From: an uncultured Verrucomicrobiae bacterium
GTDB lineage: Bacteria > Verrucomicrobiota > Verrucomicrobiia > Limisphaerales > JAFGQR01
Reading direction: 5' to 3'
Length of the DNA stretch: 64,000 nt
Assembly: GCA_963788655.1 (NCBI GenBank)
Contig: CAWBHS010000011.1
Span: 32,001-96,000 of the forward strand
Under the pieces are notes generated by a model. That model made no database searches and was not told where the DNA came from. It saw nothing but the letters and a program-made list of their open reading frames with translations. Made by a program: the position numbers and the translations under genes. Positions 1 to 64,000 of the stretch are shown in pieces (position 1 is the stretch's first letter; each line of letters starts with the position of its first letter).

Positions 1-2
1 GG

Positions 3-1064
3 GACACGTTGGCCGCCACCCTGTCGCTGACCTATTTGCAATTGCGGTTCAAAATCCTGATCGGCCTGGCTACGGCGGTGGGCACCGCGACGATCTTATG
101 GTTCGGCACCCGGTATGCGTTGGCCGGCCATTTTACCCTTGGGACAATCCTCCTATTTCTCTCGTACCTCGGTTCGTTGTATGCGCCCATCGAGGGCATC
201 ATGTACACCACCTCCACGATCCAGGGTGCTGCGGGCAGCGCAAAACGCGTGCTGGAGGTGCTCGAAGTGGACCGCGAAGTTGCGGACCTGCCAGGCGCCG
301 GGACCTTGCCGTCCGCGCGCGGTGAAGTGCAATTTGAAGATGTCACCTTTGGTTACCATCCCGACAGACCGGTGCTGCGCGGCATCACCCTGCAAGTCAA
401 TCCAGGCGAAACAGTGGCGTTGGTGGGGGTGACTGGTGCGGGGAAAAGCACCTTGGTCAGTCTCATTCCGCGCTTCTTCGATCCGTGGGAAGGCCGGGTA
501 AAGCTGGATGGACGGGACGTGCGCGACCTGACTTTGCGCAGCGTGCGCCAGCAGATTGCCCTGGTGTTGCAGGAGCCGTTTCTCTTTCCGCTCTCCGTGG
601 CCGAGAACATCGCCTATGGCCGGCCTCATGCCACGTTGGCTGACATCGAAGCCGCCGCCCGCGCCGCCCGGGCGCACGAGTTCATCGCGCGCTTGCCGGC
701 GGGTTATCAGACTGTCGTCGGTGAACGCGGCGGAACTCTGTCGGTTGGCCAGCGGCAACGTCTTTCCATCGCCCGTGCGTTGTTGAAGAACGCGCCGATC
801 CTGATCCTGGACGAACCCACCAGTGCGCTGGATGCGGAAACCGAGCACCAGTTGATGGAGGCATTGGCGGCGCTCATGCAGCAGCGCACGACCTTCATCA
901 TTGCCCATCGCCTGTCCACCGTCCGGCGCGCCACCCGCATCTTGTTCTTAAAAGAAGGCGTGGTCGCCGAGTCCGGCACGCACGACGAATTACTGGCGCG
1001 GCGTGGTCTGTATGCCGCGTTCTGCGATCTGCAATTTGGACGGAAGCAACCGGCGGAGCCATGA
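3..1064 (+). CDS. ABC transporter ATP-binding/permease (MsbA/MdlB-like exporter), 5'-truncated by the window edge
   Basis: TM helices, then Walker A GVTGAGKST, signature LSVGQRQR, Walker B ILILDE and H-loop IAHR; frame open to the window start. Confidence 0.93.
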   Translation, partial: DTLAATLSLTYLQLRFKILIGLATAVGTATILWFGTRYALAGHFTLGTILLFLSYLGSLYAPIEGIMYTTSTIQGAAGSAKRVLEVLEVDREVADLPGAGTLPSARGEVQFEDVTFGYHPDRPVLRGITLQVNPGETVALVGVTGAGKSTLVSLIPRFFDPWEGRVKLDGRDVRDLTLRSVRQQIALVLQEPFLFPLSVAENIAYGRPHATLADIEAAARAARAHEFIARLPAGYQTVVGERGGTLSVGQRQRLSIARALLKNAPILILDEPTSALDAETEHQLMEALAALMQQRTTFIIAHRLSTVRRATRILFLKEGVVAESGTHDELLARRGLYAAFCDLQFGRKQPAEP

Positions 1065-1186
1065 ATGGTGCCAGGTGGATAGAGAACGGATTGCACCCGT
1101 CGCTGCTGCCTGCGCACTCGCAAACAAGACACTCAAGCCAGGTTTTACCGGTTTCAACTCTTCACCCCTGGAACCAATCACTCCCG

Positions 1187-2260
1187 TCACCCGTTCACCG
1201 TCCCCGCCACCACTTGCCAACGCTGGCAATCCGCTCCCAATTCCCGGGGCCAGTTCTCCTCGGTGCAGGTCATGAACACCTGGCCGCGGGTCTGTTGCGC
1301 GCGATCCAGCAAGGGCAAGAGGCCGCTGCGACGTTTGATATCCAACTCGCCCATCACGTCATCAATCAGCAGGATGGGCGCGGAGCCGTGCAGGCCGGTC
1401 AGGTATTCGGCCTGGGCCATTTTAAGCGCGATGGCCAACGTCCGTTTCTGGCCTTCGCTGCCGAACTGCGCGGCGGAACGCTCGTCGAGTTGCAACAGCA
1501 GGTCATCGCGATGCGGCCCGATGATCGTCGAGCGGTAGCTGCGCTCGCGCGTCCGTGACTGGGCCAGTTCGATGGTAAAATCCTGTTTGACGCTGGGCTG
1601 GTATTCGAGGCGCAGTTCCTCCGCGTCATGGGAAATACGCCGATACGCCAGGCGCGCCAGCGGCGAAACGCGCGGAATCAACTCGCGCCGCAAACGAATG
1701 ATCGTCTCCCCCAACTTCACCAGTTCCCTGGAGAAACTATCCAAAGCCGCTTCATCGACGGTCCTCTGCTTGAGCAGCGCGTTGCGGGAACGAAGCGCCC
1801 GGGCGTAACGCTGCAGCGTGGGCAGGTAATGGGCGTGCGTCTGCGAAAGCAGCAAGTCCAGAAACCGCCGGCGACTGCGACCCGTGCCCTTGACCAATTG
1901 CAGGTCTTCGGTGCAGAAAACCACCGTGCGCAACACGCCCAGGTAATCGGTCAATTTGCGAACCGGCTGGCCGTCGAGGCCAAGCCGGCGCTCGCGACTG
2001 GACCAATACATTTTGATGTCATGCTCTCCCTGCCCCACCGCGGTGCCGCCAACGAAATAGCCCGTCTGCCCATGGCGCACCATCTGCGCGCTGCCCACAC
2101 CGCGGAACGAACGTAAGGTGGCCATCAGATAAATGGCCTCCAGAATGTTGGTCTTGCCCTGGGCATTGTCGCCGAGCAGCAGATGGAAACCCGGCGCAAA
2201 ATCCACGTCCAATCGCGCGTAATTGCGGAAGTCGCGAAGTCTTAAATGCGCCAGATGCAT
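1187..2260 (-). CDS. recF: DNA replication/repair protein RecF
   Basis: N-term LRDFRNY, GDNAQGKTNILEAI, GPHRDDL, SEGQKR, PILLIDDVMGELD. Confidence 0.96.
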   Translation of the reverse strand: MHLAHLRLRDFRNYARLDVDFAPGFHLLLGDNAQGKTNILEAIYLMATLRSFRGVGSAQMVRHGQTGYFVGGTAVGQGEHDIKMYWSSRERRLGLDGQPVRKLTDYLGVLRTVVFCTEDLQLVKGTGRSRRRFLDLLLSQTHAHYLPTLQRYARALRSRNALLKQRTVDEAALDSFSRELVKLGETIIRLRRELIPRVSPLARLAYRRISHDAEELRLEYQPSVKQDFTIELAQSRTRERSYRSTIIGPHRDDLLLQLDERSAAQFGSEGQKRTLAIALKMAQAEYLTGLHGSAPILLIDDVMGELDIKRRSGLLPLLDRAQQTRGQVFMTCTEENWPRELGADCQRWQVVAGTVNG

Positions 2261-2377
2261 GCCACGGGGTCTGTCAATCGCCTCGTGCTAGGTGCAAATT
2301 CGCTCGCCGCCGCTGACCTCATTGATGCCCTAACTGGCATGTCACGAATCCTGTGGCGCTGCGCCGAGTGGTCAGTA

Positions 2378-3019
2378 TCACGGACCGACTCCTTCGCTTT
2401 CCGGGTACCCGGCAACGACAAATTTGCGGATCACGTCCAGTTCCGCATCGCCGGCGATGGTGTGTTCCTTTTGAAACTCATGCCACTCGACTTGCAGGCC
2501 TGACGCTTGCAACCGCTTGACTTGTTGCTGCGTGCCTTCGAACGGGAGCAAGGGATCATAAGTGCCGTGCGTTATCAGCACCCGTTGTTGCCGCGCCATC
2601 GGGGAAAGTTCGCCCAACAGACGGTCCAGGTTATGAATGTATCCGCTGATCCCGATCAATCCCGCCAACAACTGCGGATAGCGCAGGCCCGTTTCCATCG
2701 TCATGAGACAGCCTTGCGAGAAGCCGAACAGCATCGTTTGCTCCGTAGGGAAGCCCTGCTCCCGTTGTTGGTCGAGCACGGCCACCAGCAACTCGCGGCT
2801 GCGCGCGATGCCGGCGTCGGCGTCGCCCATGAAATCGTACCAGGAGTAACCGCCAAAGTATTCATCGGGCGCGTTGACCAGCAAGTAATTCATCCACGGC
2901 AACCGCAGGGCCGACGGCATCCAATAGTAGCCGGCGGTGCTGTCGCCCAAACCATGAAGCACCACCATCAGCCGCCGCGAAGCTTTTTCCTCGGCCGCAA
3001 AAAATTCCGTTTTCAACAT
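2378..3019 (-). CDS. Phospholipase/carboxylesterase family alpha/beta hydrolase
   Basis: LHGLGD, nucleophile GFSQG, HGTYDP, C-terminal EH; ATG at 3019 chosen. Confidence 0.88.
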   Translation of the reverse strand: MLKTEFFAAEEKASRRLMVVLHGLGDSTAGYYWMPSALRLPWMNYLLVNAPDEYFGGYSWYDFMGDADAGIARSRELLVAVLDQQREQGFPTEQTMLFGFSQGCLMTMETGLRYPQLLAGLIGISGYIHNLDRLLGELSPMARQQRVLITHGTYDPLLPFEGTQQQVKRLQASGLQVEWHEFQKEHTIAGDAELDVIRKFVVAGYPESEGVGP

Positions 3020-3219
3020 GGCGCCGATGGAAACGGAAATGCCGCCGGACGGCAAGTCCGGGAAATGTCAGGTCACGGCTTGCGATCGCCCATTGCTCAC
3101 CAACTCCGCTACCATATCCCAGCAATCGCAACTCAGGATCGGACGCACGGCGTTGTAAAGGAGCACGGCGTAATCGCTCGCCCGTGGAACATCGGGTAGA
3201 GTTCCTTGAGGGGACCAGG

Positions 3220-3687
3220 TTAGCCAAAGCATTGCGAACGCCGCACGGCCTCCTGTTCCAATGGGCCGTGCGGATACCCCGGCGGCAAAATGCATTCCCT
3301 CAAATAGGCCGACATAAATGGGCCGACGCCACCCAGCCGTTCATATTGCAGGGTGTGGACGAGTTCATGCGCGACCAGGCGGCGATCAGCCAGGCAATCG
3401 GCCCGGATGAAAATACCATAGCGCACCGTCAGGCCAATTGTGTTTTCCGTGAGCAACCGCGCGGCCAGCGCCGCAGTCCGTAGTTCCGGATGTTTCGGCA
3501 ACGGAATCCGCGGTACGGTGAGCAACCGCACATCCTGCGGCGACGCAACCCCAATTTGGCGGGCATCGGCGATTTGCGAGGCGGACAGCGCTTTGCCCGT
3601 TTCAAGGATGCGTTCCTCCTGCTCCTCCGCCCAAGTGACTGCCAGCGGAAGCAGTTGCTCCAGCAGTTCCGGTCGGACCAGGTTCAT
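3220..3687 (-). CDS. Hypothetical protein with zincin HExxH motif (DUF4157-like)
   Basis: VAHELVHTLQYERLG...PLEQEA; starts a few nt after the upstream gene's stop. Confidence 0.7.
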   Translation of the reverse strand: MNLVRPELLEQLLPLAVTWAEEQEERILETGKALSASQIADARQIGVASPQDVRLLTVPRIPLPKHPELRTAALAARLLTENTIGLTVRYGIFIRADCLADRRLVAHELVHTLQYERLGGVGPFMSAYLRECILPPGYPHGPLEQEAVRRSQCFG

Positions 3688-3692
3688 CCCGG

Positions 3693-4967
3693 TCAGATCG
3701 TCGGTTCCCAGCCGGGACGATACTCCCGCCGCCACAGGGCCGCCGCTTCGTCGTCGCCGACAATCTTGCGCGTGGCCGGATCAAAATGAATCGTGTGACC
3801 AACGCGGTAAGCAATGTTGCCCAGGTGGCACATCAGGGTGCTTTTCTGGCCTTCCTCAATCTCCGAGTGCAGTGCCTGGCCAGAGCGGATGGCTTCGATG
3901 AAATTTTGAATGTGACTCACGTCGCCGGCGGGGCCGTTGCCGGAATCGATTTCCTTGCCCTTCTCATCGTAAATCTTATAGCCCCCACCGCTCTGCGCCA
4001 TGGAGCCGCCTTCACCGTAAAACGCGGCGAACGGCAGGTTCTCATTCCGCCGCGGATGGCAACTGCTCTGGTCCCAGGCGGCACCTTGGGCACCAAAATC
4101 ATAAACCGCCACGGCCGTGTCGGGCGATTCCTGGTCGTCGTCGTAGTGGTAACGGCCGCCATTGTAAGTCACGCGGGTGGGATATTCGACGCCCAATCCC
4201 CAGCGCACTAAATCCAGGGCGTGAACGCCGTTGTTGGCCATTTCGCCGCCGCCCCAATGCCAGCGCCAGTGCCAGTTGTAATGCACCAGATTGTCCACGT
4301 ACGGCCGCTCCGGCACCGGACCCTGCCACAGCGAATAATCGAGATACGACGGCACCGGCACCCGTTTGCCTTTGCCAATGGAACCGCGCGCGTTGTTGTA
4401 CCAGCAGCGGGCAAAGAGCACCTTGCCGATGGCGCCTTCCTTGACCTTTTGGATGCCCTCGACCACACCGGGCCAAGTGCGGCGCTGGTTGCCCATTTGG
4501 ACATGCCGTTGATATTTTCGGGCGGCGGCGACCATGAGTTCGCCTTCGCGGGCATTGTGGCTGCCGGGCTTTTCCACATAGACGTGCTTACCAGCTTTGC
4601 AGGCCAGGATCGTCGCCGGGGCGTGCCAGAAATTCGGCGTGGCGATGTGCAGCCCATCGACGGCGGGATCATCGAGAATCCGGCGAAAGTCTTTGACGGC
4701 GTTGACGGGACGTTTCTGTTTCTCGGCCACCGTCTTGGCGGCGCGTTCGAGGCGATTGCTGTCCACGTCGCACACGTAGGCAATTTCGGCGTTGGGAATT
4801 TGCAGCAAGGCACGGACATGATCGTAACCGCGCCCGAGCCCCATCACGCCGACAATCACTTTCTTGGCCGGCGATTCCGCGGCGCGCATATACGGTGCAA
4901 CCGTCAACCCGGCGCCCAGCCAGGCGGATTGTTTCAGAAACGAACGGCGCGGGATGGAGGTGTTCAT
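3693..4967 (-). CDS. Gfo/Idh/MocA family oxidoreductase, Tat signal
   Basis: PRRSFLK Tat motif, ATPNFWH, GKHVYVEKP, C-term REYRPGW. Confidence 0.92.
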   Translation of the reverse strand: MNTSIPRRSFLKQSAWLGAGLTVAPYMRAAESPAKKVIVGVMGLGRGYDHVRALLQIPNAEIAYVCDVDSNRLERAAKTVAEKQKRPVNAVKDFRRILDDPAVDGLHIATPNFWHAPATILACKAGKHVYVEKPGSHNAREGELMVAAARKYQRHVQMGNQRRTWPGVVEGIQKVKEGAIGKVLFARCWYNNARGSIGKGKRVPVPSYLDYSLWQGPVPERPYVDNLVHYNWHWRWHWGGGEMANNGVHALDLVRWGLGVEYPTRVTYNGGRYHYDDDQESPDTAVAVYDFGAQGAAWDQSSCHPRRNENLPFAAFYGEGGSMAQSGGGYKIYDEKGKEIDSGNGPAGDVSHIQNFIEAIRSGQALHSEIEEGQKSTLMCHLGNIAYRVGHTIHFDPATRKIVGDDEAAALWRREYRPGWEPTI

Positions 4968-5083
4968 GGATGGCAATTGGTTGGATGTTTTCGCAGTCAT
5001 GGTTCGATAGAATCATTTGACGCCCTTTCCGGCAAGTCATTCAACACTTGCCAAAAACCGGGCGACGGCGTTCATACTGGCAC

Positions 5084-6064
5084 ATGAAACCAACATTGCT
5101 TCGCCGTTTGTTTTTGTGGCTTGGACTCACTGCCTTCACCTGCAACCTGCCGGCCGCGGATCTGCGTCTTGGCATGATCGGCTTGGACACTTCGCACGTC
5201 ATCGCGTTTACCCGGTTGCTCAACGATCCTCAGCAAAAGAATCACGTGCCCGGCGGCAAGGTGGTGGTGGCGTTCAAGGGCGGCAGTCCGGACGTGGAAT
5301 CGAGCGCCAGCCGCGTGGACGGTTACACGCGCCAACTGCAAAACGATTTCGGCGTCAAAATCGTGCCCACCATCGAAGAACTTTGTCAGCAGGTGGATGC
5401 CGTGTTGATCGAAAGTGTCGATGGCCGCCCGCATCTGGCGCAGGCGCGACCGGTGATCCAAGCGGGCAAACCCCTGTTTATTGACAAGCCGGTGGCGGGT
5501 TCGCTGCACGACGCCGTCGAGATTTACCGGTTGGCAAAGGAACGGAACGTCCCGGTGTTCAGTTCATCGTCGTACCGGTTTTATGACAGCCTCCAGAAGG
5601 TGAAGCACACTGACGTGGGCAGTATTCGCGCAGTGATTTCCTACGGCCCTGCGCACCTCGAACCGCATCATCCGGACTTGTTTTGGTACGGCGTGCATCC
5701 CACCGAAGCGTTGTTCACGATTATGGGCTCGGGTTGCGAAACGGTCGTCCGCACCGCCACGCCCAACACCGATGTGGTGACCGGCACCTGGTCCGGCGGA
5801 CGCGTGGGCACCCTCATCGGACTGCGGGGCGGCCCTTCGCCTCACAAGGTAACCGTGTTCGGCACCAAAGGCGTGGCCGAACAACAAGGCAGCGGCGACT
5901 ACGCCCCCTTGGTGCGTGAGATCGTTAAATTCTTCCAGACGCGGGTCGCCCCGGTGTCGCCGCAGGAAACGCTGGAGATTTTTGCCTTCATGGAAGGTGC
6001 CAACGTCAGCAAACGCCAGGAAGGAAAACCGGTAAACATCAAAGAACTCCTCGAAGAGAACTAA
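5084..6064 (+). CDS. Gfo/Idh/MocA family oxidoreductase, secreted
   Basis: Signal peptide, IGLDTSH, SVDGRPH, FIDKP, WYGVH. Confidence 0.88.
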   Translation: MKPTLLRRLFLWLGLTAFTCNLPAADLRLGMIGLDTSHVIAFTRLLNDPQQKNHVPGGKVVVAFKGGSPDVESSASRVDGYTRQLQNDFGVKIVPTIEELCQQVDAVLIESVDGRPHLAQARPVIQAGKPLFIDKPVAGSLHDAVEIYRLAKERNVPVFSSSSYRFYDSLQKVKHTDVGSIRAVISYGPAHLEPHHPDLFWYGVHPTEALFTIMGSGCETVVRTATPNTDVVTGTWSGGRVGTLIGLRGGPSPHKVTVFGTKGVAEQQGSGDYAPLVREIVKFFQTRVAPVSPQETLEIFAFMEGANVSKRQEGKPVNIKELLEEN

Positions 6065-6076
6065 GCAATAATTGAC

Positions 6077-7411
6077 ATGAAAAAACACACGCAAACGCGA
6101 CGCCAATTCCTGATTTCCACGGCAGCCCTGGCCGGAGCCACTGCCCCGGCTTTTTGGATGGCCACCAACCTGCGCAGCGCCGAAGCAAAAAACGACAAAC
6201 TGAACGTGGCCTCCATCGGTGTCGGCGGCCGCGGTTCGGGCATTGGCCACAATGCTGGTCAGTTGGGCAACATGGTGGCTTGCTGCGACGTGGACCGCAC
6301 GCATGCCGAGAAGTTCGCCTCCCGGTATGGCGGCAAGTGCGAGACCTACGGCGATTACCGAAAGCTGCTGGAGCGAAAAGACGTGGATGCCGTCACCATC
6401 GGCACGCCGGACCATTGGCACGTGGCCATCGCGATTACCGCGCTGCGATCCGGACGCGACGTGTACTGCGAGAAACCGCTCACGCTGACGATTGATGAGG
6501 GCAAACGGATTTGCCAGGTGGTCAAAGAAACGGGCCGGGTCTTCCAGGTGGGCACCCAGCAACGCAGCGATAAACGCTTCCTGACGGCCGTGGCCCTGGC
6601 GCGCAGCGGACGTTTGGGCAAAACGTTGACGGCGACCTGCTCGATTGGCGGCGGTCCGCGGGGCGGCCCGTTCCCCACCAGCGCCCCACCCGCCAGCTTG
6701 GACTGGGATTTTTGGCTGGGCCAGGCGCCCAAGGTGGAATACACCCGCGAGCGCTGTCACGGCAGCTTCCGTTGGTGGCTGGAATATTCCGGCGGTAAAC
6801 TGACCGACTGGGGCGCGCACCACGTGGATATCGCCCAATGGGGATTGGGCTACGATAAATCCGGCCCCATTGAAATGGAAGGCGAAGGCGACTTCCCCAA
6901 CCTTCCGGACAACTTCGATCCGGTCGCCTTCTTTGCCGGGAAACAAAAGCTGGCCAACGGTTACAACACGGCGACCAAGTTCAAGATCACACTGACCTTC
7001 GAAAACGGCTCAAAGATCATTGTGCGCGACGGCCCGGGCAATGGCGTTTGGTTCGACGGCGACCAGGGCAATATATTTGTCAACCGCAGTAAGATTACCG
7101 GGAAACCAGTGGAAGCATTTCCCGACGCCGACCGCGACTGGTTGAACGGAGAGATCGACCGACTCTACAAAGGCATGCCCCGCCACGGGCACATGGGGAA
7201 TTTTTTCGAGTGCGTGAAAACCCGGCGCGAACCGGTATCCGACGTGTATTCCCATCACCGGGAATTGTCTTCCTGCCATCTCTGCAACCTGGCCATGCTG
7301 CTAAAACGCAAACTGCGTTGGGATCCCCGGCAGGAAGTGTTTGTTGGCGACGAACAAGCCAACGCGTTGTTGCGCCGGCCGCGGCGGAAAGGGTACGAAC
7401 TGCCGGCGTGA
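6077..7411 (+). CDS. Gfo/Idh/MocA family oxidoreductase, Tat signal
   Basis: TRRQFL, IGVGGRG, GTPDHWH, VYCEKP, DWGAHH. Confidence 0.92.
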   Translation: MKKHTQTRRQFLISTAALAGATAPAFWMATNLRSAEAKNDKLNVASIGVGGRGSGIGHNAGQLGNMVACCDVDRTHAEKFASRYGGKCETYGDYRKLLERKDVDAVTIGTPDHWHVAIAITALRSGRDVYCEKPLTLTIDEGKRICQVVKETGRVFQVGTQQRSDKRFLTAVALARSGRLGKTLTATCSIGGGPRGGPFPTSAPPASLDWDFWLGQAPKVEYTRERCHGSFRWWLEYSGGKLTDWGAHHVDIAQWGLGYDKSGPIEMEGEGDFPNLPDNFDPVAFFAGKQKLANGYNTATKFKITLTFENGSKIIVRDGPGNGVWFDGDQGNIFVNRSKITGKPVEAFPDADRDWLNGEIDRLYKGMPRHGHMGNFFECVKTRREPVSDVYSHHRELSSCHLCNLAMLLKRKLRWDPRQEVFVGDEQANALLRRPRRKGYELPA

Positions 7412-7445
7412 GGGTGTTCTGGAAAGCTGACCATTCGCTTGAATG

Positions 7446-7755
7446 GTGAGTCCATCCCGCGGGGTTGCCCAGGGACACAATAGGCGATGCCAAAGTTTCG
7501 GGGCAGAGTTCTCGTTGAGGCTGGTTTCAGGAGGGGCGCGTATAAGCTCACGGAGCACCGCCTGAAACGGTGACCTTCGAGAATTGCCAAGTAGTTGAGT
7601 CACGCTAGGCTGTGTCGCATGACACGACTTGGCTTGTTGAACCGCGGGGCGTCCCTCACAGGATGGAGTCGGGAGAGATTTGAGCCGCTTGAGGAGAGGC
7701 TTTCACGCACGGTTCTTGGGTGGGAGGGGCGGGCTAACCGCCTGCACCTGCCCGG
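7446..7755 (+). mobile_element. ORF-less group II intron-like RNA or remnant (clear domains V and VI; putative compact domain I)
   Basis: 34-nt DV-like GAGCCG...TGAGGAGAGGCTTTCA-CG-CACGGTTC at 7682-7715 with AGC triad; DVI-like hairpin 7718-7755; GTGAG at 7446 followed by TCCATCC pairing with GGATGGA (7661-7667). The 5' boundary is inferred. Confidence 0.65.
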
Positions 7756-7767
7756 GGCAGAAAGCTT

Positions 7768-8658
7768 ATGAACATCACCATAACAGGAGCGACTGGCCTG
7801 CTAGGAAGCCATTTGGTAAATGAACTGACACGTTATCACGTTGACGTTCAGGCATTGAGACGCTTGGGAACGCAACCCAGAATCCGACTGGAGCGAGAGC
7901 CTGTTTGGATCGATGGCGAATTGGACGACCTCACGGAGGCGAGCCTTAAGGCGACTGACTGCCTCTTTCATTTGGCGGCTCACGGGGTTGACCCGGCTAC
8001 CGCAAATTGGGAGGACGCCTTTCGGGTTAACGTCACCGACAGTCTCGGTCTGTGGTTAAGGGCCGCAAACGCGGGAGTGAGGAACTTCCTTATTTGTGGC
8101 TCTTGCTTTGAGTATGGATCGGCAGGTGAACAGTACGAGTTTATTCCGCCTGACGCGCCCCTGTGCCCGACCGGTCCATATCATGCATCAAAGGCTGCCG
8201 CGACCATGGCCGCCTCCGCGCTGGCCCACAGCGAGAACGTCAAGGTCTGGGTGCTTAGGCCCTTTCACATCTTTGGTGATGGCGAGTCGGCAAATCGTCT
8301 TTACCCACAGATTTTACAGGCGGCGCGCACTGGCAATGATCTTGATTTAACCGAAGGGAATCAGATTCGAGACTTCATGCACGTTCAGGACACAGCGCGT
8401 CTGCTTCACGGATATAGTCTGCTACTGCGGGAAGTAACTCAGACAAATTACTTCCGGGTATCAAACTTGGGGACGGGGTATCCCTGTTCGCTTCGGGAAT
8501 TTGCGGAAAAGATATGGTCGCAACAGGGCGGCACGGGAAGACTGAATTTTGGAGCCTTACCTTATCGTCAAGATGAGGTCATGCGCTATGTTCCGCAAAT
8601 AGACAAAGCCGAACAAAGTGCGGCAATCAATGCGCTGTCACGCGTGGCTGAAATTTGA
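7768..8658 (+). CDS. NAD-dependent epimerase/dehydratase (extended SDR, CDP-dideoxyhexose reductase-like)
   Basis: TGATGLLG, GSCFEYG, YHASK, GNQIRDF, GALPYR; lower GC than the flanks. Confidence 0.88.
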   Translation: MNITITGATGLLGSHLVNELTRYHVDVQALRRLGTQPRIRLEREPVWIDGELDDLTEASLKATDCLFHLAAHGVDPATANWEDAFRVNVTDSLGLWLRAANAGVRNFLICGSCFEYGSAGEQYEFIPPDAPLCPTGPYHASKAAATMAASALAHSENVKVWVLRPFHIFGDGESANRLYPQILQAARTGNDLDLTEGNQIRDFMHVQDTARLLHGYSLLLREVTQTNYFRVSNLGTGYPCSLREFAEKIWSQQGGTGRLNFGALPYRQDEVMRYVPQIDKAEQSAAINALSRVAEI

Positions 8659-8715
8659 CGTGCGGCAGAAGGTTGCCAATTCCAAAATGCGATCCAGTTG
8701 AGACTGCGCTTGTCT

Positions 8716-8796
8716 GCCGGGCGGCTGCCTTCGTTGCCCGTCAGTTGGAGATTACCGCGGATATGCGCCTTCCTCACGCCTCGGCCGTCATCCGGC
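8716..8796. repeat. Imperfect long palindrome, probable MITE-like repeat remnant
   Basis: GCCGGGCGGCTG ... CGGCCGTCATCCGGC inverted ends in intergenic DNA; single copy in the window. Confidence 0.35.
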
Positions 8797-8993
8797 ATCC
8801 GGCGCGCCTTCACCTCGACTTGCCCCTCAGCGGCGCAGCGATGCCCGCTACGGGAAACTGCGCTTCTCGGTAAGTAACCACCCAAGGCCATCACCGTTAC
8901 AGTCGGCATTTCAGACGGATTTTTAGTTTTCCAAATCCGCCCGGCACGGGTTGAATCATTACATTGCGAATTGCACAAACTGTTCAACACACT

Positions 8994-11900
8994 ATGAAAG
9001 CGTTCCGTCTTACCGTTTCGACCATTGCGATCTTGTCCTGCCTCTTGGTTTTGCCCGGCTCCACCCGAGCCGCCGGTTCGGAGGCAGGCTTTGCCACCAT
9101 CGAAAAAGAGTTCCGTGAATTGCCGTTGTCGGCGCGCCGGCTGACTGGTCCGCTCTTTTGGTTGCACGGTGACGATAGCAAAGAACGTCTCGAAATGTAT
9201 GTGGCCAAGGTGGCCGAAGGCGGCAATGGCTGTTTCACCACCGAGTCGCGCCCGCACAAGGATTGGCTGGGTGAAGGTTGGTATCGTGACCTGGCCATCT
9301 GCCTTGATGCGGCCAAGCGGCACGGGCTGAAAATGTGGATCTTCGATGAAAAATGGTGGCCCAGCCAGGGCGTTGCGGGCCGGGTGCCGCCACGCTATGC
9401 GGCCAAACAATTAGACGCTTCCGCGGTCGAAGTGACCGGCCCGCGGACATTCGTAGCCGATGACTATGCGGGCGAACGTTACCTCGGCGCGGTGGCGGGT
9501 CGCGTGACGAATAACGGTGCGGTCGAAAGTGGAAGCCTGGTCGATCTTGCGCCATTCATTCGCGACGGCAAGCTGGCTTGGCAAGTGCCCAATGGTGCCT
9601 GGAAGATCATGAAGTTCACCCACAAACAAGCACCGGGATTGGGTCAGGGAGGTGGCAAACAATTGAGCGTGGACGGCGCCAGCCAGGACTGTGTCGATTG
9701 GTTCCTGCAAACCGTTTATCAGCCGCATTACGACCGGTTCAAAGCTGACTTCGGCAAGACTATTGTCGGCTTTTTCTACGATGAGCCCGAAACGCGCGGC
9801 GACTGGGGCACCGAACTGAATGGTGTTCTTGCCGAGCGTCACGTGGATTGGAAAAAGGCTTACGTGGCGTACAAGTTTCAACTGGCCGGTGAGGAACAAG
9901 CCGCCGCGCGTTACCAATATCTTGACGCACGGGCCGATGCTTGGGGGCGCACCATGTATGGCGGCATCACCCGGTGGTGCGAACAACACGGCGTCAAATC
10001 CATCGGCCACTTCATGGAACACAGCGGCATGTATCTGCTGCCCGATTTCTGCGCTGGCAATCTGATGGGCGTGCAGAAATACAGCAGCATGGGCGGCATC
10101 GACGCGGTGTTTGATCAGTTCGTGTGGGGCAAGCGAGTAACGCGAGACGTTCCCTGTTGGCAGACGCCCAAGCTCGGCAGCTCGATCACGCACGCCTACG
10201 GCAAACCGGACGATGTGGCGATGGTGGAAATCTTCGGCGCGCGCGGCCAGGATTTGACCTATCCGGAAATGAAGTGGTGGACGGACCACATGCAGGTTTC
10301 CGGCGTGAATTTCCTGATCCCGCATTCGTTCAATCCTCGCTCGCCGAACGATACGGATTGCCCGCCGTATTTCTACGACAGTGGATTCGAGCCGCGCTGG
10401 CCTTTGTATCGCGTGTTTGCCGATTACACCAGCCGGCTCAGTGTGATGCTCAGCGGGGGACGGCACGTGGCGCCGGTGGCCTTGTTGTTCCTCGGCCAGA
10501 GCACGCATGTCGGCCAACACATCACGCCCGATCAAATCAGTGAAAGCTTGCAGGACGCCCTTTACGACTGTGACTGGCTTCCGTATGAAGTCTTTGAAAA
10601 CGGCATGACGGTTTCCGGCAAGCGGCTCAAACTCCGCGAGGAGACCTATCGCATCCTCGTTGTCCCACCGGTGGAAGTGATTCCTTACGCCACGTTGGCC
10701 AAGGCCAAAGCGTTCTTCGACCGCGGTGGCGTCGTGGTGGGCTACGGTTTGTTGCCGACAAAATCCGCCACGATTGGCCACAATGCGGAAGCCATCGCGC
10801 AGTTGCGCGACGCGATCTGGGGCGCCAATACCCAACCCGGTCTTGCGTTGTGCAAAACCAGTTTCGCCGGTGGCCGGTCTTATTTGCTGCCCGCCAAACC
10901 AACCCCGGAGCAACTCCAACAAGTGTTCGCCGGCGATGCCGAGATTCATCCGTCGTTGGAAGTGGTGGCAGGTCAAACGGATCATTGGTTGCATGTCCTG
11001 CATCGAATCAAAGCGGGACGTGATGTGTTCTTCATCGCCAACCAGAATCACCTGGGCGCCGCGCGTCAATTTCAGTTCCGCATTAGCGCCGCCGGAGTGC
11101 CGGAATGTTGGGATCCGCTGCGCAATGAAATCACCTCCGTGCCGTTCACCCGCCACGGCGAACAGGTGGAATTGTCCCTGACCATGGAGCCCAATGCGAG
11201 CGTGCTGCTCGTCTTTCAACCGACCCGGCGGCCGTTGCCACCCCGCGTCCAAACTGACACGGCAACCGTGAGCACTTTGATTCCTCTCGTGCGGGTACCA
11301 GCGCCCGCAGCAACGCTGCCAGTGCTTGAAGGCCAACAAACGCCGGCTCGCCATTTTGCCGGCGGTTCGTGGGTTTGGTTTCCGGAAGGCAATCCGCAGC
11401 AAGGCGTGCCACCGGGCACCCGTTATTTCCGTAAACAAATCACCCTCCCGGCTGACCGCCAAATCCAGCAAGCCACCTTCGCCGGCACGGCGGACAATAG
11501 TTTTGCCTTGTTCATCAATGGCCAGCCAGCGGGCCAAGGCGATGCGAGCAGTGAAGGCTGGCGCAATCCGGTGACGTTGGACGTGACCGCGAAGTTGCAT
11601 CCCGGTGCCAACCAGTTCGCCATCGAAGCGGTCAACGGAGCGGACGCGCCCAATCCCGCGGGCCTGATTGGCTGCCTGGTCGTTCAATTCAAACAGGGCG
11701 CACCAATGACGGTGCGCGTGGACAAGACCTGGAAAGCGGCCAAAGAAAAATTGGCCGGATGGACCGACTTGGCCTTCAATGACCGCGCCTGGCCGGCGGC
11801 CAAAGAAGTGGTTCCGTTTGGCGCCGCGCCCTGGGGCCGGTTGGCGGGCAGCCGAATTACGCTCAGTCCGGTCACGGCGGACCCGTTTGCCGGTCGCTGC

Positions 11901-12125
11901 GACATACCGGCCAGCCTAGACCTGGCGAAATCGCGGGTCTTCCTGGAACTGGACGAGTTGGCCCCGGAAAACGCTGCTCGCGTCTCCGTCAACGGCCAAT
12001 ATGCCGGCGGTTTCCTCGCGAAACCATTGCGCCTTGACGTAACCGCACACCTGCAACCGGGCGCCAACACGATTCGCATCGAGCCGTTCGCGCCGAAGTC
12101 GGCGAAATTGGTAGTCTATCAATGA
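8994..12125 (+). CDS. Secreted glycoside hydrolase, GH106-like (alpha-L-rhamnosidase-like), with C-terminal beta-sandwich domains
   Basis: Signal peptide; PLFWLHG, WIFDEKWWPSQG, GFFYDEP, VEIFGA; GTRYFRK...ADN...NPAGL module also present in the GH78 gene. Confidence 0.78.
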   Translation: MKAFRLTVSTIAILSCLLVLPGSTRAAGSEAGFATIEKEFRELPLSARRLTGPLFWLHGDDSKERLEMYVAKVAEGGNGCFTTESRPHKDWLGEGWYRDLAICLDAAKRHGLKMWIFDEKWWPSQGVAGRVPPRYAAKQLDASAVEVTGPRTFVADDYAGERYLGAVAGRVTNNGAVESGSLVDLAPFIRDGKLAWQVPNGAWKIMKFTHKQAPGLGQGGGKQLSVDGASQDCVDWFLQTVYQPHYDRFKADFGKTIVGFFYDEPETRGDWGTELNGVLAERHVDWKKAYVAYKFQLAGEEQAAARYQYLDARADAWGRTMYGGITRWCEQHGVKSIGHFMEHSGMYLLPDFCAGNLMGVQKYSSMGGIDAVFDQFVWGKRVTRDVPCWQTPKLGSSITHAYGKPDDVAMVEIFGARGQDLTYPEMKWWTDHMQVSGVNFLIPHSFNPRSPNDTDCPPYFYDSGFEPRWPLYRVFADYTSRLSVMLSGGRHVAPVALLFLGQSTHVGQHITPDQISESLQDALYDCDWLPYEVFENGMTVSGKRLKLREETYRILVVPPVEVIPYATLAKAKAFFDRGGVVVGYGLLPTKSATIGHNAEAIAQLRDAIWGANTQPGLALCKTSFAGGRSYLLPAKPTPEQLQQVFAGDAEIHPSLEVVAGQTDHWLHVLHRIKAGRDVFFIANQNHLGAARQFQFRISAAGVPECWDPLRNEITSVPFTRHGEQVELSLTMEPNASVLLVFQPTRRPLPPRVQTDTATVSTLIPLVRVPAPAATLPVLEGQQTPARHFAGGSWVWFPEGNPQQGVPPGTRYFRKQITLPADRQIQQATFAGTADNSFALFINGQPAGQGDASSEGWRNPVTLDVTAKLHPGANQFAIEAVNGADAPNPAGLIGCLVVQFKQGAPMTVRVDKTWKAAKEKLAGWTDLAFNDRAWPAAKEVVPFGAAPWGRLAGSRITLSPVTADPFAGRCDIPASLDLAKSRVFLELDELAPENAARVSVNGQYAGGFLAKPLRLDVTAHLQPGANTIRIEPFAPKSAKLVVYQ

Positions 12126-12137
12126 GGTGTCGGCGGG

Positions 12138-13133
12138 ATGACGATGAACCACGTTGAACGTTTCCGCGCCTTGATGGATTTCCAGCCGGTGGACCGTCTG
12201 CCGCGTTGGGAATGGGCCATGTGGTGGGACCAGACCATCGACCGCTGGCACGGCGAGGGACTGCCGCGCGAACTCAAATTCAGCCAGGTCATCGACATCG
12301 CCGAGTATTTCGGGCTCGATCCCTACCAGCAGTTCTGGTTCAGCACCACGGATCCGACCATTGAGGCCACGCAACATCACGTCGAAGGCATCGTGGCCAA
12401 TCTGGATGATTACCGGAGGGTCCGTTCGGATCTGTTTCCGTGTCACGATGCGTCCATTGCAGGCATGGCCGCCTGGGCGGAACGGCAGCGGCGCGGCGAA
12501 GCGGTGGTCTGGTGTACGGTCGAAGGATTCTTCTGGTTCCCCCGCACCTTGATGGGCTTCGAGAAGCTGATGTATGCCTTCGCCGACCAAGCGGACTTGC
12601 TCCACCAAATCAACCACGATTTGCTCGAGTTCAATTTCAGTTTGCTCGACCAAATCTTTCAGGTCTGCGTGCCGACGTTCATGACCATTGCCGAGGACAT
12701 GTCGTACAACAACGGGCCGATGATCTCGAAGAAGACATTCGACGAGTTCGTCGCGCCGTACTACCGGGCGCTGGTGCCCCGATTGCAGGAACACAATATT
12801 CCGCTGTTCATGGACACGGACGGCGACGTTACATTGCTGGTGCCGTGGCTGGAAGAACTCGGCGTGACCGGCGTGCTGCCGCTGGAGCGTCAGGCGGGTG
12901 TGGATGGCATGATGCTGCGGCAGCAGTTTCCGCGGCTACGCATGATTGGCCACTTCAATAAATTGTCCATGAACCAGGGTGAAGCCGCGATGCGCGCCGA
13001 ATTCGAACGGCTCCGGCCCCTGATGAAGACCGGCGGTTTCATACCCAGCGTGGACCATCAAACTCCACCCGGCGTTTCCCTGGAGCAATACCACTGCTAT
13101 TTGCGGCTGCTGGAGGAATACACTGCGGCATAA
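12138..13133 (+). CDS. Uroporphyrinogen decarboxylase / MtaA-CmuA superfamily protein
   Basis: RTLMGFE, IAEDMSYNNGPMIS, MDTDGD, GGFIPSVDHQTPP. Confidence 0.85.
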   Translation: MTMNHVERFRALMDFQPVDRLPRWEWAMWWDQTIDRWHGEGLPRELKFSQVIDIAEYFGLDPYQQFWFSTTDPTIEATQHHVEGIVANLDDYRRVRSDLFPCHDASIAGMAAWAERQRRGEAVVWCTVEGFFWFPRTLMGFEKLMYAFADQADLLHQINHDLLEFNFSLLDQIFQVCVPTFMTIAEDMSYNNGPMISKKTFDEFVAPYYRALVPRLQEHNIPLFMDTDGDVTLLVPWLEELGVTGVLPLERQAGVDGMMLRQQFPRLRMIGHFNKLSMNQGEAAMRAEFERLRPLMKTGGFIPSVDHQTPPGVSLEQYHCYLRLLEEYTAA

Positions 13134-13147
13134 ACCGTATCTTTGGC

Positions 13148-13220
13148 ATAGCGGCGTCTCGGAAGAGCGCCGCCGTTCTGCACCAGACAAGTCTGCGGCG
13201 CTCTTCCGAGACGCCGCTAC
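13148..13220. repeat. REPIN-like inverted repeat (GTAG-type REP pair) between convergent genes
   Basis: (A/G)TAGCGGCGTCTCGGAAGAGCGCCGC at 13148-13173 and its reverse complement at 13195-13220. Confidence 0.85.
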
Positions 13221-13275
13221 GGTTCACGGATTGGAATTGGATGAGAGTTGAGCAGGCCTGTGCTCCGGCGATGTT

Positions 13276-15339
13276 TCAGCCCAACCGGCACCCCGCGCAG
13301 CCGGTGCCGCGGAGCATGATGGCGGCGGTGGGGCAAACTTCCGCGGCGCGTCTGGCGGACTTCTTGAGCGCAATGGCCATCGGTTGATCGAAGGGCACAC
13401 CAACGCTCGCCTGGAAGCCGCGCCCGATGAAGGACACGCCCAGGTCTTCGCCGGCTTCGAGGGCGACTTGCACACAGGCGCCGCAGAGAATGCACTTGCC
13501 CGGCTCGTAAATGATGTCCGGGTGGGAGGCGTCGCGTTTGAAGCGGCGTCGTTCGCCGGCAAACCGTCCCGGATCAGCACCGTAGTCGGTGGCGTATTGA
13601 CGGACCCGGCAGACAATCGCCTTGCCGCAACCGCAACCCAGGCAGCGTCGCGACTCGCGCACCGCCTCGTCCAGCGAGAAACCCAATTCGACTTCCTCGA
13701 AGGTTGTACGCCGCTGCTCCATCTCGAGATGCGGCATTGGCATGCGCGAACCAGCTTCAATGTCCCGCAAAAACTCCGCCAGTTCCTCCTCGTTCAGCTT
13801 GCCCATGACCACATTGACTGCGTCCGGTGCGCCAACGACTTTTTGGTCCCACAAATACTGATGAATGGAGGCCGCCGCCAGTTTGCCGGCCGCCACAGCC
13901 CGCACGGCCAGATCCGGTCCGGTCACCGCGTCGCCGCCGGCGAATACACCGTCGAGATTCGTGGCCAGCGTTGGCGGATCGGCCCTGATGCCCCATTTCG
14001 AGAGGGTGATGTCCGTGGTGTGCATCGGTTCCAATTCCACCGTTTGGCCAATCGCCGCGATCACGCACGAAGCTTCGATTTCGAATTCCGAGCCCGCAAT
14101 CGGCACTGGCCGCGCCCGGCCGCTGGCGTCCGGAGCACCCAATTCCATCCGCTGGCAGGTCAGCCGCAGTTTGTCGCCGTGGCGTTCGAGTTTCACCGGG
14201 GCAATGAGGAACTCGACCTTTACGCCTTCGGCTTCGGCCGCTTCAACTTCCTCCATGAGGCAGGGCATTTCACGGCGCGTCCGGCGATAGAACACCCGCA
14301 CCGAACGCGCTCCCAACCGCAGCGCACAGCGACTGGCGTCCATGGCGGTGTTGCCGCCGCCCACCACGATGGCTTCGGCGCCGATGGCTGGCGGTTGGCC
14401 GTCGGTGATTTTTTCCAGCAATTCCACCGCGGGCAGCGCCAGTTCTTCGCCGGGACAATCCAGGCCGCGCGAGCCCTGGGCGCCAATCGCCAGGAAGACC
14501 GCCTGATGGTCGCGCCGCAAGTCTTCCAGCGTAAAATCCCGTCCTAGTTTTTGGCCCAGACGAATATCGGCGCCCAGGTTGCGGATCGATTTGATTTCCG
14601 CATCGAGAACCTGGCGCGGCAAGCGAAAGGCCGGAATGCCGTAGCGCAGCATGCCGCCGGCTTGCGGATGGGCATCGAAGATCACGACTTCATGTCCGCG
14701 GCGGAGCAGATGATACCCAGCGGCCAAACCCGCCGGGCCAGCCCCGACGATGGCGACGCGTTTGCCGCTCGGCGGTTCTTTGCCAGGAATGTAGGGCGAA
14801 ACGGAGAGCCGTTGATGGTCGGCGCTGAACCGGTGCAGATTACGGATCGAAAGCGATTCTTCCACCGCGCACCGCCGGCAGCGCTGTTCGCACAGGCGCG
14901 GGCAGACACGGCCCAATGACGCCGGCAGCACCAGGTCTTCGGTGACGACTTCGGCCGATTTGCGGTGGTCGCCCTTGGCGATTTGCGAAATGAAATTGGG
15001 AATGTCCAGGCGGGCAGGACAACCGGTTTTGCACGGGCCGACGCAATCACCGGCGTGGTCCGAAAGCAGTAGTTCCAGCGCAGTCTTGCGCGCTTCCCGC
15101 ACCTCGGGCGCATCGGAGAAGACCACCATGCCGTCGGTGGCAGGCATCGCACAGGAGGGCCAGAAATTGGGCCGCCCTTCGATGCGCACCGCGCACACGA
15201 AACACGAAGCCGCCGGCGGAAAGCCTTCGACGTGGCACAGCGTCGGGATCGTAATCCCCAGCTTGCGGGCCGCGTCGAGCACGGTTTGGCCTGGAGCAAC
15301 TTCGACCGCGCGGCCGTCGATGGTGAGGTTTACTGGCAT
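13276..15339 (-). CDS. FAD/NAD(P)-dependent Fe-S oxidoreductase: N-term [2Fe-2S], GltD/NfnA-like core, NuoG-like [4Fe-4S] C-terminus
   Basis: IPTLCH..SCFVC..PSC; CVGPCKTGCP, LGRVCPRLCE; GAGPAG; GGGNTAMD, YRR; RCLGCGC..C, KCILCGAC, VCPT; ATG at 15339. Confidence 0.9.
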   Translation of the reverse strand: MPVNLTIDGRAVEVAPGQTVLDAARKLGITIPTLCHVEGFPPAASCFVCAVRIEGRPNFWPSCAMPATDGMVVFSDAPEVREARKTALELLLSDHAGDCVGPCKTGCPARLDIPNFISQIAKGDHRKSAEVVTEDLVLPASLGRVCPRLCEQRCRRCAVEESLSIRNLHRFSADHQRLSVSPYIPGKEPPSGKRVAIVGAGPAGLAAGYHLLRRGHEVVIFDAHPQAGGMLRYGIPAFRLPRQVLDAEIKSIRNLGADIRLGQKLGRDFTLEDLRRDHQAVFLAIGAQGSRGLDCPGEELALPAVELLEKITDGQPPAIGAEAIVVGGGNTAMDASRCALRLGARSVRVFYRRTRREMPCLMEEVEAAEAEGVKVEFLIAPVKLERHGDKLRLTCQRMELGAPDASGRARPVPIAGSEFEIEASCVIAAIGQTVELEPMHTTDITLSKWGIRADPPTLATNLDGVFAGGDAVTGPDLAVRAVAAGKLAAASIHQYLWDQKVVGAPDAVNVVMGKLNEEELAEFLRDIEAGSRMPMPHLEMEQRRTTFEEVELGFSLDEAVRESRRCLGCGCGKAIVCRVRQYATDYGADPGRFAGERRRFKRDASHPDIIYEPGKCILCGACVQVALEAGEDLGVSFIGRGFQASVGVPFDQPMAIALKKSARRAAEVCPTAAIMLRGTGCAGCRLG

Positions 15340-15419
15340 TGGAATTCCACGTCTGCCGCAGGACAGTCCAGAGAGATTCGCAAAAGCTCCCTGCTGTCCG
15401 CACTTCTTTGACGCCCGGC

Positions 15420-15685
15420 GATCCCCGCAGGGGATCCACAACAATAGCCGTAGGTGCAACCTACGGGGAAGCGGCATTCGAATTGACACGGCCCTGAAGG
15501 GGCCGCACTACAACCCGTGCTATCAATCAAGATATGTTTCATCAAATTCAACTCCGGCATTGATTAGCAATTGTCGCAACTCATCTTTAAAAGACACATG
15601 GCGATGGTGTTCCTCCTGCCCTTTGATGTAATTGCAACTTTGTAGGCTGGCGCCTACGGCTATTCGGTTGATCCCCTGCGGGGAT
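15420..15685 (-). mobile_element. IS200/IS605 (TnpA/RAYT-like) transposase 3' remnant bracketed by palindromic inverted arms
   Basis: YIKGQEEHHRHVSFKDELRQLLINAGVEFDETYLD* (about 15630->15523); arms ATCCCCGCAGGGGATC..AATAGCCGTAGG..CCTAC at 15421-15464 and inverted at 15642-15685. Confidence 0.75.
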
Positions 15686-15732
15686 TGCGCGAGTTGTTTC
15701 CAGCCTGCGCGAATTTCAAGTTCACTTCTCAT

Positions 15733-18112
15733 TTATTTCACTTCAATGGCGTTGTACGGACAGACCTGGCGGCAGGAATCGCAGCGGGTGCAGAGGTCCT
15801 GGTCAATCACGTGTGGCTGGTACGGGGTCATCGGAATGGCGTCCACGGGGCAATGCTGGGCACACAACGTGCAACCGGTGCAGTTGGGTTTGACGGTGTA
15901 ATGGATGAGCGCCGTGCATTTGCCGGCGGGACAACGTCCCTGGAGATGCGCTTCGTATTCGTCGCGGAAATAGCGCAAGGTGGTGGCCACGGGATTGGGC
16001 GCGGTTTTGCCCAGACCGCATAGGCTGCCCTGGCTGACTTGGTACCACCAGGTGTTCCAGTTCGGTGAGATGCCGCCGGTGGGCCTTGCCGGCGCATAAT
16101 AGTTCCAGCAATTCGAGCATCCGCTTGGTGCCGATCCGGCAGAAGGTGCATTTGCCGCAGGATTGATTTTGCGTGAACTGGAGAAAGTAGCGCGCGATAT
16201 CGACCATGCACGCCGTGTCATCGAGCACCACCATACCGCCGGAACCCATGATCGCACCCACGTCACGCAACGATTCGTAGTCCACCGGTGTGTCGGCCAA
16301 GCGCGCGGGCAGGCAGCCGCCGGACGGGCCGCCAATTTGCACGGCTTTGAACTTCCGACCGGGCGCCACGCCACCGCCAATTTCCTCGACAATGTCGCGA
16401 ATGGTGGTGCCCATCGGTATCTCGATCAAGCCGGCCCGTTGGATCTTGCCGGCCAGCGCGAACACTTTGGTGCCCTTGCTGCTGGCCGTGCCGATGGCGG
16501 CGAAGGCTTCGGCGCCGTTGCGGATGATCCACGGCACCAGCGCCAGGGTCTCGACGTTATTGATGAGGGTGGGTTTACTCCACAAACCCGACTGGGCCGG
16601 AAAAGGCGGACGCAAACGCGGCATGCCGCGGCGGCCTTCCACCGAGGCGATCAAGGCGGTTTCCTCGCCGCACACAAACGCGCCGGCACCTTCCTTGATG
16701 GAGATGTGCAGCGGGTAATCGCCACCGAGCAAACGTTCACCCAACCAACCGCGGCGAGTGCATTCTTCAAGGGCCGCTCGCACGCGGCGCAAGGCCTGGG
16801 GATATTCGTGCCGGATGTAGAAAATGGCTTCGTGCGCGCCGATGGCCACCGCCGCAATGGCCAATCCTTCGAGCACCCGATACGGAAACGATTCGAGCAT
16901 CACGCGATCCATGAAGGCGCCCGGATCGCCTTCGTCGCCGTTGCAGATGACGTATTTGGTGTCGCTCGCTTGCTGGTGAACCATTCGCCATTTTTGGCCG
17001 GTGGGAAATCCGGCGCCGCCACGGCCGCGCACGCCCGAATTGATCATCGTTTCAATGACTTGCTCGGGCGACAGTTCTTCCAGCACGCGGCGCAGGGCAA
17101 CAAAGCCGTCGTGCGCCATATACTCGTCCAGGTCCAACGGATCAAGCCTGCCGAAGTGTTCGGTGGCGATGTGGATTTGCCGGTCGAGAAACGCGCGCGC
17201 GCCCGAGTCGCGATTGATCGCAGTGAACGGGGGCGCTTGATCCACGGCCACCGCGTCGTCCAAAAGCAGACTGTCCACGGCGCGGGTCCATAATTGCGAA
17301 ACCCGCCGGAACAAACCCTGCGGGCGAAATTGTCGTTCGACCAGCGAACGCACTTGCGCCGGCGTCAGGTCGGCAAAAGCGAGGTTGGGACGATCCGGCT
17401 TGGCGATCTCGATCAAGGGCGAACAGTAGCAAGCCCCGACGCAGCCGACGCGTTTCAGCGAAACGTCGGCGCCGGATTGTTCGACCGATTCCTCGATGGC
17501 CTTAAACACGCGGTCGGTTCCCTTGGCCACACAGCAGGAATCCAGGCAGACCTGGATTTGCGCGCCGCCGCCCTTGCGCGATCGGGCGGCTGCGGGCTTG
17601 CGTTTGACGACGGGAGGGCGTTGCAGGTTCGCCAGGAAATCGCGGATCATGTCCGGCACTTTTTCCGTGGTGGCGTTGCCCACGATTTCCTCATCGATCT
17701 TCACCAGCGGGGCCAGGGTGCAACAGCCCAGGCAGGCGACCGGTTCGATGGTGAATTGTCGGTCTGGATCGGTGTTCGTGCCGGCGGCAATGTGCAGATG
17801 GCGGCGGAGGGCGTCCTCGATCCGTTCCGCGCCGGCGACGTGGCAGGCAGTGCCATGGCAAACGTGAATGATGTGTTTGCCGACCGGTTCATGGCGGAAC
17901 ATGTCGTAGAACGTCGAGACGCCCGTGATGGCGGCGGGCGTGATTTGCGTTGTTTGGCACAGACGACGCAACGCTTCCTCCGGCAGATAACCGTATTGAT
18001 CCTGGATGGCCTGCAACAGCGGGATCACCGCCTCGGGCGACTTACCCAGACGCGCGATGGCCTGATCGGTAAACTTCAGGTCCACTTCCGGATGGTTGAG
18101 TAGGATGCTCAC
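15733..18112 (-). CDS. NuoE-NuoF (HydC-HydB/BfuC-BfuB type) fusion flavoprotein; +1 frameshift near 16042
   Basis: Nuo[15 protein letters not shown]; thioredoxin-like [57 protein letters not shown]; continues in the 15733..16392 frame as [20 protein letters not shown] and two CxxCxxCxxxCP; GTG start inferred. Confidence 0.9.
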
Positions 18113-18116
18113 GAGA

Positions 18117-19925
18117 CTACTTCGCTTCTGCCATTTTGTTGTCCTTCGCGCCGATGCAGAACAGGTTCTTCGCGCTGCGGACAATCATGTAATTCTGCAC
18201 AAAGGCGGGACTGGCATAGACTTTTTCGCCCAGGCTGGAACGGGCCAGTTCCTTGAACTCACGCCCGGCTTCCAACACGATTGCTGAGCCATCGACGGCG
18301 AAGATCAGCAGGCGTTGACCGACCAGCGTGGGCGAGGCATTGAAGTCCATTTCGTAGTCGTGTTCCCAGACTTTCTTGCCCTCCTTGGCGTCATAACATG
18401 TCACCATGCCGTAACTGCTCACCAAGAACACTAGTTCGCCGTTGCTGACCGGGCTGGTGATGTCCGGAATGCCGTCTTCGGCTTTCCAGAGGATGTGCGT
18501 CTTGGTGACATCCCCTTGACCATCGGGCCGAATGGCCATTAAGTACATGTTGGGACTCACGACATACAACATGTCGTTCACGAAAATCGGCGATGGCGTT
18601 ACTTCGCCTTCGAGACCTTCAGCACGCCAGAGTTCCGTGCCGTCGGTGGTGCTGTTGGCGATGACCCACGGCGGTCCCAACGTGATGATTTGGGTCTTGC
18701 CGGCGGCCTCGATCACAATGGGGGTGGTCCAGGACTCACCGACGGGCGGCTGCCGTTGCCAGACGATGTTGCCGGTGGCGCCGTCCAGGGCATACAAACG
18801 CGACAAGTGTTCATCCGGGCTGCCCTGGTCGAGTTGCACAATCAACCGATCCTGCCACGTCGTCAGCGAACTGGCGTGGCCCTGTGTGTTTTGCGGGACG
18901 CCGAGGTTTTTCGCCCAGGCGAGGGTGCCGTCGAAGTTGAATGCCGCCAGGTCGCCGTTGGCGAAAATCACATACGCGCGTTGGCCGTCGGTGGCCATGG
19001 TGGCGGCCGCGAAGCCGGTTTGTTCGGGAATGTTCGGCAGTTTACCGGTGTTGCCGGGCACATTCTCGACGGGGCGTTCCCAAAGCAAATTGCCGGAGGC
19101 GAGTTCGTAGCACATCACCTTGCGCTTCTTCTTGTCGCCGCCCGAAATGAAAACGTGATTACCCCACACAATGGGCGAGTTGAAACCTGAAGCCGGCACG
19201 GGCGATTTCCAGGCAATGCCAGCGCCGGAAGCAACCTCAAACTGAAGCAGGAAGTTGGTTTGCCCGATTAGACCATTGCCGCCCGGCCCGCGAAAACGCG
19301 GCCAGTTGGCTTGATATTCCGCGGGCGAGGGACCGGGAGTCTTGGAAGCGGCGGAAGCCGGGTTGTCCTGGGCCAGCAGTTGCTCGAGCTCGCTTGGCCG
19401 CGAAGGCACAGCCGTGCTCATGGTCAAGCCCAAGCCCGCGAACGCCAGCACCAAAAGGGCGCCCAGAGCGGCGACCGACCAGCGCGCCTGGGCGGCGTAG
19501 CGAGCGGCGCGCTCGGCGGCATCCGGGGCAAGTTGCGGCCGCGGGGGCTGGACGTGCAATTTATAAATCTGTTTCGCGGCCAGCAGGAAGACCGCGAGCC
19601 CCCCGAGGAGCATCCAACCGCCGGCGCCGTTCATGGACAATTGCCTGAAATAACTCTGGCGCAGTTCCAGGTCCTGTTCGCGTATGTGCTGCTTGAGCTG
19701 TTCGTCTTTCGGGGACGTGGCGAGTTGGTCTTTGAGTGCGGCCATCTGCGGCGCCTTCAACGGGTCGTCCACCTTCGAACGCACGTGCTGGACGATCATC
19801 CCGAGGACGAGCACCAGGCAGAACAATCCGGAAATGATCGCTGTCAGAACCGCAGCACGATTGAGTTCCGCCGGCCGCGGCTGGCCGGACGAACTGGAAT
19901 TGAGCGCTGGGACGTTGGCAGGCAT
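18117..19925 (-). CDS. Membrane-anchored PQQ-binding-like (BamB-type) beta-propeller protein
   Basis: Three N-terminal hydrophobic segments, WPRFRGPGGNG, repeated G..W and SP.. propeller blades, ending ASPAF..RSAKNLFCIG. Confidence 0.85.
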   Translation of the reverse strand: MPANVPALNSSSSGQPRPAELNRAAVLTAIISGLFCLVLVLGMIVQHVRSKVDDPLKAPQMAALKDQLATSPKDEQLKQHIREQDLELRQSYFRQLSMNGAGGWMLLGGLAVFLLAAKQIYKLHVQPPRPQLAPDAAERAARYAAQARWSVAALGALLVLAFAGLGLTMSTAVPSRPSELEQLLAQDNPASAASKTPGPSPAEYQANWPRFRGPGGNGLIGQTNFLLQFEVASGAGIAWKSPVPASGFNSPIVWGNHVFISGGDKKKRKVMCYELASGNLLWERPVENVPGNTGKLPNIPEQTGFAAATMATDGQRAYVIFANGDLAAFNFDGTLAWAKNLGVPQNTQGHASSLTTWQDRLIVQLDQGSPDEHLSRLYALDGATGNIVWQRQPPVGESWTTPIVIEAAGKTQIITLGPPWVIANSTTDGTELWRAEGLEGEVTPSPIFVNDMLYVVSPNMYLMAIRPDGQGDVTKTHILWKAEDGIPDITSPVSNGELVFLVSSYGMVTCYDAKEGKKVWEHDYEMDFNASPTLVGQRLLIFAVDGSAIVLEAGREFKELARSSLGEKVYASPAFVQNYMIVRSAKNLFCIGAKDNKMAEAK

Positions 19926-19943
19926 GAAGGCGTAGCGGTGTCT

Positions 19944-21300
19944 CTAATTCGGTTTTCGAGCTTCCAATTGCGTTTGGACGTACTGCTCCACGTCCTCGGC
20001 CGGAAGCAGCCCCAGCCGCACCCGTTCGTTGGGGCAATGCTCAAAACAACGCGCGCACGAAAGACACGCACCGCGATCCGGTTCGTAATCCGTTCGCGAA
20101 TGGCGCACGGACAGGCTGATCAATTTGGCACCCAACACCAAGCCGATCCAACCGCCGAGCAGCCAGCCGCCAATCAGGAATTCGTGCCGAATCGCCGCGG
20201 CATTTTCGAGCAGCGCTTGGGGTTCTTTCGCCGCGCGTTCAAGCTCCAGGGCTTCCGGCGACTGCGGCGCGTATTCAATGGGGGACCTTTGGTTCTGCAA
20301 ATACTTCTCTGCCAATGCCACCTTGGGATTGAGCAACGAAGCGGGTTTGCCCAACAACGATCCTGCCCAGCCCAATCCCAGGATCAGCACCGGCGTGAGC
20401 AAGAGTAAACCCGCGAGGCGGCGGCGGTCTTGGGCCAAGGTCGCGGGATTGGCAGTGCCGGCCGATGGCTCGCGCATGGCGCCAAACGGACAAGAGTGTT
20501 CGCACAGTTTACACTGGGTGCATTCGGTCGGAGTGGTGCGCACACGCCATTTGCTGACGGTGGAAGTCATTTTAAGCAGCGCACCATAGGGACAAAGAAA
20601 CCGGCAATACGGGTCGCCCTACAAACATGCCCAGCAGCAAGAACGCACCGCCCAACAGCAGTATCCCGAAACTGCCGGACAAACGGAACAGCGGCACAAA
20701 GGGATCGTACCGGCAGATGAGAAATGTGCTGCCGGTGGCGGCGAACAAAACGCCCGCGCCCAAATAGACGAACGGCACCACGCTCAGCGCGTGCTCCACC
20801 CAACCCGGCACTTTGACCGGTTTGATCAGCACCAAGTCCTGGATCGCCCCGTGCGGACAGACGCCGGCGCAGAAGGAGCGTCCGAAAAACAGCGCCACCA
20901 AAAGCGGCAGCGCAAAGAAACCAATCACAAACAGCGGCAGGACATAACTGTGATCGCCCAGGGCCAGCGCAACATTCTGAATGGAGCCGATGACACACAA
21001 GCAGCCCGCCCGGTAAAAACCGAAATAAGCCAGCGAGAACAGGGAAAGCGCCACGACGCCTTTGCGGGAGCGCCGCCTCAACGCCAGCCAGGAGGCAATT
21101 CCCAGTCCGGCGACAAGCACGGCCAGATCCACATATTCCATGGTTAAGGCGCGTGGTGCGGGCGTGGCGGTGGTGGGCAGTTGGTGGCCACCTTCGAAAT
21201 CCGGCGGCGGGAAGCGTTGGGCGGTGAAAGCGGATTGGGCGATCAGCAAGAACAGGAAACCGATGAGGAGAGGGAGGAGTGATCGAAATCCCGCTTTCAT
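19944..21300 (-). CDS. Membrane 4Fe-4S binding protein (NapH/MauN/YccM-like); +1 frameshift near 20612
   Basis: Multiple TM helices; GRSFCAGVCPHGAIQD; RPYCRFLCPYG restored by removing one base; CTQCKLCEHSCP and CLSCARCFEHCP. Confidence 0.88.
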
Positions 21301-21378
21301 GGGGAGCCTGGCTGAGCCAATCTGGCCAGCCTCCGGTTGGATGTCTTGTTCTAACACTACAACGACACTTTCACCGAT

Positions 21379-21469
21379 AGGCGCGCGGCGTTTAGGCCGC
21401 TTCAAGCACCCAAGGCCAACCAGCGGCTTGTGGGATAGGACGGTGAAGCGGCGTAAACGCCGCGCGCCT
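21379..21469. repeat. REPIN-like inverted repeat inside the redox operon
   Basis: AGGCGCGCGGCGTTTAGGCCGCTTCA (21379-21404) and inverted copy (21444-21469), one mismatch. Confidence 0.75.
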
Positions 21470-21630
21470 GCCGCGATTCGCCGGAACTGTCGCTGTAGTG
21501 CAAATCCGAAAGCGCCGGCAAGCCGGACGCACTCCAAACGCTGGCGCGACTGATCGCGGGCATTGAGCGCTTGGCAAGCCGGCTGATTGCCCACGCTACT
21601 CGACTGAACTCCATTCGACCGTTCCATCCT

Positions 21631-22218
21631 TTAGTGCGTCGTCGGGGCGGTCTTGAGCAGGTAAGCGTGATCCACCGGCACCCGCCGAAAGGCATCCCCG
21701 GCACAGGCGCGGGCAATGGAACATTCGTTGCAATTCAGGCAGCGGTCATGGCGCACCTGGAGGTAAAGCGAGCCGTTGCCAAACCGGTTGCAACCTTCGA
21801 CGCATTTGCCGCAACCGATGCACAAGTCCTCGTCGATGGTGTATTCGTAATACGGATCTTCGACAAAGGACCGTTTGATGGCTGCCGTGGGGCAAAGCTG
21901 GTTCTCAGCCGCGGTATTGAGAGCGTTGGGCTGCGGCACAAAGTAGCCGGTGCAAAGCTGGCAATAACCGCAGATGGCGTGGGAGTGGACACATTTGACA
22001 GCGGATTGTTCCAGCACGCACTCGGTGGCGCAGCGACCGCAACGCACACATTTCGCCGGGTCAATCTGCCAATAATATTCCTTCGCCGAGGTGCGCCCCA
22101 CCAGCGCCCCGGCCAATCCGCCCAAGCCCGCCACGGCGGCCACGCGGAAGCCGTCCCGCATGAACTGGCGGCGGCTGACGGGCGGTGGCGTTGGTTGCTT
22201 TTGTGGATCGTTTTCCAT
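21631..22218 (-). CDS. Tat-signal polyferredoxin (4Fe-4S dicluster protein)
   Basis: SRRQFMR plus hydrophobic stretch; CVRCGRCATEC, CGYCQLC, LCPT, CIGCGKCVEGC, CLNCNEC..AC. Confidence 0.88.
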   Translation of the reverse strand: MENDPQKQPTPPPVSRRQFMRDGFRVAAVAGLGGLAGALVGRTSAKEYYWQIDPAKCVRCGRCATECVLEQSAVKCVHSHAICGYCQLCTGYFVPQPNALNTAAENQLCPTAAIKRSFVEDPYYEYTIDEDLCIGCGKCVEGCNRFGNGSLYLQVRHDRCLNCNECSIARACAGDAFRRVPVDHAYLLKTAPTTH

Positions 22219-22222
22219 CGAT

Positions 22223-23305
22223 TTAGCCCGGTTGGTTGGTGGGTTGCGGAGCAGCGAAAGCCGTCTTGGCCTTCTTAACCATGATCCGGATCTCGTTGGT
22301 GACGGTATCGAGAATGTAAATGCGGCCCGCGGCGTCCGTGGCGACATCCAATGCGGCGTAGCTGCCGTCAGCCGGATTCTTGTCCACAGCGGCTTTGGCA
22401 TTTTCCACGAAGGACTCGGGGCCGGCCACCACTGATTCAAACTCGCCGTGAACACTATAGACCTTCACCCGTAGCAATCCCTTTTCGCAGGTGACAATCC
22501 GGCCATCCGGCAAGATCGCCAGGCTGATCGGATTGCAGCATCCGCAGAAGCCTTCAATCGCAGCGGACGCTTTGCCCCAACTCAACTCGAGATGCCCGTC
22601 GTAGGTATAAACCTCCACTTGGTGACGCCCGGGATTGTTGACCTGCAGCAGCCCGCTGGGATGAATATCCACGTCCAGAAACGGACTGGGCAGGATCAAG
22701 CCGGGAACATTGCGATCCGCGTCGTGCTGGCCAAGACGGTTAACCAGCTTCCCCGACCGGTCGGTGTGCAACACCACGCGATTGCCGGAATCACCAACAA
22801 ACACGTCATTCTTGGCAGCAGCCAATCCGGTGATCCAGGCCCGTTGGCCGAGCGAATCCCAAGCCGCAGGCCGGTTTTGTCTGGGCGCGAACACTTCGAC
22901 GTGATCGCGCAATCCGGCGTAAAGCGTCCCATCGCCAGCCACAGCCACCGCCCGCGCCGGACCGGTCAAGGCCCTTTCACCCACTGGCTTGCCCGACGTG
23001 TCGAGAATGCTCACGTAGTTTCCCGCCGCCACATACAACCGTTCATCCGGTCCGAACGCCAGACGCCGCGTATCGCCTCGCGGGCAGCGGAACCGTTTGG
23101 CCTCTTCGTAATGGATCAGCTTCGGGTCGGTTCTGCTAAACTGGCTCAGGTCGTAAGCAAACGGATTGGTTTGCTTCGGATCTGCGGCTTGCCCGTGTCG
23201 CTGGGTTAGCATCAAGGCACCGCCCACGCCTGCCGCGCCGGCGGCAAACAAGCTGGTTTGCAGGAAGTGACGACGGGTTAGTGGATCAATGGTGGGCTTT
23301 TTCAT
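22223..23305 (-). CDS. Tat-signal NHL-repeat beta-propeller protein with CGCCNP motif
   Basis: TRRHFLQ; NHL-like VFVGDSGNRVV, VNNPGRHQVEVY, IYILD; GFCGCCNP. Confidence 0.85.
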   Translation of the reverse strand: MKKPTIDPLTRRHFLQTSLFAAGAAGVGGALMLTQRHGQAADPKQTNPFAYDLSQFSRTDPKLIHYEEAKRFRCPRGDTRRLAFGPDERLYVAAGNYVSILDTSGKPVGERALTGPARAVAVAGDGTLYAGLRDHVEVFAPRQNRPAAWDSLGQRAWITGLAAAKNDVFVGDSGNRVVLHTDRSGKLVNRLGQHDADRNVPGLILPSPFLDVDIHPSGLLQVNNPGRHQVEVYTYDGHLELSWGKASAAIEGFCGCCNPISLAILPDGRIVTCEKGLLRVKVYSVHGEFESVVAGPESFVENAKAAVDKNPADGSYAALDVATDAAGRIYILDTVTNEIRIMVKKAKTAFAAPQPTNQPG

Positions 23306-23308
23306 GAA

Positions 23309-23542
23309 TCAACCTCCAGTTAGTGGGTTCTTTACGGACAACGCCGCAGGCAGGTCGCAGCCGGAGAATATCGGACAGCCCCCGCAAATGCCCTGGTTCA
23401 CGCAGGCCGGATTGGGCGCAGTCCGACGGCTTGCCGTCGCCAGGGCGCCCCCAGCGGTGAGGGCGCCAAGCAACAGATAACGGGCGGCGCCGCGCACAAA
23501 CTCGCGGCGACTGCTCTCTGTGGTTGGACGAGGGTCCATCAT
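23309..23542 (-). CDS. Small Tat-signal four-cysteine protein
   Basis: SRREFVR, hydrophobic helix, then CVNQGICGGCPIFSGCDLP; its stop lies 3 nt before the NHL gene start and its last codons contain GGAGG. Confidence 0.75.
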   Translation of the reverse strand: MMDPRPTTESSRREFVRGAARYLLLGALTAGGALATASRRTAPNPACVNQGICGGCPIFSGCDLPAALSVKNPLTGG

Positions 23543-23828
23543 TGAACGGTTTATCATGTTTTGACTGCCAGGGCCGTGATTCTATTCTCTACAAAATCAA
23601 GCAACTGCACAGCCGACCACGACATCCAATCTCCGCCCAGCCCCCGCTACGGACTACGGCAGTTTTGCCCAACCCTAAACATTTTTTGGCCAAGCCGTCT
23701 CTGATTTGGGTCAAGGTTTTTGCCTGAGGAGTTTTGCGATTGCACCACGAAGGTTTGTCTGGCCCCCTCCTTGGGAGGAGAGAATTGTCCGGAAAGTTTG
23801 CGCTATAAATCCCGGAAGCGGGTGAAAG

Positions 23829-23899
23829 GTAGGGCGCGTCACTCCGTGCGCGCCGCTGACACAAGAGGACATCCTGCCACGTTCGGCGGCGCACCCTAC
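23829..23899. repeat. REPIN-like element with degenerate right arm
   Basis: GTAGGGCGCGTCACTCCGTGCGCGCCG ... CGGCGGCGCACCCTAC; the CTA is the stop of the HisKA ORF. Confidence 0.7.
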
Positions 23900-24396
23900 C
23901 GCGACGGTTCATCGCGAATATCGGAGGCGTTACGGTGCGGCGGCAGCAGGAACGCCAGCGTAGGCTCAGCCATTTCGACCAATTGACTCGCCGCCCCGGC
24001 GATGCGGGTCAGATCATCAAGGAAACCAACATCATTGCGCACCGCCGGCTTCTTTTGCAGGCTGGCGGCGGTTTGCCGAATGCGCCCGGCGGTCTTTTGA
24101 AGCTGCGTGAGGAGTCCGGCAATATCGCTCTCACCGGACTCGATACGTTGCGGCTCCAGTTCGCCATTCACGGCCTGGGTCAGTTCATTGGCGGTGCGTT
24201 CGATCAACTGAAGGCGCGAATTCAGAAAGTTCAGTCCTTGCGGTCCGGTCTGTTCGATCAAAATCTCGGTGAACCCCAGAATGTGCGCCAGCGGATTGCG
24301 CAGATCGTGCCGGGCTTTGGCGACGGCTTTGGCAAAGGCTTCACGGCAGTCATTGCCTTCCGACGACGGGGTATGATGGGCAGCATTTGAAGGCAT
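23896..24396 (-). CDS. Histidine kinase dimerization/phospho-acceptor (HisKA) domain protein, probably 3'-truncated
   Basis: H-box RHDLRNPLAHILGFTEILIE; no HATPase or receiver domain follows. Confidence 0.65.
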   Translation of the reverse strand: MPSNAAHHTPSSEGNDCREAFAKAVAKARHDLRNPLAHILGFTEILIEQTGPQGLNFLNSRLQLIERTANELTQAVNGELEPQRIESGESDIAGLLTQLQKTAGRIRQTAASLQKKPAVRNDVGFLDDLTRIAGAASQLVEMAEPTLAFLLPPHRNASDIRDEPSR

Positions 24397-24410
24397 TGCA
24401 CAACCTCCGG

Positions 24411-24797
24411 TTACCGGTCATCAGATTGTTGACGGAAGCCCAATAGCGCTTCGATCTTGTCGAACAACCGGGGAAATTGGAACGGCTTGGTATCATAATC
24501 ATCGCAGCCGGCTTCGAGGGAGCTTTCCCGGTCGCCCTGCATCACGTGGGCGGTCAGCGCGATCACCGGGATGTGTTGCACTTGAGGATCGGCTTTCAAC
24601 TGGCGCGTGGCCTCCCACCCGTCCACGTCCGGCAGCCCCATGTCCATCAGAATCAAATCCGGCTGTTCCTTGGCCGCCAGCGCCAGGCCTTGCGCCGCAT
24701 CTTCGGCGGTCAGCACCTGATAACCGCGCCGTTGCAACTGGCGGGTCACCAGGATACGATTGTTCTCCGTATCCTCAATGTAGAGAATTCTGTGCAT
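24411..24797 (-). CDS. Single-domain response regulator (DivK/CheY-like)
   Basis: ILYIED, DLILMDMGLPDVDG, IALTAH, GCDDYDTKP. Confidence 0.93.
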   Translation of the reverse strand: MHRILYIEDTENNRILVTRQLQRRGYQVLTAEDAAQGLALAAKEQPDLILMDMGLPDVDGWEATRQLKADPQVQHIPVIALTAHVMQGDRESSLEAGCDDYDTKPFQFPRLFDKIEALLGFRQQSDDR

Positions 24798-24909
24798 AAT
24801 CGGCGCTTCACTGGCGGGCGCTGGTCACGATAGAAAAACAAAACCGCTCGTTGCGCAACGGCCTTTTACGCTGCTCGACAATTGCCGGCGCCTTTTCTAC
24901 TGTTCGCCG

Positions 24910-25692
24910 GTGAACATTCTCTTCGTGGGCGACATTGTGGGCGAACCCGGCCGGCGGGCGGTGAAGGAACTCGTGCCGCGTTTGCGGCAGCGCCATGCCC
25001 TTCATGCCGTTGTGGTGAATGGCGAAAATGCCGCCGGCGGCGCTGGGATTACTCCCAAGACCGCCGAAGAGATCTTCAACAGCGGCGTCGATGTCATGAC
25101 CACCGGCGACCATTTGTGGGACCAGAAGGAAGTCACCACGTTGTTGGAACACGAGCCCCGCTTCCTGCGTCCGGCCAATTATCCTCCTGGCACCATGGGG
25201 AAAGGCAGTCGTCTCATTCAATTGGAAAGCCAGCCACCCTTCGGCGTATTGAATCTCCAGGGACGGGTGTTCATGGCGGCATTGGACAATCCCTTCACCT
25301 GTGCCCAAGCCGAAGTCGCGCGCTTGCGGACCCAAACTCCAATCATCCTCGTGGACCTGCACGCGGAGGCGACTTCGGAAAAAATCGCCCTGGGCCGGAT
25401 GTTGGATGGCCAGGTGAGCGCAGTGATCGGCACCCACACGCACGTGCAAACGGCCGACGAACAAATCTTCCCGGGCGGCACTGCCTACATCTCCGACGCC
25501 GGGTTTACGGGGCCGCATGAAAGCGTGCTCGGCCGGGAAATTGAGCCGGTGATCAAGCGGTTTCTCACCTGCACGCCGCAGCGGTTTCCCGTGGCGAAAC
25601 AGCGAACGCTTCTGCAGGGAGTGCTTCTTAACCTCGATGAGGTCAGCGGCCGGGCTGTCACCATTCAGAGAATTTCGGAGCCGCTGCCATGA
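24910..25692 (+). CDS. ymdB: YmdB/TIGR00282-type metallophosphoesterase
   Basis: LFVGDIVGEPGR, NGENAAGG, LRPANYP, DLHAEATSEK, GTHTHVQTAD. Confidence 0.92.
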   Translation: MNILFVGDIVGEPGRRAVKELVPRLRQRHALHAVVVNGENAAGGAGITPKTAEEIFNSGVDVMTTGDHLWDQKEVTTLLEHEPRFLRPANYPPGTMGKGSRLIQLESQPPFGVLNLQGRVFMAALDNPFTCAQAEVARLRTQTPIILVDLHAEATSEKIALGRMLDGQVSAVIGTHTHVQTADEQIFPGGTAYISDAGFTGPHESVLGREIEPVIKRFLTCTPQRFPVAKQRTLLQGVLLNLDEVSGRAVTIQRISEPLP

Positions 25693-25789
25693 AATCGCGC
25701 CGGCTACCGCCGGTCGGTGGTTTGCGCTCAGGATGAACTATCCGCGATGACGCTGTTCCCAGTTTCCATAGTCTGACTCGCACCCAACC

Positions 25790-27196
25790 ATGCCCCGCAA
25801 AACCAAATCCCAATGGCAGTTCGGCGAACTGTTTCCGCCGGAAGCCACGCGGCTGGTGTTCAGCGTCAGCGAATTGACCGGCAAGGTCCGTCGGTTGCTC
25901 GAACAACAACTCGGCTTGGTCTGGGTCAGTGGCGAAATCACCAATCTCCGCGTGCAAAGTTCCGGCCACGTCTATTTCACCCTCAAAGACGCATTTGCCC
26001 AACTCAATTGTGGACTGTTCCGCCACGAGCCGGTGGCCCATCGGGAGCTGCTCGAGGATGGCCAGAAAGTAATCTTGCAGGGTGACCTCACCGTGTACGA
26101 ACCGCGGGGCCAATACCAACTCGTCGTTCATCAGGCCGAACTCCAGGGCGTGGGGGCACTCCAATTGGCCTTGGAAAAACTCAAACAGAAGCTCCAGGCA
26201 GAAGGACTGTTCGACGCCGCGCGTAAACGTTCGCTGCCGCGCTGCCCGCAACGCCTTGGTCTGGTGACCTCGCCCACCGGCGCCGCCATTCGCGACGTGT
26301 TGCATGTCGTGGAACGCCGCCATCCAGGGTTGGAAATCATCCTGGCGCCGTGTCGGGTCCAGGGCGAGGGCGCAGCGGCGGAAATTGCGACGGCCATCCG
26401 GCTTCTGAATGAATACCATCAGACCGCGCTCCGCGATCGAGGCGCTGGGCTGGACTTGATCCTGGTCACTCGCGGTGGCGGCAGCCTCGAAGATTTATGG
26501 GCGTTCAACGAGGAGGCGGTGGCGCGGGCGGTCTTTGAATCCACGCTGCCGGTGGTGTCGGCCGTCGGCCACGAAATTGATTTTTCCCTCAGCGACCTGG
26601 TGGCGGATCTGCGGGCCGCCACGCCCAGTGCCGCGGCCGAAATCATTACCGAAGGCGTCTTTGCCAGCCGCCAATGGATTGCCCAAGTGGCGGGGCGCCT
26701 GCCGCAATGGGCGCGGCAGCGTTTGGCGAACGAGTGGGATGAATTGCAGCAGTGGTGCCAGCGTCTGAGCCGATTGCATCCTCGTCGGCGCGTGCAAGAA
26801 CAGTTGCAGTATCTGGATGATCTTCAATCCGCGCTTCAGCGTTGCGTCCGACAGGGATGGCGCGAACGGCGTACGGAGTGGAGTCATTTGCGGCAGCGTT
26901 TGGGAGCCATCAAACCGGCCCAAGTCATGGGACATCACCGCCACGCCCTGCAGGAACTCAGTCGCCGGTTCCGGGAATCGCTTCGTTACCAACTGGAAAC
27001 GTTTCGCAACCGGCATGCTCAGTTCGAGGCGCGCCTGCGGTTGCTTTCCCCGGAGAACGTTCTGCAACGTGGTTACTCGATCACTACGGACGCCGCGTCC
27101 GGCCGGATCATCCGCGACGCACGCGAAGTCCAGTCCGGACAAAAGTTAAAGACCCGTCTCCATCAAGGCGAAATTCGGAGCACGGCCGAATCGTAG
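25790..27196 (+). CDS. xseA: Exodeoxyribonuclease VII large subunit
   Basis: SGHVYFTLKD, VTSPTGAAIRD, RGGGSLEDLWAFNEE, SAVGHEID, ATPSAAAE, LSPENVLQRGYS. Confidence 0.96.
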   Translation: MPRKTKSQWQFGELFPPEATRLVFSVSELTGKVRRLLEQQLGLVWVSGEITNLRVQSSGHVYFTLKDAFAQLNCGLFRHEPVAHRELLEDGQKVILQGDLTVYEPRGQYQLVVHQAELQGVGALQLALEKLKQKLQAEGLFDAARKRSLPRCPQRLGLVTSPTGAAIRDVLHVVERRHPGLEIILAPCRVQGEGAAAEIATAIRLLNEYHQTALRDRGAGLDLILVTRGGGSLEDLWAFNEEAVARAVFESTLPVVSAVGHEIDFSLSDLVADLRAATPSAAAEIITEGVFASRQWIAQVAGRLPQWARQRLANEWDELQQWCQRLSRLHPRRRVQEQLQYLDDLQSALQRCVRQGWRERRTEWSHLRQRLGAIKPAQVMGHHRHALQELSRRFRESLRYQLETFRNRHAQFEARLRLLSPENVLQRGYSITTDAASGRIIRDAREVQSGQKLKTRLHQGEIRSTAES

Positions 27197-27308
27197 GACA
27201 GGCGTCTCGCCGGTCTCGGATTTCCGAAAGCCATCCACTTGCAAGCAAAACGTCCTGTAACCAGCGGGCGGCTTTGGTGGTTCGAGACAGCCGGGACGGC
27301 TGTCCTAC
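27193..27308. repeat. REPIN, GTAGGACAG family, copy 1
   Basis: GTAGGACAGGCGTCTCGCCGGTCTCG ... CGAGACAGCCGGGACGGCTGTCCTAC; related copies at 34773, 37686 and 29108. Confidence 0.88.
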
Positions 27309-27340
27309 GCCGGAAGCAGGACGGACGCACCGTCTGACAC

Positions 27341-27655
27341 TCAATAACGGCGGCGGGATTCCCGGCGATAATCCCGGCGGTCACCGGAGGTTCGGGTTTC
27401 ACTTTCGTTACCGGAACGCGCTTTGTTCACCGTCAGCGTGCGCCCGTGCATTTCCCGACCGTTCAACGCGAAGATCGCGTCGTGCGCACTTTCCATGGTG
27501 GCCATGGTCACGAAGGCGTATCCCCGCACTTGACCGCCGGACTGGTCGCGCAGAATCTTGATCTCGGTGACTGCGCCCTGTTGGGTAAACAGCGTTTCCA
27601 ACTCATCGCGGCTAATGCCGCCGGGCAAATTGCCCACATATAATTTCGTATTCAT
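27341..27655 (-). CDS. RRM RNA-binding protein
   Basis: RNP2 KLYVGNL, RNP1 RGYAFVTM, GRTLTVNKAR, Arg-rich tail. Confidence 0.92.
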   Translation of the reverse strand: MNTKLYVGNLPGGISRDELETLFTQQGAVTEIKILRDQSGGQVRGYAFVTMATMESAHDAIFALNGREMHGRTLTVNKARSGNESETRTSGDRRDYRRESRRRY

Positions 27656-27670
27656 GAAGATTTCCATATC

Positions 27671-27790
27671 TTAGACACACTGCTCTTTCCGGACCCTTCC
27701 CGACCATCGGGGTTCAAATCATCATGGCCGAAATACAGTCTTCACCTGAGGATTCACTGAGTCTTGAAGCACGACAGGAGGTCTAACAAC
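27671..27790 (-). promoter_or_regulatory. Candidate structured 5' leader of the RRM gene
   Basis: On the mRNA strand TTAGAC pairs with GTCTAA, TGCTT with GAGCA, and there is an internal CCCGA-TGG-TCGGG hairpin; ends 4-16 nt before the possible ATGs. Confidence 0.4.
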
Positions 27791-27841
27791 CGGGATCATC
27801 ATGCCTGACTTCCGCGGTAATGCAAATCAAATTCCCGAAAA

Positions 27842-28498
27842 TCAATTGAGATGCGTTTCCTGCTGCCGGGCCGCGCAATCGGGGCAGAGACTGGGACTGA
27901 CCTGCGCGTCGCTGTAACGCTCGAGGTAAATTTCAATCCGGCTCCAGAAACCCTTCGCGTTGAGCACGCGCTTGCAGGTCACGCAAATCGGTAACAATCC
28001 GTTCAGCCGTTTCACCTCATCCAAAGTCTCCTTTAGTCGCAGGAGCAGCCGTTCCCGCTCTTCGCCGGCCTGCTTGATTTCCGCAAACAAACGGCGCTCG
28101 CGCATGACCCGGCGCACGGCCAACGGCAGCCGGGGCAAGCGATCCTTGTGGACGTAATCATCCGCGCCCCGATCAATGAGTTGTCCCGCGGTTTCCTCGT
28201 CCAGATCACCGGTTACCAGAATGAAGGGCGTCTGCTGTTGCAACGTTCCCAGCAAATCCAACACCTCCAACCCGGTCCATCCGGGCAGATGAAAATCAGA
28301 CAGCACGACATCGTAGGTCTGCCGGCTGAGCTCTTGCGTGAAGGCTTCCGGCGTGGCGACCACATCCAGTCGCACATCGTAGCCATGACTTGCCAGGGCG
28401 TGCCAGCAGAGTTCGGCATCTACCGGCGAATCTTCGACCATCAATACCTTCAGCGGTTGTCCGACAAAAAAAGCAGTCTCAAAACCTTGAGGTTTCAT
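27842..28498 (-). CDS. Response regulator (receiver plus coiled coil plus C-terminal Cys-containing domain)
   Basis: VLMVEDS, VLSDFHLP, ILVTG, GADDYVHK; LLPICVTCKR...LCPDC. Confidence 0.88.
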   Translation of the reverse strand: MKPQGFETAFFVGQPLKVLMVEDSPVDAELCWHALASHGYDVRLDVVATPEAFTQELSRQTYDVVLSDFHLPGWTGLEVLDLLGTLQQQTPFILVTGDLDEETAGQLIDRGADDYVHKDRLPRLPLAVRRVMRERRLFAEIKQAGEERERLLLRLKETLDEVKRLNGLLPICVTCKRVLNAKGFWSRIEIYLERYSDAQVSPSLCPDCAARQQETHLN

Positions 28499-28769
28499 TC
28501 ACGCAATCCAAATTACACGACTGTACCGGGTTTCGGCTGGGTCAATGCGCGTATCGATCACCCGACCGGACGATTTAGTATCAAGCCTGCTATAGTGCAG
28601 GCTGAGTGCCACTTATTGACGGAAAACGATTCAGGTCCGCCCGCCCCTGGGAAACATGAGTCGCAGGAAAGAATAAACGAAGCGGCCCTGTGGTAGTGCC
28701 ATTTCCCAGTAGCCTGAACCTTGCATTAAAATGAGGCACACACTGTCGCAAAGGGCTACGGTTTGGAAA

Positions 28770-28964
28770 TCACAACGTCCATCCCTGCCGGTATTCGCGG
28801 TGGAGGAGTCGATTGGCAGCCTGGGCGTTCGTGAACCGCAGGTCGGCGCCGTCCCACAATAGCTTCTTGTTCGAGCGGACGGCCACATTGCCCAGCAGAC
28901 AGACTTCGGTGAGCAACCCGGAGCGGTCCGGAAAATTGGAGCCAGCCGGCGCCCCGCCGCGGCA
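28770..28964 (-). pseudogene. 3' fragment of a Gfo/Idh/MocA oxidoreductase
   Basis: Hand translation [64 protein letters not shown], similar to the C-termini of the intact paralogs; no N-terminal part. Confidence 0.75.
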
Positions 28965-29107
28965 GTTGGGATGAAGATCAATCCGTGCAAGTTCGCGTCA
29001 TTGGACAGCAGCCCGCGCGCGATCGCGTCCGCCTCCTTACGTCAGCTACGTGGTGTTCAAGAGCAGTGCGACCCACGCTTTCCGGCCGGCGAGGATCTGG
29101 CATTCCT

Positions 29108-29131
29108 GGACAGACGGGACGGCAGTCCTAC
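29108..29131 (-). repeat. Single REP arm, GTAGGAC family
   Basis: Reverse complement is GTAGGACTGCCGTCCCGTCTGTCC; its TAG is the stop of the lpd-like gene. Confidence 0.7.
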
Positions 29132-30537
29132 GGGGATGACGTTCCGCCTTCGGCCATCAACGCTTCCGCCGGATAAGTCCAAATCTCTGCGAGCGTGGGA
29201 TGGTAATGCGGCATGGCGGCCAATTCAGCGACGGTGGTGTGGTGGTGCATGGCGACAACGATTTCATGAATCAATTCCCCGCCCGACGGTCCCACGCACG
29301 CACCGCCAATGATTTCTCCATTGGTCGGGTTAGCCAACAGTTTAACGAAGCCGTCCTTGGCTTCCATAATGAGCGATTTGCCGTGATCATTGAACGGGTA
29401 GCTCGCAGCCCGGTAAGCAGCACCGCCCTTTTGCGCTTCCCTTTCCGTAAGCCCCACCGTGGCCAGTTGCGGGTCGGTGAACGCCACCATGATTAACAGC
29501 CGCGTGTCCAGAGCACGCGGCCGCGCCGGAAACGCAATATTGTGTGCGGCGATCTCTCCCTGTTGCACCGCAATATGAACAATCTCGTGCGGTCCGGTGC
29601 AATCACCCGCCGCATAAATGTGGGGCGCGCTGGTTTGCATCTGATCATTGGTGATGATCCGGCCTTTCTCCGTCTGCACCTGGGCGCGGTGCAAGTCGAG
29701 TTGATCGGTGTTGGGCACCCGCCCCAGCGCATATAGAATTTCCTCCGCCATCCGTTCCACCTGTCGGCCTTGGTGAACAAACGACACCCCCTTCAAGCCG
29801 TTCTTTTGCCAGGCATCTTGAAGCTGTGTGTCCGTTAACACTTCAACCCCGTCACGGCGCAATACGGTTTCCAGGACCGAAGTAGCGTCGGGATCGAAAT
29901 GGCTTAGCACATGGGCACTGCGCTGGAGCAGGGTGATCTTCACGTCGAAGCGTGCCAGGAATTGTGCTAACTCGACGCCGACCGCGCCCCCGCCCAATAC
30001 CAGCATCGACTTGGGCAATCGGGTCATCCGCAGTACATCGTCGCTGGTTAGGTAACCCACGTCGCGCAGTTGTGGCAGGGGCGGGGGGGCAACTCTGGAG
30101 CCGGTAGCAATCACAAAATGCCTGGCGGTCAACTGGTCGCCAGTGCTCAGATTTAGCGTGTGCGCATCGGCAAACTGAGCTTCCGCACGGAGGAAAGAGA
30201 ATTGGCCGTTGGTCAGTTGCCGGGATCGGTCGTCGGCAAATTCCTTGATCAATGCATTCTTGCGCGCCATCACCTGTCCAAAGTCGAAGCCGGCGGGTTG
30301 CGGTTGCAGGCCCCAGACGGTGCTCTGGCGCGTCAAGTTCCGGACTTCCGCCGCGTAGAGCAAGGCTTTGGACGGCATGCAGCCGCGCAGGATGCACAAA
30401 CCGCCCACGTCCTCACCGCCTTCGATCACCGCCACCCGCAAGCCCGCAGCGGCGGCGGTGCGGGCCGCAGCATAACCGGCACTACCGCCCCCGATGATGA
30501 CCACGTCGTACGGCGACGATTGCTCGTTTCTCTTCAT
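29128..30537 (-). CDS. Dihydrolipoyl dehydrogenase family pyridine nucleotide-disulfide oxidoreductase
   Basis: IGGGSAG, GGLCILRGCMPSK, LGGGAVGVE, IYAAGD, YHPTLAE. Confidence 0.9.
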   Translation of the reverse strand: MKRNEQSSPYDVVIIGGGSAGYAAARTAAAAGLRVAVIEGGEDVGGLCILRGCMPSKALLYAAEVRNLTRQSTVWGLQPQPAGFDFGQVMARKNALIKEFADDRSRQLTNGQFSFLRAEAQFADAHTLNLSTGDQLTARHFVIATGSRVAPPPLPQLRDVGYLTSDDVLRMTRLPKSMLVLGGGAVGVELAQFLARFDVKITLLQRSAHVLSHFDPDATSVLETVLRRDGVEVLTDTQLQDAWQKNGLKGVSFVHQGRQVERMAEEILYALGRVPNTDQLDLHRAQVQTEKGRIITNDQMQTSAPHIYAAGDCTGPHEIVHIAVQQGEIAAHNIAFPARPRALDTRLLIMVAFTDPQLATVGLTEREAQKGGAAYRAASYPFNDHGKSLIMEAKDGFVKLLANPTNGEIIGGACVGPSGGELIHEIVVAMHHHTTVAELAAMPHYHPTLAEIWTYPAEALMAEGGTSSP

Positions 30538-30635
30538 GCCGCGATCATGGCTGGAGATGAATGGGCTTTGAAGCAAAACCATCGACTGGTTTCCTTGGAT
30601 TGAATCCGGCAGGTGTTTGCGTCTATGCTGGAGCA

Positions 30636-31697
30636 ATGTGGAAAAGTTTGAAGCAGCCCTGGTTGGCATTCGGATTCAGCCTCGTCTTTGGACCGGCGAT
30701 CTTCTCCGGTTGTTGTTCTCCGAAGGCCGGCCATTCCGACGAATCGCTGAACCGGTATGAGTTCACCGAACCGCAAATGGGCATGCCGTTCCGGATCGTG
30801 CTCTATGCTCCGGATCAAACCCAGGCCGCGGCGGCGGCTACGGCGGCCTTTCAACGCGTAACCCAACTGAATGCGGTCCTTAGCGATTACGACACCGACA
30901 GTGAATTGAGCCGCCTCTCCCAAACGGCGGGCCAAGGCCAAACCGTGAAATTGAGCCCGGACTTGTGGTTTATCCTTGAACGCGCACAATCGCTGGCCCG
31001 CCGCACCCATGGCGCTTTCGACGCAACCGCCGGCCCGTACATCAGCCTTTGGCGGAAGGCGCGCCGGACCAAGGAATTGCCTTCCGCCAGGTCATTGGCG
31101 CTCGCACGTGAGACGGTGGGGTACGGCAAATTGCGCCTAATTCCGCGCGACCATACCGCGCAACTCATGCTCACTTACATGCGGCTGGACTTGGGCGGCA
31201 TCGCTAAAGGTTATGCGCTTGACGAAGCATTGAAGGTTCTCAAACAGCAAGGGATCACCCGCGCGCTGGTCACGGGCGGCGGCGACATGGCCGTCGGTGA
31301 ACCGCCGCCGGGCAAGCCGGGTTGGCGAATTGAAATCGCGCCGTTGGATGTTACCAACGCGCCGCCCAAACGCTTTGTGTTGCTACGCAACGTCGGCCTC
31401 GCCACCTCCGGCGATCTGTTTCAACATGTCGAAATCAATGGTAAACGTTACTCGCACATTGTTGATCCGCGGACGGGCCTCGGCCTGACAGATCACAGCC
31501 TGGTGACCGTGATTGCTCCTACCGCCATCACCGCTGACAGCCTGGCCACCGCCGTCAGCGTGCTGGGACCAGTGGCCGGGCGAGAACTCATCGAGCAAAC
31601 GCCCGGCGTGGCGGCCTATATGGTCCGTCAACCCGAAGATGAAATTGAGACCTTTGCGTCAAAGCGTCTGCCGAAGTATCTGGAGACGACCGAGTAA
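30636..31697 (+). CDS. apbE: FAD:protein FMN transferase (ApbE), lipoprotein
   Basis: Lipobox-like FSGC, GAFDAT, LDLGGIAKGYALD, ATSGD, YSHIVDPRTG, ADSLATA. Confidence 0.93.
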   Translation: MWKSLKQPWLAFGFSLVFGPAIFSGCCSPKAGHSDESLNRYEFTEPQMGMPFRIVLYAPDQTQAAAAATAAFQRVTQLNAVLSDYDTDSELSRLSQTAGQGQTVKLSPDLWFILERAQSLARRTHGAFDATAGPYISLWRKARRTKELPSARSLALARETVGYGKLRLIPRDHTAQLMLTYMRLDLGGIAKGYALDEALKVLKQQGITRALVTGGGDMAVGEPPPGKPGWRIEIAPLDVTNAPPKRFVLLRNVGLATSGDLFQHVEINGKRYSHIVDPRTGLGLTDHSLVTVIAPTAITADSLATAVSVLGPVAGRELIEQTPGVAAYMVRQPEDEIETFASKRLPKYLETTE

Positions 31698-31751
31698 TTC
31701 GGCCGTCATTTCCGGGCGGGGTTGCGTGATCAGGGCGAGGTCATTTGCGAG

Positions 31752-33099
31752 TCAGCGCTTTTGGCGCGCGTCCTGAAGGGCGGTGGCCGCATTGATGTCG
31801 TTCCCTTCCAAGTGGACGGTGCCCACTTTTTCTTCCAATACGATGCCAAACTCTTGCTTACGCTCACCGCCGGTGCGCGTGTCGCGAATGGTGTTATCCT
31901 TGAAAACCAGGTCGCGCGTTTCCCCCCGCACGCGGATACCCGCCACGGCGCGCTGGCGGCCATTGTTTTCAATGAGATTGTTTTCGACCCGGTTCCGGTG
32001 CCCGGCCATGCCTTCGGTTTCGTTGCGAAAGAAGATGCCGTCCTCGCTGTTGCCTTGAACCGTGTTGCCACGGATTAAATTGTCGGTGTCCTTGTGGCCG
32101 ATGCTGATGCCGAACCGCCCGTTCCCCTCGAGGGTGTTCTCCTCGAAGCGACCGTTCTTGACCCGCCAGCACAGGAACAAACCGTCCTGGCCATTGCCCC
32201 GCGCCGTGCAGCCACGGACCAGCGGACGCTGCGAGCCGCTGCCCGGATGAATGCCCAGTGCAGCGTTGTCTTCGCTCACACAATCAAGCACCTGCACGTC
32301 GTTGCACTGCTGGAAGCTGATGCCGTCGCCGTGGTAATGGCGCACGGTGCAGCGAGAAATCACCGCGCCCGGACAGCGATAGAGAAAGATACCGCCGCCG
32401 CGGCAGCCGTTGAGCGATACGTTCTCATCCTTGTTGCCCTCGATGGTGAGCCTTTCCACTCGCGAGCCCTCCACGTCGTAGCCGCTAATTATGGGAAAGA
32501 CCGTCGCTGCTTGGGCGCCATTTGCCACCATGCAATCGGCATTCAGCGGCAAGCTGATGGCAAACGTGTCTCCATTCCGGCCCGTGATGCGCGCAACGGT
32601 GGTATGAAATCCGCCGGCATTCTTGTCCCATACTGCCACGCCATCGCCCACCGCAAAGCCCGCCGGAATTTGCAGCGTGATTTGTTCCTCGCCATAGTCG
32701 CCGTCGAGCGCGAGTGGCGACGTGGCGGCCTTGGCTTTGCGCAGAACCGTCGTCTCTCCCTGTCCGCGCACCGTAACTCGCGACCGCAGGTGCAAGGAGT
32801 CGCGCATCAGGAACTCGCCCGGTCCAATTCGTAACCGTGCCGCCGCCCAGGCCGGCGACATAATCCACGGCGGCCTGGAGCGCTCGGTTGTCGCGGCCTA
32901 TGATGTCTGCGTCGCGCAAGCCAACGGTGACGTGCGGTAGCACTGTCATCGCCCCGTGCATGGCGGTGGGAAGTTGGCGATACGGCGAAGGCGCGACCGG
33001 CGCGGCATTATCCGCGGCGGATGAATCTCGCGGAATGGTCAGACCCAGTGACAGAATGCCGGCAAGCAGGAGGGGCTCGAACACGCTGCGGTTTTTCAT
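31752..33099 (-). CDS. Secreted right-handed parallel beta-helix (pectin lyase-fold) protein; +1 frameshift near 32833
   Basis: Signal peptide and ALQAAVDYVAGLGGGTV in one frame join RIGPGEF and N..GN..GI repeats in the next. Confidence 0.82.
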
Positions 33100-33241
33100 G
33101 GAAGGAACGCTATCAGCGGCCTCGGTGAATTGCACGCGGAAACCAGAGCGATTTCCCGTTCCGCCGTGCCGATCTCCGAGCTGAATCGAGGAGATACAGA
33201 TCAAGGGGAGCGCACCCGTGCGCGGGCACACTCCCGGCCTA

Positions 33242-34670
33242 TTACAACGCCGGGAGCGGCACTCCTTGGTGGCAAGCTTCCTCGGTACAGTTTGGCCGCC
33301 CGTTGATCCTCACCCAGCAACTTGCTGGTCCAATACTGTTCGACCACGGCGCTGGCGCTCAACGGATTCAGCTCGTATTCAAGGGCGTTCCGCAACCGAG
33401 CTGTTTCATTGGCTTTTAATCGCTGGGCCACCACCGCTGCCTGCGCGGGATCGGTGGCGCGGAGGGCGGCCCATTCCTCAATGGTTACCCATCCCGCAAA
33501 GCGCTGGACGTTTTCCTTCTCCAAGGCGATTGCCTGCGCGACGTTTGGGTTCTGGCGAACCAACTCAGCCATTTGACCCCCACCTTCCAACAGCAGCAAG
33601 ATCAAGTGTTGGGGTGAGAGGGCACGGCGGGTCTGACTCGCCAGTTCGGCGTAAGCCTTGTTTTGTCGGGCGAGTTCGGCACTGGCGCAACAATAGTGAG
33701 CGGAAAGCAATGCATAATGACTGCCGGCATTGGGGTGGCTGGCATAAGCGGCCCGGGCTGCTTCGAGCAGTTGGCGTTCATCCACGGCGGCGCCATATTT
33801 GGCGGCGGCTTGCCGGTAGCCCAGCAGGCCCACGGTCACATAGTGGGCCGTCAAGGGATGGGCTTTCACCGGGCTGGAATTCAACAGACTTTCGAACGTG
33901 TGAATCCGCGTCGCCAAGCGTTCCTGGTATTCCTGGTCGTGCTCGCCCCGGTAGGCTTCCCGCGAGCGTTGGGTGATTTCCTGTAAATCAGGCGCCGCCA
34001 CTTGAAACCGCTGGCGCAGTTTCTTCAATTCCTCCAAGTCCCGGAAGCCACCGTGGATTGCCAGAGCCAATTGGTACAAACTCAAATTCTTGGGCGCGAG
34101 CAACAGGGCCTTGTCCAGGTATCCCAATCCCTTCTGCATGCTGTCGCTGTTGCGGAGCTTGGTGAAGACCGTTTCGCGGGCCGCCTCATCGGAATAAAGC
34201 AACGCAAGCGACGACAACTCCGGCGCCTCGCCGACCGCTTCGGTGCGGATGGCGTCGCGCATGACATCCATCACCGCGCGCGAAATCAGACAATGCACCG
34301 TGTTGTTCAGGAGAATACTGTCGCTGGGATCCAGCGTGATCGCCTCCTCCAGCAACGCCAGACCCCGTTGGTGGTCGGCGGAGTGGCCGGTTGCCTCGAA
34401 CAGATCGAAATAAACCAAACCGCAATTGTTCAACGACGCGGCGGTCCGCGGCAACTTCTGATAACCATCGATCGCCAGGCGCAGATATTTGGCCGCCTCG
34501 GTTTTCTGGCCGGCCTGGAGCGCTTTCTCCCCGCGCGCTCCATTGAGTGAACACTGGGTCCACGCGCTGTCGGGATCGCCCTTTTCCAACCAGGCGATTT
34601 GGTCGTCGATGTCCTTTTGCGCGTGAGCCCGCAACGCAGGCTTCGGAGTGCAGGACGTAACGACCGCCAC
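33242..34670 (-). CDS. TPR-like alpha-helical protein, likely 5'-truncated; +1 frameshift near 33285 (repaired end EEACHQGVPLPAL*)
   Basis: TPR-like LEEAITLDPSD and YLDKALLLAPKN; no convincing start, with an in-frame stop 10 codons upstream of the GTG. Confidence 0.6.
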
Positions 34671-34772
34671 ATTCTCCCCACCAATGCGGTTCCAGGTTCA
34701 TAGCGTTGCGATTCAAACGCAAACTCACTACTCGATCGATCGGGATTTTCGCAATTTTCTTCACCGACAAGG

Positions 34773-34889
34773 GTAGGACAGGCGTCCCGTCTGTCTCGGA
34801 TTCGCCAAGAACGTTCATCCCTTCTTAGAACGCCTGAAGGCCAACGAGCGCTCTTTGGCCATTCGGGATCGCCGGGACGGCTGTCCTAC
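34773..34889. repeat. REPIN, GTAGGACAG family, copy 2
   Basis: GTAGGACAGGCGTCCCGTCTGTCTCGGA ... GCCGGGACGGCTGTCCTAC; the CTA is the coaX stop. Confidence 0.88.
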
Positions 34890-35638
34890 GGAAAATGCGC
34901 TGACCACTCGAGCCGCAATCCCTCCAGCGTCAGCAGCGGTTCGACGGCTTTAATTTCCGGCAAACCTTCGGCCATGAGTTGCGCGTAACCCCCCGTGGCT
35001 ACCAATGGCAATCGGCGGCAATCCAATGCTTGCCTCAATTCGCGAATCAATCCCCGCACCAATCCCCGGTAACCATGCATGGCCCCGATCAACATGGCTT
35101 CGGTCGTGCTCCGGCCAATTACTTTGCTGATCTCCCGGATGCGAATACGCGGCAGCAAGGCGGTTTTTTCGTGCAAATAATCGGTCATGGCCGACAGCCC
35201 GGGAGCGATGATGCCACCCACGTAATCGCCGTGCTGATCGATGACATCAAACGTAACCGCAGTGCCGAAGTCCACGGCCACGGCTGGCGCGCCAAAATGG
35301 TGCTTCACGGCCACGGCATTGGCGAGCCGGTCCGGGCCGATGGTGCGCGGTTTTGGATAGTTCACGCCCACTCCCCTGACGGTGGCGGACGTGAGTTCCA
35401 ATACGGGTTGCCGCCATTCCTGGCGTAGCCACCGGCGCGCAGCCACGGTTGCGTGCGGCACGACGCTGCACAACGCCGTTCCGGAAATCGCGGCGCTGCG
35501 CACAAACCGCTTGATGGCTCGTCCGCTGTCATGCGAGAGCCAACCCGCGGTCAGTATCTCAGTCTGCCGGACAATGCGCGTTTCATTCGCCAGTCCGAGA
35601 TGCGTGTGGGTGTTGCCGATGTCGAGCAGGAGCAGCAT
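34886..35638 (-). CDS. coaX: Type III pantothenate kinase
   Basis: LDIGNT, CSVVP, IGPDR, VDFGTAVTFD, GGIIAPG, ATGG, LTLEGL. Confidence 0.95.
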   Translation of the reverse strand: MLLLLDIGNTHTHLGLANETRIVRQTEILTAGWLSHDSGRAIKRFVRSAAISGTALCSVVPHATVAARRWLRQEWRQPVLELTSATVRGVGVNYPKPRTIGPDRLANAVAVKHHFGAPAVAVDFGTAVTFDVIDQHGDYVGGIIAPGLSAMTDYLHEKTALLPRIRIREISKVIGRSTTEAMLIGAMHGYRGLVRGLIRELRQALDCRRLPLVATGGYAQLMAEGLPEIKAVEPLLTLEGLRLEWSAHFP

Positions 35639-35644
35639 GCGCAC

Positions 35645-36625
35645 TTACGTTTCCAAGGTGACATCCCCGCCCACAATCCGTTCCAAATGGCCGTGTGTCG
35701 TGCGTAGGAGCAGGGCGCCGGTTTCATCGAGCGCTTCCGCCTGGCCCTGCAGGACGGTGCCTCCCAAATTGATGCTCACGGTTTGGCCGAGGGTGGTGCA
35801 GCGAGCGGCCCATTCACTGGCAACTTGCGGGAATTGATTTTGGCAAACACGCGTGTAGTCTGCATCCAACTCCCGCAAAATCACTGCGGCGAGGTCTGCC
35901 CGGCGGAAATGGCGTCCGGCCTCGAGCTTCAAGGACGTCGCCAGCTTGCGCAATTCCGGGGGTAGATCGCTGCTGGTCAGATTCACGTCCACCCCAATGC
36001 CGAGGACCAGATACTTGATGTGGTCCAGTTCCGCGCTCAGCTCGGTCAAAATTCCCGCCACCTTTTTTCCGTCAATCAAGATGTCATTGGGCCACTTGAT
36101 CTGCGGTTCCAGGCTGGTTGCCAGTTGCAGGCTTCGCGCCAGCGCGTTGGCGGCGGCGACGGTGAGTTGCGTGGCGGCTTCCGGGCGCAAATCCGGGCGC
36201 AACACCACCGAGAACCACAGCCCCTTGTGCGCGGGGGAAATCCAGGTGCGTCCCAACCGGCCGCGGCCGCGCGACTGGGATTCGGCGAACACGACCACCC
36301 CCTCGGGCGCGCCGTCACGGGCCAGCTTCTCGGCCACGTCGTTGGTGGAATTGGTTTCTTGGAATACCCGGATGTCGCGGCCCACGACCCGATGGCCGTC
36401 CACCAGGGATAACAAGTCATCGGCGTGCAGCACATCGGGTACGCTCACCAACCGGTACCCCTGGTGCGGGCTGGCCTCGATTTCGTATCCCAGCGAACGA
36501 AGTTCCTCGATCCGAGCCCAAATGGCCGCCCGCGAAATGCCCAGTTGCCGCGACAGTTCGGCGCCCGACACGGCGGGTTGATCCACCGCTCGCAGCGCCT
36601 TCAAGATTTGCGCGTCAATGGTCAT
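35645..36625 (-). CDS. birA: Bifunctional biotin--[acetyl-CoA-carboxylase] ligase / biotin repressor
   Basis: HTH SGAELSRQLGISRAAIW, STND, QSRGRGRLGRTW, IKWPND, KVAGILTE. Confidence 0.95.
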   Translation of the reverse strand: MTIDAQILKALRAVDQPAVSGAELSRQLGISRAAIWARIEELRSLGYEIEASPHQGYRLVSVPDVLHADDLLSLVDGHRVVGRDIRVFQETNSTNDVAEKLARDGAPEGVVVFAESQSRGRGRLGRTWISPAHKGLWFSVVLRPDLRPEAATQLTVAAANALARSLQLATSLEPQIKWPNDILIDGKKVAGILTELSAELDHIKYLVLGIGVDVNLTSSDLPPELRKLATSLKLEAGRHFRRADLAAVILRELDADYTRVCQNQFPQVASEWAARCTTLGQTVSINLGGTVLQGQAEALDETGALLLRTTHGHLERIVGGDVTLET

Positions 36626-36664
36626 GATATGGGGCATCACGGAATCGAATTGGACACCATTGGA

Positions 36665-37519
36665 TCATGTTTGAAAATCCAAGGCAATATCCACGGCGCG
36701 CGCGGAATGGGTGAGCGCCCCGACCGAGATAAAGTCCACTCCCGTTTCGGCAATTGCGCGCGCGCGCTCGAGGGTGACGCCGCCACTAGCTTCCAATTTC
36801 GCCCGCCCGGCGGTCCGGTCCACCGCCTGGCGCATCTGGCTAAGTTCCATGTTGTCCAGCAGAATGATATCGGCGCCTGCCGCCAAAGCCTGATCCACCT
36901 GATCAAGGTTGTCCGCCTCGACCTCGACCTGGAGCTGGGGGAATCGAGTCCGAGCACGTTCCACTGCTGCGGCGATCGGATTGGGTTGGGCAGCCGTCAG
37001 TGCGGCGAGATGATTGTCTTTGATGAGCACCAGGTCAAAAAGTCCGAACCGGTGGTTGCGTCCGCCGCCGCAGTGGACGGCGTATTTCTCGAGACGCCGC
37101 CAACCCGGCGTGGTTTTGCGCGTGTCCAGGATTTGCGCCCCGGTCCCCGCGACCGCCTGCACGAATTGGGTCGTCAACGTGGCAATGCCGGACAGACGTT
37201 GGACAAAGTTCAGTGCCACGCGCTCCGCGGTCAATAGGGCGCGCGCCGTTCCGGAGAGTTGCAGCAGAACGGCCCCCGTTTCGACTGCCTGGCCGTCTTG
37301 GGCGATGCGCTTGATTTGCACGGTTGAGGCCAATGCCTTGAAGGTGGCTTCGGCCAGTCCGACTCCGGCCAGCACCAGGGGTTCGCGCGCCACCATTCGG
37401 GCAGCGGCGGACAACTCTTCCGGTACGGTCGCCAAGGTTGTGGCATCCCCGCTGCCGACGTCTTCGGCCAAGGCCGCCTTCACCACGCGCTGAATTTCCT
37501 CAGCCGACATGCATTCCAT
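36665..37519 (-). CDS. nadC: Nicotinate-nucleotide diphosphorylase (carboxylating)
   Basis: ALAEDVGSGDATT, DTRKTTPG, NHRFGL, LIKDNH, LLDNM, EASGG, SVGALTHS. Confidence 0.96.
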   Translation of the reverse strand: MECMSAEEIQRVVKAALAEDVGSGDATTLATVPEELSAAARMVAREPLVLAGVGLAEATFKALASTVQIKRIAQDGQAVETGAVLLQLSGTARALLTAERVALNFVQRLSGIATLTTQFVQAVAGTGAQILDTRKTTPGWRRLEKYAVHCGGGRNHRFGLFDLVLIKDNHLAALTAAQPNPIAAAVERARTRFPQLQVEVEADNLDQVDQALAAGADIILLDNMELSQMRQAVDRTAGRAKLEASGGVTLERARAIAETGVDFISVGALTHSARAVDIALDFQT

Positions 37520-37595
37520 GGCGAAAGACTGAACGAAGGGCGGCAGAGGATGAAGCAAAATGTTCGGCGTGACCGGAAGGAACGAGCAGGGAAAT

Positions 37596-37639
37596 GAAAT
37601 CCGAAGACCGGAAATCCGAGATCCGAAAGAAGTCCGAAG
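37596..37639. repeat. Degenerate heptamer tandem repeat (GAAATCC-like)
   Basis: GAAATCC GAAGACC G GAAATCC GAGATCC GAAA GAAGTCC GAAG. Confidence 0.6.
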
Positions 37640-37685
37640 CCGTGACTATTCAGTTGCTGGAGCAGTGATAAGGCGATTCGGCGTG

Positions 37686-37816
37686 GTAGGACAGGCGTCT
37701 CGCCTGTCTCGAATAACCAAAGGCATTCTCACCTTTTGGTGACTTGGAGAGACTTCCGGCGCCGTTACAAGTCGATGGTTTGCAGTCGTTCGGGACAGGC
37801 GGGACGCCTGTCCTAC
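37686..37816. repeat. REPIN, GTAGGACAG family, copy 3
   Basis: GTAGGACAGGCGTCTCGCCTGTCTCGAA ... TTCGGGACAGGCGGGACGCCTGTCCTAC. Confidence 0.9.
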
Positions 37817-37914
37817 TGAATAGTCACAGTTAAGTCGGATTTGCGCTCGTTGGCGATGGCGGAGCAAAAACTTGCGGGTTCTTGTTGAGTCTTGCGCACC
37901 AAGTATTAATAATT

Positions 37915-38195
37915 TGGTCGCACGGCGCTTCCTCGTGCAAATTGGGCGCATCCAGCCCGCGTGGCGCCGTCTTGCTCACTTTGGGTCGCACGGCAAAGGA
38001 TTGCCGAACCTGCGTAAGGTTCAGTTCAAAGTCACGCAGCCTGACGATGGTTGTCACCAATCAGTGACTTTGTCGAAGTAGATGGATCGATGAAACAATG
38101 CACCAATCCACGATGGATCATTGGGCCAAGCTCGGCAACGAGCCGGCCACCCAATGGGCCTGTTCGTGTGCCTACCCTCGGAGTGAGGAGCCGTA
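37915..38195 (+). ncRNA. Candidate structured ncRNA or long leader, family unassigned
   Basis: 11-bp closing helix 37975-85/38177-87 with 3 G-U pairs, enclosing several hairpins (one with a GCAA tetraloop); sigma70-like TTGAGT-N17-AATAAT upstream; no credible ORF. Confidence 0.45.
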
Positions 38196-38223
38196 ATCGT
38201 CGATAAACGCACTTTTCTGTTTT

Positions 38224-39666
38224 ATGTCTCACCCGGTTATTACAGTCGCCCAGATGCGCGAATGGGAAAAAGTCACCTGGGCTTCCGGTCAAGTGGAAGA
38301 AACCGTCATGCGCCAGGCTGGGCAGGCGGTGGCGCGGCAGGCGGAAAAAATGACCGCCGCCGGCGAACTCGTCTTCGTCGTGGCCGGTAAAGGTCATAAT
38401 GGCGATGACGCGATGTTCGCCGCCGAATACCTGGCCGAACGCGAGGTGAAGAGCTTGCGGGTTGCGAACCCCGAGGCGGCGGCCAAAGAAATCGCGACGT
38501 TGCTGGAGCAACGTCCGGCCCTGATTGTGGACGGATTGTTTGGCATCGGGCTGAGCCGTTCGTTGTCCGAACCGTGGTTGCGGCTGGTGCAGGGGCTGAA
38601 CCAAAGCAAGGTTCCCATACTTTCGGTGGATGTGCCCTCGGGCTTGAACGCCGATACCGGGCTGCCGCTGGATAACGCCATTCGGGCCACCTGCACCCTC
38701 ACCCTGGGAGCGGTCAAAGGCGGGCTGCTCAAGTCCACGGCGTGGCCTTTTATCGGACGGCTGGAAGTGGCCCCGGAGATTGGCTTGGTGCCTTATCCAT
38801 TCGACACAGAAATCCGCATGTCGGCGCCGCAGGATTTTGCGAATTTTCCCCCGCCACGTCCGCTGGAAGGCCACAAAGGCACCTTCGGTCACCTGGCCAT
38901 TCTGGCGGGCAGTATTGGTTATCATGGCGCCGCGGTGCTGGCCTCGCGCGGCGCCCAACGGGCCCAACCGGGCTTGATCACTTTGTTCACCGAGGATCGC
39001 GTCTATGAACCGGTGGCCCGGCAGTTGCAGGCGGTCATGGTCCAGCCCACCTTGACCAATCCCCAACTGCCGGACACTTGCACGGCCATTCTGATCGGCC
39101 TGGGATTGGCCTCGCCTTATTTGCCGGACTCGGTCAAACAGTTCTGTCGTGAAACCTGGCAGGAATCACCGCTGCCGGTCATTGTTGATGCCAGTGCGCT
39201 CGCCTGGCTGCCGACCGGGCCGTGTCTGGAGAATGCGTTGCGGGTGATCACGCCGCATCCCGGTGAAGCCGCCCGCATGCTGCAAACCACCGCGGCGGAA
39301 GTGCAATCGGATCGGGTCAAAGCCCTGCGGGATCTATCCCATCGTTACGGGAACTGTTGCGTGGTCTTGAAGGGACACCAAACCCTGATTGGCGCTTACC
39401 CGGAGGATCTGTGGGTCAATTGCTCGGGCAATCCTCATCTCGCCCAGGGCGGCAGTGGTGATTTGCTGGCGGGCTTTATCGGCGGTTTGTTGGCGCAGCC
39501 GCCGCTCCAGAGCCATTCCTGCCGGACGATCAATTACGCCGTCTGGCAACATGGCGCCGCGGCGGATGCTCTTCAGCACAAGCAGCCGAATTGGACCATT
39601 GAAGATCTGGCAACCCTGCTGGGGGCAGTGACGGTGGAGCCGAATCCCCCGGTGCCCCCATCCTAG
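38224..39666 (+). CDS. nnr: Bifunctional NAD(P)H-hydrate epimerase/dehydratase (YjeF/Nnr)
   Basis: GKGHNGDD, VDGLFGIG, SVDVPSG, HKGTFG, ITPHPGEAAR, VVLKG, GGSGDLLAG. Confidence 0.94.
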   Translation: MSHPVITVAQMREWEKVTWASGQVEETVMRQAGQAVARQAEKMTAAGELVFVVAGKGHNGDDAMFAAEYLAEREVKSLRVANPEAAAKEIATLLEQRPALIVDGLFGIGLSRSLSEPWLRLVQGLNQSKVPILSVDVPSGLNADTGLPLDNAIRATCTLTLGAVKGGLLKSTAWPFIGRLEVAPEIGLVPYPFDTEIRMSAPQDFANFPPPRPLEGHKGTFGHLAILAGSIGYHGAAVLASRGAQRAQPGLITLFTEDRVYEPVARQLQAVMVQPTLTNPQLPDTCTAILIGLGLASPYLPDSVKQFCRETWQESPLPVIVDASALAWLPTGPCLENALRVITPHPGEAARMLQTTAAEVQSDRVKALRDLSHRYGNCCVVLKGHQTLIGAYPEDLWVNCSGNPHLAQGGSGDLLAGFIGGLLAQPPLQSHSCRTINYAVWQHGAAADALQHKQPNWTIEDLATLLGAVTVEPNPPVPPS

Positions 39667-39692
39667 TCAGAACCTGTTACCAGAATTCTACG

Positions 39693-40221
39693 ATGAGCAC
39701 CATCCTGAATCGGTTGTTTCAATCAGCGATCTTGGTCACTAATGGCCGCCGGTTGCGCGACGTCTCACCCCAAACTCGTCACCGATCCGGTGGGCCCGAT
39801 CACCGCCAGCAATGCCCGGTTTTCAGGACACCCGCAAGGAACGCTGATGGTTTATACCGCTACGGAAGACGTTGATGACGGTGGCATCATGTATTATCCG
39901 CACACGCCTTACTCCATTACGACTCCCGACGGCAAACTGGTGAAAGCGGTGCGCAACCATGTTGGGGATACCGACCAAAGCCCCATGACGGTACCACTGA
40001 ACGAAGGCGAATTTTTTGTCAACGCCCAGGCCGAAGGGAAAGGTTGGGTGACCGTGCCGGTGGTGATTTCGCGCGGCCGGTTGACGATGGTGAATCTTGA
40101 ACTCAGAAAGTTGCCCGAGATCGAATCGTTGCCTGAAACCGAACGCGTGCGATTGCCGGACGGACGGATCATTGGACGCCGGGCAACCCTCCCTGCGAAA
40201 GAAACGCAACCAGGCCAATAA
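39693..40221 (+). CDS. Hypothetical lipoprotein; +1 frameshift near 39737 inside the signal peptide
   Basis: MSTILNRLFQSAILV joins LMAAGC (lipobox) in the next frame; the body has YYPHTPYSI. Confidence 0.7.
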
Positions 40222-40514
40222 CACTGCCCGAGCCGATCTGCGACGGCGAAGGAGCGTTGGGCAACTTCACAGTTCAAAGCGCAAACATCATTTGGGGAAG
40301 TCGCGTCACGGGACTTTCAGGAGACGACGGGCATCGTCTCACTTGTTGGGCGGATCGGGAAGCTGGAAACTCCTTCCTTCGTCTCCTGCGATGGTGCCCC
40401 TACGCATTTCCAATGCGGCTTCAAAAAAACTATCGAATCTACGTGGATTTCGGCATTCTGCGTGCGTACGCATGGCCATATTCGGGCTGAAACATGATTT
40501 GGATGAATGGAAAA

Positions 40515-43500
40515 ATGAAGATTGCGATCATTGCCTTGCTCTCCTTGGGAATTGGATTTACGGCGACGACGGTATCCGGTTCCCTACGGGCGACCGACTT
40601 GCGCTGTGAATATCGTGAGAACCCGCTGGGGATTGATGCCACGGCGCCGCGGTTGCGTTGGGTCTTGGAGCCCAACAGTCGCCGGGCACGGAATCAAAGC
40701 CAGACTGCCTACCAAGTGCTTGTGGCCGGCACCCAGGATGACTTGGATAATGAACGGGCTGACTTGTGGGACAGCGGGAAGGTGGAATCCAACCAGTCCA
40801 TTCACGTGCGCTATGCCGGCAAACCGCTTGAATCCCGGCAGGCGTGTTTTTGGAAGGTGCGCGTTTGGGACCAAGCGGGCGAGCCCTCGGCCTGGAGCAA
40901 ACCCGCCCAGTGGACGATGGGCCTGCTTCAACCGGATGATTGGAAGGCCAAATGGATTGGGCTCGAGGGGATCCGCAAACAAAGCCTGCTCACCGGCACC
41001 CATTGGATATGGTTCGACGAAGGTCAACCAGACAAGAGCGCGTCGTTGGGGACCCGCTATTTTCGGCGCACCTTTGTGTTGCCAGAGAACCGCAAGGTCC
41101 AGTCAGCCCGGATGTTGATCACGGCGGACAACGAGTATGTGTTGCTCATCAATGGCCGCCAAATGGGACAAGGCTTCGATTTCCACTCGGCGAATGAACA
41201 CGACCTGACGTCCGTATTGAAACCCGGCACCAATTTGTTGGCGATTGCCGCCAAGAACTCCGGCGACAGCCCGAATCCCGCCGGACTGGTCGGGTTGTTG
41301 TGTATTGAATTTACCGAAGGCATACCGCTGTTGATTCCCACCGATGCAACATGGGAGGCTTCCGACCAAGCCGTGGATGAATGGGATAAGCTGGACAGGA
41401 TGGACCCCGCTTGGCGAAACGCGAAGAGCTTGGGGCCCGTCGGCATGGCACCGTGGGGAGAAGTCGCCGCGGGAGACAATCCCCAGTTGCCCGCTCGGAT
41501 GTTGCGTCGCGAGTTCCAAGCCGAAGCCAAGGTTGAACGGGCGATGGTCTATTTCAGCGGCCTGGGACTGTCCGAGCTGTACCTGAATGGGAAGAAGGTG
41601 GGGGACGCGGTGTTGTCGCCCGGGCTCACGGACTACTCGAAACGCGTTTTTTATGTGAGTTATGACGTGACCAAATACCTCCGCAAGGGGGCTAACGCAA
41701 TCGGCATCATTCTGGGCAACGGCCGGTTTTTTGCGCCGCGCGACAAGGTGCCCACCGCCACGCGCACCTACGGATTTCCCAAGCTGCTCCTGCAATTGCG
41801 GATCGACTATACCGACGGATCAGCGACCACCATTATCAGCGACGAAGCTTGGAAGGTGTTCACCGAGGGCCCCATCCGGGCCAACAACGAATATGACGGC
41901 GAGGATTACGACGCCCGCCGGGAACAGGACGACTGGGACCGACCGGGCTTTGATGATTCGCTTTGGCCGTCAGTCCAACTTGTGAAGGCGCCGGGGGGCA
42001 TTCTGGCTGCCCAAATGATTGAGCCGATCCGGGTCACCCAAAGGCTCAAACCGGTTGCGCTCACGGAACCCAGGCCCGGCGTCTATGTCTTCGACATGGG
42101 CCAGAACATGGTGGGTTGGTGCCGCTTGAAAGTGTCCGGGCCGGGCGGGACAGTGGTCACCTTGCGGCATGCCGAATTGTTGCGCGACGACGGCACGTTG
42201 TGCCTCGACAACCTCCGTTCCGCCAAAGTGACCGACACCTACACAATCAAGGGCAAATGGCGCGAAGTCTATGAGCCGCGGTTTACTTATCATGGGTTTC
42301 GTTACGTTGAACTGCGCGGTTATCCGGGCAAGCCCAGCCTGTCCACCCTCGAAGGGCAGGTGGTCAACGATGACGTGGCTGAGGCCGGCACGTTCGAGTG
42401 TTCCCAGCCTTGCTCAATCAGATTTACCATAACATCCGCTGGGGTGTGCGCGGCAATTATCGCAGCATCCCCACCGACTGCCCGCAACGGGACGAGCGCC
42501 AGGGCTGGCTGGGTGACCGTTCCATCGAATCCAAGGGCGAAGCGTTTCTCTTCGATATCGCCGGCTTGTATTCCAAATGGCTTCAAGACATGGCCGACGC
42601 CCAAACAGAAACCGGCAGCGTGCCGGATGTTTGCCCGCCTTATTGGCCGCTGTACAATGACAACGTCACTTGGCCCAGCAGCACGGTGATCATCCCCAAT
42701 TCGTTGTACGAACAATACGGTGACCTCGAGATCATCTCCCGGCACTACGACAGTGCCAAGCAATGGATTGATTACATGACCCGGTTTCTCACCAACGGCA
42801 TCATTGCTAAAGACAACTACGGTGATTGGTGCGTGCCACCGGAGGATCCGAAACTCATACACTCGAACGATCCCAAACGCCAAACGTCCGGCGCGTTGCT
42901 GGCCACGGCGTATTTCTTCCATGATCTCCAACTCATGCAGCGTTACGCGAAGCTGCTGGGCCGGGATGACGACGAACAGCATTTTGGTCGCCTGGCGTTG
43001 GAAATCAATGCGGCATTCAACACCAAGTTCCTGAACCGGACGGAAGGCTTCTACGACAACGGCACTCCGACCTCCTGCGTCTTGCCCTTGGCATTTGGAT
43101 TGGTGCCGTCGGATTTCCAAGCACGAGTCTTTGGCCATTTGGTTGAGAATATCACCAACGTGACGGCCAGGCACATCGGCACCGGCTTGGTGGGCGGCCA
43201 ATGGCTGAACCGCGTACTGGCGGATTTTGGTCGTTCGGATTTGGTTTACACCTTTGCCACGAACACCACTTACCCCAGTTGGGGTTATATGGTGGAACAG
43301 GGAGCCACCACCATCTGGGAACTGTGGAACGGCGATACCGCTGATCCCGCCATGAATTCCGGTAATCACGTCATGCTCGTTGGCGACCTGGTGCTCTGGT
43401 TATTCGAAGACCTCGCCGGGATCAAAGCCGATCCGGAACAGCCGGGCTACCAACACATCATCATGAAACCGCAGCCGGTTGGGAATGTGAGCTTTGTGAA

Positions 43501-43753
43501 GGCCAGTCATCGTTCGCCTTACGGCCTGATTGAAAGCCATTGGAGTCGAACGGATGAAGATTTTCTTTGGGACGTTACCATTCCGGCCAACACCAGTGCC
43601 ACGCTTTACATCCCTGCGGCCAGCGAAGGCAGTGTGGCGGAGAGCGGCAAAACGGCAAGCCGGGCAGCGGGATTGCGCTTCTTGCGTCTCAAAGACGGTT
43701 GTGCGGTGTACCAAGCGGGTTCAGGCCGATATGCTTTCAGAAGCCGGCCATAG
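40515..43753 (+). CDS. Alpha-L-rhamnosidase (GH78); one-base deletion frameshift near 42410
   Basis: LRCEYRENPLGID, DMGQNMVGW, FTYHGFRYV; next frame IPTDCPQRDERQGWLGD, GATTIWELW, MNSGNH. Confidence 0.92.
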
Positions 43754-44047
43754 CTGACGCTTCCTCCGAGACCGGCAATGTCGGTCTTGATCAGCAACCT
43801 TTTCAGTAACATTGGCGAACGGAGCTTTGGATTTCGGTGCCTCAATAAAGTCTCGGCAAGGTTGCTTCTTGGGTGCCAACGGACGTGAGCCCGCTCATTC
43901 TTTTCGCCTCTGAGAACGTTGGAGCAGACTTACGTCTGCTGCTACTGATCCGATGTGTTGGCCGCAATTCGCGATGGTTGTTTGAAAGTATCGCTGCCGG
44001 AGTGCAGCGCAACTGTGGCGTCCACTTGCTTCCGCGGCTCTCCAAGT

Positions 44048-44082
44048 GAAAAGAAAAGACAGGCACTTGCGTGCCTGCCTTT
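44048..44082 (-). terminator. Rho-independent terminator of the Lys/Pro-tail gene
   Basis: Minus strand AAGGCAGGCAC-GCAA-GTGCCTGTCTT followed by TTCTTTT. Confidence 0.75.
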
Positions 44083-44112
44083 ATGTTAAATCCTGCTTCG
44101 CGAATTCGCCGG

Positions 44113-44694
44113 CTACTTGTCCTTCTTGCTCGGCTTCTTCTTGCTCGGCTTCTTCGGGGTCTTGACTTTCGGCGGCTTGGGCGGTTTGGGCGGTTTGAAC
44201 TTCGAGGGTTTCTTCGAAGGTTTGTTCGGGGACAGCTTGCACGAGGCGATGCATGAGGTTCGGCTCGAAAACCCAAAGTCATCCACCAACAACATCCAAC
44301 CTTTCCGGTCGAGCACCTCCTGATCCGGCAGCGCGATGCCTTCCCGCAGCAACAGCAGCACGTAATCCATCCCCTTCTTCGGTTTGCCCAGGTTGAAGAA
44401 TTGCGCCAGCGATTCGGCTAAAACCTCTTTCGTCAACGCCGCATTCAGGTTCCAATGCTTTTGACTCTCCTTGGGGTCCATCTTTTGTTTCTTGGCCCAC
44501 TTGACGTAGTCCTCGTCGGTCGAATTGGCGTTAAACAAACCGTCGTCGCCCGTCAATTGCGTCATCCATTTGATGTACTCTCTTTGGGTCATGGCCGGCA
44601 GCGACATGTCCGCATGCACCTTGACTGGAGTCGCCAGGAAACTGAAACACACAAGAAGCCCACAACACAACGGCAGGGAAAGGTATCTCTTCAT
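44113..44694 (-). CDS. Secreted hypothetical protein with Lys/Pro-rich C-terminal tail
   Basis: Signal peptide ending VHA; tail SPNKPSKKPSKFKPPKPPKPPKVKTPKKPSKKKPSKKDK; has its own terminator. Confidence 0.75.
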   Translation of the reverse strand: MKRYLSLPLCCGLLVCFSFLATPVKVHADMSLPAMTQREYIKWMTQLTGDDGLFNANSTDEDYVKWAKKQKMDPKESQKHWNLNAALTKEVLAESLAQFFNLGKPKKGMDYVLLLLREGIALPDQEVLDRKGWMLLVDDFGFSSRTSCIASCKLSPNKPSKKPSKFKPPKPPKPPKVKTPKKPSKKKPSKKDK

Positions 44695-44982
44695 ACAACG
44701 TACTCGTCTTTTCGGGTTTATCTGTAACTGATGCCCGAAACCTTCTCTCCCGCACGAAACGAAGTCAAGCAAAAAGGCGAATTTTTAATCTTACCGTATC
44801 TTTTACCCTGATTCGTTTCTGAAGCCGTCCTATTGGCATGCTTGGGAACAAGAGATTTCAGGTCACTAAAGAAGCTGACAATAAATTGGGAACCGCGTTC
44901 AACTGCAGTTCAAGAATTTTTAGATATGGATTCCAACGTCTTGTCCCCGTGGGTAATATAAAAGTTAATTGCACCATGGCCA

Positions 44983-47304
44983 TTAAGGCAACTGTTGCAA
45001 TAATAATTGCGCGTCCGGGTATCCCGGTTGAATTTCCAAGGCCCGCTGAGCTGCCGAGCGCGCGGCCGCCACCTGGCCCAAGCGCGCATGGACGGTGGCC
45101 AGGGCGTAAGGAATTTGCGCCGAATTTGGCTCCAGTTGTTCCGCCTTGGAGAGCGCCTCCACGGCCCGCTCCGGCATATTCTGCGCCGAATAAGCCAGAC
45201 CGAGATTGTACCAAGCGCGCGAATACTGAGGATTCAGATTCGTTGCTTCCTCAAGCGCGCTGGATGCTTCCGTGAGCTTGCCCACTTCATTCAAAGCCAG
45301 TCCCAGTTTGTAACGGTATTCCGCCTCCCGCGGGGCTAAACGGCACGCGGCCTCGAGTTCGGTTACTGCTTTCGCTGATTCCCCGCGAATGCTATAGGCC
45401 ACCGCCAGCGCCTGGCGCAACGGAGCTGAGCCTGGGTCCCATTCCACGGCGCGCTTGAAATTCACTAGCGCGGCTTCCGGATTGCCGCGATCCAGGTTCC
45501 AAACACCTAATTGCATCAACCCGGACGGGTGATCGCAGGTTTGTTCCAACGAGAGCAGTAAATCCTTTGCCGCCACGTTCGTTAGGTCAATGGACCGTCG
45601 CAGGGCCCAAGCCGCTCGCACACGAACGGCCCGGCATGGATCATTCAGTAACTGCCGCAAGGTCCCTTCCGCTTCCGGGTACGTTTGCGGGGGGACGAAT
45701 TCGAGTGATTGGGCGGCTACTGACCGCACTAGGGGACTCTGATCCAGAGCGCACTTCACCAACGCGGCGGCGACATTGGTTTCTCCCGCCCAGAATTTCA
45801 GCAGTCCGGCCGCCACGGCGCGCCAGAGCGGAATATCCTCCTGTTCAATCATGGTGATCAAGTTCGCCTGGGCATTGGTAGTTCCCGCTCGTCCTTGTGC
45901 CACCCATTGCGCCCGGGTTCGTGTGTGGCGATTCATCTTATCGCCATACCACTTCTCGCAGTATTCCATGGACCAATCGACGGTTTTGTCTTGATGACAA
46001 CGATTGCAGGCATTGGGGATGTTGAATTGTTTGGTCAGCAGCGGATCGGGAATGGTGAATCCATGGTCGTGCCGCCAGTGGCGCGCCATATAAACCGTTT
46101 GCGGCATGTGGCAATCGGTGCAGAGATCACCGGCGGTGGTGGGCTTGTGGAAACTGTGCGTCGCGGGATCAATCGGTTTGGCCATCGGGAATTCCAGCGA
46201 GGGCTTTTCGTGGCACTGCATGCACAGCGCGTTGCCGGCCAATAATCGTTTACCGGTGTGCGGATCGTGACAATTCATGCACGTGACTCCCGCCAGATGC
46301 ATGCGACTGCCCAGAAACGCCGTGAACTCGAAATTTTCATCCCGCACCTGACCATCGGAATAATAGGTGTCCGTGTCGTCCGGGATCGTCAGCAAATAGT
46401 GGTCAAAGAAGCGTTGCCCTGGATGGAAATCGCCCGTCAGGTCATTCCGGCGCGCGTGGCAGGCGCCGCAGTATTCCATGGACAATTGCTTGTCCAGGCG
46501 GCGGATGGTGGGGTCGCCTTTCTTGTTGCCGCGGTGTTCTTGTTGCCAGGCGTTGTGATCGGCCATGGGGCCGTGACAGGATTCGCAACTGACGCCGTGC
46601 TCCTTATACGCCGTGTGAAACGTGTCGCTGCCGAAGTCATAATTCTTGCGCACCCGGGTGTTATGGCAAAAGGCGCACATGGTGTTCCAAGTCATCCCCC
46701 GCCCGGTCCAATGGCCCCATTCGCCGGGCTGCCGGTCTTCTTTGCCATATACGTCAAACCAGTCGTTGGTCCGGGAATCGGTGGCCAATTCCGTTACTTG
46801 AAACCGTCCGCGCGGTTCGGCGACCAAGAATTGGCGCAAGGGATCGACGCCAATGACCCGTTCAAGCGGAAAAGCCTGTTTGCCCTTCAGCCCCAAGGCC
46901 AGCAACTCGAACTGGCCGTTGGTGGCGAACGCTTCGGAATTCTGCTTGCCGTGACCAAACTCCTGAGGGGGGACAAACGACGGGCGATCCACGGCCGGCT
47001 CCACGAGTCGTTCTGCCAGCGCATGGTGCGAGTTGGTCCACGCGGTGTATTCCTTTTCGTGGCATTCCTGGCAACTGCGTGATCCGCCATAGGTGGCGAA
47101 AACGGTCGCATCCGGCTCGGTTTGATACGGGATGGGGTCCGCGGACTGTTGGGGTTGAGTTCGGACCTCGCGGGTTGACGCGACGTGCCACAGCCACCAG
47201 TTCAGCGTTATCAGTGCGATGACCAAAAAGAAAATAAAGGTTCGGTAACCGCGGCCGGGCTGCCGGGCGGGGGCTTTGGAACTATGGTGGTTCTTCTTCA
47301 ACAC
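44983..47304 (-). CDS. Multiheme (8 CxxCH) cytochrome c with HEAT and TPR repeats
   Basis: CQECH, CAFCH, CESCH, CGACH, CMNCH, CMQCH, CTDCH, CNRCH; N-terminal TM; C-terminal TPRs; GTG start inferred. Confidence 0.9.
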   Translation of the reverse strand: MLKKNHHSSKAPARQPGRGYRTFIFFLVIALITLNWWLWHVASTREVRTQPQQSADPIPYQTEPDATVFATYGGSRSCQECHEKEYTAWTNSHHALAERLVEPAVDRPSFVPPQEFGHGKQNSEAFATNGQFELLALGLKGKQAFPLERVIGVDPLRQFLVAEPRGRFQVTELATDSRTNDWFDVYGKEDRQPGEWGHWTGRGMTWNTMCAFCHNTRVRKNYDFGSDTFHTAYKEHGVSCESCHGPMADHNAWQQEHRGNKKGDPTIRRLDKQLSMEYCGACHARRNDLTGDFHPGQRFFDHYLLTIPDDTDTYYSDGQVRDENFEFTAFLGSRMHLAGVTCMNCHDPHTGKRLLAGNALCMQCHEKPSLEFPMAKPIDPATHSFHKPTTAGDLCTDCHMPQTVYMARHWRHDHGFTIPDPLLTKQFNIPNACNRCHQDKTVDWSMEYCEKWYGDKMNRHTRTRAQWVAQGRAGTTNAQANLITMIEQEDIPLWRAVAAGLLKFWAGETNVAAALVKCALDQSPLVRSVAAQSLEFVPPQTYPEAEGTLRQLLNDPCRAVRVRAAWALRRSIDLTNVAAKDLLLSLEQTCDHPSGLMQLGVWNLDRGNPEAALVNFKRAVEWDPGSAPLRQALAVAYSIRGESAKAVTELEAACRLAPREAEYRYKLGLALNEVGKLTEASSALEEATNLNPQYSRAWYNLGLAYSAQNMPERAVEALSKAEQLEPNSAQIPYALATVHARLGQVAAARSAAQRALEIQPGYPDAQLLLQQLP

Positions 47305-47437
47305 AACTTGCCAGTGTTCGCCAAATATTTGAGCAGGAGTTGACGCGTAGGCAAAGGAGAAACGGCAGTGAGGAGGTGGATCACCGAAAACAGTCTTGCG
47401 CTTTGGGGAGGCTTCGCCGCCAATAGACCGAATCACG

Positions 47438-49420
47438 ATGACCAACGCAGTGAACACAACCAATTCCGTGTCTTTGTCAACCAAGAGATCCAATTCACAT
47501 GCTCCTGGGCACCTTGTCTGGATAGTAATTGCCGCCATCGCCAATGTGGGTATGGCTGCTGCCGCCGATTTTTATGTGGCTCCCCAGGGCAACGACGCCG
47601 GTCCCGGCACCCGCGACCTGCCCTTCGCCAGCCTCAGTCGGGCGTTGACCGCGACCCGCCAGTTGTCTGCCGACACGAAACCAAGAATCATCGTGCGGAG
47701 CGGCAGTTACTGGAATATCTCCCTCGTGCTCGGTCCACAAGACTCGGGATTGACGCTCGAAGCCGCGCCCGGCGAATCACCGATTCTCTACGGAGGACAA
47801 TCCATCGCCGGATGGGAAAAAGCGGGCGAACATTTCTATGCCGCCCCGTTGCCGAAATTCCCAGTGGCCTCAGAAAAAGCTTCCGTCCTTCCCGATTGGG
47901 AAATCCGGGCACTCGAGGTAAATGGCCAGTTACGGTCGCGCGCACAGTATCCAGAAACAGGAGAATTACCGCACCTGACCTCGTTCGATGTCCCCTGGAT
48001 GAGCAGCACCGGCGGCGGCTGGAAACGCAAGCCAACTCACGAAGAATTGACGACGCTGTGCTACCAACCGGGCCTGCTTCCGGCCGATCTTGAAGTGCGC
48101 AATGCCGAAGTGACCGTTTATCACATGTGGGACGAATCGTGCGTTGGCGTGACGGCGCACGATCCGGTCAAAGGGATTCTGACCCTTGCGCCAGAAACGG
48201 GTCATCCGCCGGGAGCTTTTGGTGTGAAGAAATTTGTCATCTGGAACACGCGCGAGGGAATGACCCGGCCCGGTCAATGGTATCACGATCGCGTGCGGAA
48301 CCGGATCGTTTATTGGCCGTTGCCGGGTGAAAACATGAATCGCGTGCCGGTGATCGCCCCGACGGTGACCACGATTTTGCGACTGGAAGGCCGCCGAAAC
48401 GATCCGGTCAAACACGTCACCGTGTGCGGCTTGACCTTTGCGGTCACGACAGTGCCGCTGGTCGCCGGCGGCTTTGCGGCGGCACGGTTCGATGGCGCGG
48501 TATCATTGGAACAAACCGAGGGCTGCACGTTCGCGCGGATCACTGTGCGCAACGTTGCCGGTCAAGGCATCAATGGCCGCCGCAATGTTACGGCCACCCG
48601 CATAATCGATTCGGAGATCGCCCATTGCGGCGCCGGCGGCATTTACGTGGGCGGCACCGGGTCGATGATCAGCAACAATCTGGTGCATGCCATCGGGCAG
48701 TCCTATCCGAGTGCCATCGGAATTTTTCGCGGCGGACGCGACTGCCGGGTCAGCCACAATGAAGTCCACGACTGCACCTATTCCGCGATCAACTACGGCG
48801 GCACCGGGAACGTGGTGGAATACAACTTGATCTACGATTGCATGAAAGTACTGCACGACGGCGCGGCCATTTACATGTTCGCCGCCACCAACTGTGTCCT
48901 GCGCGGCAACGTGGCGCGGGACATCATCGATACCGGGGGTTATGGCGCCTCGGCGTATTACTTGGATGAACGCAGTTTCGATTGCGTCGTCGAAAAGAAC
49001 CTTTCGCTACGGGTCTCCCGGCCGTTGCACAATCACATGGCCACGAACAATGTGATTCGCGACAATGTGTTCGTGGTGCCCGGCGACGCGCGCTTGACCT
49101 TCCCGCGGTCCACCGGGTTTACCATGGAACGAAACGTCCTCTACGCCACGGGCAAGATTCGAATCGAAGGCGTCAATGCCGTCACACGATGGTCGAAGAA
49201 CCTGTTCTTCAGCGGTACCGGCAACATTGAATTGGTAAAATTGAATGGCTACCGCGGCGAGGGAACCGAAACAGGGGCGCCCGCAGACACGGTGGTGGCC
49301 GATCCCCGATTCCGCGATTGGCAGCACGGTGACTGTCGGTTTCAGCCAAGCTCGCCGGCAAACCAATTGGGGATCGAGCCGCTTGATGCCAGTAGGGCAG
49401 GGCGGGCGAAGGGGAAATAG
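47438..49420 (+). CDS. Secreted right-handed beta-helix glycoside hydrolase-like protein (GH141-like)
   Basis: FYVAPQGND..GT..PFASL, PGQWY.D, CGAGGI, LHDGAAIY, YYLDE; start uncertain. Confidence 0.8.
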   Translation: MTNAVNTTNSVSLSTKRSNSHAPGHLVWIVIAAIANVGMAAAADFYVAPQGNDAGPGTRDLPFASLSRALTATRQLSADTKPRIIVRSGSYWNISLVLGPQDSGLTLEAAPGESPILYGGQSIAGWEKAGEHFYAAPLPKFPVASEKASVLPDWEIRALEVNGQLRSRAQYPETGELPHLTSFDVPWMSSTGGGWKRKPTHEELTTLCYQPGLLPADLEVRNAEVTVYHMWDESCVGVTAHDPVKGILTLAPETGHPPGAFGVKKFVIWNTREGMTRPGQWYHDRVRNRIVYWPLPGENMNRVPVIAPTVTTILRLEGRRNDPVKHVTVCGLTFAVTTVPLVAGGFAAARFDGAVSLEQTEGCTFARITVRNVAGQGINGRRNVTATRIIDSEIAHCGAGGIYVGGTGSMISNNLVHAIGQSYPSAIGIFRGGRDCRVSHNEVHDCTYSAINYGGTGNVVEYNLIYDCMKVLHDGAAIYMFAATNCVLRGNVARDIIDTGGYGASAYYLDERSFDCVVEKNLSLRVSRPLHNHMATNNVIRDNVFVVPGDARLTFPRSTGFTMERNVLYATGKIRIEGVNAVTRWSKNLFFSGTGNIELVKLNGYRGEGTETGAPADTVVADPRFRDWQHGDCRFQPSSPANQLGIEPLDASRAGRAKGK

Positions 49421-49504
49421 CAATCACAGGACGGTCAGTGGTTGAAAAGTTAGGATGGCGGAGAACTTGTGCCAGTTGAGCAATTCTCAACCTGTGAATT
49501 CAGA

Positions 49505-49680
49505 CTGGTAGGGCGAGACTCCGTCGAGCCCTGATTTCTCCTCAGTGCATTCAACAACCACGTGGTGAAGAAAGGGAAACCAGTGACGGTCGAAGCGCCG
49601 CAGGATTTCCGCGGTTTCGGATTATGGCATTTGGAAACGATGCGGAAAAATCAGGGCGCGACGGAGTCTCGCCCTACCAG
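49505..49680. repeat. REPIN, GTAGGGCGAG family
   Basis: CTGGTAGGGCGAGACTCCGTCGAGCCCTGATTT and inverted copy ending at 49680, one mismatch over 33 nt. Confidence 0.88.
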
Positions 49681-49850
49681 GAGGTTGGTAACGCTCGCGC
49701 AAGCAACGCCCGCCACAGGCTGGACACAGTTCCGGCGAGCCGATACTCTCCGCTCATGCATTACCTCCCGCGACGTCTTCATTTTTTCCGGTGCGAATGT
49801 TTCCTCCCCTTGGCTGTGGATGACCAATCCTTCCTACACGTTCGCCCAGC

Positions 49851-51077
49851 ATGAAATCCGGAGCTTCGACTTCGCCCCGGCAACTGGGATTGGTCAGCGC
49901 GGCGGCGCTGGTGGTGGCCAGCATGATCGGCACCGGCGTATTCACCACCAGCGGGTTTGCCTTGGCGGATCTCAAGTCACCCTGGATCGTGCTGGCGGTG
50001 TGGGTCGTGGGAGGCATCATGGCATCCCTGGGAGCGCTGTGTTATGGCGCCCTGGCGCGACGCATTCCCGAATCAGGTGGCGAATACATTTTTCTTTCAC
50101 GCACGTTGCATCCGCTGGCCGGACATCTGGCGGGATGGGTTTCCTTGCTGGTTGGTTTTTCCGCGCCGCTGGCGGCCGCCGCGATTGGCTTTGGTGAATA
50201 TACGAAACTTTGGCTGCCGGGCTGGCCTCCGCAGTTGATTGGGACGCTCTTGATCCTGGTGTTTACGACGATCCATGCGCTTCATATCCAGCGGGGTGCC
50301 TGGCTGCAGAATGCGGCCGTGATTTTGAAGGTGGCACTCATTGTTGGTTTTGCCGGACTGGCTTTTGCCCGCTTGAATCCACCGGCGACGGAAGCATCGC
50401 CTGCTGTTTCCGCTACTACATTTGCCATGTCGCTGGTCTGGATTTCCTTCAGCTACTCCGGTTGGAATGCCGCGGTGTATATCGGTGGCGAAGTCCATAA
50501 TCCCGAGCGCAATTTGCCCCGCGCCTTGTTGCTGGGTACCGGCCTGGTGACGTTGCTCTACCTTGCGTTGAATGCCATCTTCGTCTTTTCTGCGCCCGTC
50601 GAGCAATTGGCCGGCAAATTGGAAATCGGCCAGATCGCCGCCGCCTCGCTGGGTGGTCCCGGCTGGGCCCATGCCGTCACGGCGGTGGTGGCGTTGGCGC
50701 TGATCACTTCGGTGTCCTCGATGGTGATGGCCGGGCCGCGGGTGTATGCCCGGATGGCGGCCGATGGGTATCTGCCCGGCTGGCTTTCGATGGGTGACGG
50801 CCCGCCGCGTGCCTCCATCATTTTCCAATCCGTGATCGCCCTGATCATGCTCTGGACTGCAACGTACCAGACGTTGCTGACGTTCATTGGATTTACGCTC
50901 AGTTTGAGCACGGCGGCCGCGGTGATTGGTCTGGTCCGGCTGCGTTTGCGGGAAGGAAAACAGTTGCCAGTTCCGGGTTGGCCGTGGGTGCCGGGGCTCT
51001 TCCTGTTGGGCGTGCTGTTAATGGCGGCGCTGGCCGTTGTCCAAATCTCGCTGCCGGCCTGGAGGAAGCTTTTCTAG
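49851..51077 (+). CDS. APC family amino acid permease
   Basis: MIGTGVFTT, PESGGEY, FSYSGWN, EVHNPERNLPR; many TM helices. Confidence 0.9.
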   Translation: MKSGASTSPRQLGLVSAAALVVASMIGTGVFTTSGFALADLKSPWIVLAVWVVGGIMASLGALCYGALARRIPESGGEYIFLSRTLHPLAGHLAGWVSLLVGFSAPLAAAAIGFGEYTKLWLPGWPPQLIGTLLILVFTTIHALHIQRGAWLQNAAVILKVALIVGFAGLAFARLNPPATEASPAVSATTFAMSLVWISFSYSGWNAAVYIGGEVHNPERNLPRALLLGTGLVTLLYLALNAIFVFSAPVEQLAGKLEIGQIAAASLGGPGWAHAVTAVVALALITSVSSMVMAGPRVYARMAADGYLPGWLSMGDGPPRASIIFQSVIALIMLWTATYQTLLTFIGFTLSLSTAAAVIGLVRLRLREGKQLPVPGWPWVPGLFLLGVLLMAALAVVQISLPAWRKLF

Positions 51078-51301
51078 CCGCGGGCTGGTTGAGCCCGGTG
51101 AGCCGGCAAGTCGATGAATTTGGCCCGTTCCCGACTGCACAATCGATGAGAATATGTTTGTTAGCCCGATTGGTGCGGATGCTTGGCGCGGGCAGCTTCC
51201 GTCCGCTCTGCAAAAGCCTGCCAGCTTATCGTTCCTTGCTGAGGCGGCGGGTGTTTGGCTACACTCGAACCACTCGCTGAACAAAGAACGATGATACAAC
51301 C

Positions 51302-53234
51302 ATGAAACCTAATTTGTTGAGACATGTCCTGGCCTTCGCCTTGGTCGCGCTGGGCAGCGCGCCCGCCGCAGAAGCCTTTACCCCGGTGAAGATCATCCTC
51401 GATGTGGACTTGGCGGAAGACGTGGATGACGCTGGCGCGCTGGCCACGCTGCACGCGTTGGCCAACTGCGGCGAGGCGGAAATACTCGGGATCATGGTCT
51501 CCTCGAAAAACGAGTGGGTGGCCCCGTGCTTGGATGCCATCAACACCTGGTATGGCCGGCCCGACCTGCCGATCGGCTACCAGCGCGGCCACCAATACGG
51601 CTACCGCAATCCCAACGATCCGGATCGCGAGACGTCCTCCAAATATGCTGAGAAGGTGGCCAGGACTTTTCCGCACGATCTCAAGCGGAGCAGCGATGCG
51701 CCGGACGCAGCCCTTCTGTGTCGTAAGCTCCTTGCTACGCAGCCCGATCAAAGTGTCACCATCGTCACCGTCGGCTTTCTCACCAACTTACGGAACCTCC
51801 TCGACTCACGTCCTGACGATTACAGCCCACTTGATGGCGAAGCCCTCGTAAAACAGAAGGTGAAGCAATGGGTTTGTATGGGTGGCATTTTTCCCAGCGG
51901 CCGGTTCCCCAACGGTCAGGGCGAGTACAATCTCATGTGGGACACCGTCGCGTCGGTGCGCGCCATCAATGACTGGCCCACGCCGGTAGTCTTTAGCGGC
52001 TTCGCCATTGGCGCCGCCATCAAGGTGGGAGCGCGCCTGCGCGAAACGCCGGAGGCCAATCCCGTGCGCGCCTGTTATCAGCTTTACAACGGTCTGAACA
52101 ATCGTGAAGCCTGGGACCTGACGGCGGTGCTCTATGCGGTGCGCGGTGCGAGCAACTACTGGAAGCTTTCCGAGCCTGGCCTTTGCCTGATGCACGCCCG
52201 GGTTCCGCACGGCTACAACGAATGGATTCCCACGCCGCACAAGCAGCATCGTTATCTGCTGGAGGCCATGCCCCCGAAGGAGGTCGGCAACATTATTGAA
52301 GACCTCATGATCGCGCCGCCGCACTCCGGCAATCCGATTCTCCAAGGGTGGTATGCTGATCCAGAGGTGGTGGTGTTCGGCGATCGTTACTGGATTTATC
52401 CGACCTACTCGGCTCCGTCCAGATCAACAGGTGTTCTTCGATGCCTTTTCCTCCCCGGATCTCGTGCATTGGACCAAGCATCCGCGAATTCTCGACACGA
52501 ACGAAGTGCGGTGGGCCCGGCGCGCGCTTTGGGCGCCCGCGGCGGTCGAGCGCACGGGGAAATACTATCTGTTCTTCGGAGCCAACGACGTGCATCAAGG
52601 TGAGATCGGTGGCATCGGGGTGGCCGTGGCCGATCGGCCCGAAGGACCGTTCAAAGACCTGCTGGGCAAGCCGCTGGTTGGCGACATTGTCAACGGCGCC
52701 CAACCCATCGACCAATTCGTGTTCCGCGATCAAGACGGTCAGGATTATCTGATTTACGGCGGCTGGTCGCACTGCAACATCGCGCGGCTCAAACCTGACT
52801 TCACCGGACTGCTGCCGTTCCCGGATGGTTCCGTTTTTAAAGAGATTACTCCCGATCGGTACGTCGAAGGGCCCTGGATGTTCCTTCGCGGCGACAAGTA
52901 TTATTTCATGTGGTCCGAAGGCGGATGGACTGGACCGAATTATTCTGTCGCCTACGCCATTGGGGATTCACCTCTTGGCCCGTTCCAGCGCATTGGCAAA
53001 ATCCTTCAGCAGGATCGCTCGGTGGCCACCGGCGCCGGCCATCATTCCGTGCTGCACGTGCCCCGTTCTGACGACTGGTACATCGTCTACCACCGCCGTC
53101 CGCTATCGGAAAGGGATGCGAACCACCGGGTAACCTGCATTGATCGCATGGAATTCGATGAGCAGGGCCGCATCAAGCCGGTTCAGATCACGCGTGAAGG
53201 GGTGGAGCGCCGACCCTTGCCGGCGGTTCCCTGA
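51302..53234 (+). CDS. Secreted fusion of nucleoside hydrolase-like domain and GH43 glycoside hydrolase; +1 frameshift near 52419
   Basis: ILDVDLAEDVDDAGA, VGFLTNL, MGG, AWDL; then NPILQGWYADP..YWIYPTYS in the same frame, continuing as QVFFDAFSS, WAP, IDQFVF, EGP, GHHS in the next frame. Confidence 0.82.
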
Positions 53235-53264
53235 AGACTAACCACTTTCCAGGTTGAACGTCGG

Positions 53265-54995
53265 TCAAACCGACATTCGCTTGCGCAGATCGGCATAAAA
53301 GATCCGGGCGCGCTGCAATCGTTCGCGCACACCTTTGGCCCGGTCGTCGTTGTGGTTGGCCAATTCGGCTTCGATCTTCGCGATGCCGGCAAGTTGCTTG
53401 TCAATGATGCGCGGCCCGAGCTTCGCATTCCACGTTGGCTGGGCCTTCACCACCACATAAACCGGCGTGGTGTGGGCCAGCGCGCCATTATCGCAAACAA
53501 CCCCGGCCATGAGCCACTGACTGTCCTCGATGACGTGTTCGAGTTCGATCGCCAGTTCGCTTTGGCCTTGAGCGCTCTTGACTTCTTTCACCACCCCCGC
53601 AGCGCTTTCAACCCGCAGTGCGGTGGGTAGGCCGACGCGAGCATGTCCGCGGGCGCGGGCGCGAATTTTCAAACGCGCACCTGCGGTTCGAGTCAACTCG
53701 GTGCCCGGCAATTCATCATCCACGGTGAACTCGAGCGCCGGCCCGTTGCTCACGAACGTATGACCGGCTTTGAGATTCCGAAACCAGGCGTCCACGTCAA
53801 ACGTCGGCCCGGTATGCACATAAGTTCGCACCTCGCCAATTGTCGAACCCCAGGGCGTGTCACTGCCGGCCGCGGCGGTCAGCCGGAAGCCCAGGTTCAG
53901 GTAGTCGATGTAATCCAACCGGTTGAGCAGGCCGAACTGCAGCAGTTCAACGAAGTCAAGCTCACCCGTGGTTACGTACCAGGGGAAACCGCGGGGGAGG
54001 TCGCATCCGTTCCAGGCGAAGTGTGCGAATCCGACCAACGCGTCTTTTTGAGCGTGGATGCCGCGAAAGGTGACGTCATAAAAATCGTACGTCGTGGTGT
54101 CGCGCACCATGGATTGGAGATTCAATCCAATGATATGACCGAACGTGCTGCGGGGATCCTCCTGGCCGGCGACCAGGGCGAAGTTGCCTCGCTGCACCCG
54201 GAAGGGCTGGCCAAATCCGGCCTGTTTGAAGGCCGTGCCCGTGTGATCGCCCATCTCCAAAAGGTTGACCAGATGCACGTCTTCGGCCACCGCGTACTGA
54301 ATCAGGAACTCGCGCTGGGCCGGATCGACCGAGGGGTGATGGACATGCACGTCTCCCGACCACCAACCCTGGGCCGGGAGATCAATCCACCGGCGAAGCG
54401 GCAGCGTTTTCTTCACCTCGCCCCGACCGTTTACTTCGAACTCGTCAGCCACCGGGACGTATTCCATTCCATGACTGGCCCGGATTCGCCATTGGCCCGC
54501 CGGCAGATCGATGAGGAAGTGGCCCGAGGTTTGATAGATGACCGGCTCAGGCCAATACGGGATGGAAGGCCGCTTTTCATACACGTAGCTGCGGTCGTTG
54601 TTGTCGCCCGTGCCCTGCATTTTGCGCACCGGCCCAATCCAGTTTGGGTCGGAATTGAATTTCACGCCGGAAATAAACTCCTGGACGGTGGAAGGACGAG
54701 TGGCGATCCGGCCATCGGGAGGCAGGCGGACTTCACCGGAGTTGGCGTTCGTGATGCACACCATGGCGGGCGTGGGCTGGCCGGTTTGTGTATCCTCGAG
54801 CCGAAAGCGGACGCGGGTGGTGTTCGCGGGCCGGACCCTGGACTCGTCCGCGAGGGCTGCGCCGCACGCGGCAATAAAGGATGGACCGGTGAGGATAACC
54901 CCGGCGCCGGCCAGGAAGCGCCGGCGGGTGAGGGTGGCATTGTTCACGATGGGCCGGTTCAACTCGATCCGCCGATAGTTAGGTTGGTTCTTCAT
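53265..54995 (-). CDS. Tat-signal PHP-like metallohydrolase (CehA/McbA-like)
   Basis: TRRRFL, GWWSGDVHVH, FGHI, GFAH, AAAGSD, RTYV, TFVSNGP, AHTTPVY. Confidence 0.82.
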   Translation of the reverse strand: MKNQPNYRRIELNRPIVNNATLTRRRFLAGAGVILTGPSFIAACGAALADESRVRPANTTRVRFRLEDTQTGQPTPAMVCITNANSGEVRLPPDGRIATRPSTVQEFISGVKFNSDPNWIGPVRKMQGTGDNNDRSYVYEKRPSIPYWPEPVIYQTSGHFLIDLPAGQWRIRASHGMEYVPVADEFEVNGRGEVKKTLPLRRWIDLPAQGWWSGDVHVHHPSVDPAQREFLIQYAVAEDVHLVNLLEMGDHTGTAFKQAGFGQPFRVQRGNFALVAGQEDPRSTFGHIIGLNLQSMVRDTTTYDFYDVTFRGIHAQKDALVGFAHFAWNGCDLPRGFPWYVTTGELDFVELLQFGLLNRLDYIDYLNLGFRLTAAAGSDTPWGSTIGEVRTYVHTGPTFDVDAWFRNLKAGHTFVSNGPALEFTVDDELPGTELTRTAGARLKIRARARGHARVGLPTALRVESAAGVVKEVKSAQGQSELAIELEHVIEDSQWLMAGVVCDNGALAHTTPVYVVVKAQPTWNAKLGPRIIDKQLAGIAKIEAELANHNDDRAKGVRERLQRARIFYADLRKRMSV

Positions 54996-55242
54996 TTTGT
55001 TTCCGCGCTGATTTGCTCTGCCAACACCAGATATTCTGCCCGGAGTACGTTTGCGAACGTACGCTGCACTGTGGAGCCGCTCGAATTGATCGCCGCCCGA
55101 GGCCGCGTTCAGTGAGCCGGGATCCATTCACCGGGCATTGACGGGAGATTAATTGCGGCGATTCCCGGACTCAACTCCGAATGCAAGATGCCGCCGGGGT
55201 CTCCGATAGTATTGGAGCCGCATCCGCATCAATTCAGTTGGA

Positions 55243-55388
55243 GTAGCTGCGTTCGTGAGAACGCGGCTAACTGAGCGCGGTGAAAGCTGCTCCAGGCAAT
55301 CCGGTCACTTTCCAGTGACCAATGGGACGCTGCCGTTCGGGCGGTGGTTCTCTTTAAAGTCAGCCGCGTTCTCACGAACGCAGCCTCC
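55243..55388. repeat. REPIN, GTAGCTGCG family
   Basis: GCTGCGTTCGTGAGAACGCGGCT (55246-55268) with a perfect 23-nt inverted copy at 55362-55384. Confidence 0.85.
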
Positions 55389-55415
55389 GTCATTGCATCC
55401 ACGGCCTGGGCTTTA

Positions 55416-55733
55416 TCAGCGATTATCGTCCACGCCGTAATATCGCGTGAGCAAAACCCGCAACTGCTCGCGGTTGACCAGGAAAAAACGGACCGAACGC
55501 CGCAGGATCGATTGCAGTTGCGCCATGACTTCCGGCGGCGTGTCTTTGGCCACAGCGATCCAGAGCGTGGCGCCGTGCAAGCCGACGGGCATCGCTTCGA
55601 AGCGCCGCGCCACCGTGCCGGGCAGGCATTGCAGCAGGCCGGTCGTGATTTCGAATTCCGACAAGTCCGCTTCCGTGGGCTTGGGGTCGATTCGAACGGT
55701 GCCGGCCAAAGGCTTCTGCGGCTTAAACTTCAT
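55416..55733 (-). CDS. Stand-alone GspE/PilB N-terminal (T2SSE_N/MshEN-type) domain protein
   Basis: DLSEFEI..LLQCLPGTVARRFEAMPV..LWIAVA..L..ILRRSVRF....QL..LLTRYYG. Confidence 0.7.
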   Translation of the reverse strand: MKFKPQKPLAGTVRIDPKPTEADLSEFEITTGLLQCLPGTVARRFEAMPVGLHGATLWIAVAKDTPPEVMAQLQSILRRSVRFFLVNREQLRVLLTRYYGVDDNR

Positions 55734-55858
55734 TGCGGATAGCTCAAGCTACCTAACGCCACCCTGGGAAGACAAGTTTCAATGGGTTGCAGACCCAATT
55801 TTGGGCTTCCCACGCGCATCAGTTTGCCGCAACTTCAAAGCCATCAATTTGATTAACT

Positions 55859-57491
55859 ATGAAGAAGCCGACAACTTTGAAACCGCGTCACGTTTATTTA
55901 ATGTCCAACGGCGACCTGCGCCTTTCCGCCAATCAGGTGTGCTGGGCGGAGCAAGCCAAGATGGAAGCACTGTTGACCCAAGCCCTCAAAGCCGAGGGCT
56001 GGACAGTTGTTCGCGCCCATTCGTACCGATAAAAAGAAAAAGCACGGTTTCATCGATTCGCAGAAAATGGGCATGGCGGTTTTTCGCACGCTCGATCCGG
56101 ACGCGCCGTTGATCGTGGCCGAAAGCGTGTGGCAATACAGCCATCACCTGCTGCACGGTTTGTTCACGCATCGTGGGCCGATTCTCACCGTGGCCAATTG
56201 GAGCGGTACTTGGCCGGGTTTGGTGGGCATGTTGAACTTGAACGGTTCGATGACCAAGGCCGGCATTCGCTACAGCACGCTGTGGAGCGAAAAGTTCACT
56301 GATCCCTATTTCAAGAACGGACTGCGCCAGTGGCTCACCACCGGGACGGTCACCCACGATCAGAGCCATGTGAAGGATTTAGCGCTGCTCAAACTGCCGG
56401 CCGCGGATGAAGCCCTGGGCCGGGAGGCCGGCCAGGAACTCAAACAGCAGAAAGCCATCATGGGCGTGTTCGATGAAGGATGCATGGGCATGTTCAACGC
56501 CATTATTCCCGATGAACTGCTGCACCCAACGGGCGTGTTTAAGGAACGCCTGAGCCAGTCCAGCCTGTATGCGGCCATGCAACAGGTCACGGACGCCGAG
56601 GCGCGCGACGCGTTGAATTGGTTGCTCAAAAAGGGCATGACGTTCAAGTGGGGTGCCGAGGAAGAAACCGAGTTGACGGAAAAGCAGACCCTCCAGCAGT
56701 GCAAAATGTACATCGCTGCGTTGCGGATCGCCGATGACTTTGGCTGTTCGACCATTGGGATTCAATACCAGCAAGGACTCAAGGATCTCGCTCCGGCGAG
56801 TGATCTGGCCGAAGGACTGTTGAACAATGTCGATCGGCCGCCGGTGAAAGCGGCGAAGTCGGCGCGGGGGTTGTTCGCGGGCGAGGCGCTGCCGCATTTC
56901 AACGAAGTGGACGAGTGCGCCGGGCTGGACGGATTGGTGACATATCGACTTTGGCGCAAGCTTGGGTTTGCGCCTGAAAACACGCTGCACGACTTGCGCT
57001 GGGGTCAGGCGTATCGCGGCAACGGAGTGAATGACTACGTTTGGGTGTTCTTGATTTCAGGTGCCGCGCCGCCGACGCACCATGTCGGTGGTTATAAAGG
57101 CACGAGCAGCGAGCGACAGCCGCCAATGTACTTCCGCTTGGGCGGTGGCTCGGTGAAAGGCGTTGCCAAGCCCGGTTGGATCGTTTGGAGCCGGGTATTC
57201 ACCATGGACGGCAAATTGCACTGCGACTTGGGCGTGGGCGAAGTCGTGAAATTGCCGCCGAAGGAAACTGAACGCCGTTGGCGCGAAACCACGCCACAAT
57301 GGCCGATCATGCACGCCGTGTTACAAAACATTAGTCGTGACCAGATGATGGCCCGGCACAAGTCCAATCACATTCAGGTGGTCTATGCCCCCAACGAAAA
57401 GCAGGCCCACCGCGCCTGCCGGATCAAGGCCGCGATGATGGCGGAACTGGGCCTCGAGGTGCATTTGTGCGGGAAGGTGGAACTGCAATAA
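55859..57491 (+). CDS. L-fucose/L-arabinose isomerase-like protein; +1 frameshift at 56027
   Basis: [27 protein letters not shown] joins [38 protein letters not shown]. Confidence 0.78.
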
Positions 57492-57685
57492 ACTGCATAA
57501 ATTCAAAAGATGGTAGCGGCGGAATTGCCGTTCCGCCCCGCGCCTGAAGTGTATTCGCGCAAGCCGAACGTTAGCGAGCGGTTACCGAACAGCGAACGAA
57601 GAGCACCGGCGTTCGCGGCCCATAATTTCCTGAAGCCCCAGGGGGGGCGCAGCATCACCGCCCTGCCTCGGTTGAACAGGTTTGG

Positions 57686-58140
57686 TTAAATCTGATCCTC
57701 CGTCGAAATCCTGGCCAGATCGGCTGCATCTTGCGCACGGGCCGCAGCTTGTTTGTTGCGAATGAGCAGTTCCTTGCTGATAACCGGCACGGGCAGATCG
57801 TCGATAATGGCTTCGACCTTGCTGGCCCAGGCTTCGACAAACTCGACGCCATCGATGGAAGTCAGCAAGTCAATGCGATAGGGGGACGGCCCAATTGAAC
57901 CACGATGCCCGCTTCCAGAAAATCCGACCCTTTAAGTCCGAGACTGCCAAAGCCGAATTGGTTCAAAACGTTGGTGAGCTTGGCGGCATTGTCGGGTGAG
58001 CGTTCGACAAAGAAATCGATGTCACCCGTAAAACGGGGATAGCCGTGGTAAGCGACGGCATGTCCTCCAACGAGGACGCACTTAACTCCCGTGGAGTTTA
58101 GCAATGCGATAAACTCGCGCAAATCCTTGCTCAGCTTCAT
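57686..58140 (-). CDS. Nucleotidyltransferase-fold protein; one-base deletion in a C-run near 57883
   Basis: LVGGHAVAYHGYPRFTGDIDFFV; restoring one C gives RPPYRIDLLTSIDGV..LIRNKQAAARAQDAADL. Confidence 0.8.
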
Positions 58141-58270
58141 CAGTCTGCCCCTGCTTCAACAATTCAAAGAAGATTTCCATTCGCTGCTCGGGCGTCAGGG
58201 AAAGGTAATAGTCCTTTTCCGATTGCTCAGCTTCGGCATGCGAACGGAACTTTTGAACCACGATTTCCAC
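58082..58270 (-). CDS. Small hypothetical protein, putative partner (antitoxin-like) of the nucleotidyltransferase
   Basis: 62 aa VEIVVQKFRSHAEAEQSEKDYYLSLTPEQRMEIFFELL..FARVYRIAKL; overlaps the downstream start. Confidence 0.6.
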   Translation of the reverse strand: MEIVVQKFRSHAEAEQSEKDYYLSLTPEQRMEIFFELLKQGQTDEAEQGFARVYRIAKLHGS

Positions 58271-58381
58271 ACACTCAGCATACCGATCACGGATGGGCTT
58301 CGCCAGTCCTATCGCCAGTTTGTTTGCTTGGCTTGCTGGCACCGTTGCGCTTCAATCGTGCCGCAAACACCAGTATTGATC

Positions 58382-59995
58382 ATGCCTGAAACCACTTTGC
58401 TGAACGCGAAACCGCCGCGACGGATTCATGCCGTGGCCGAAGATCTGGGCTTGAACCCGGACACCATCCTCCCGCACGGCCATTACATCGCCAAGATTCC
58501 CATCGAGGAACTGACCGCGCGCCAGGATCAACCCGATGGCCGGTTGATCCTCGTGACGGCCATGAGCCCAACCCCGCAAGGGGAGGGTAAAACCACGACG
58601 ACGATTGGCTTGGCGGATGCCTTGCGTCACTTGGGCAAGCGCACCATGTTCTGCGTGCGCGAACCGTCGTTGGGCCCCTACTTCGGCATCAAAGGCGGCG
58701 GCACCGGCGCCGGCAAAGCCCAGGTCGTACCCGCCGAAGACATCAACCTTCATTTCGTGGGTGACATGTATGCCGTGACCAAGGCCAACAATTTGCTGGC
58801 GGCTTTGGTGGACAATCATCTGCAACACGGCAACGAACTGGGCATCGATCCTCGGCGAATCAAATTGCGGCGGGTGATCGATCTGAATGATCGCGCCTTG
58901 CGGGACATCATCATCGGACTGGGCGGCGTCAAACACGGCGTGCCCCGTCCGGATGGATTCAACATCACGCCGGCTTCCGAAGTGATGGCGATCTTGTGCC
59001 TGGCGCGGGATTATGTGGATCTCGGGAAACGAATGAGCAACATGGTGGCCGCGTTCACTTACAAGGGCGAACCGATCCATGCGCGCGACGTCGAAGCCGC
59101 CGGGGCCATGCAGGTCTTGATGCGCGATGCCATTCACCCGAACCTGGTGCAATCGCTGGAAGGCACGCCCGCATTCGTTCATGGCGGACCGTTTGCAAAC
59201 ATTGCGCAGGGTACCAACACGGCGGTTTCCACCCGTTTGGCGTTGAAGCTGGCGGATTACGTCGTCACCGAAGCCGGCTTTGCCACGGACCTGGGCGCGG
59301 AGAAGTTCTTCCACATCAAGTGCCGTTCGGCGGGCCTCAAGCCAGCGGCGGCAGTCATTGTGGCGACGGCCAAAGCGGTGGCGTACCACGGAGGATTCAC
59401 TGCTCGTGGTGGTTTCGGGAACTTGGCCAAGCATATCGAAAACGTCCGGGCGTTCGGCATCGAACCCGTGGTGGCGTTGAACCATTTTGCGGAGGACAAT
59501 CCGGCGGACTTGAAGCGGATTATCCGGTTCTGCGCCCGCCAAAAGGTTGAAGCTGTGTTGGCGGATCACTTCTTCCGCGGTGGGTTGGGAGCGGTGGACC
59601 TGGCGGAGGCGGTCTTGCGCGCCATCGAGAAGAATCGCCGGCGCAAGTTCCGGTTCCTGTATGCGCTTGACGATTCCCTCCAATGCAAGATCGGTATCCT
59701 GGCGCGGCAGTTGTACGGCGCGGAGGGCGTGGATTACAACCGCACTGCCGAAACCGATTTGGACTTATTGAGCCGACACGGTTACGACAAAATGCCGGTG
59801 TGTATCGCCAAGACGCCGTTGTCGCTATCGGACACGCCGGGCTTGCGGGGGCGGCCGAAGGGTTTTCGGATTACCGTCAACGAATTGCGTGTCGCCGCGG
59901 GTGCCGGATTTGTCGTGGCCATCTGCGGGAACATTGTCACGATGCCGGGCCTGCCCAAAGTGCCGGCCGCCAGTAAATTCAAGCTGGTGGAGTGA
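58382..59995 (+). CDS. fhs: Formate--tetrahydrofolate ligase
   Basis: PTPQGEGKTTT, REPSLGP, KGGGTGAG, HGGPFANIA, TEAGFATDLGAEKF, TMPGLP. Confidence 0.95.
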   Translation: MPETTLLNAKPPRRIHAVAEDLGLNPDTILPHGHYIAKIPIEELTARQDQPDGRLILVTAMSPTPQGEGKTTTTIGLADALRHLGKRTMFCVREPSLGPYFGIKGGGTGAGKAQVVPAEDINLHFVGDMYAVTKANNLLAALVDNHLQHGNELGIDPRRIKLRRVIDLNDRALRDIIIGLGGVKHGVPRPDGFNITPASEVMAILCLARDYVDLGKRMSNMVAAFTYKGEPIHARDVEAAGAMQVLMRDAIHPNLVQSLEGTPAFVHGGPFANIAQGTNTAVSTRLALKLADYVVTEAGFATDLGAEKFFHIKCRSAGLKPAAAVIVATAKAVAYHGGFTARGGFGNLAKHIENVRAFGIEPVVALNHFAEDNPADLKRIIRFCARQKVEAVLADHFFRGGLGAVDLAEAVLRAIEKNRRRKFRFLYALDDSLQCKIGILARQLYGAEGVDYNRTAETDLDLLSRHGYDKMPVCIAKTPLSLSDTPGLRGRPKGFRITVNELRVAAGAGFVVAICGNIVTMPGLPKVPAASKFKLVE

Positions 59996-60080
59996 GGCGC
60001 GTCGGCGGTGGGAATGGGTTGCCAAAGCATACCGATTTAGTTGCAAAAGGGAGCGCGCCCCCCCTGGGTGCCACCAACCT

Positions 60081-60155
60081 CGTAGCAGCGGAGGTGAGCC
60101 CGCTCACTCTTTTCACTTCGGAGAAAGTCAGAGCAGACTCACGTCTGCTGCTACG
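60081..60155. repeat. REPIN, GTAGCAGC family, between convergent genes
   Basis: CGTAGCAGCGGAGGTGAGCCCGCTC ... GAGCAGACTCACGTCTGCTGCTACG. Confidence 0.75.
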
Positions 60156-60343
60156 TGATCCGACGCTTTGACCGCAATGCGCGATAACTATCTGAAAGTG
60201 TCGCTGTGATGTCAGCCGCGGTAGTGCGTGCGGATGAAGGCATCCGCGCTCCAGAAAACGGTGACTATGGCGCCAGCATCAATGATGCGATGTCGTCTAC
60301 AGCCAGCCCTCCGGCCGACCCCGTCGCCAAGGTTCCCCCCGCT

Positions 60344-62698
60344 TCAAAAAACCTGCTCGTGGCTGACGGTACGCAGAGTGTCTCCCACCTTGATTTTCGC
60401 GTCGCCAAAGCCATGGAACACCCGCACGCGCCCCGACTGATTCAGCGGTTTGCCATCCAGGCTTCGTAGCGTAAACAGAGCGGGCGACTTGTAATTCACG
60501 CCGTTCCACTGAGTGGCATGGAAGGCCACAAACGTCGGCCCTTCAACCAAAAAACCGAACCGGGGCAGCGCCACTTCACCCCCCATCTTTGAGGTGTGGA
60601 ATTGCTCGCGAATCCCGGTGTTGATGATCACTTCGACCCGATCAGTTCCCTGTCCAAACACGGTGCGCTGCACGTTGCGATCCGCCGTGAGAAACACGTG
60701 TTCGGTCATGGGCATCTGCGCTGTCAATTCATTCAGCGGTGAAAGGATCTCGTAGGTGTTCTTCACAAAACGATCCAGCGGATGCAGGCCTTCGGTCCAG
60801 CCATTGTCGCCGCGGGTGAACAGTCCGGTATCCGAGTTTTGCTGGTCGGCGGGCTTCCGGGTTTGTTGCCAATAGAGGTGCGGCGGGATGCTGTGGTAAT
60901 TGAGCGGCCGGCCAATGCTGAGGTGATGGAGCACATACTCGGTGGATTTCGTGATGTCGTAACCGTACTTGCCATACAGGGCGATGCTGTCGCGATAAAC
61001 CAGTTCGAACAGGGGCACCACCACGCCCCCCACGCTGGCCAACAGCGTTTTGTTGTGGTAGTAGCTGCCGCTGACCCCAGTCAGGCCCTCAAAGAAATCG
61101 CTGTGCGGAATGGCCCATTCGCGACCACACTCGCTGCCGAAGATGCCGAAAACATCACGCGCGTAATCGGAGAGGATCTGCTTCCAGTGCAGGTCATCGA
61201 CGCGAGTCAGCGGATGTTCCTTGCTGAAACACTCGAACAACCCGGCTGCATACGTGGTGTCGATGAAATAGGCGTTAGCGTTGCAAAGCGTTTTGACCGC
61301 CGGCAGATTCTGCGGGCGGCGGGCCAGTTCGACCGCCTTTTGTGAGCAGGTAATGTAGGCGCGCCCGCCGGCCCAATGGCCGCCCGTTGTCAGCGTGCCG
61401 TCGGGATTGCGGTTGAGGAACGATTCATCCCAGGACGGCGCATCGCGGTACATGTCCTGGTAATTGTCGTGCAGGCAAAAGAGGTAACCCAATCCCATGA
61501 CCTGCCGGGCACAATCGGCAAAGGCCTGGTCGCCGCCGCACTCGGGCGCAGTAGGTAGAATGTCCGGGTGTTGATTGTCGTAGCCGCGGTGAATCCAGCC
61601 GCCCATGGTGAAGAGCACTTTGTCGAGTTTGAGATCGTGCTTGAGATGCTCGGCGATTTGCGCCGCTTCGGCGAACGTCCAGTTGACGCGCTTGCTGATT
61701 TCCTGCTGGCTGTCTTCGCTCATCCGGCGGCTGAGCAGGCTCCACAACTTGTAATTGATGGCGCCGAACAGTTTCGCGCGCGCGGGATTGGTTTTGAGCT
61801 TCTCCGACCAGGGCACATACCATCCCCGGGCTTTGGCCACGGATTGATAGGCTTTGGCAATGGTCACATAATCGCCCTGGCCAAGGAACTGGAGACGAAA
61901 TGAGTGGGCCGATTTGCGCAACACCAGCGACGTCGAAACTGCCTGCCGGCCCTTCAACCATGGAGCGGAAGTGACCATGCTTTTGATTTCAGCGGCGACA
62001 TACGGATCGTTCCACGTGACGAGGGCGGCAGCGCCGTTTTGAACGAGGCCGAGCATTTCCATGTGGCAACCTTCGTAGGCGTACGTGTCAAAACTGCGAG
62101 TGAAGCTGAGCCCGCTGTCGGCGGGAATCAACAGACCCAATCGCACCGGAACCACGACGTAACCTTTGGTATCATCGGTGACCCACACCGCATCATCCAG
62201 CAAACGAAGTTTCTCCACTGCCAGCGAGGGATCAGCGTCGTAGGTAAACTCCAAGGTCCGCTGATCTTCCAGCACTTGAATGCGGACCCGCAAACTCGCC
62301 GCCGGTTGGCTGGGCAAGGGTCGGAATGTGGCTTCCAGTTGGCCGGCAGTTTCCTTGATCTCGCACTTGGCCAGGGCGAGTGTCTTCGGCTGGCCGTTGA
62401 GTCTGACTGTCACGGCTCCGAACTGCGCTTGATAGGGATTGGAGCGCCAAGTCACATTCGCCTGTTTGTCCTGAATTTCGTAGCGACCGGTTTCGGGGGA
62501 GAGCGTCAACCGGAAGGACGGAGTTTCCAAAATAGCCGCGAGCAGGCAGCCGGGCGAAAGCAGAACGAACAATCCCAGCAGCAAGAGCAGCAGCGCGCCG
62601 GAGCCGCCCACGAAGCGGCTGCGTTGATGCGGTTTACCCTCCTGGGCAAACCCTGGCCAATTGGTGGGGTGCGACTGTTTGCCCGCCGAAGCCAGCAT
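60344..62698 (-). CDS. Secreted glycoside hydrolase-like protein (DUF5696 / GH101-GH129-like TIM barrel)
   Basis: Hydrophobic signal; GWIHRGYDNQHPD, LHDNYQDMY, YFIDTT, GSECG, VPLFELVY; start uncertain. Confidence 0.68.
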   Translation of the reverse strand: MLASAGKQSHPTNWPGFAQEGKPHQRSRFVGGSGALLLLLLGLFVLLSPGCLLAAILETPSFRLTLSPETGRYEIQDKQANVTWRSNPYQAQFGAVTVRLNGQPKTLALAKCEIKETAGQLEATFRPLPSQPAASLRVRIQVLEDQRTLEFTYDADPSLAVEKLRLLDDAVWVTDDTKGYVVVPVRLGLLIPADSGLSFTRSFDTYAYEGCHMEMLGLVQNGAAALVTWNDPYVAAEIKSMVTSAPWLKGRQAVSTSLVLRKSAHSFRLQFLGQGDYVTIAKAYQSVAKARGWYVPWSEKLKTNPARAKLFGAINYKLWSLLSRRMSEDSQQEISKRVNWTFAEAAQIAEHLKHDLKLDKVLFTMGGWIHRGYDNQHPDILPTAPECGGDQAFADCARQVMGLGYLFCLHDNYQDMYRDAPSWDESFLNRNPDGTLTTGGHWAGGRAYITCSQKAVELARRPQNLPAVKTLCNANAYFIDTTYAAGLFECFSKEHPLTRVDDLHWKQILSDYARDVFGIFGSECGREWAIPHSDFFEGLTGVSGSYYHNKTLLASVGGVVVPLFELVYRDSIALYGKYGYDITKSTEYVLHHLSIGRPLNYHSIPPHLYWQQTRKPADQQNSDTGLFTRGDNGWTEGLHPLDRFVKNTYEILSPLNELTAQMPMTEHVFLTADRNVQRTVFGQGTDRVEVIINTGIREQFHTSKMGGEVALPRFGFLVEGPTFVAFHATQWNGVNYKSPALFTLRSLDGKPLNQSGRVRVFHGFGDAKIKVGDTLRTVSHEQVF

Positions 62699-62864
62699 CT
62701 CGATGAAATTGGCTCGCGGTTTTTTCGGGTTGGTTTCGCCGGGCTTTGCGTGAGAAACCTCGTGTTTCTCCAGAGTGCGGCGCTTATCCGTCCATTTTCG
62801 TGCAGAACTCACGCGCGGAAGATTAGCACCCGCCCCGGGCCGGTCAATACCGCCGGTTCAGACA

Positions 62865-62953
62865 TTCTTGCGCTTGCTCTTGCGCTTGCTCTTGCGCTTG
62901 CTCCAGCTCTTGCTCCCCCACTGTTTTGGCCAATCGGGGAGCAAGCGCAAGAA
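62865..62953. repeat. Hexamer tandem repeat with inverted partner (hairpin-forming)
   Basis: (CTTGCGCTTGCT)x3 ... GGGGAGCAAGCGCAAGAA. Confidence 0.75.
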
Positions 62954-63020
62954 GATCGTCGAGGAATAGCGAGCTTGTTTACGTAAGCTGCTACCATCTT
63001 GTGACCGGCATCAAGCCAGA

Positions 63021-64000
63021 TCACCGGCGGCGGTATTGCAGGACGGCGGCCATTCCCACGTTGCCGCACTTGTCCACGGCTCGGAGCGCGATGAGGTCCG
63101 GCGGGGCTTGGCCCGCAATCTCCCGGGAGAATTCGCGCCCCGTCAGAATCGAGGTGGTCCAGGCCCGGTCGGTTTTGCTCTGCAACAACCACAGCCAGGC
63201 GGGTTCCGTGCCGGTAGATTGCCATGACAGCTTCACCCGTCCTGGCGTCTCGCTGGTCACGGCAAGTTGGGGGCGGCTCGGCGGTTGGTGATCCAACCAG
63301 GGGAACGCGGGAACCAGGGCTGGCTGGGTGTATATTTCTTTCTCCAAGCGGGTGGCAAAACCATTGCGATTTTCCATGAGCACTTTGGCGCTCCACAGAA
63401 GGTTGCCGTCGGCGCCGCTTTGTTTGCGGGTCAGCCGAATTTGGCTGGCCAATTCATACGGGCTGTGGCGGTAGGTGGAGATGCCCGGCCACAACTCGCG
63501 ATGCTTGACGTTTTGCCCCGCCCACCATTGCAACAAGACCGGAAAACTTTGTGCCTGCGCGCCGATGGCCCAATAAAGTTGCGGCGCAAAATAGTCCAGC
63601 CAGCCTTGCTGTAACCATTCTCGGGCGTCGGCATACAGCAACGCGTAGGCGTCAAAGCCTTTGATCTGTGCCGGGACGCCGGGTCGCCAGATGCCGAACG
63701 GGCTGATGCCCACCTTGACGGCGGGTTTCGCCGCCTTGACGGCTTGGTAGAGTTTCTGGATGAAGTTGTTTACGTTTTGCCGGCGCCAGGAATCGCGCTG
63801 CAACCGGCCGCCGCTGTCCAAGTAACGCTTCCTACTTGAGTAATCCGGGAACGCCAGCAAACCGCCCTTGGCATCGCGTTCCGGGTACGGGTAGAAATAG
63901 TCGTCCAGGTGAATGCCGTCGATATTGTAGCGTTTGACGACATCGAGAATGACCGCCTGGGAATGGCGTTGCACGTCCACTTCTCCCGGATCCAACCATT
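63021..64000 (-). CDS. GHL10 (YddW/DigH-like) glycoside hydrolase, 5'-truncated by the window edge
   Basis: YNIDGIHLDDYFYPY, VGISPFGIWRP, WLDYFAPQLYW; C-terminal FN3-like region. Confidence 0.88.
   Translation of the reverse strand, partial: WLDPGEVDVQRHSQAVILDVVKRYNIDGIHLDDYFYPYPERDAKGGLLAFPDYSSRKRYLDSGGRLQRDSWRRQNVNNFIQKLYQAVKAAKPAVKVGISPFGIWRPGVPAQIKGFDAYALLYADAREWLQQGWLDYFAPQLYWAIGAQAQSFPVLLQWWAGQNVKHRELWPGISTYRHSPYELASQIRLTRKQSGADGNLLWSAKVLMENRNGFATRLEKEIYTQPALVPAFPWLDHQPPSRPQLAVTSETPGRVKLSWQSTGTEPAWLWLLQSKTDRAWTTSILTGREFSREIAGQAPPDLIALRAVDKCGNVGMAAVLQYRRR

What the first reader, a model, noticed from the sequence alone, without database searches (positions are those of the whole stretch)
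13276..23542. Seven-gene trans-envelope redox operon linking Tat-exported Cys/Fe-S proteins to a cytoplasmic HydBC/Bfu-type flavoenzyme
Seen: co-oriented genes with gaps under 20 nt except where repeats or IS debris intervene. Order: Tat four-Cys mini-protein, Tat NHL propeller (CGCCNP), Tat polyferredoxin, NapH-like membrane Fe-S protein, membrane-anchored PQQ-type propeller, NuoE-NuoF fusion, [2Fe-2S]-GltD-like protein. Established: NapG/NapH and MauM/MauN pairs move electrons between quinol and periplasmic enzymes, while NuoEF/HydBC modules handle NAD(H) and ferredoxin in the cytoplasm. No recognisable terminal catalytic subunit (H-cluster, NiFe, molybdopterin, heme) is encoded. Inference: an uncharacterised conduit coupling NAD(P)H or ferredoxin to a periplasmic reaction carried out by the beta-propellers. 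I know of no characterised system with this composition, but cannot check the literature here.
Basis: partly seen in the sequence, partly recalled or inferred. Interest (0 to 1): 0.8.

Follow-up and report, generated by a model that had tools for sequence, protein, structure and literature searches.

The report
Bifurcating enzyme wired across the membrane
Seven genes that stay together in many Verrucomicrobia and Planctomycetes encode a flavoenzyme of the electron-bifurcating type that likely passes electrons through a predicted iron-sulfur wire in the membrane to exported propeller proteins, an apparently undescribed arrangement whose outside reaction is still to be found.

Summary
The operon is real. 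53 of 55 long-enough related loci carry the polyferredoxin-to-BfuA genes after the NHL gene. Two genes carry unreported +1 frameshifts, probably assembly errors, since this genome's rpoB is split too.

The cytoplasmic pair is not catalyst-less here: it is a BfuC-BfuB fusion with all bifurcation ligands, plus an NfnA/StnC-like subunit with intact FAD and NADP(H) sites. That form is the minority. 54 of 63 relatives, and 19 of 19 in a second set, lack the NADP domain, some the whole FAD domain, yet keep the Fe-S ligands and the membrane genes. This points to the NapH-like protein as the third electron port.

Best reading (0.5): electrons flow out via three invariant outer cysteines and a Tat polyferredoxin to a vicinal Cys-Cys NHL propeller. 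Contact and direction are untested; the complex predictor was unavailable.

An SHC-like terpenoid cluster co-occurs in 24 of 26 carriers in a phylum sample, but in only 8 of 17 in this order, and was not found in this genome. No description found in nine literature searches. The scan found this system before on other DNA.

The parts
23309..23542 (-). Twin-arginine, membrane-anchored four-Cys mini-protein (77 aa; C47, C53, C56, C62; alternative start 23557)
   Evidence: RR and four Cys at least 90% conserved in 76 rows. No Pfam or NCBIfam hit. A similar Cys tail is fused to the NHL protein's C-terminus in 5 loci.
22223..23305 (-). Exported six-bladed NHL beta-propeller (360 aa) with a vicinal Cys-Cys loop (EGFCGCCNP)
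   Evidence: Model pLDDT 87.7; best folds are NHL domains at 14-19% identity; motif tallies.
21631..22218 (-). Twin-arginine four-cluster polyferredoxin (195 aa, 17 conserved Cys), NapG-like in layout; JGI labels many relatives RnfB
   Evidence: 6883 relatives at E<=1e-10; NapG model far below cut-off.
21379..21469 (.). Intergenic palindrome (26-nt arms, 96% complementary), REP-like (label recalled)
19944..21300 (-). NapH/NosR-superfamily membrane Fe-S protein (about 450 aa): signal peptide, 7 inferred TM helices, 3 outer-face Cys, 2 CX3CP motifs, 2x[4Fe-4S] domain split by a periplasmic hairpin. One extra base near 20611-20614 splits it in the assembly.
   Evidence: one ORF in 72 of 74 loci; 15 Cys in at least 139 of 140; NapH models E 4e-12, below cut-off.
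18117..19925 (-). Membrane-anchored (3 inferred TM) PQQ_2/BamB-type beta-propeller (602 aa)
   Evidence: only weak repeat-level matches to solved propellers and quinoproteins.
15733..18112 (-). BfuC-BfuB (NuoE-HydB/NfnB) fusion with C1, B1, B2-site, B3/B4 ligands and GGPSG. One extra base near 16041-16050 splits it in the assembly.
   Evidence: one ORF in 56 of 58 loci; intact orthologue L016: best hits NfnB 9n5u_B, 9bov_B, StnB 8oh5_B.
15418..15732 (-). Inverted repeat plus 69-codon remnant resembling an IS200/RAYT transposase C-terminus (resemblance recalled; no Pfam hit)
13276..15339 (-). BfuA of the long type (687 aa): [2Fe-2S], inserted GltD-like FAD/NADP(H) domain, C-terminal [4Fe-4S]; no Fdh/NuoG-like C-terminal domain
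   Evidence: (colinear with Csac NfnA 9bov_A 4-671, E 6e-174; StnC 8oh5_C; Tsib NfnA 9n5u_A).

Best explanation
The operon encodes a Bfu-family flavoenzyme core (fused BfuC-BfuB plus BfuA) that is likely wired through a NapH-like membrane iron-sulfur protein and an exported four-cluster ferredoxin to a predicted redox-active Cys-Cys site on an exported NHL propeller, and would deliver strongly reducing electrons to a periplasmic reaction. Shown by sequence: the cofactor ligands, the gene order, and the loss of BfuA's own catalytic domain in most relatives while the wire genes stay. Inferred: (1) BfuCB couples NAD(H) and ferredoxin as in NfnABC/StnABC; (2) the membrane protein's cytoplasmic 2x[4Fe-4S] domain docks on BfuA's exposed C-terminal cluster, the branch that is a dead end in StnC/NfnA; (3) electrons cross via the CX3CP sites and the three invariant outer-face cysteines; (4) they pass through the polyferredoxin and the four-Cys mini-protein to the vicinal cysteines of the NHL propeller; (5) the anchored PQQ-type propeller holds the substrate, most likely a lipid or lipid-linked compound of the cell envelope. 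Outward flow is favoured over inward because NapH/NosR/PceC relatives feed periplasmic acceptors and the membrane potential assists that direction. In this window's minority variant BfuA keeps an NADP(H) site, so NADPH could feed the wire, and the core may also act as an Nfn/Stn-type transhydrogenase.
For: Order kept in 53 of 55 loci with at least 8.2 kb downstream of the NHL gene; BfuCB adjacent on the same contig in 17 of 26 polyferredoxin-positive genomes of a 250-genome phylum sample. BfuCB ligands: C1, B1, B3/B4 72 of 72; B2 site four ligands 72 of 72 and the fifth 68 of 72. BfuA: NADP domain (window residues about 288-443) absent in 54 of 63 complete copies and in 19 of 19 from a second set seeded with a distant polyferredoxin. 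The R239 equivalent is kept in 9 of 9 long and 3 of 25 short copies, while all Fe-S cysteines stay in 25 of 25. The FAD domain is lost altogether, or nearly so, in L108-L111, three of which are fused to BfuCB. A BfuA without a catalytic domain needs extra subunits for its third substrate (PMC9304861, types 2-3, parts 3-4 read). BfuA homologues remain elsewhere in 4 of 4 genomes where BfuA left the BfuCB locus. Membrane protein: 15 Cys in at least 139 of 140 copies. Vicinal Cys-Cys kept even in NHL proteins cut to about 220 aa. Mini-protein-like Cys tail fused to NHL in 5 loci.
Against: No contact, cofactor, activity or transcript was shown. The exported/membrane module exists without a BfuCB-fusion orthologue in 5 of 5 genomes checked for that reason, one of them closed, and at L025. 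In closed genome G257 the polyferredoxin-membrane pair and the Bfu pair lie about 3.2 Mb apart. The window's own BfuA has a complete NADP(H) site, so this copy does not need the wire to close its electron balance. NapH itself is described as a quinol dehydrogenase (PMC5928378, passages), which offers a route without Bfu contact. The topology rests on hydropathy, charge parity and one predicted model. The loci were chosen as best hits and are related, so the counts are not independent. No catalytic site could be assigned to either propeller.
Confidence: 0.5

Rival explanations
1. Quinone-linked, no direct contact. The membrane protein and polyferredoxin work like NapH-NapG, taking electrons from the quinol pool to the propellers, while the Bfu enzyme is only a co-regulated supplier or sink of NAD(H)/ferredoxin.
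For: 60 of 61 membrane proteins match NapH/MauN models weakly. NapH's TM segments are proposed to oxidise quinol (PMC5928378, passages; PMC8238504 calls it the putative quinone-binding subunit). The module occurs without the cognate Bfu or far from it (G257). The host has three heme-copper oxidase matches, so it likely has a quinone pool.
Against: It leaves the short and minimal BfuA forms (54 of 63; 19 of 19) without any third-substrate site, although their Fe-S ligands and the B2-site ligands are fully kept.
Confidence: 0.2
2. Same wiring, inward flow. The propellers form a periplasmic dehydrogenase, perhaps with a non-PQQ cofactor made by the linked radical-SAM/prenyl genes, that oxidises a low-potential substrate; the Bfu core bifurcates the electrons to NAD+ and ferredoxin.
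For: Type 2/3 Bfu enzymes take electrons from extra catalytic subunits (PMC9304861). NapH-like genes also occur beside alcohol oxidases (PMC8238504, passage). Vicinal cysteines next to a cofactor are known from quinoprotein alcohol dehydrogenases (recalled). Several PQQ-type propellers and an ABC/FtsX exporter flank the core in many loci.
Against: No quinoprotein active-site match. Inward transfer must climb the membrane potential (inference). The candidate cofactor genes were not found in this genome or in 9 of 17 carriers in its order.
Confidence: 0.17
3. In this genome the operon is a decaying pseudo-operon, whatever it does in relatives.
For: Two frameshifts and mobile-element debris inside 10 kb. 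The usual upstream partners are on other contigs and the terpenoid genes were not found.
Against: Essential genes in the same assembly are split too: rpoB, and 9 frame changes counted, about 6 clear on inspection, in 29.8 kb of housekeeping genes, predicting 1.9-2.9 in this operon's 9.5 kb. All ligand residues are intact on both sides of each break.
Confidence: 0.07
4. An ordinary Nfn/Stn transhydrogenase that merely sits beside an unrelated envelope module.
For: The window's BfuA is colinear with NfnA/StnC and has the NADP(H) motifs.
Against: Order conserved across phyla. The window's BfuA groups with the operon's short forms (SH-aLRT 99.5), apart from stand-alone NfnA copies. Its proximal-cluster ligand is His rather than the Lys that StnC needs (PMC10482914, passages).
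Confidence: 0.06

Closest known systems
NfnABC / StnABC, the Nfn-type Bfu transhydrogenases (Caldicellulosiruptor 9bov, Thermococcus sibiricus 9n5u, Sporomusa ovata 8oh5)
   Same: Best PDB matches for both cytoplasmic genes. Same FMN/B1/C1 core, B2-site and B3/B4 ligands, GltD insertion in BfuA; the window keeps the NADP(H) motifs and R239.
   Different: BfuC is fused to BfuB. BfuA lacks the Fdh/NuoG-like domain that mediates tetramers and one of the two branch clusters, and has His for K170 plus extra conserved Cys. Most relatives lack the NADP domain. The characterised enzymes are soluble three-subunit complexes without membrane or exported partners.
Type 2/3 and membrane-bound Bfu enzymes (Wor-, Bam-, Mbh-, Nuo-Bfu; PMC9304861)
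   Same: BfuA without its own catalytic domain, flanked by extra subunit genes.
   Different: The described extra subunits are pterin, NiFe, CODH, POR or complex-I modules. None is a NapH-like protein with exported propellers in the parts read; 17 clades there have no assigned function, and the supplementary sequence table could not be searched.
NapGH / MauMN / NosR / PceC membrane electron-transfer modules
   Same: Two CX3CP motifs plus a C-terminal 2x[4Fe-4S] domain; partner is a twin-arginine four-cluster ferredoxin.
   Different: Far below family cut-offs (46 bits against 213-234). Has a signal peptide, a periplasmic hairpin splitting the ferredoxin domain and three invariant outer Cys; no FMN-binding domain; no known terminal reductase beside it.
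HoxEFU-type diaphorase (recalled; HoxE and HoxU models hit below cut-off)
   Same: The minimal BfuA forms (L108, L110, L111) resemble HoxU in size and cluster motifs.
   Different: No hydrogenase genes in the loci; fused to BfuCB and linked to a membrane module.
'SHC-like' orphan terpenoid cyclase cluster (PMC7306690, PMC12414744)
   Same: Adjacent to the operon in 13 loci.
   Different: The passages read do not mention the redox operon. The two sets also occur apart, and this genome's assembly lacks the cyclase and prenyl synthase genes.

Membership tests
Bfu family (BfuBC bifurcating core) | BfuB with NuoF FMN domain, SLBB, B1 [4Fe-4S] and C-terminal 2x[4Fe-4S] (B3/B4); BfuC with C1 [2Fe-2S] | tested here: met
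   all ligands in 72 of 72 orthologues; present in the window across the frameshift.
Bfu family (BfuBC bifurcating core) | Five B2-site ligands including the His absent from non-bifurcating homologues; GGPSG in the SLBB domain | tested here: met
   (72, 68, 72, 72, 72 of 72). Mapping to A. mobile numbering inferred from spacing and the alignments; criteria from PMC9304861 and PMC7311640 passages.
Bfu family (BfuBC bifurcating core) | BfuA with at least the A1 [2Fe-2S] and a [4Fe-4S] domain | tested here: met
Bfu family (BfuBC bifurcating core) | Coupled turnover of NAD(H), ferredoxin and a third substrate | not testable with these tools
   Needs the enzyme.
Nfn-Bfu / Stn | GltD-like domain with FAD and NADP(H) Rossmann folds and R239 | tested here: met
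   Met in the window and 9 of 63 relatives; not met in the other 54.
Nfn-Bfu / Stn | Lysine ligand (K170) of the FAD-proximal cluster | tested here: not met
   His in 9 of 9 long forms, Lys in 5 of 5 stand-alone NfnA copies.
Nfn-Bfu / Stn | C-terminal Fdh/NuoG-like domain and separate A, B, C subunits | tested here: not met
   The window protein ends where that domain starts; C and B are fused. Four stand-alone clusters (L128-L130, L139) also lack the domain.
NapH/MauN | Two CX3CP motifs plus two [4Fe-4S] motifs in a polytopic membrane protein | tested here: met
NapH/MauN | Curated family score (TIGR02163, NF007013) | tested here: not met
   46 bits against 213 and 234 for the intact orthologue.
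NapH/MauN | Quinol oxidation | not testable with these tools
   No solved structure of the fold was matched.
NapG/MauM | Twin-arginine signal and four [4Fe-4S] motifs | tested here: met
   Export itself is not shown.
NapG/MauM | Curated family score (NF007012, TIGR00397) | tested here: not met
   19.6 bits against 269.
PQQ-dependent dehydrogenases | Family score and PQQ/Ca-binding residues | tested here: inconclusive
   All quinoprotein models far below cut-off; only blade-level matches; residues were not mapped on a model.
RnfB (database label of the polyferredoxin) | RnfB family score | tested here: not met
   RsxB model 16 bits against 203; label seen.

The most novel reading that the evidence does not exclude
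A new branch of the Bfu family whose third electron port has moved from a cytoplasmic NADP site to a trans-membrane iron-sulfur wire, exporting confurcated low-potential electrons to periplasmic vicinal-dithiol and orphan PQQ-type propellers. In anaerobic PVC bacteria it would serve as the redox arm of the unsolved SHC-like terpenoid pathway, within a roughly 16-gene cluster that also makes, glycosylates and exports the lipid.
Probability: 0.3. Interest if true: 0.85.

Novelty: new variant of a known kind. Interest (0 to 1): 0.68.

Why it matters
The Bfu enzymes described in the papers read connect NAD(H) and ferredoxin to cytoplasmic catalytic domains or to known pumping modules. One that uses a NapH-like protein to reach the periplasm would be a new route for moving low-potential electrons across the membrane. 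It would give a testable role to three poorly understood groups at once: NapH-superfamily proteins (no solved fold matched), the abundant orphan PQQ-type propellers of PVC bacteria, and possibly the SHC-like cyclase pathway. The natural series of BfuA forms (intact, NADP domain missing, FAD domain missing and fused) is a ready-made tool for mapping electron entry into the Bfu core. The polyferredoxin family is large (6883 clusters) and often labelled RnfB, which can mislead metabolic reconstructions.

Tried and rejected

Reads: one DNA run with a small share of words was listed and no RNA holder. Its listed contig pieces did not span either frameshift, so it says nothing on them or on expression.

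Fold searches for the membrane model found nothing significant: no Foldseek hit at E<=0.001, best VIA Z 7.1 on the helical hairpin only. The NHL fold search gave only generic propellers. The polyferredoxin profile's single PDB hit, 9mqx_E at E 1e-6, is treated as a generic four-cluster match.

No Rfam hit. Promoter and terminator counts were near shuffle level: 2 against 2.6 and 20 against 13.6 +/- 3.9. A scan for TGA in place of motif cysteines gave only off-frame noise, so no selenocysteine evidence.

An obligatory link to the terpenoid cluster is rejected: 8 of 17 carriers against 33 of 61 overall in this order, Fisher p 0.57. Restriction to strict anaerobes is rejected: 14 of 17 carriers in this order have heme-copper oxidase matches. 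The mini-protein homologue search was uninformative, 2 hits.

The trees are quick ones. The BfuB tree omitted rows with X or without the anchor motif; the BfuA tree used 39 chosen rows. They disagree on whether the long BfuA is ancestral or re-acquired, and no clade test was run.

Literature searches returned nothing; searches returned no paper describing this gene set in the listings and passages read. The Bfu paper's supplementary sequence table was not held as text and may list these proteins among its unassigned clades.


Full report
Observation. All seven genes lie on the minus strand in the stated order, with the domain calls given under parts. The window is part of an 8.96 Mb, 115-contig, 86% complete genome whose closest named loci are Verrucomicrobiota, several labelled Limisphaerales or subdivision 3. 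Two genes are broken in the assembly. The two halves of the membrane gene are one ORF in 72 of 74 related loci, and those of the NuoEF gene in 56 of 58. At each break the window has one extra base against 12 of 12 orthologues. The same assembly splits rpoB. A comparison with 32 genes of a same-genus genome counted 9 frame changes in 29.8 kb, about 6 of them clear on inspection, which predicts 1.9-2.9 in this operon. Assembly error is therefore the likely cause; the one available run did not span the sites.

Conservation. The NHL protein found 384 related stretches in the species-representative genomes, of which the best 80 were fetched. Of 55 loci with at least 8.2 kb downstream of the NHL gene, 53 carry the polyferredoxin, membrane, PQQ-type, BfuCB and BfuA genes; L025 lacks the Bfu genes and L061 runs off its contig. 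The mini-protein and NHL genes swap order between most Verrucomicrobiota and the Planctomycetota loci. In 250 phylum genomes at least 90% complete, 26 have the polyferredoxin. The BfuCB fusion is adjacent in 17, on another contig in 5 drafts, far away in one closed genome, and not found in 3. A second set of 80 metagenome loci seeded with a distant polyferredoxin shows the same layout in the 43 loci of 6 kb or more that I printed. Named relatives also come from Poribacteria, Chitinispirillia and, by Atlas clusters, Bacteroidota. Single rows labelled Bifidobacteriaceae, Anaerolineales and Aegiribacteria may be misbinned; the last two are nearly identical to planctomycete rows. These loci are best hits and kin, so the counts are not independent.

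Cytoplasmic module. The intact orthologue of the fusion matches NfnB/StnB best. All C1, B1 and B3/B4 ligands occur in 72 of 72 copies, and the five B2-site ligands in 68-72 of 72, meeting the sequence definition of a bifurcating core in PMC9304861 (parts 2-4 of 9 and passages read) and the GGPSG criterion in PMC7311640 (passages). The last gene is colinear with the first 670 residues of NfnA/StnC but stops before the Fdh-like domain. In the window it has the FAD motif, the NADP(H) motifs and R239, so the claim of no catalytic subunit is wrong for this copy. It has His where StnC needs K170 (PMC10482914, passages), and five cysteines, including a terminal CxxC, kept in 9 of 9 long forms and at no aligned position in the other rows.

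The key result is that this long form is the exception. Of 63 complete BfuA copies, a motif script called 9 long, 45 short and 9 without the FAD motif; I reassigned 5 of those 9 to short by length (443-527 aa), leaving 50 short and 4 minimal. Short forms lack window residues of about 288-443, the NADP domain, mostly lose R239 (3 of 25) and keep every Fe-S cysteine (25 of 25). Minimal forms keep only the N- and C-terminal cluster domains; three of the four are fused to BfuCB. In the second set none of 19 complete copies has the NADP motif. Where BfuA has left the BfuCB locus, a homologue remains elsewhere in 4 of 4 genomes, once about 1 kb downstream of the prenyl synthase gene. BfuB of long-form loci nests among short-form Limisphaerales loci, whereas long BfuA is sister to all short forms. 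Re-acquisition and long-branch artefact both remain possible.

Membrane and exported module. The membrane protein belongs to the NapH/NosR superfamily but scores far below family cut-offs, and its model (pLDDT 80.6) matched no solved fold. Signal peptide, hydropathy and charge parity suggest seven helices, with both CX3CP motifs and the split ferredoxin domain inside and three cysteines outside (inference). All 15 cysteines are kept in at least 139 of 140 copies, the outer three in 140 of 140. The polyferredoxin has 17 conserved cysteines, one more than four clusters need, and a twin-arginine motif in 75 of 76 copies. The NHL protein is a six-bladed propeller. Its constant feature is the vicinal Cys-Cys: CCNP in 107 of 109 and 59 of 64 copies, with five of the seven exceptions reading GCCDP or GCCAP, one GCGNP and one truncated. 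Planctomycete NHL proteins have a Sec-type anchor rather than a twin-arginine leader, which argues for a disulfide or periplasmically loaded metal rather than an Fe-S cluster at that site (inference). A four- or three-Cys tail like the mini-protein is fused to NHL in 5 loci. The PQQ-type propeller gave no catalytic clue.

Wider cluster. In many relatives the core sits in a larger unit with further PQQ-type propellers, a GT4 glycosyltransferase, an ABC ATPase and a 1100-aa FtsX permease. In 13 loci it adjoins genes of a cluster that comprises a radical SAM enzyme, a DUF116-polyprenyl synthase fusion, a prenyltransferase-fold protein and an SHC-like cyclase. An earlier scan note gave this lead. 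In the phylum sample 24 of 26 polyferredoxin-positive genomes have the fusion, out of 27 full-length carriers, across 14 families; 2.8 would be expected by chance. Against this, only 8 of 17 carriers in the window's order have it, below the 33 of 61 base rate, and this assembly lacks it while keeping GT4, ABC/FtsX and two partner propellers on other contigs. The cyclase clade is described as of unknown function (PMC12414744 and PMC7306690, passages). The link is real in some lineages but not obligatory.

Mechanism. A fully conserved bifurcating core whose BfuA has mostly lost its catalytic site needs another port for its third electron pair, and the only conserved candidate is the membrane protein's cytoplasmic ferredoxin domain. 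The C-terminal cluster kept in every BfuA form is a dead-end branch in StnC/NfnA (PMC10482914, PMC11829005, passages), and the same region is the entry point for extra subunits in type 2/3 enzymes (PMC9304861); without the Fdh-like domain it would be exposed. I therefore favour a direct wire with outward flow to the NHL dithiol (0.5), over quinone-mediated coupling (0.2), inward flow (0.17), local decay (0.07) and chance neighbourhood (0.06). Five genomes carry the wire without the cognate Bfu genes, so other donors must be possible.

Novelty. The cytoplasmic parts are known and the membrane protein belongs to a known superfamily (PMC8238504, PMC5928378, passages). The combination, the BfuA reduction series and the exported components were not found in nine searches of the open-access library, which omits most subscription papers. 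PMC11406978 (passages) covers only hydrogenase-type Bfu clusters; PMC12018979 and PMC12318220 were seen as listings only. The scan had reported this system at least six times on other genomes. Verdict: new variant of a known kind, interest 0.68.

Noticed in passing
window 13276-15339 (BfuA residues 157, 295, 360, 681, 684): Long-form BfuA has five cysteines, including a C-terminal CxxC tail, kept in 9 of 9 long forms and at none of the aligned positions in short or stand-alone copies. With FAD and NADPH this recalls flavoprotein disulfide reductases with a mobile dithiol arm (recalled).
   Followed up: partly
L119:2840-15120 (G197): A distant NHL-polyferredoxin-short membrane trio lies a few genes from ArsR, DsrE, MvhD and two HdrA-like flavoprotein genes, possibly the same wire paired with a different bifurcating enzyme.
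   Followed up: partly
L094:6278-10832; L095:8995-13484: Two genomes of this order have tandem NHL paralogues, one with two vicinal Cys-Cys motifs, plus a PQQ-type propeller but no polyferredoxin or membrane gene nearby.
   Followed up: partly
L160:8111-9414; L118:9535-10569; L119:5259-6350: The membrane gene is split at the periplasmic hairpin in L160/L161. Short forms lacking the hairpin have no anchored PQQ-type gene beside them, hinting that the hairpin contacts that propeller.
   Followed up: partly
G000 whole assembly (e.g. C45 rpoB/rpoC): About 0.2-0.3 single-base frame changes per kb in housekeeping genes; other 'pseudogene' or 'programmed frameshift' findings from this genome should be read with that in mind.
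   Followed up: yes
G000 C48, C66, C92, C101: Orthologues of the ABC/FtsX pair, two partner PQQ-type propellers and the GT4 glycosyltransferase that flank the operon in relatives are dispersed on other contigs.
   Followed up: partly
window 8964-13133: Convergent plus-strand GH106 rhamnosidase-like and URO-D-family genes follow the operon; a GH106 gene also follows it in L116. Not conserved otherwise.
   Followed up: no
L128-L130, L139: Stand-alone NfnABC-type clusters in this phylum have about 700-aa BfuA subunits lacking the Fdh/NuoG-like domain, a compact Nfn-Bfu form.
   Followed up: no
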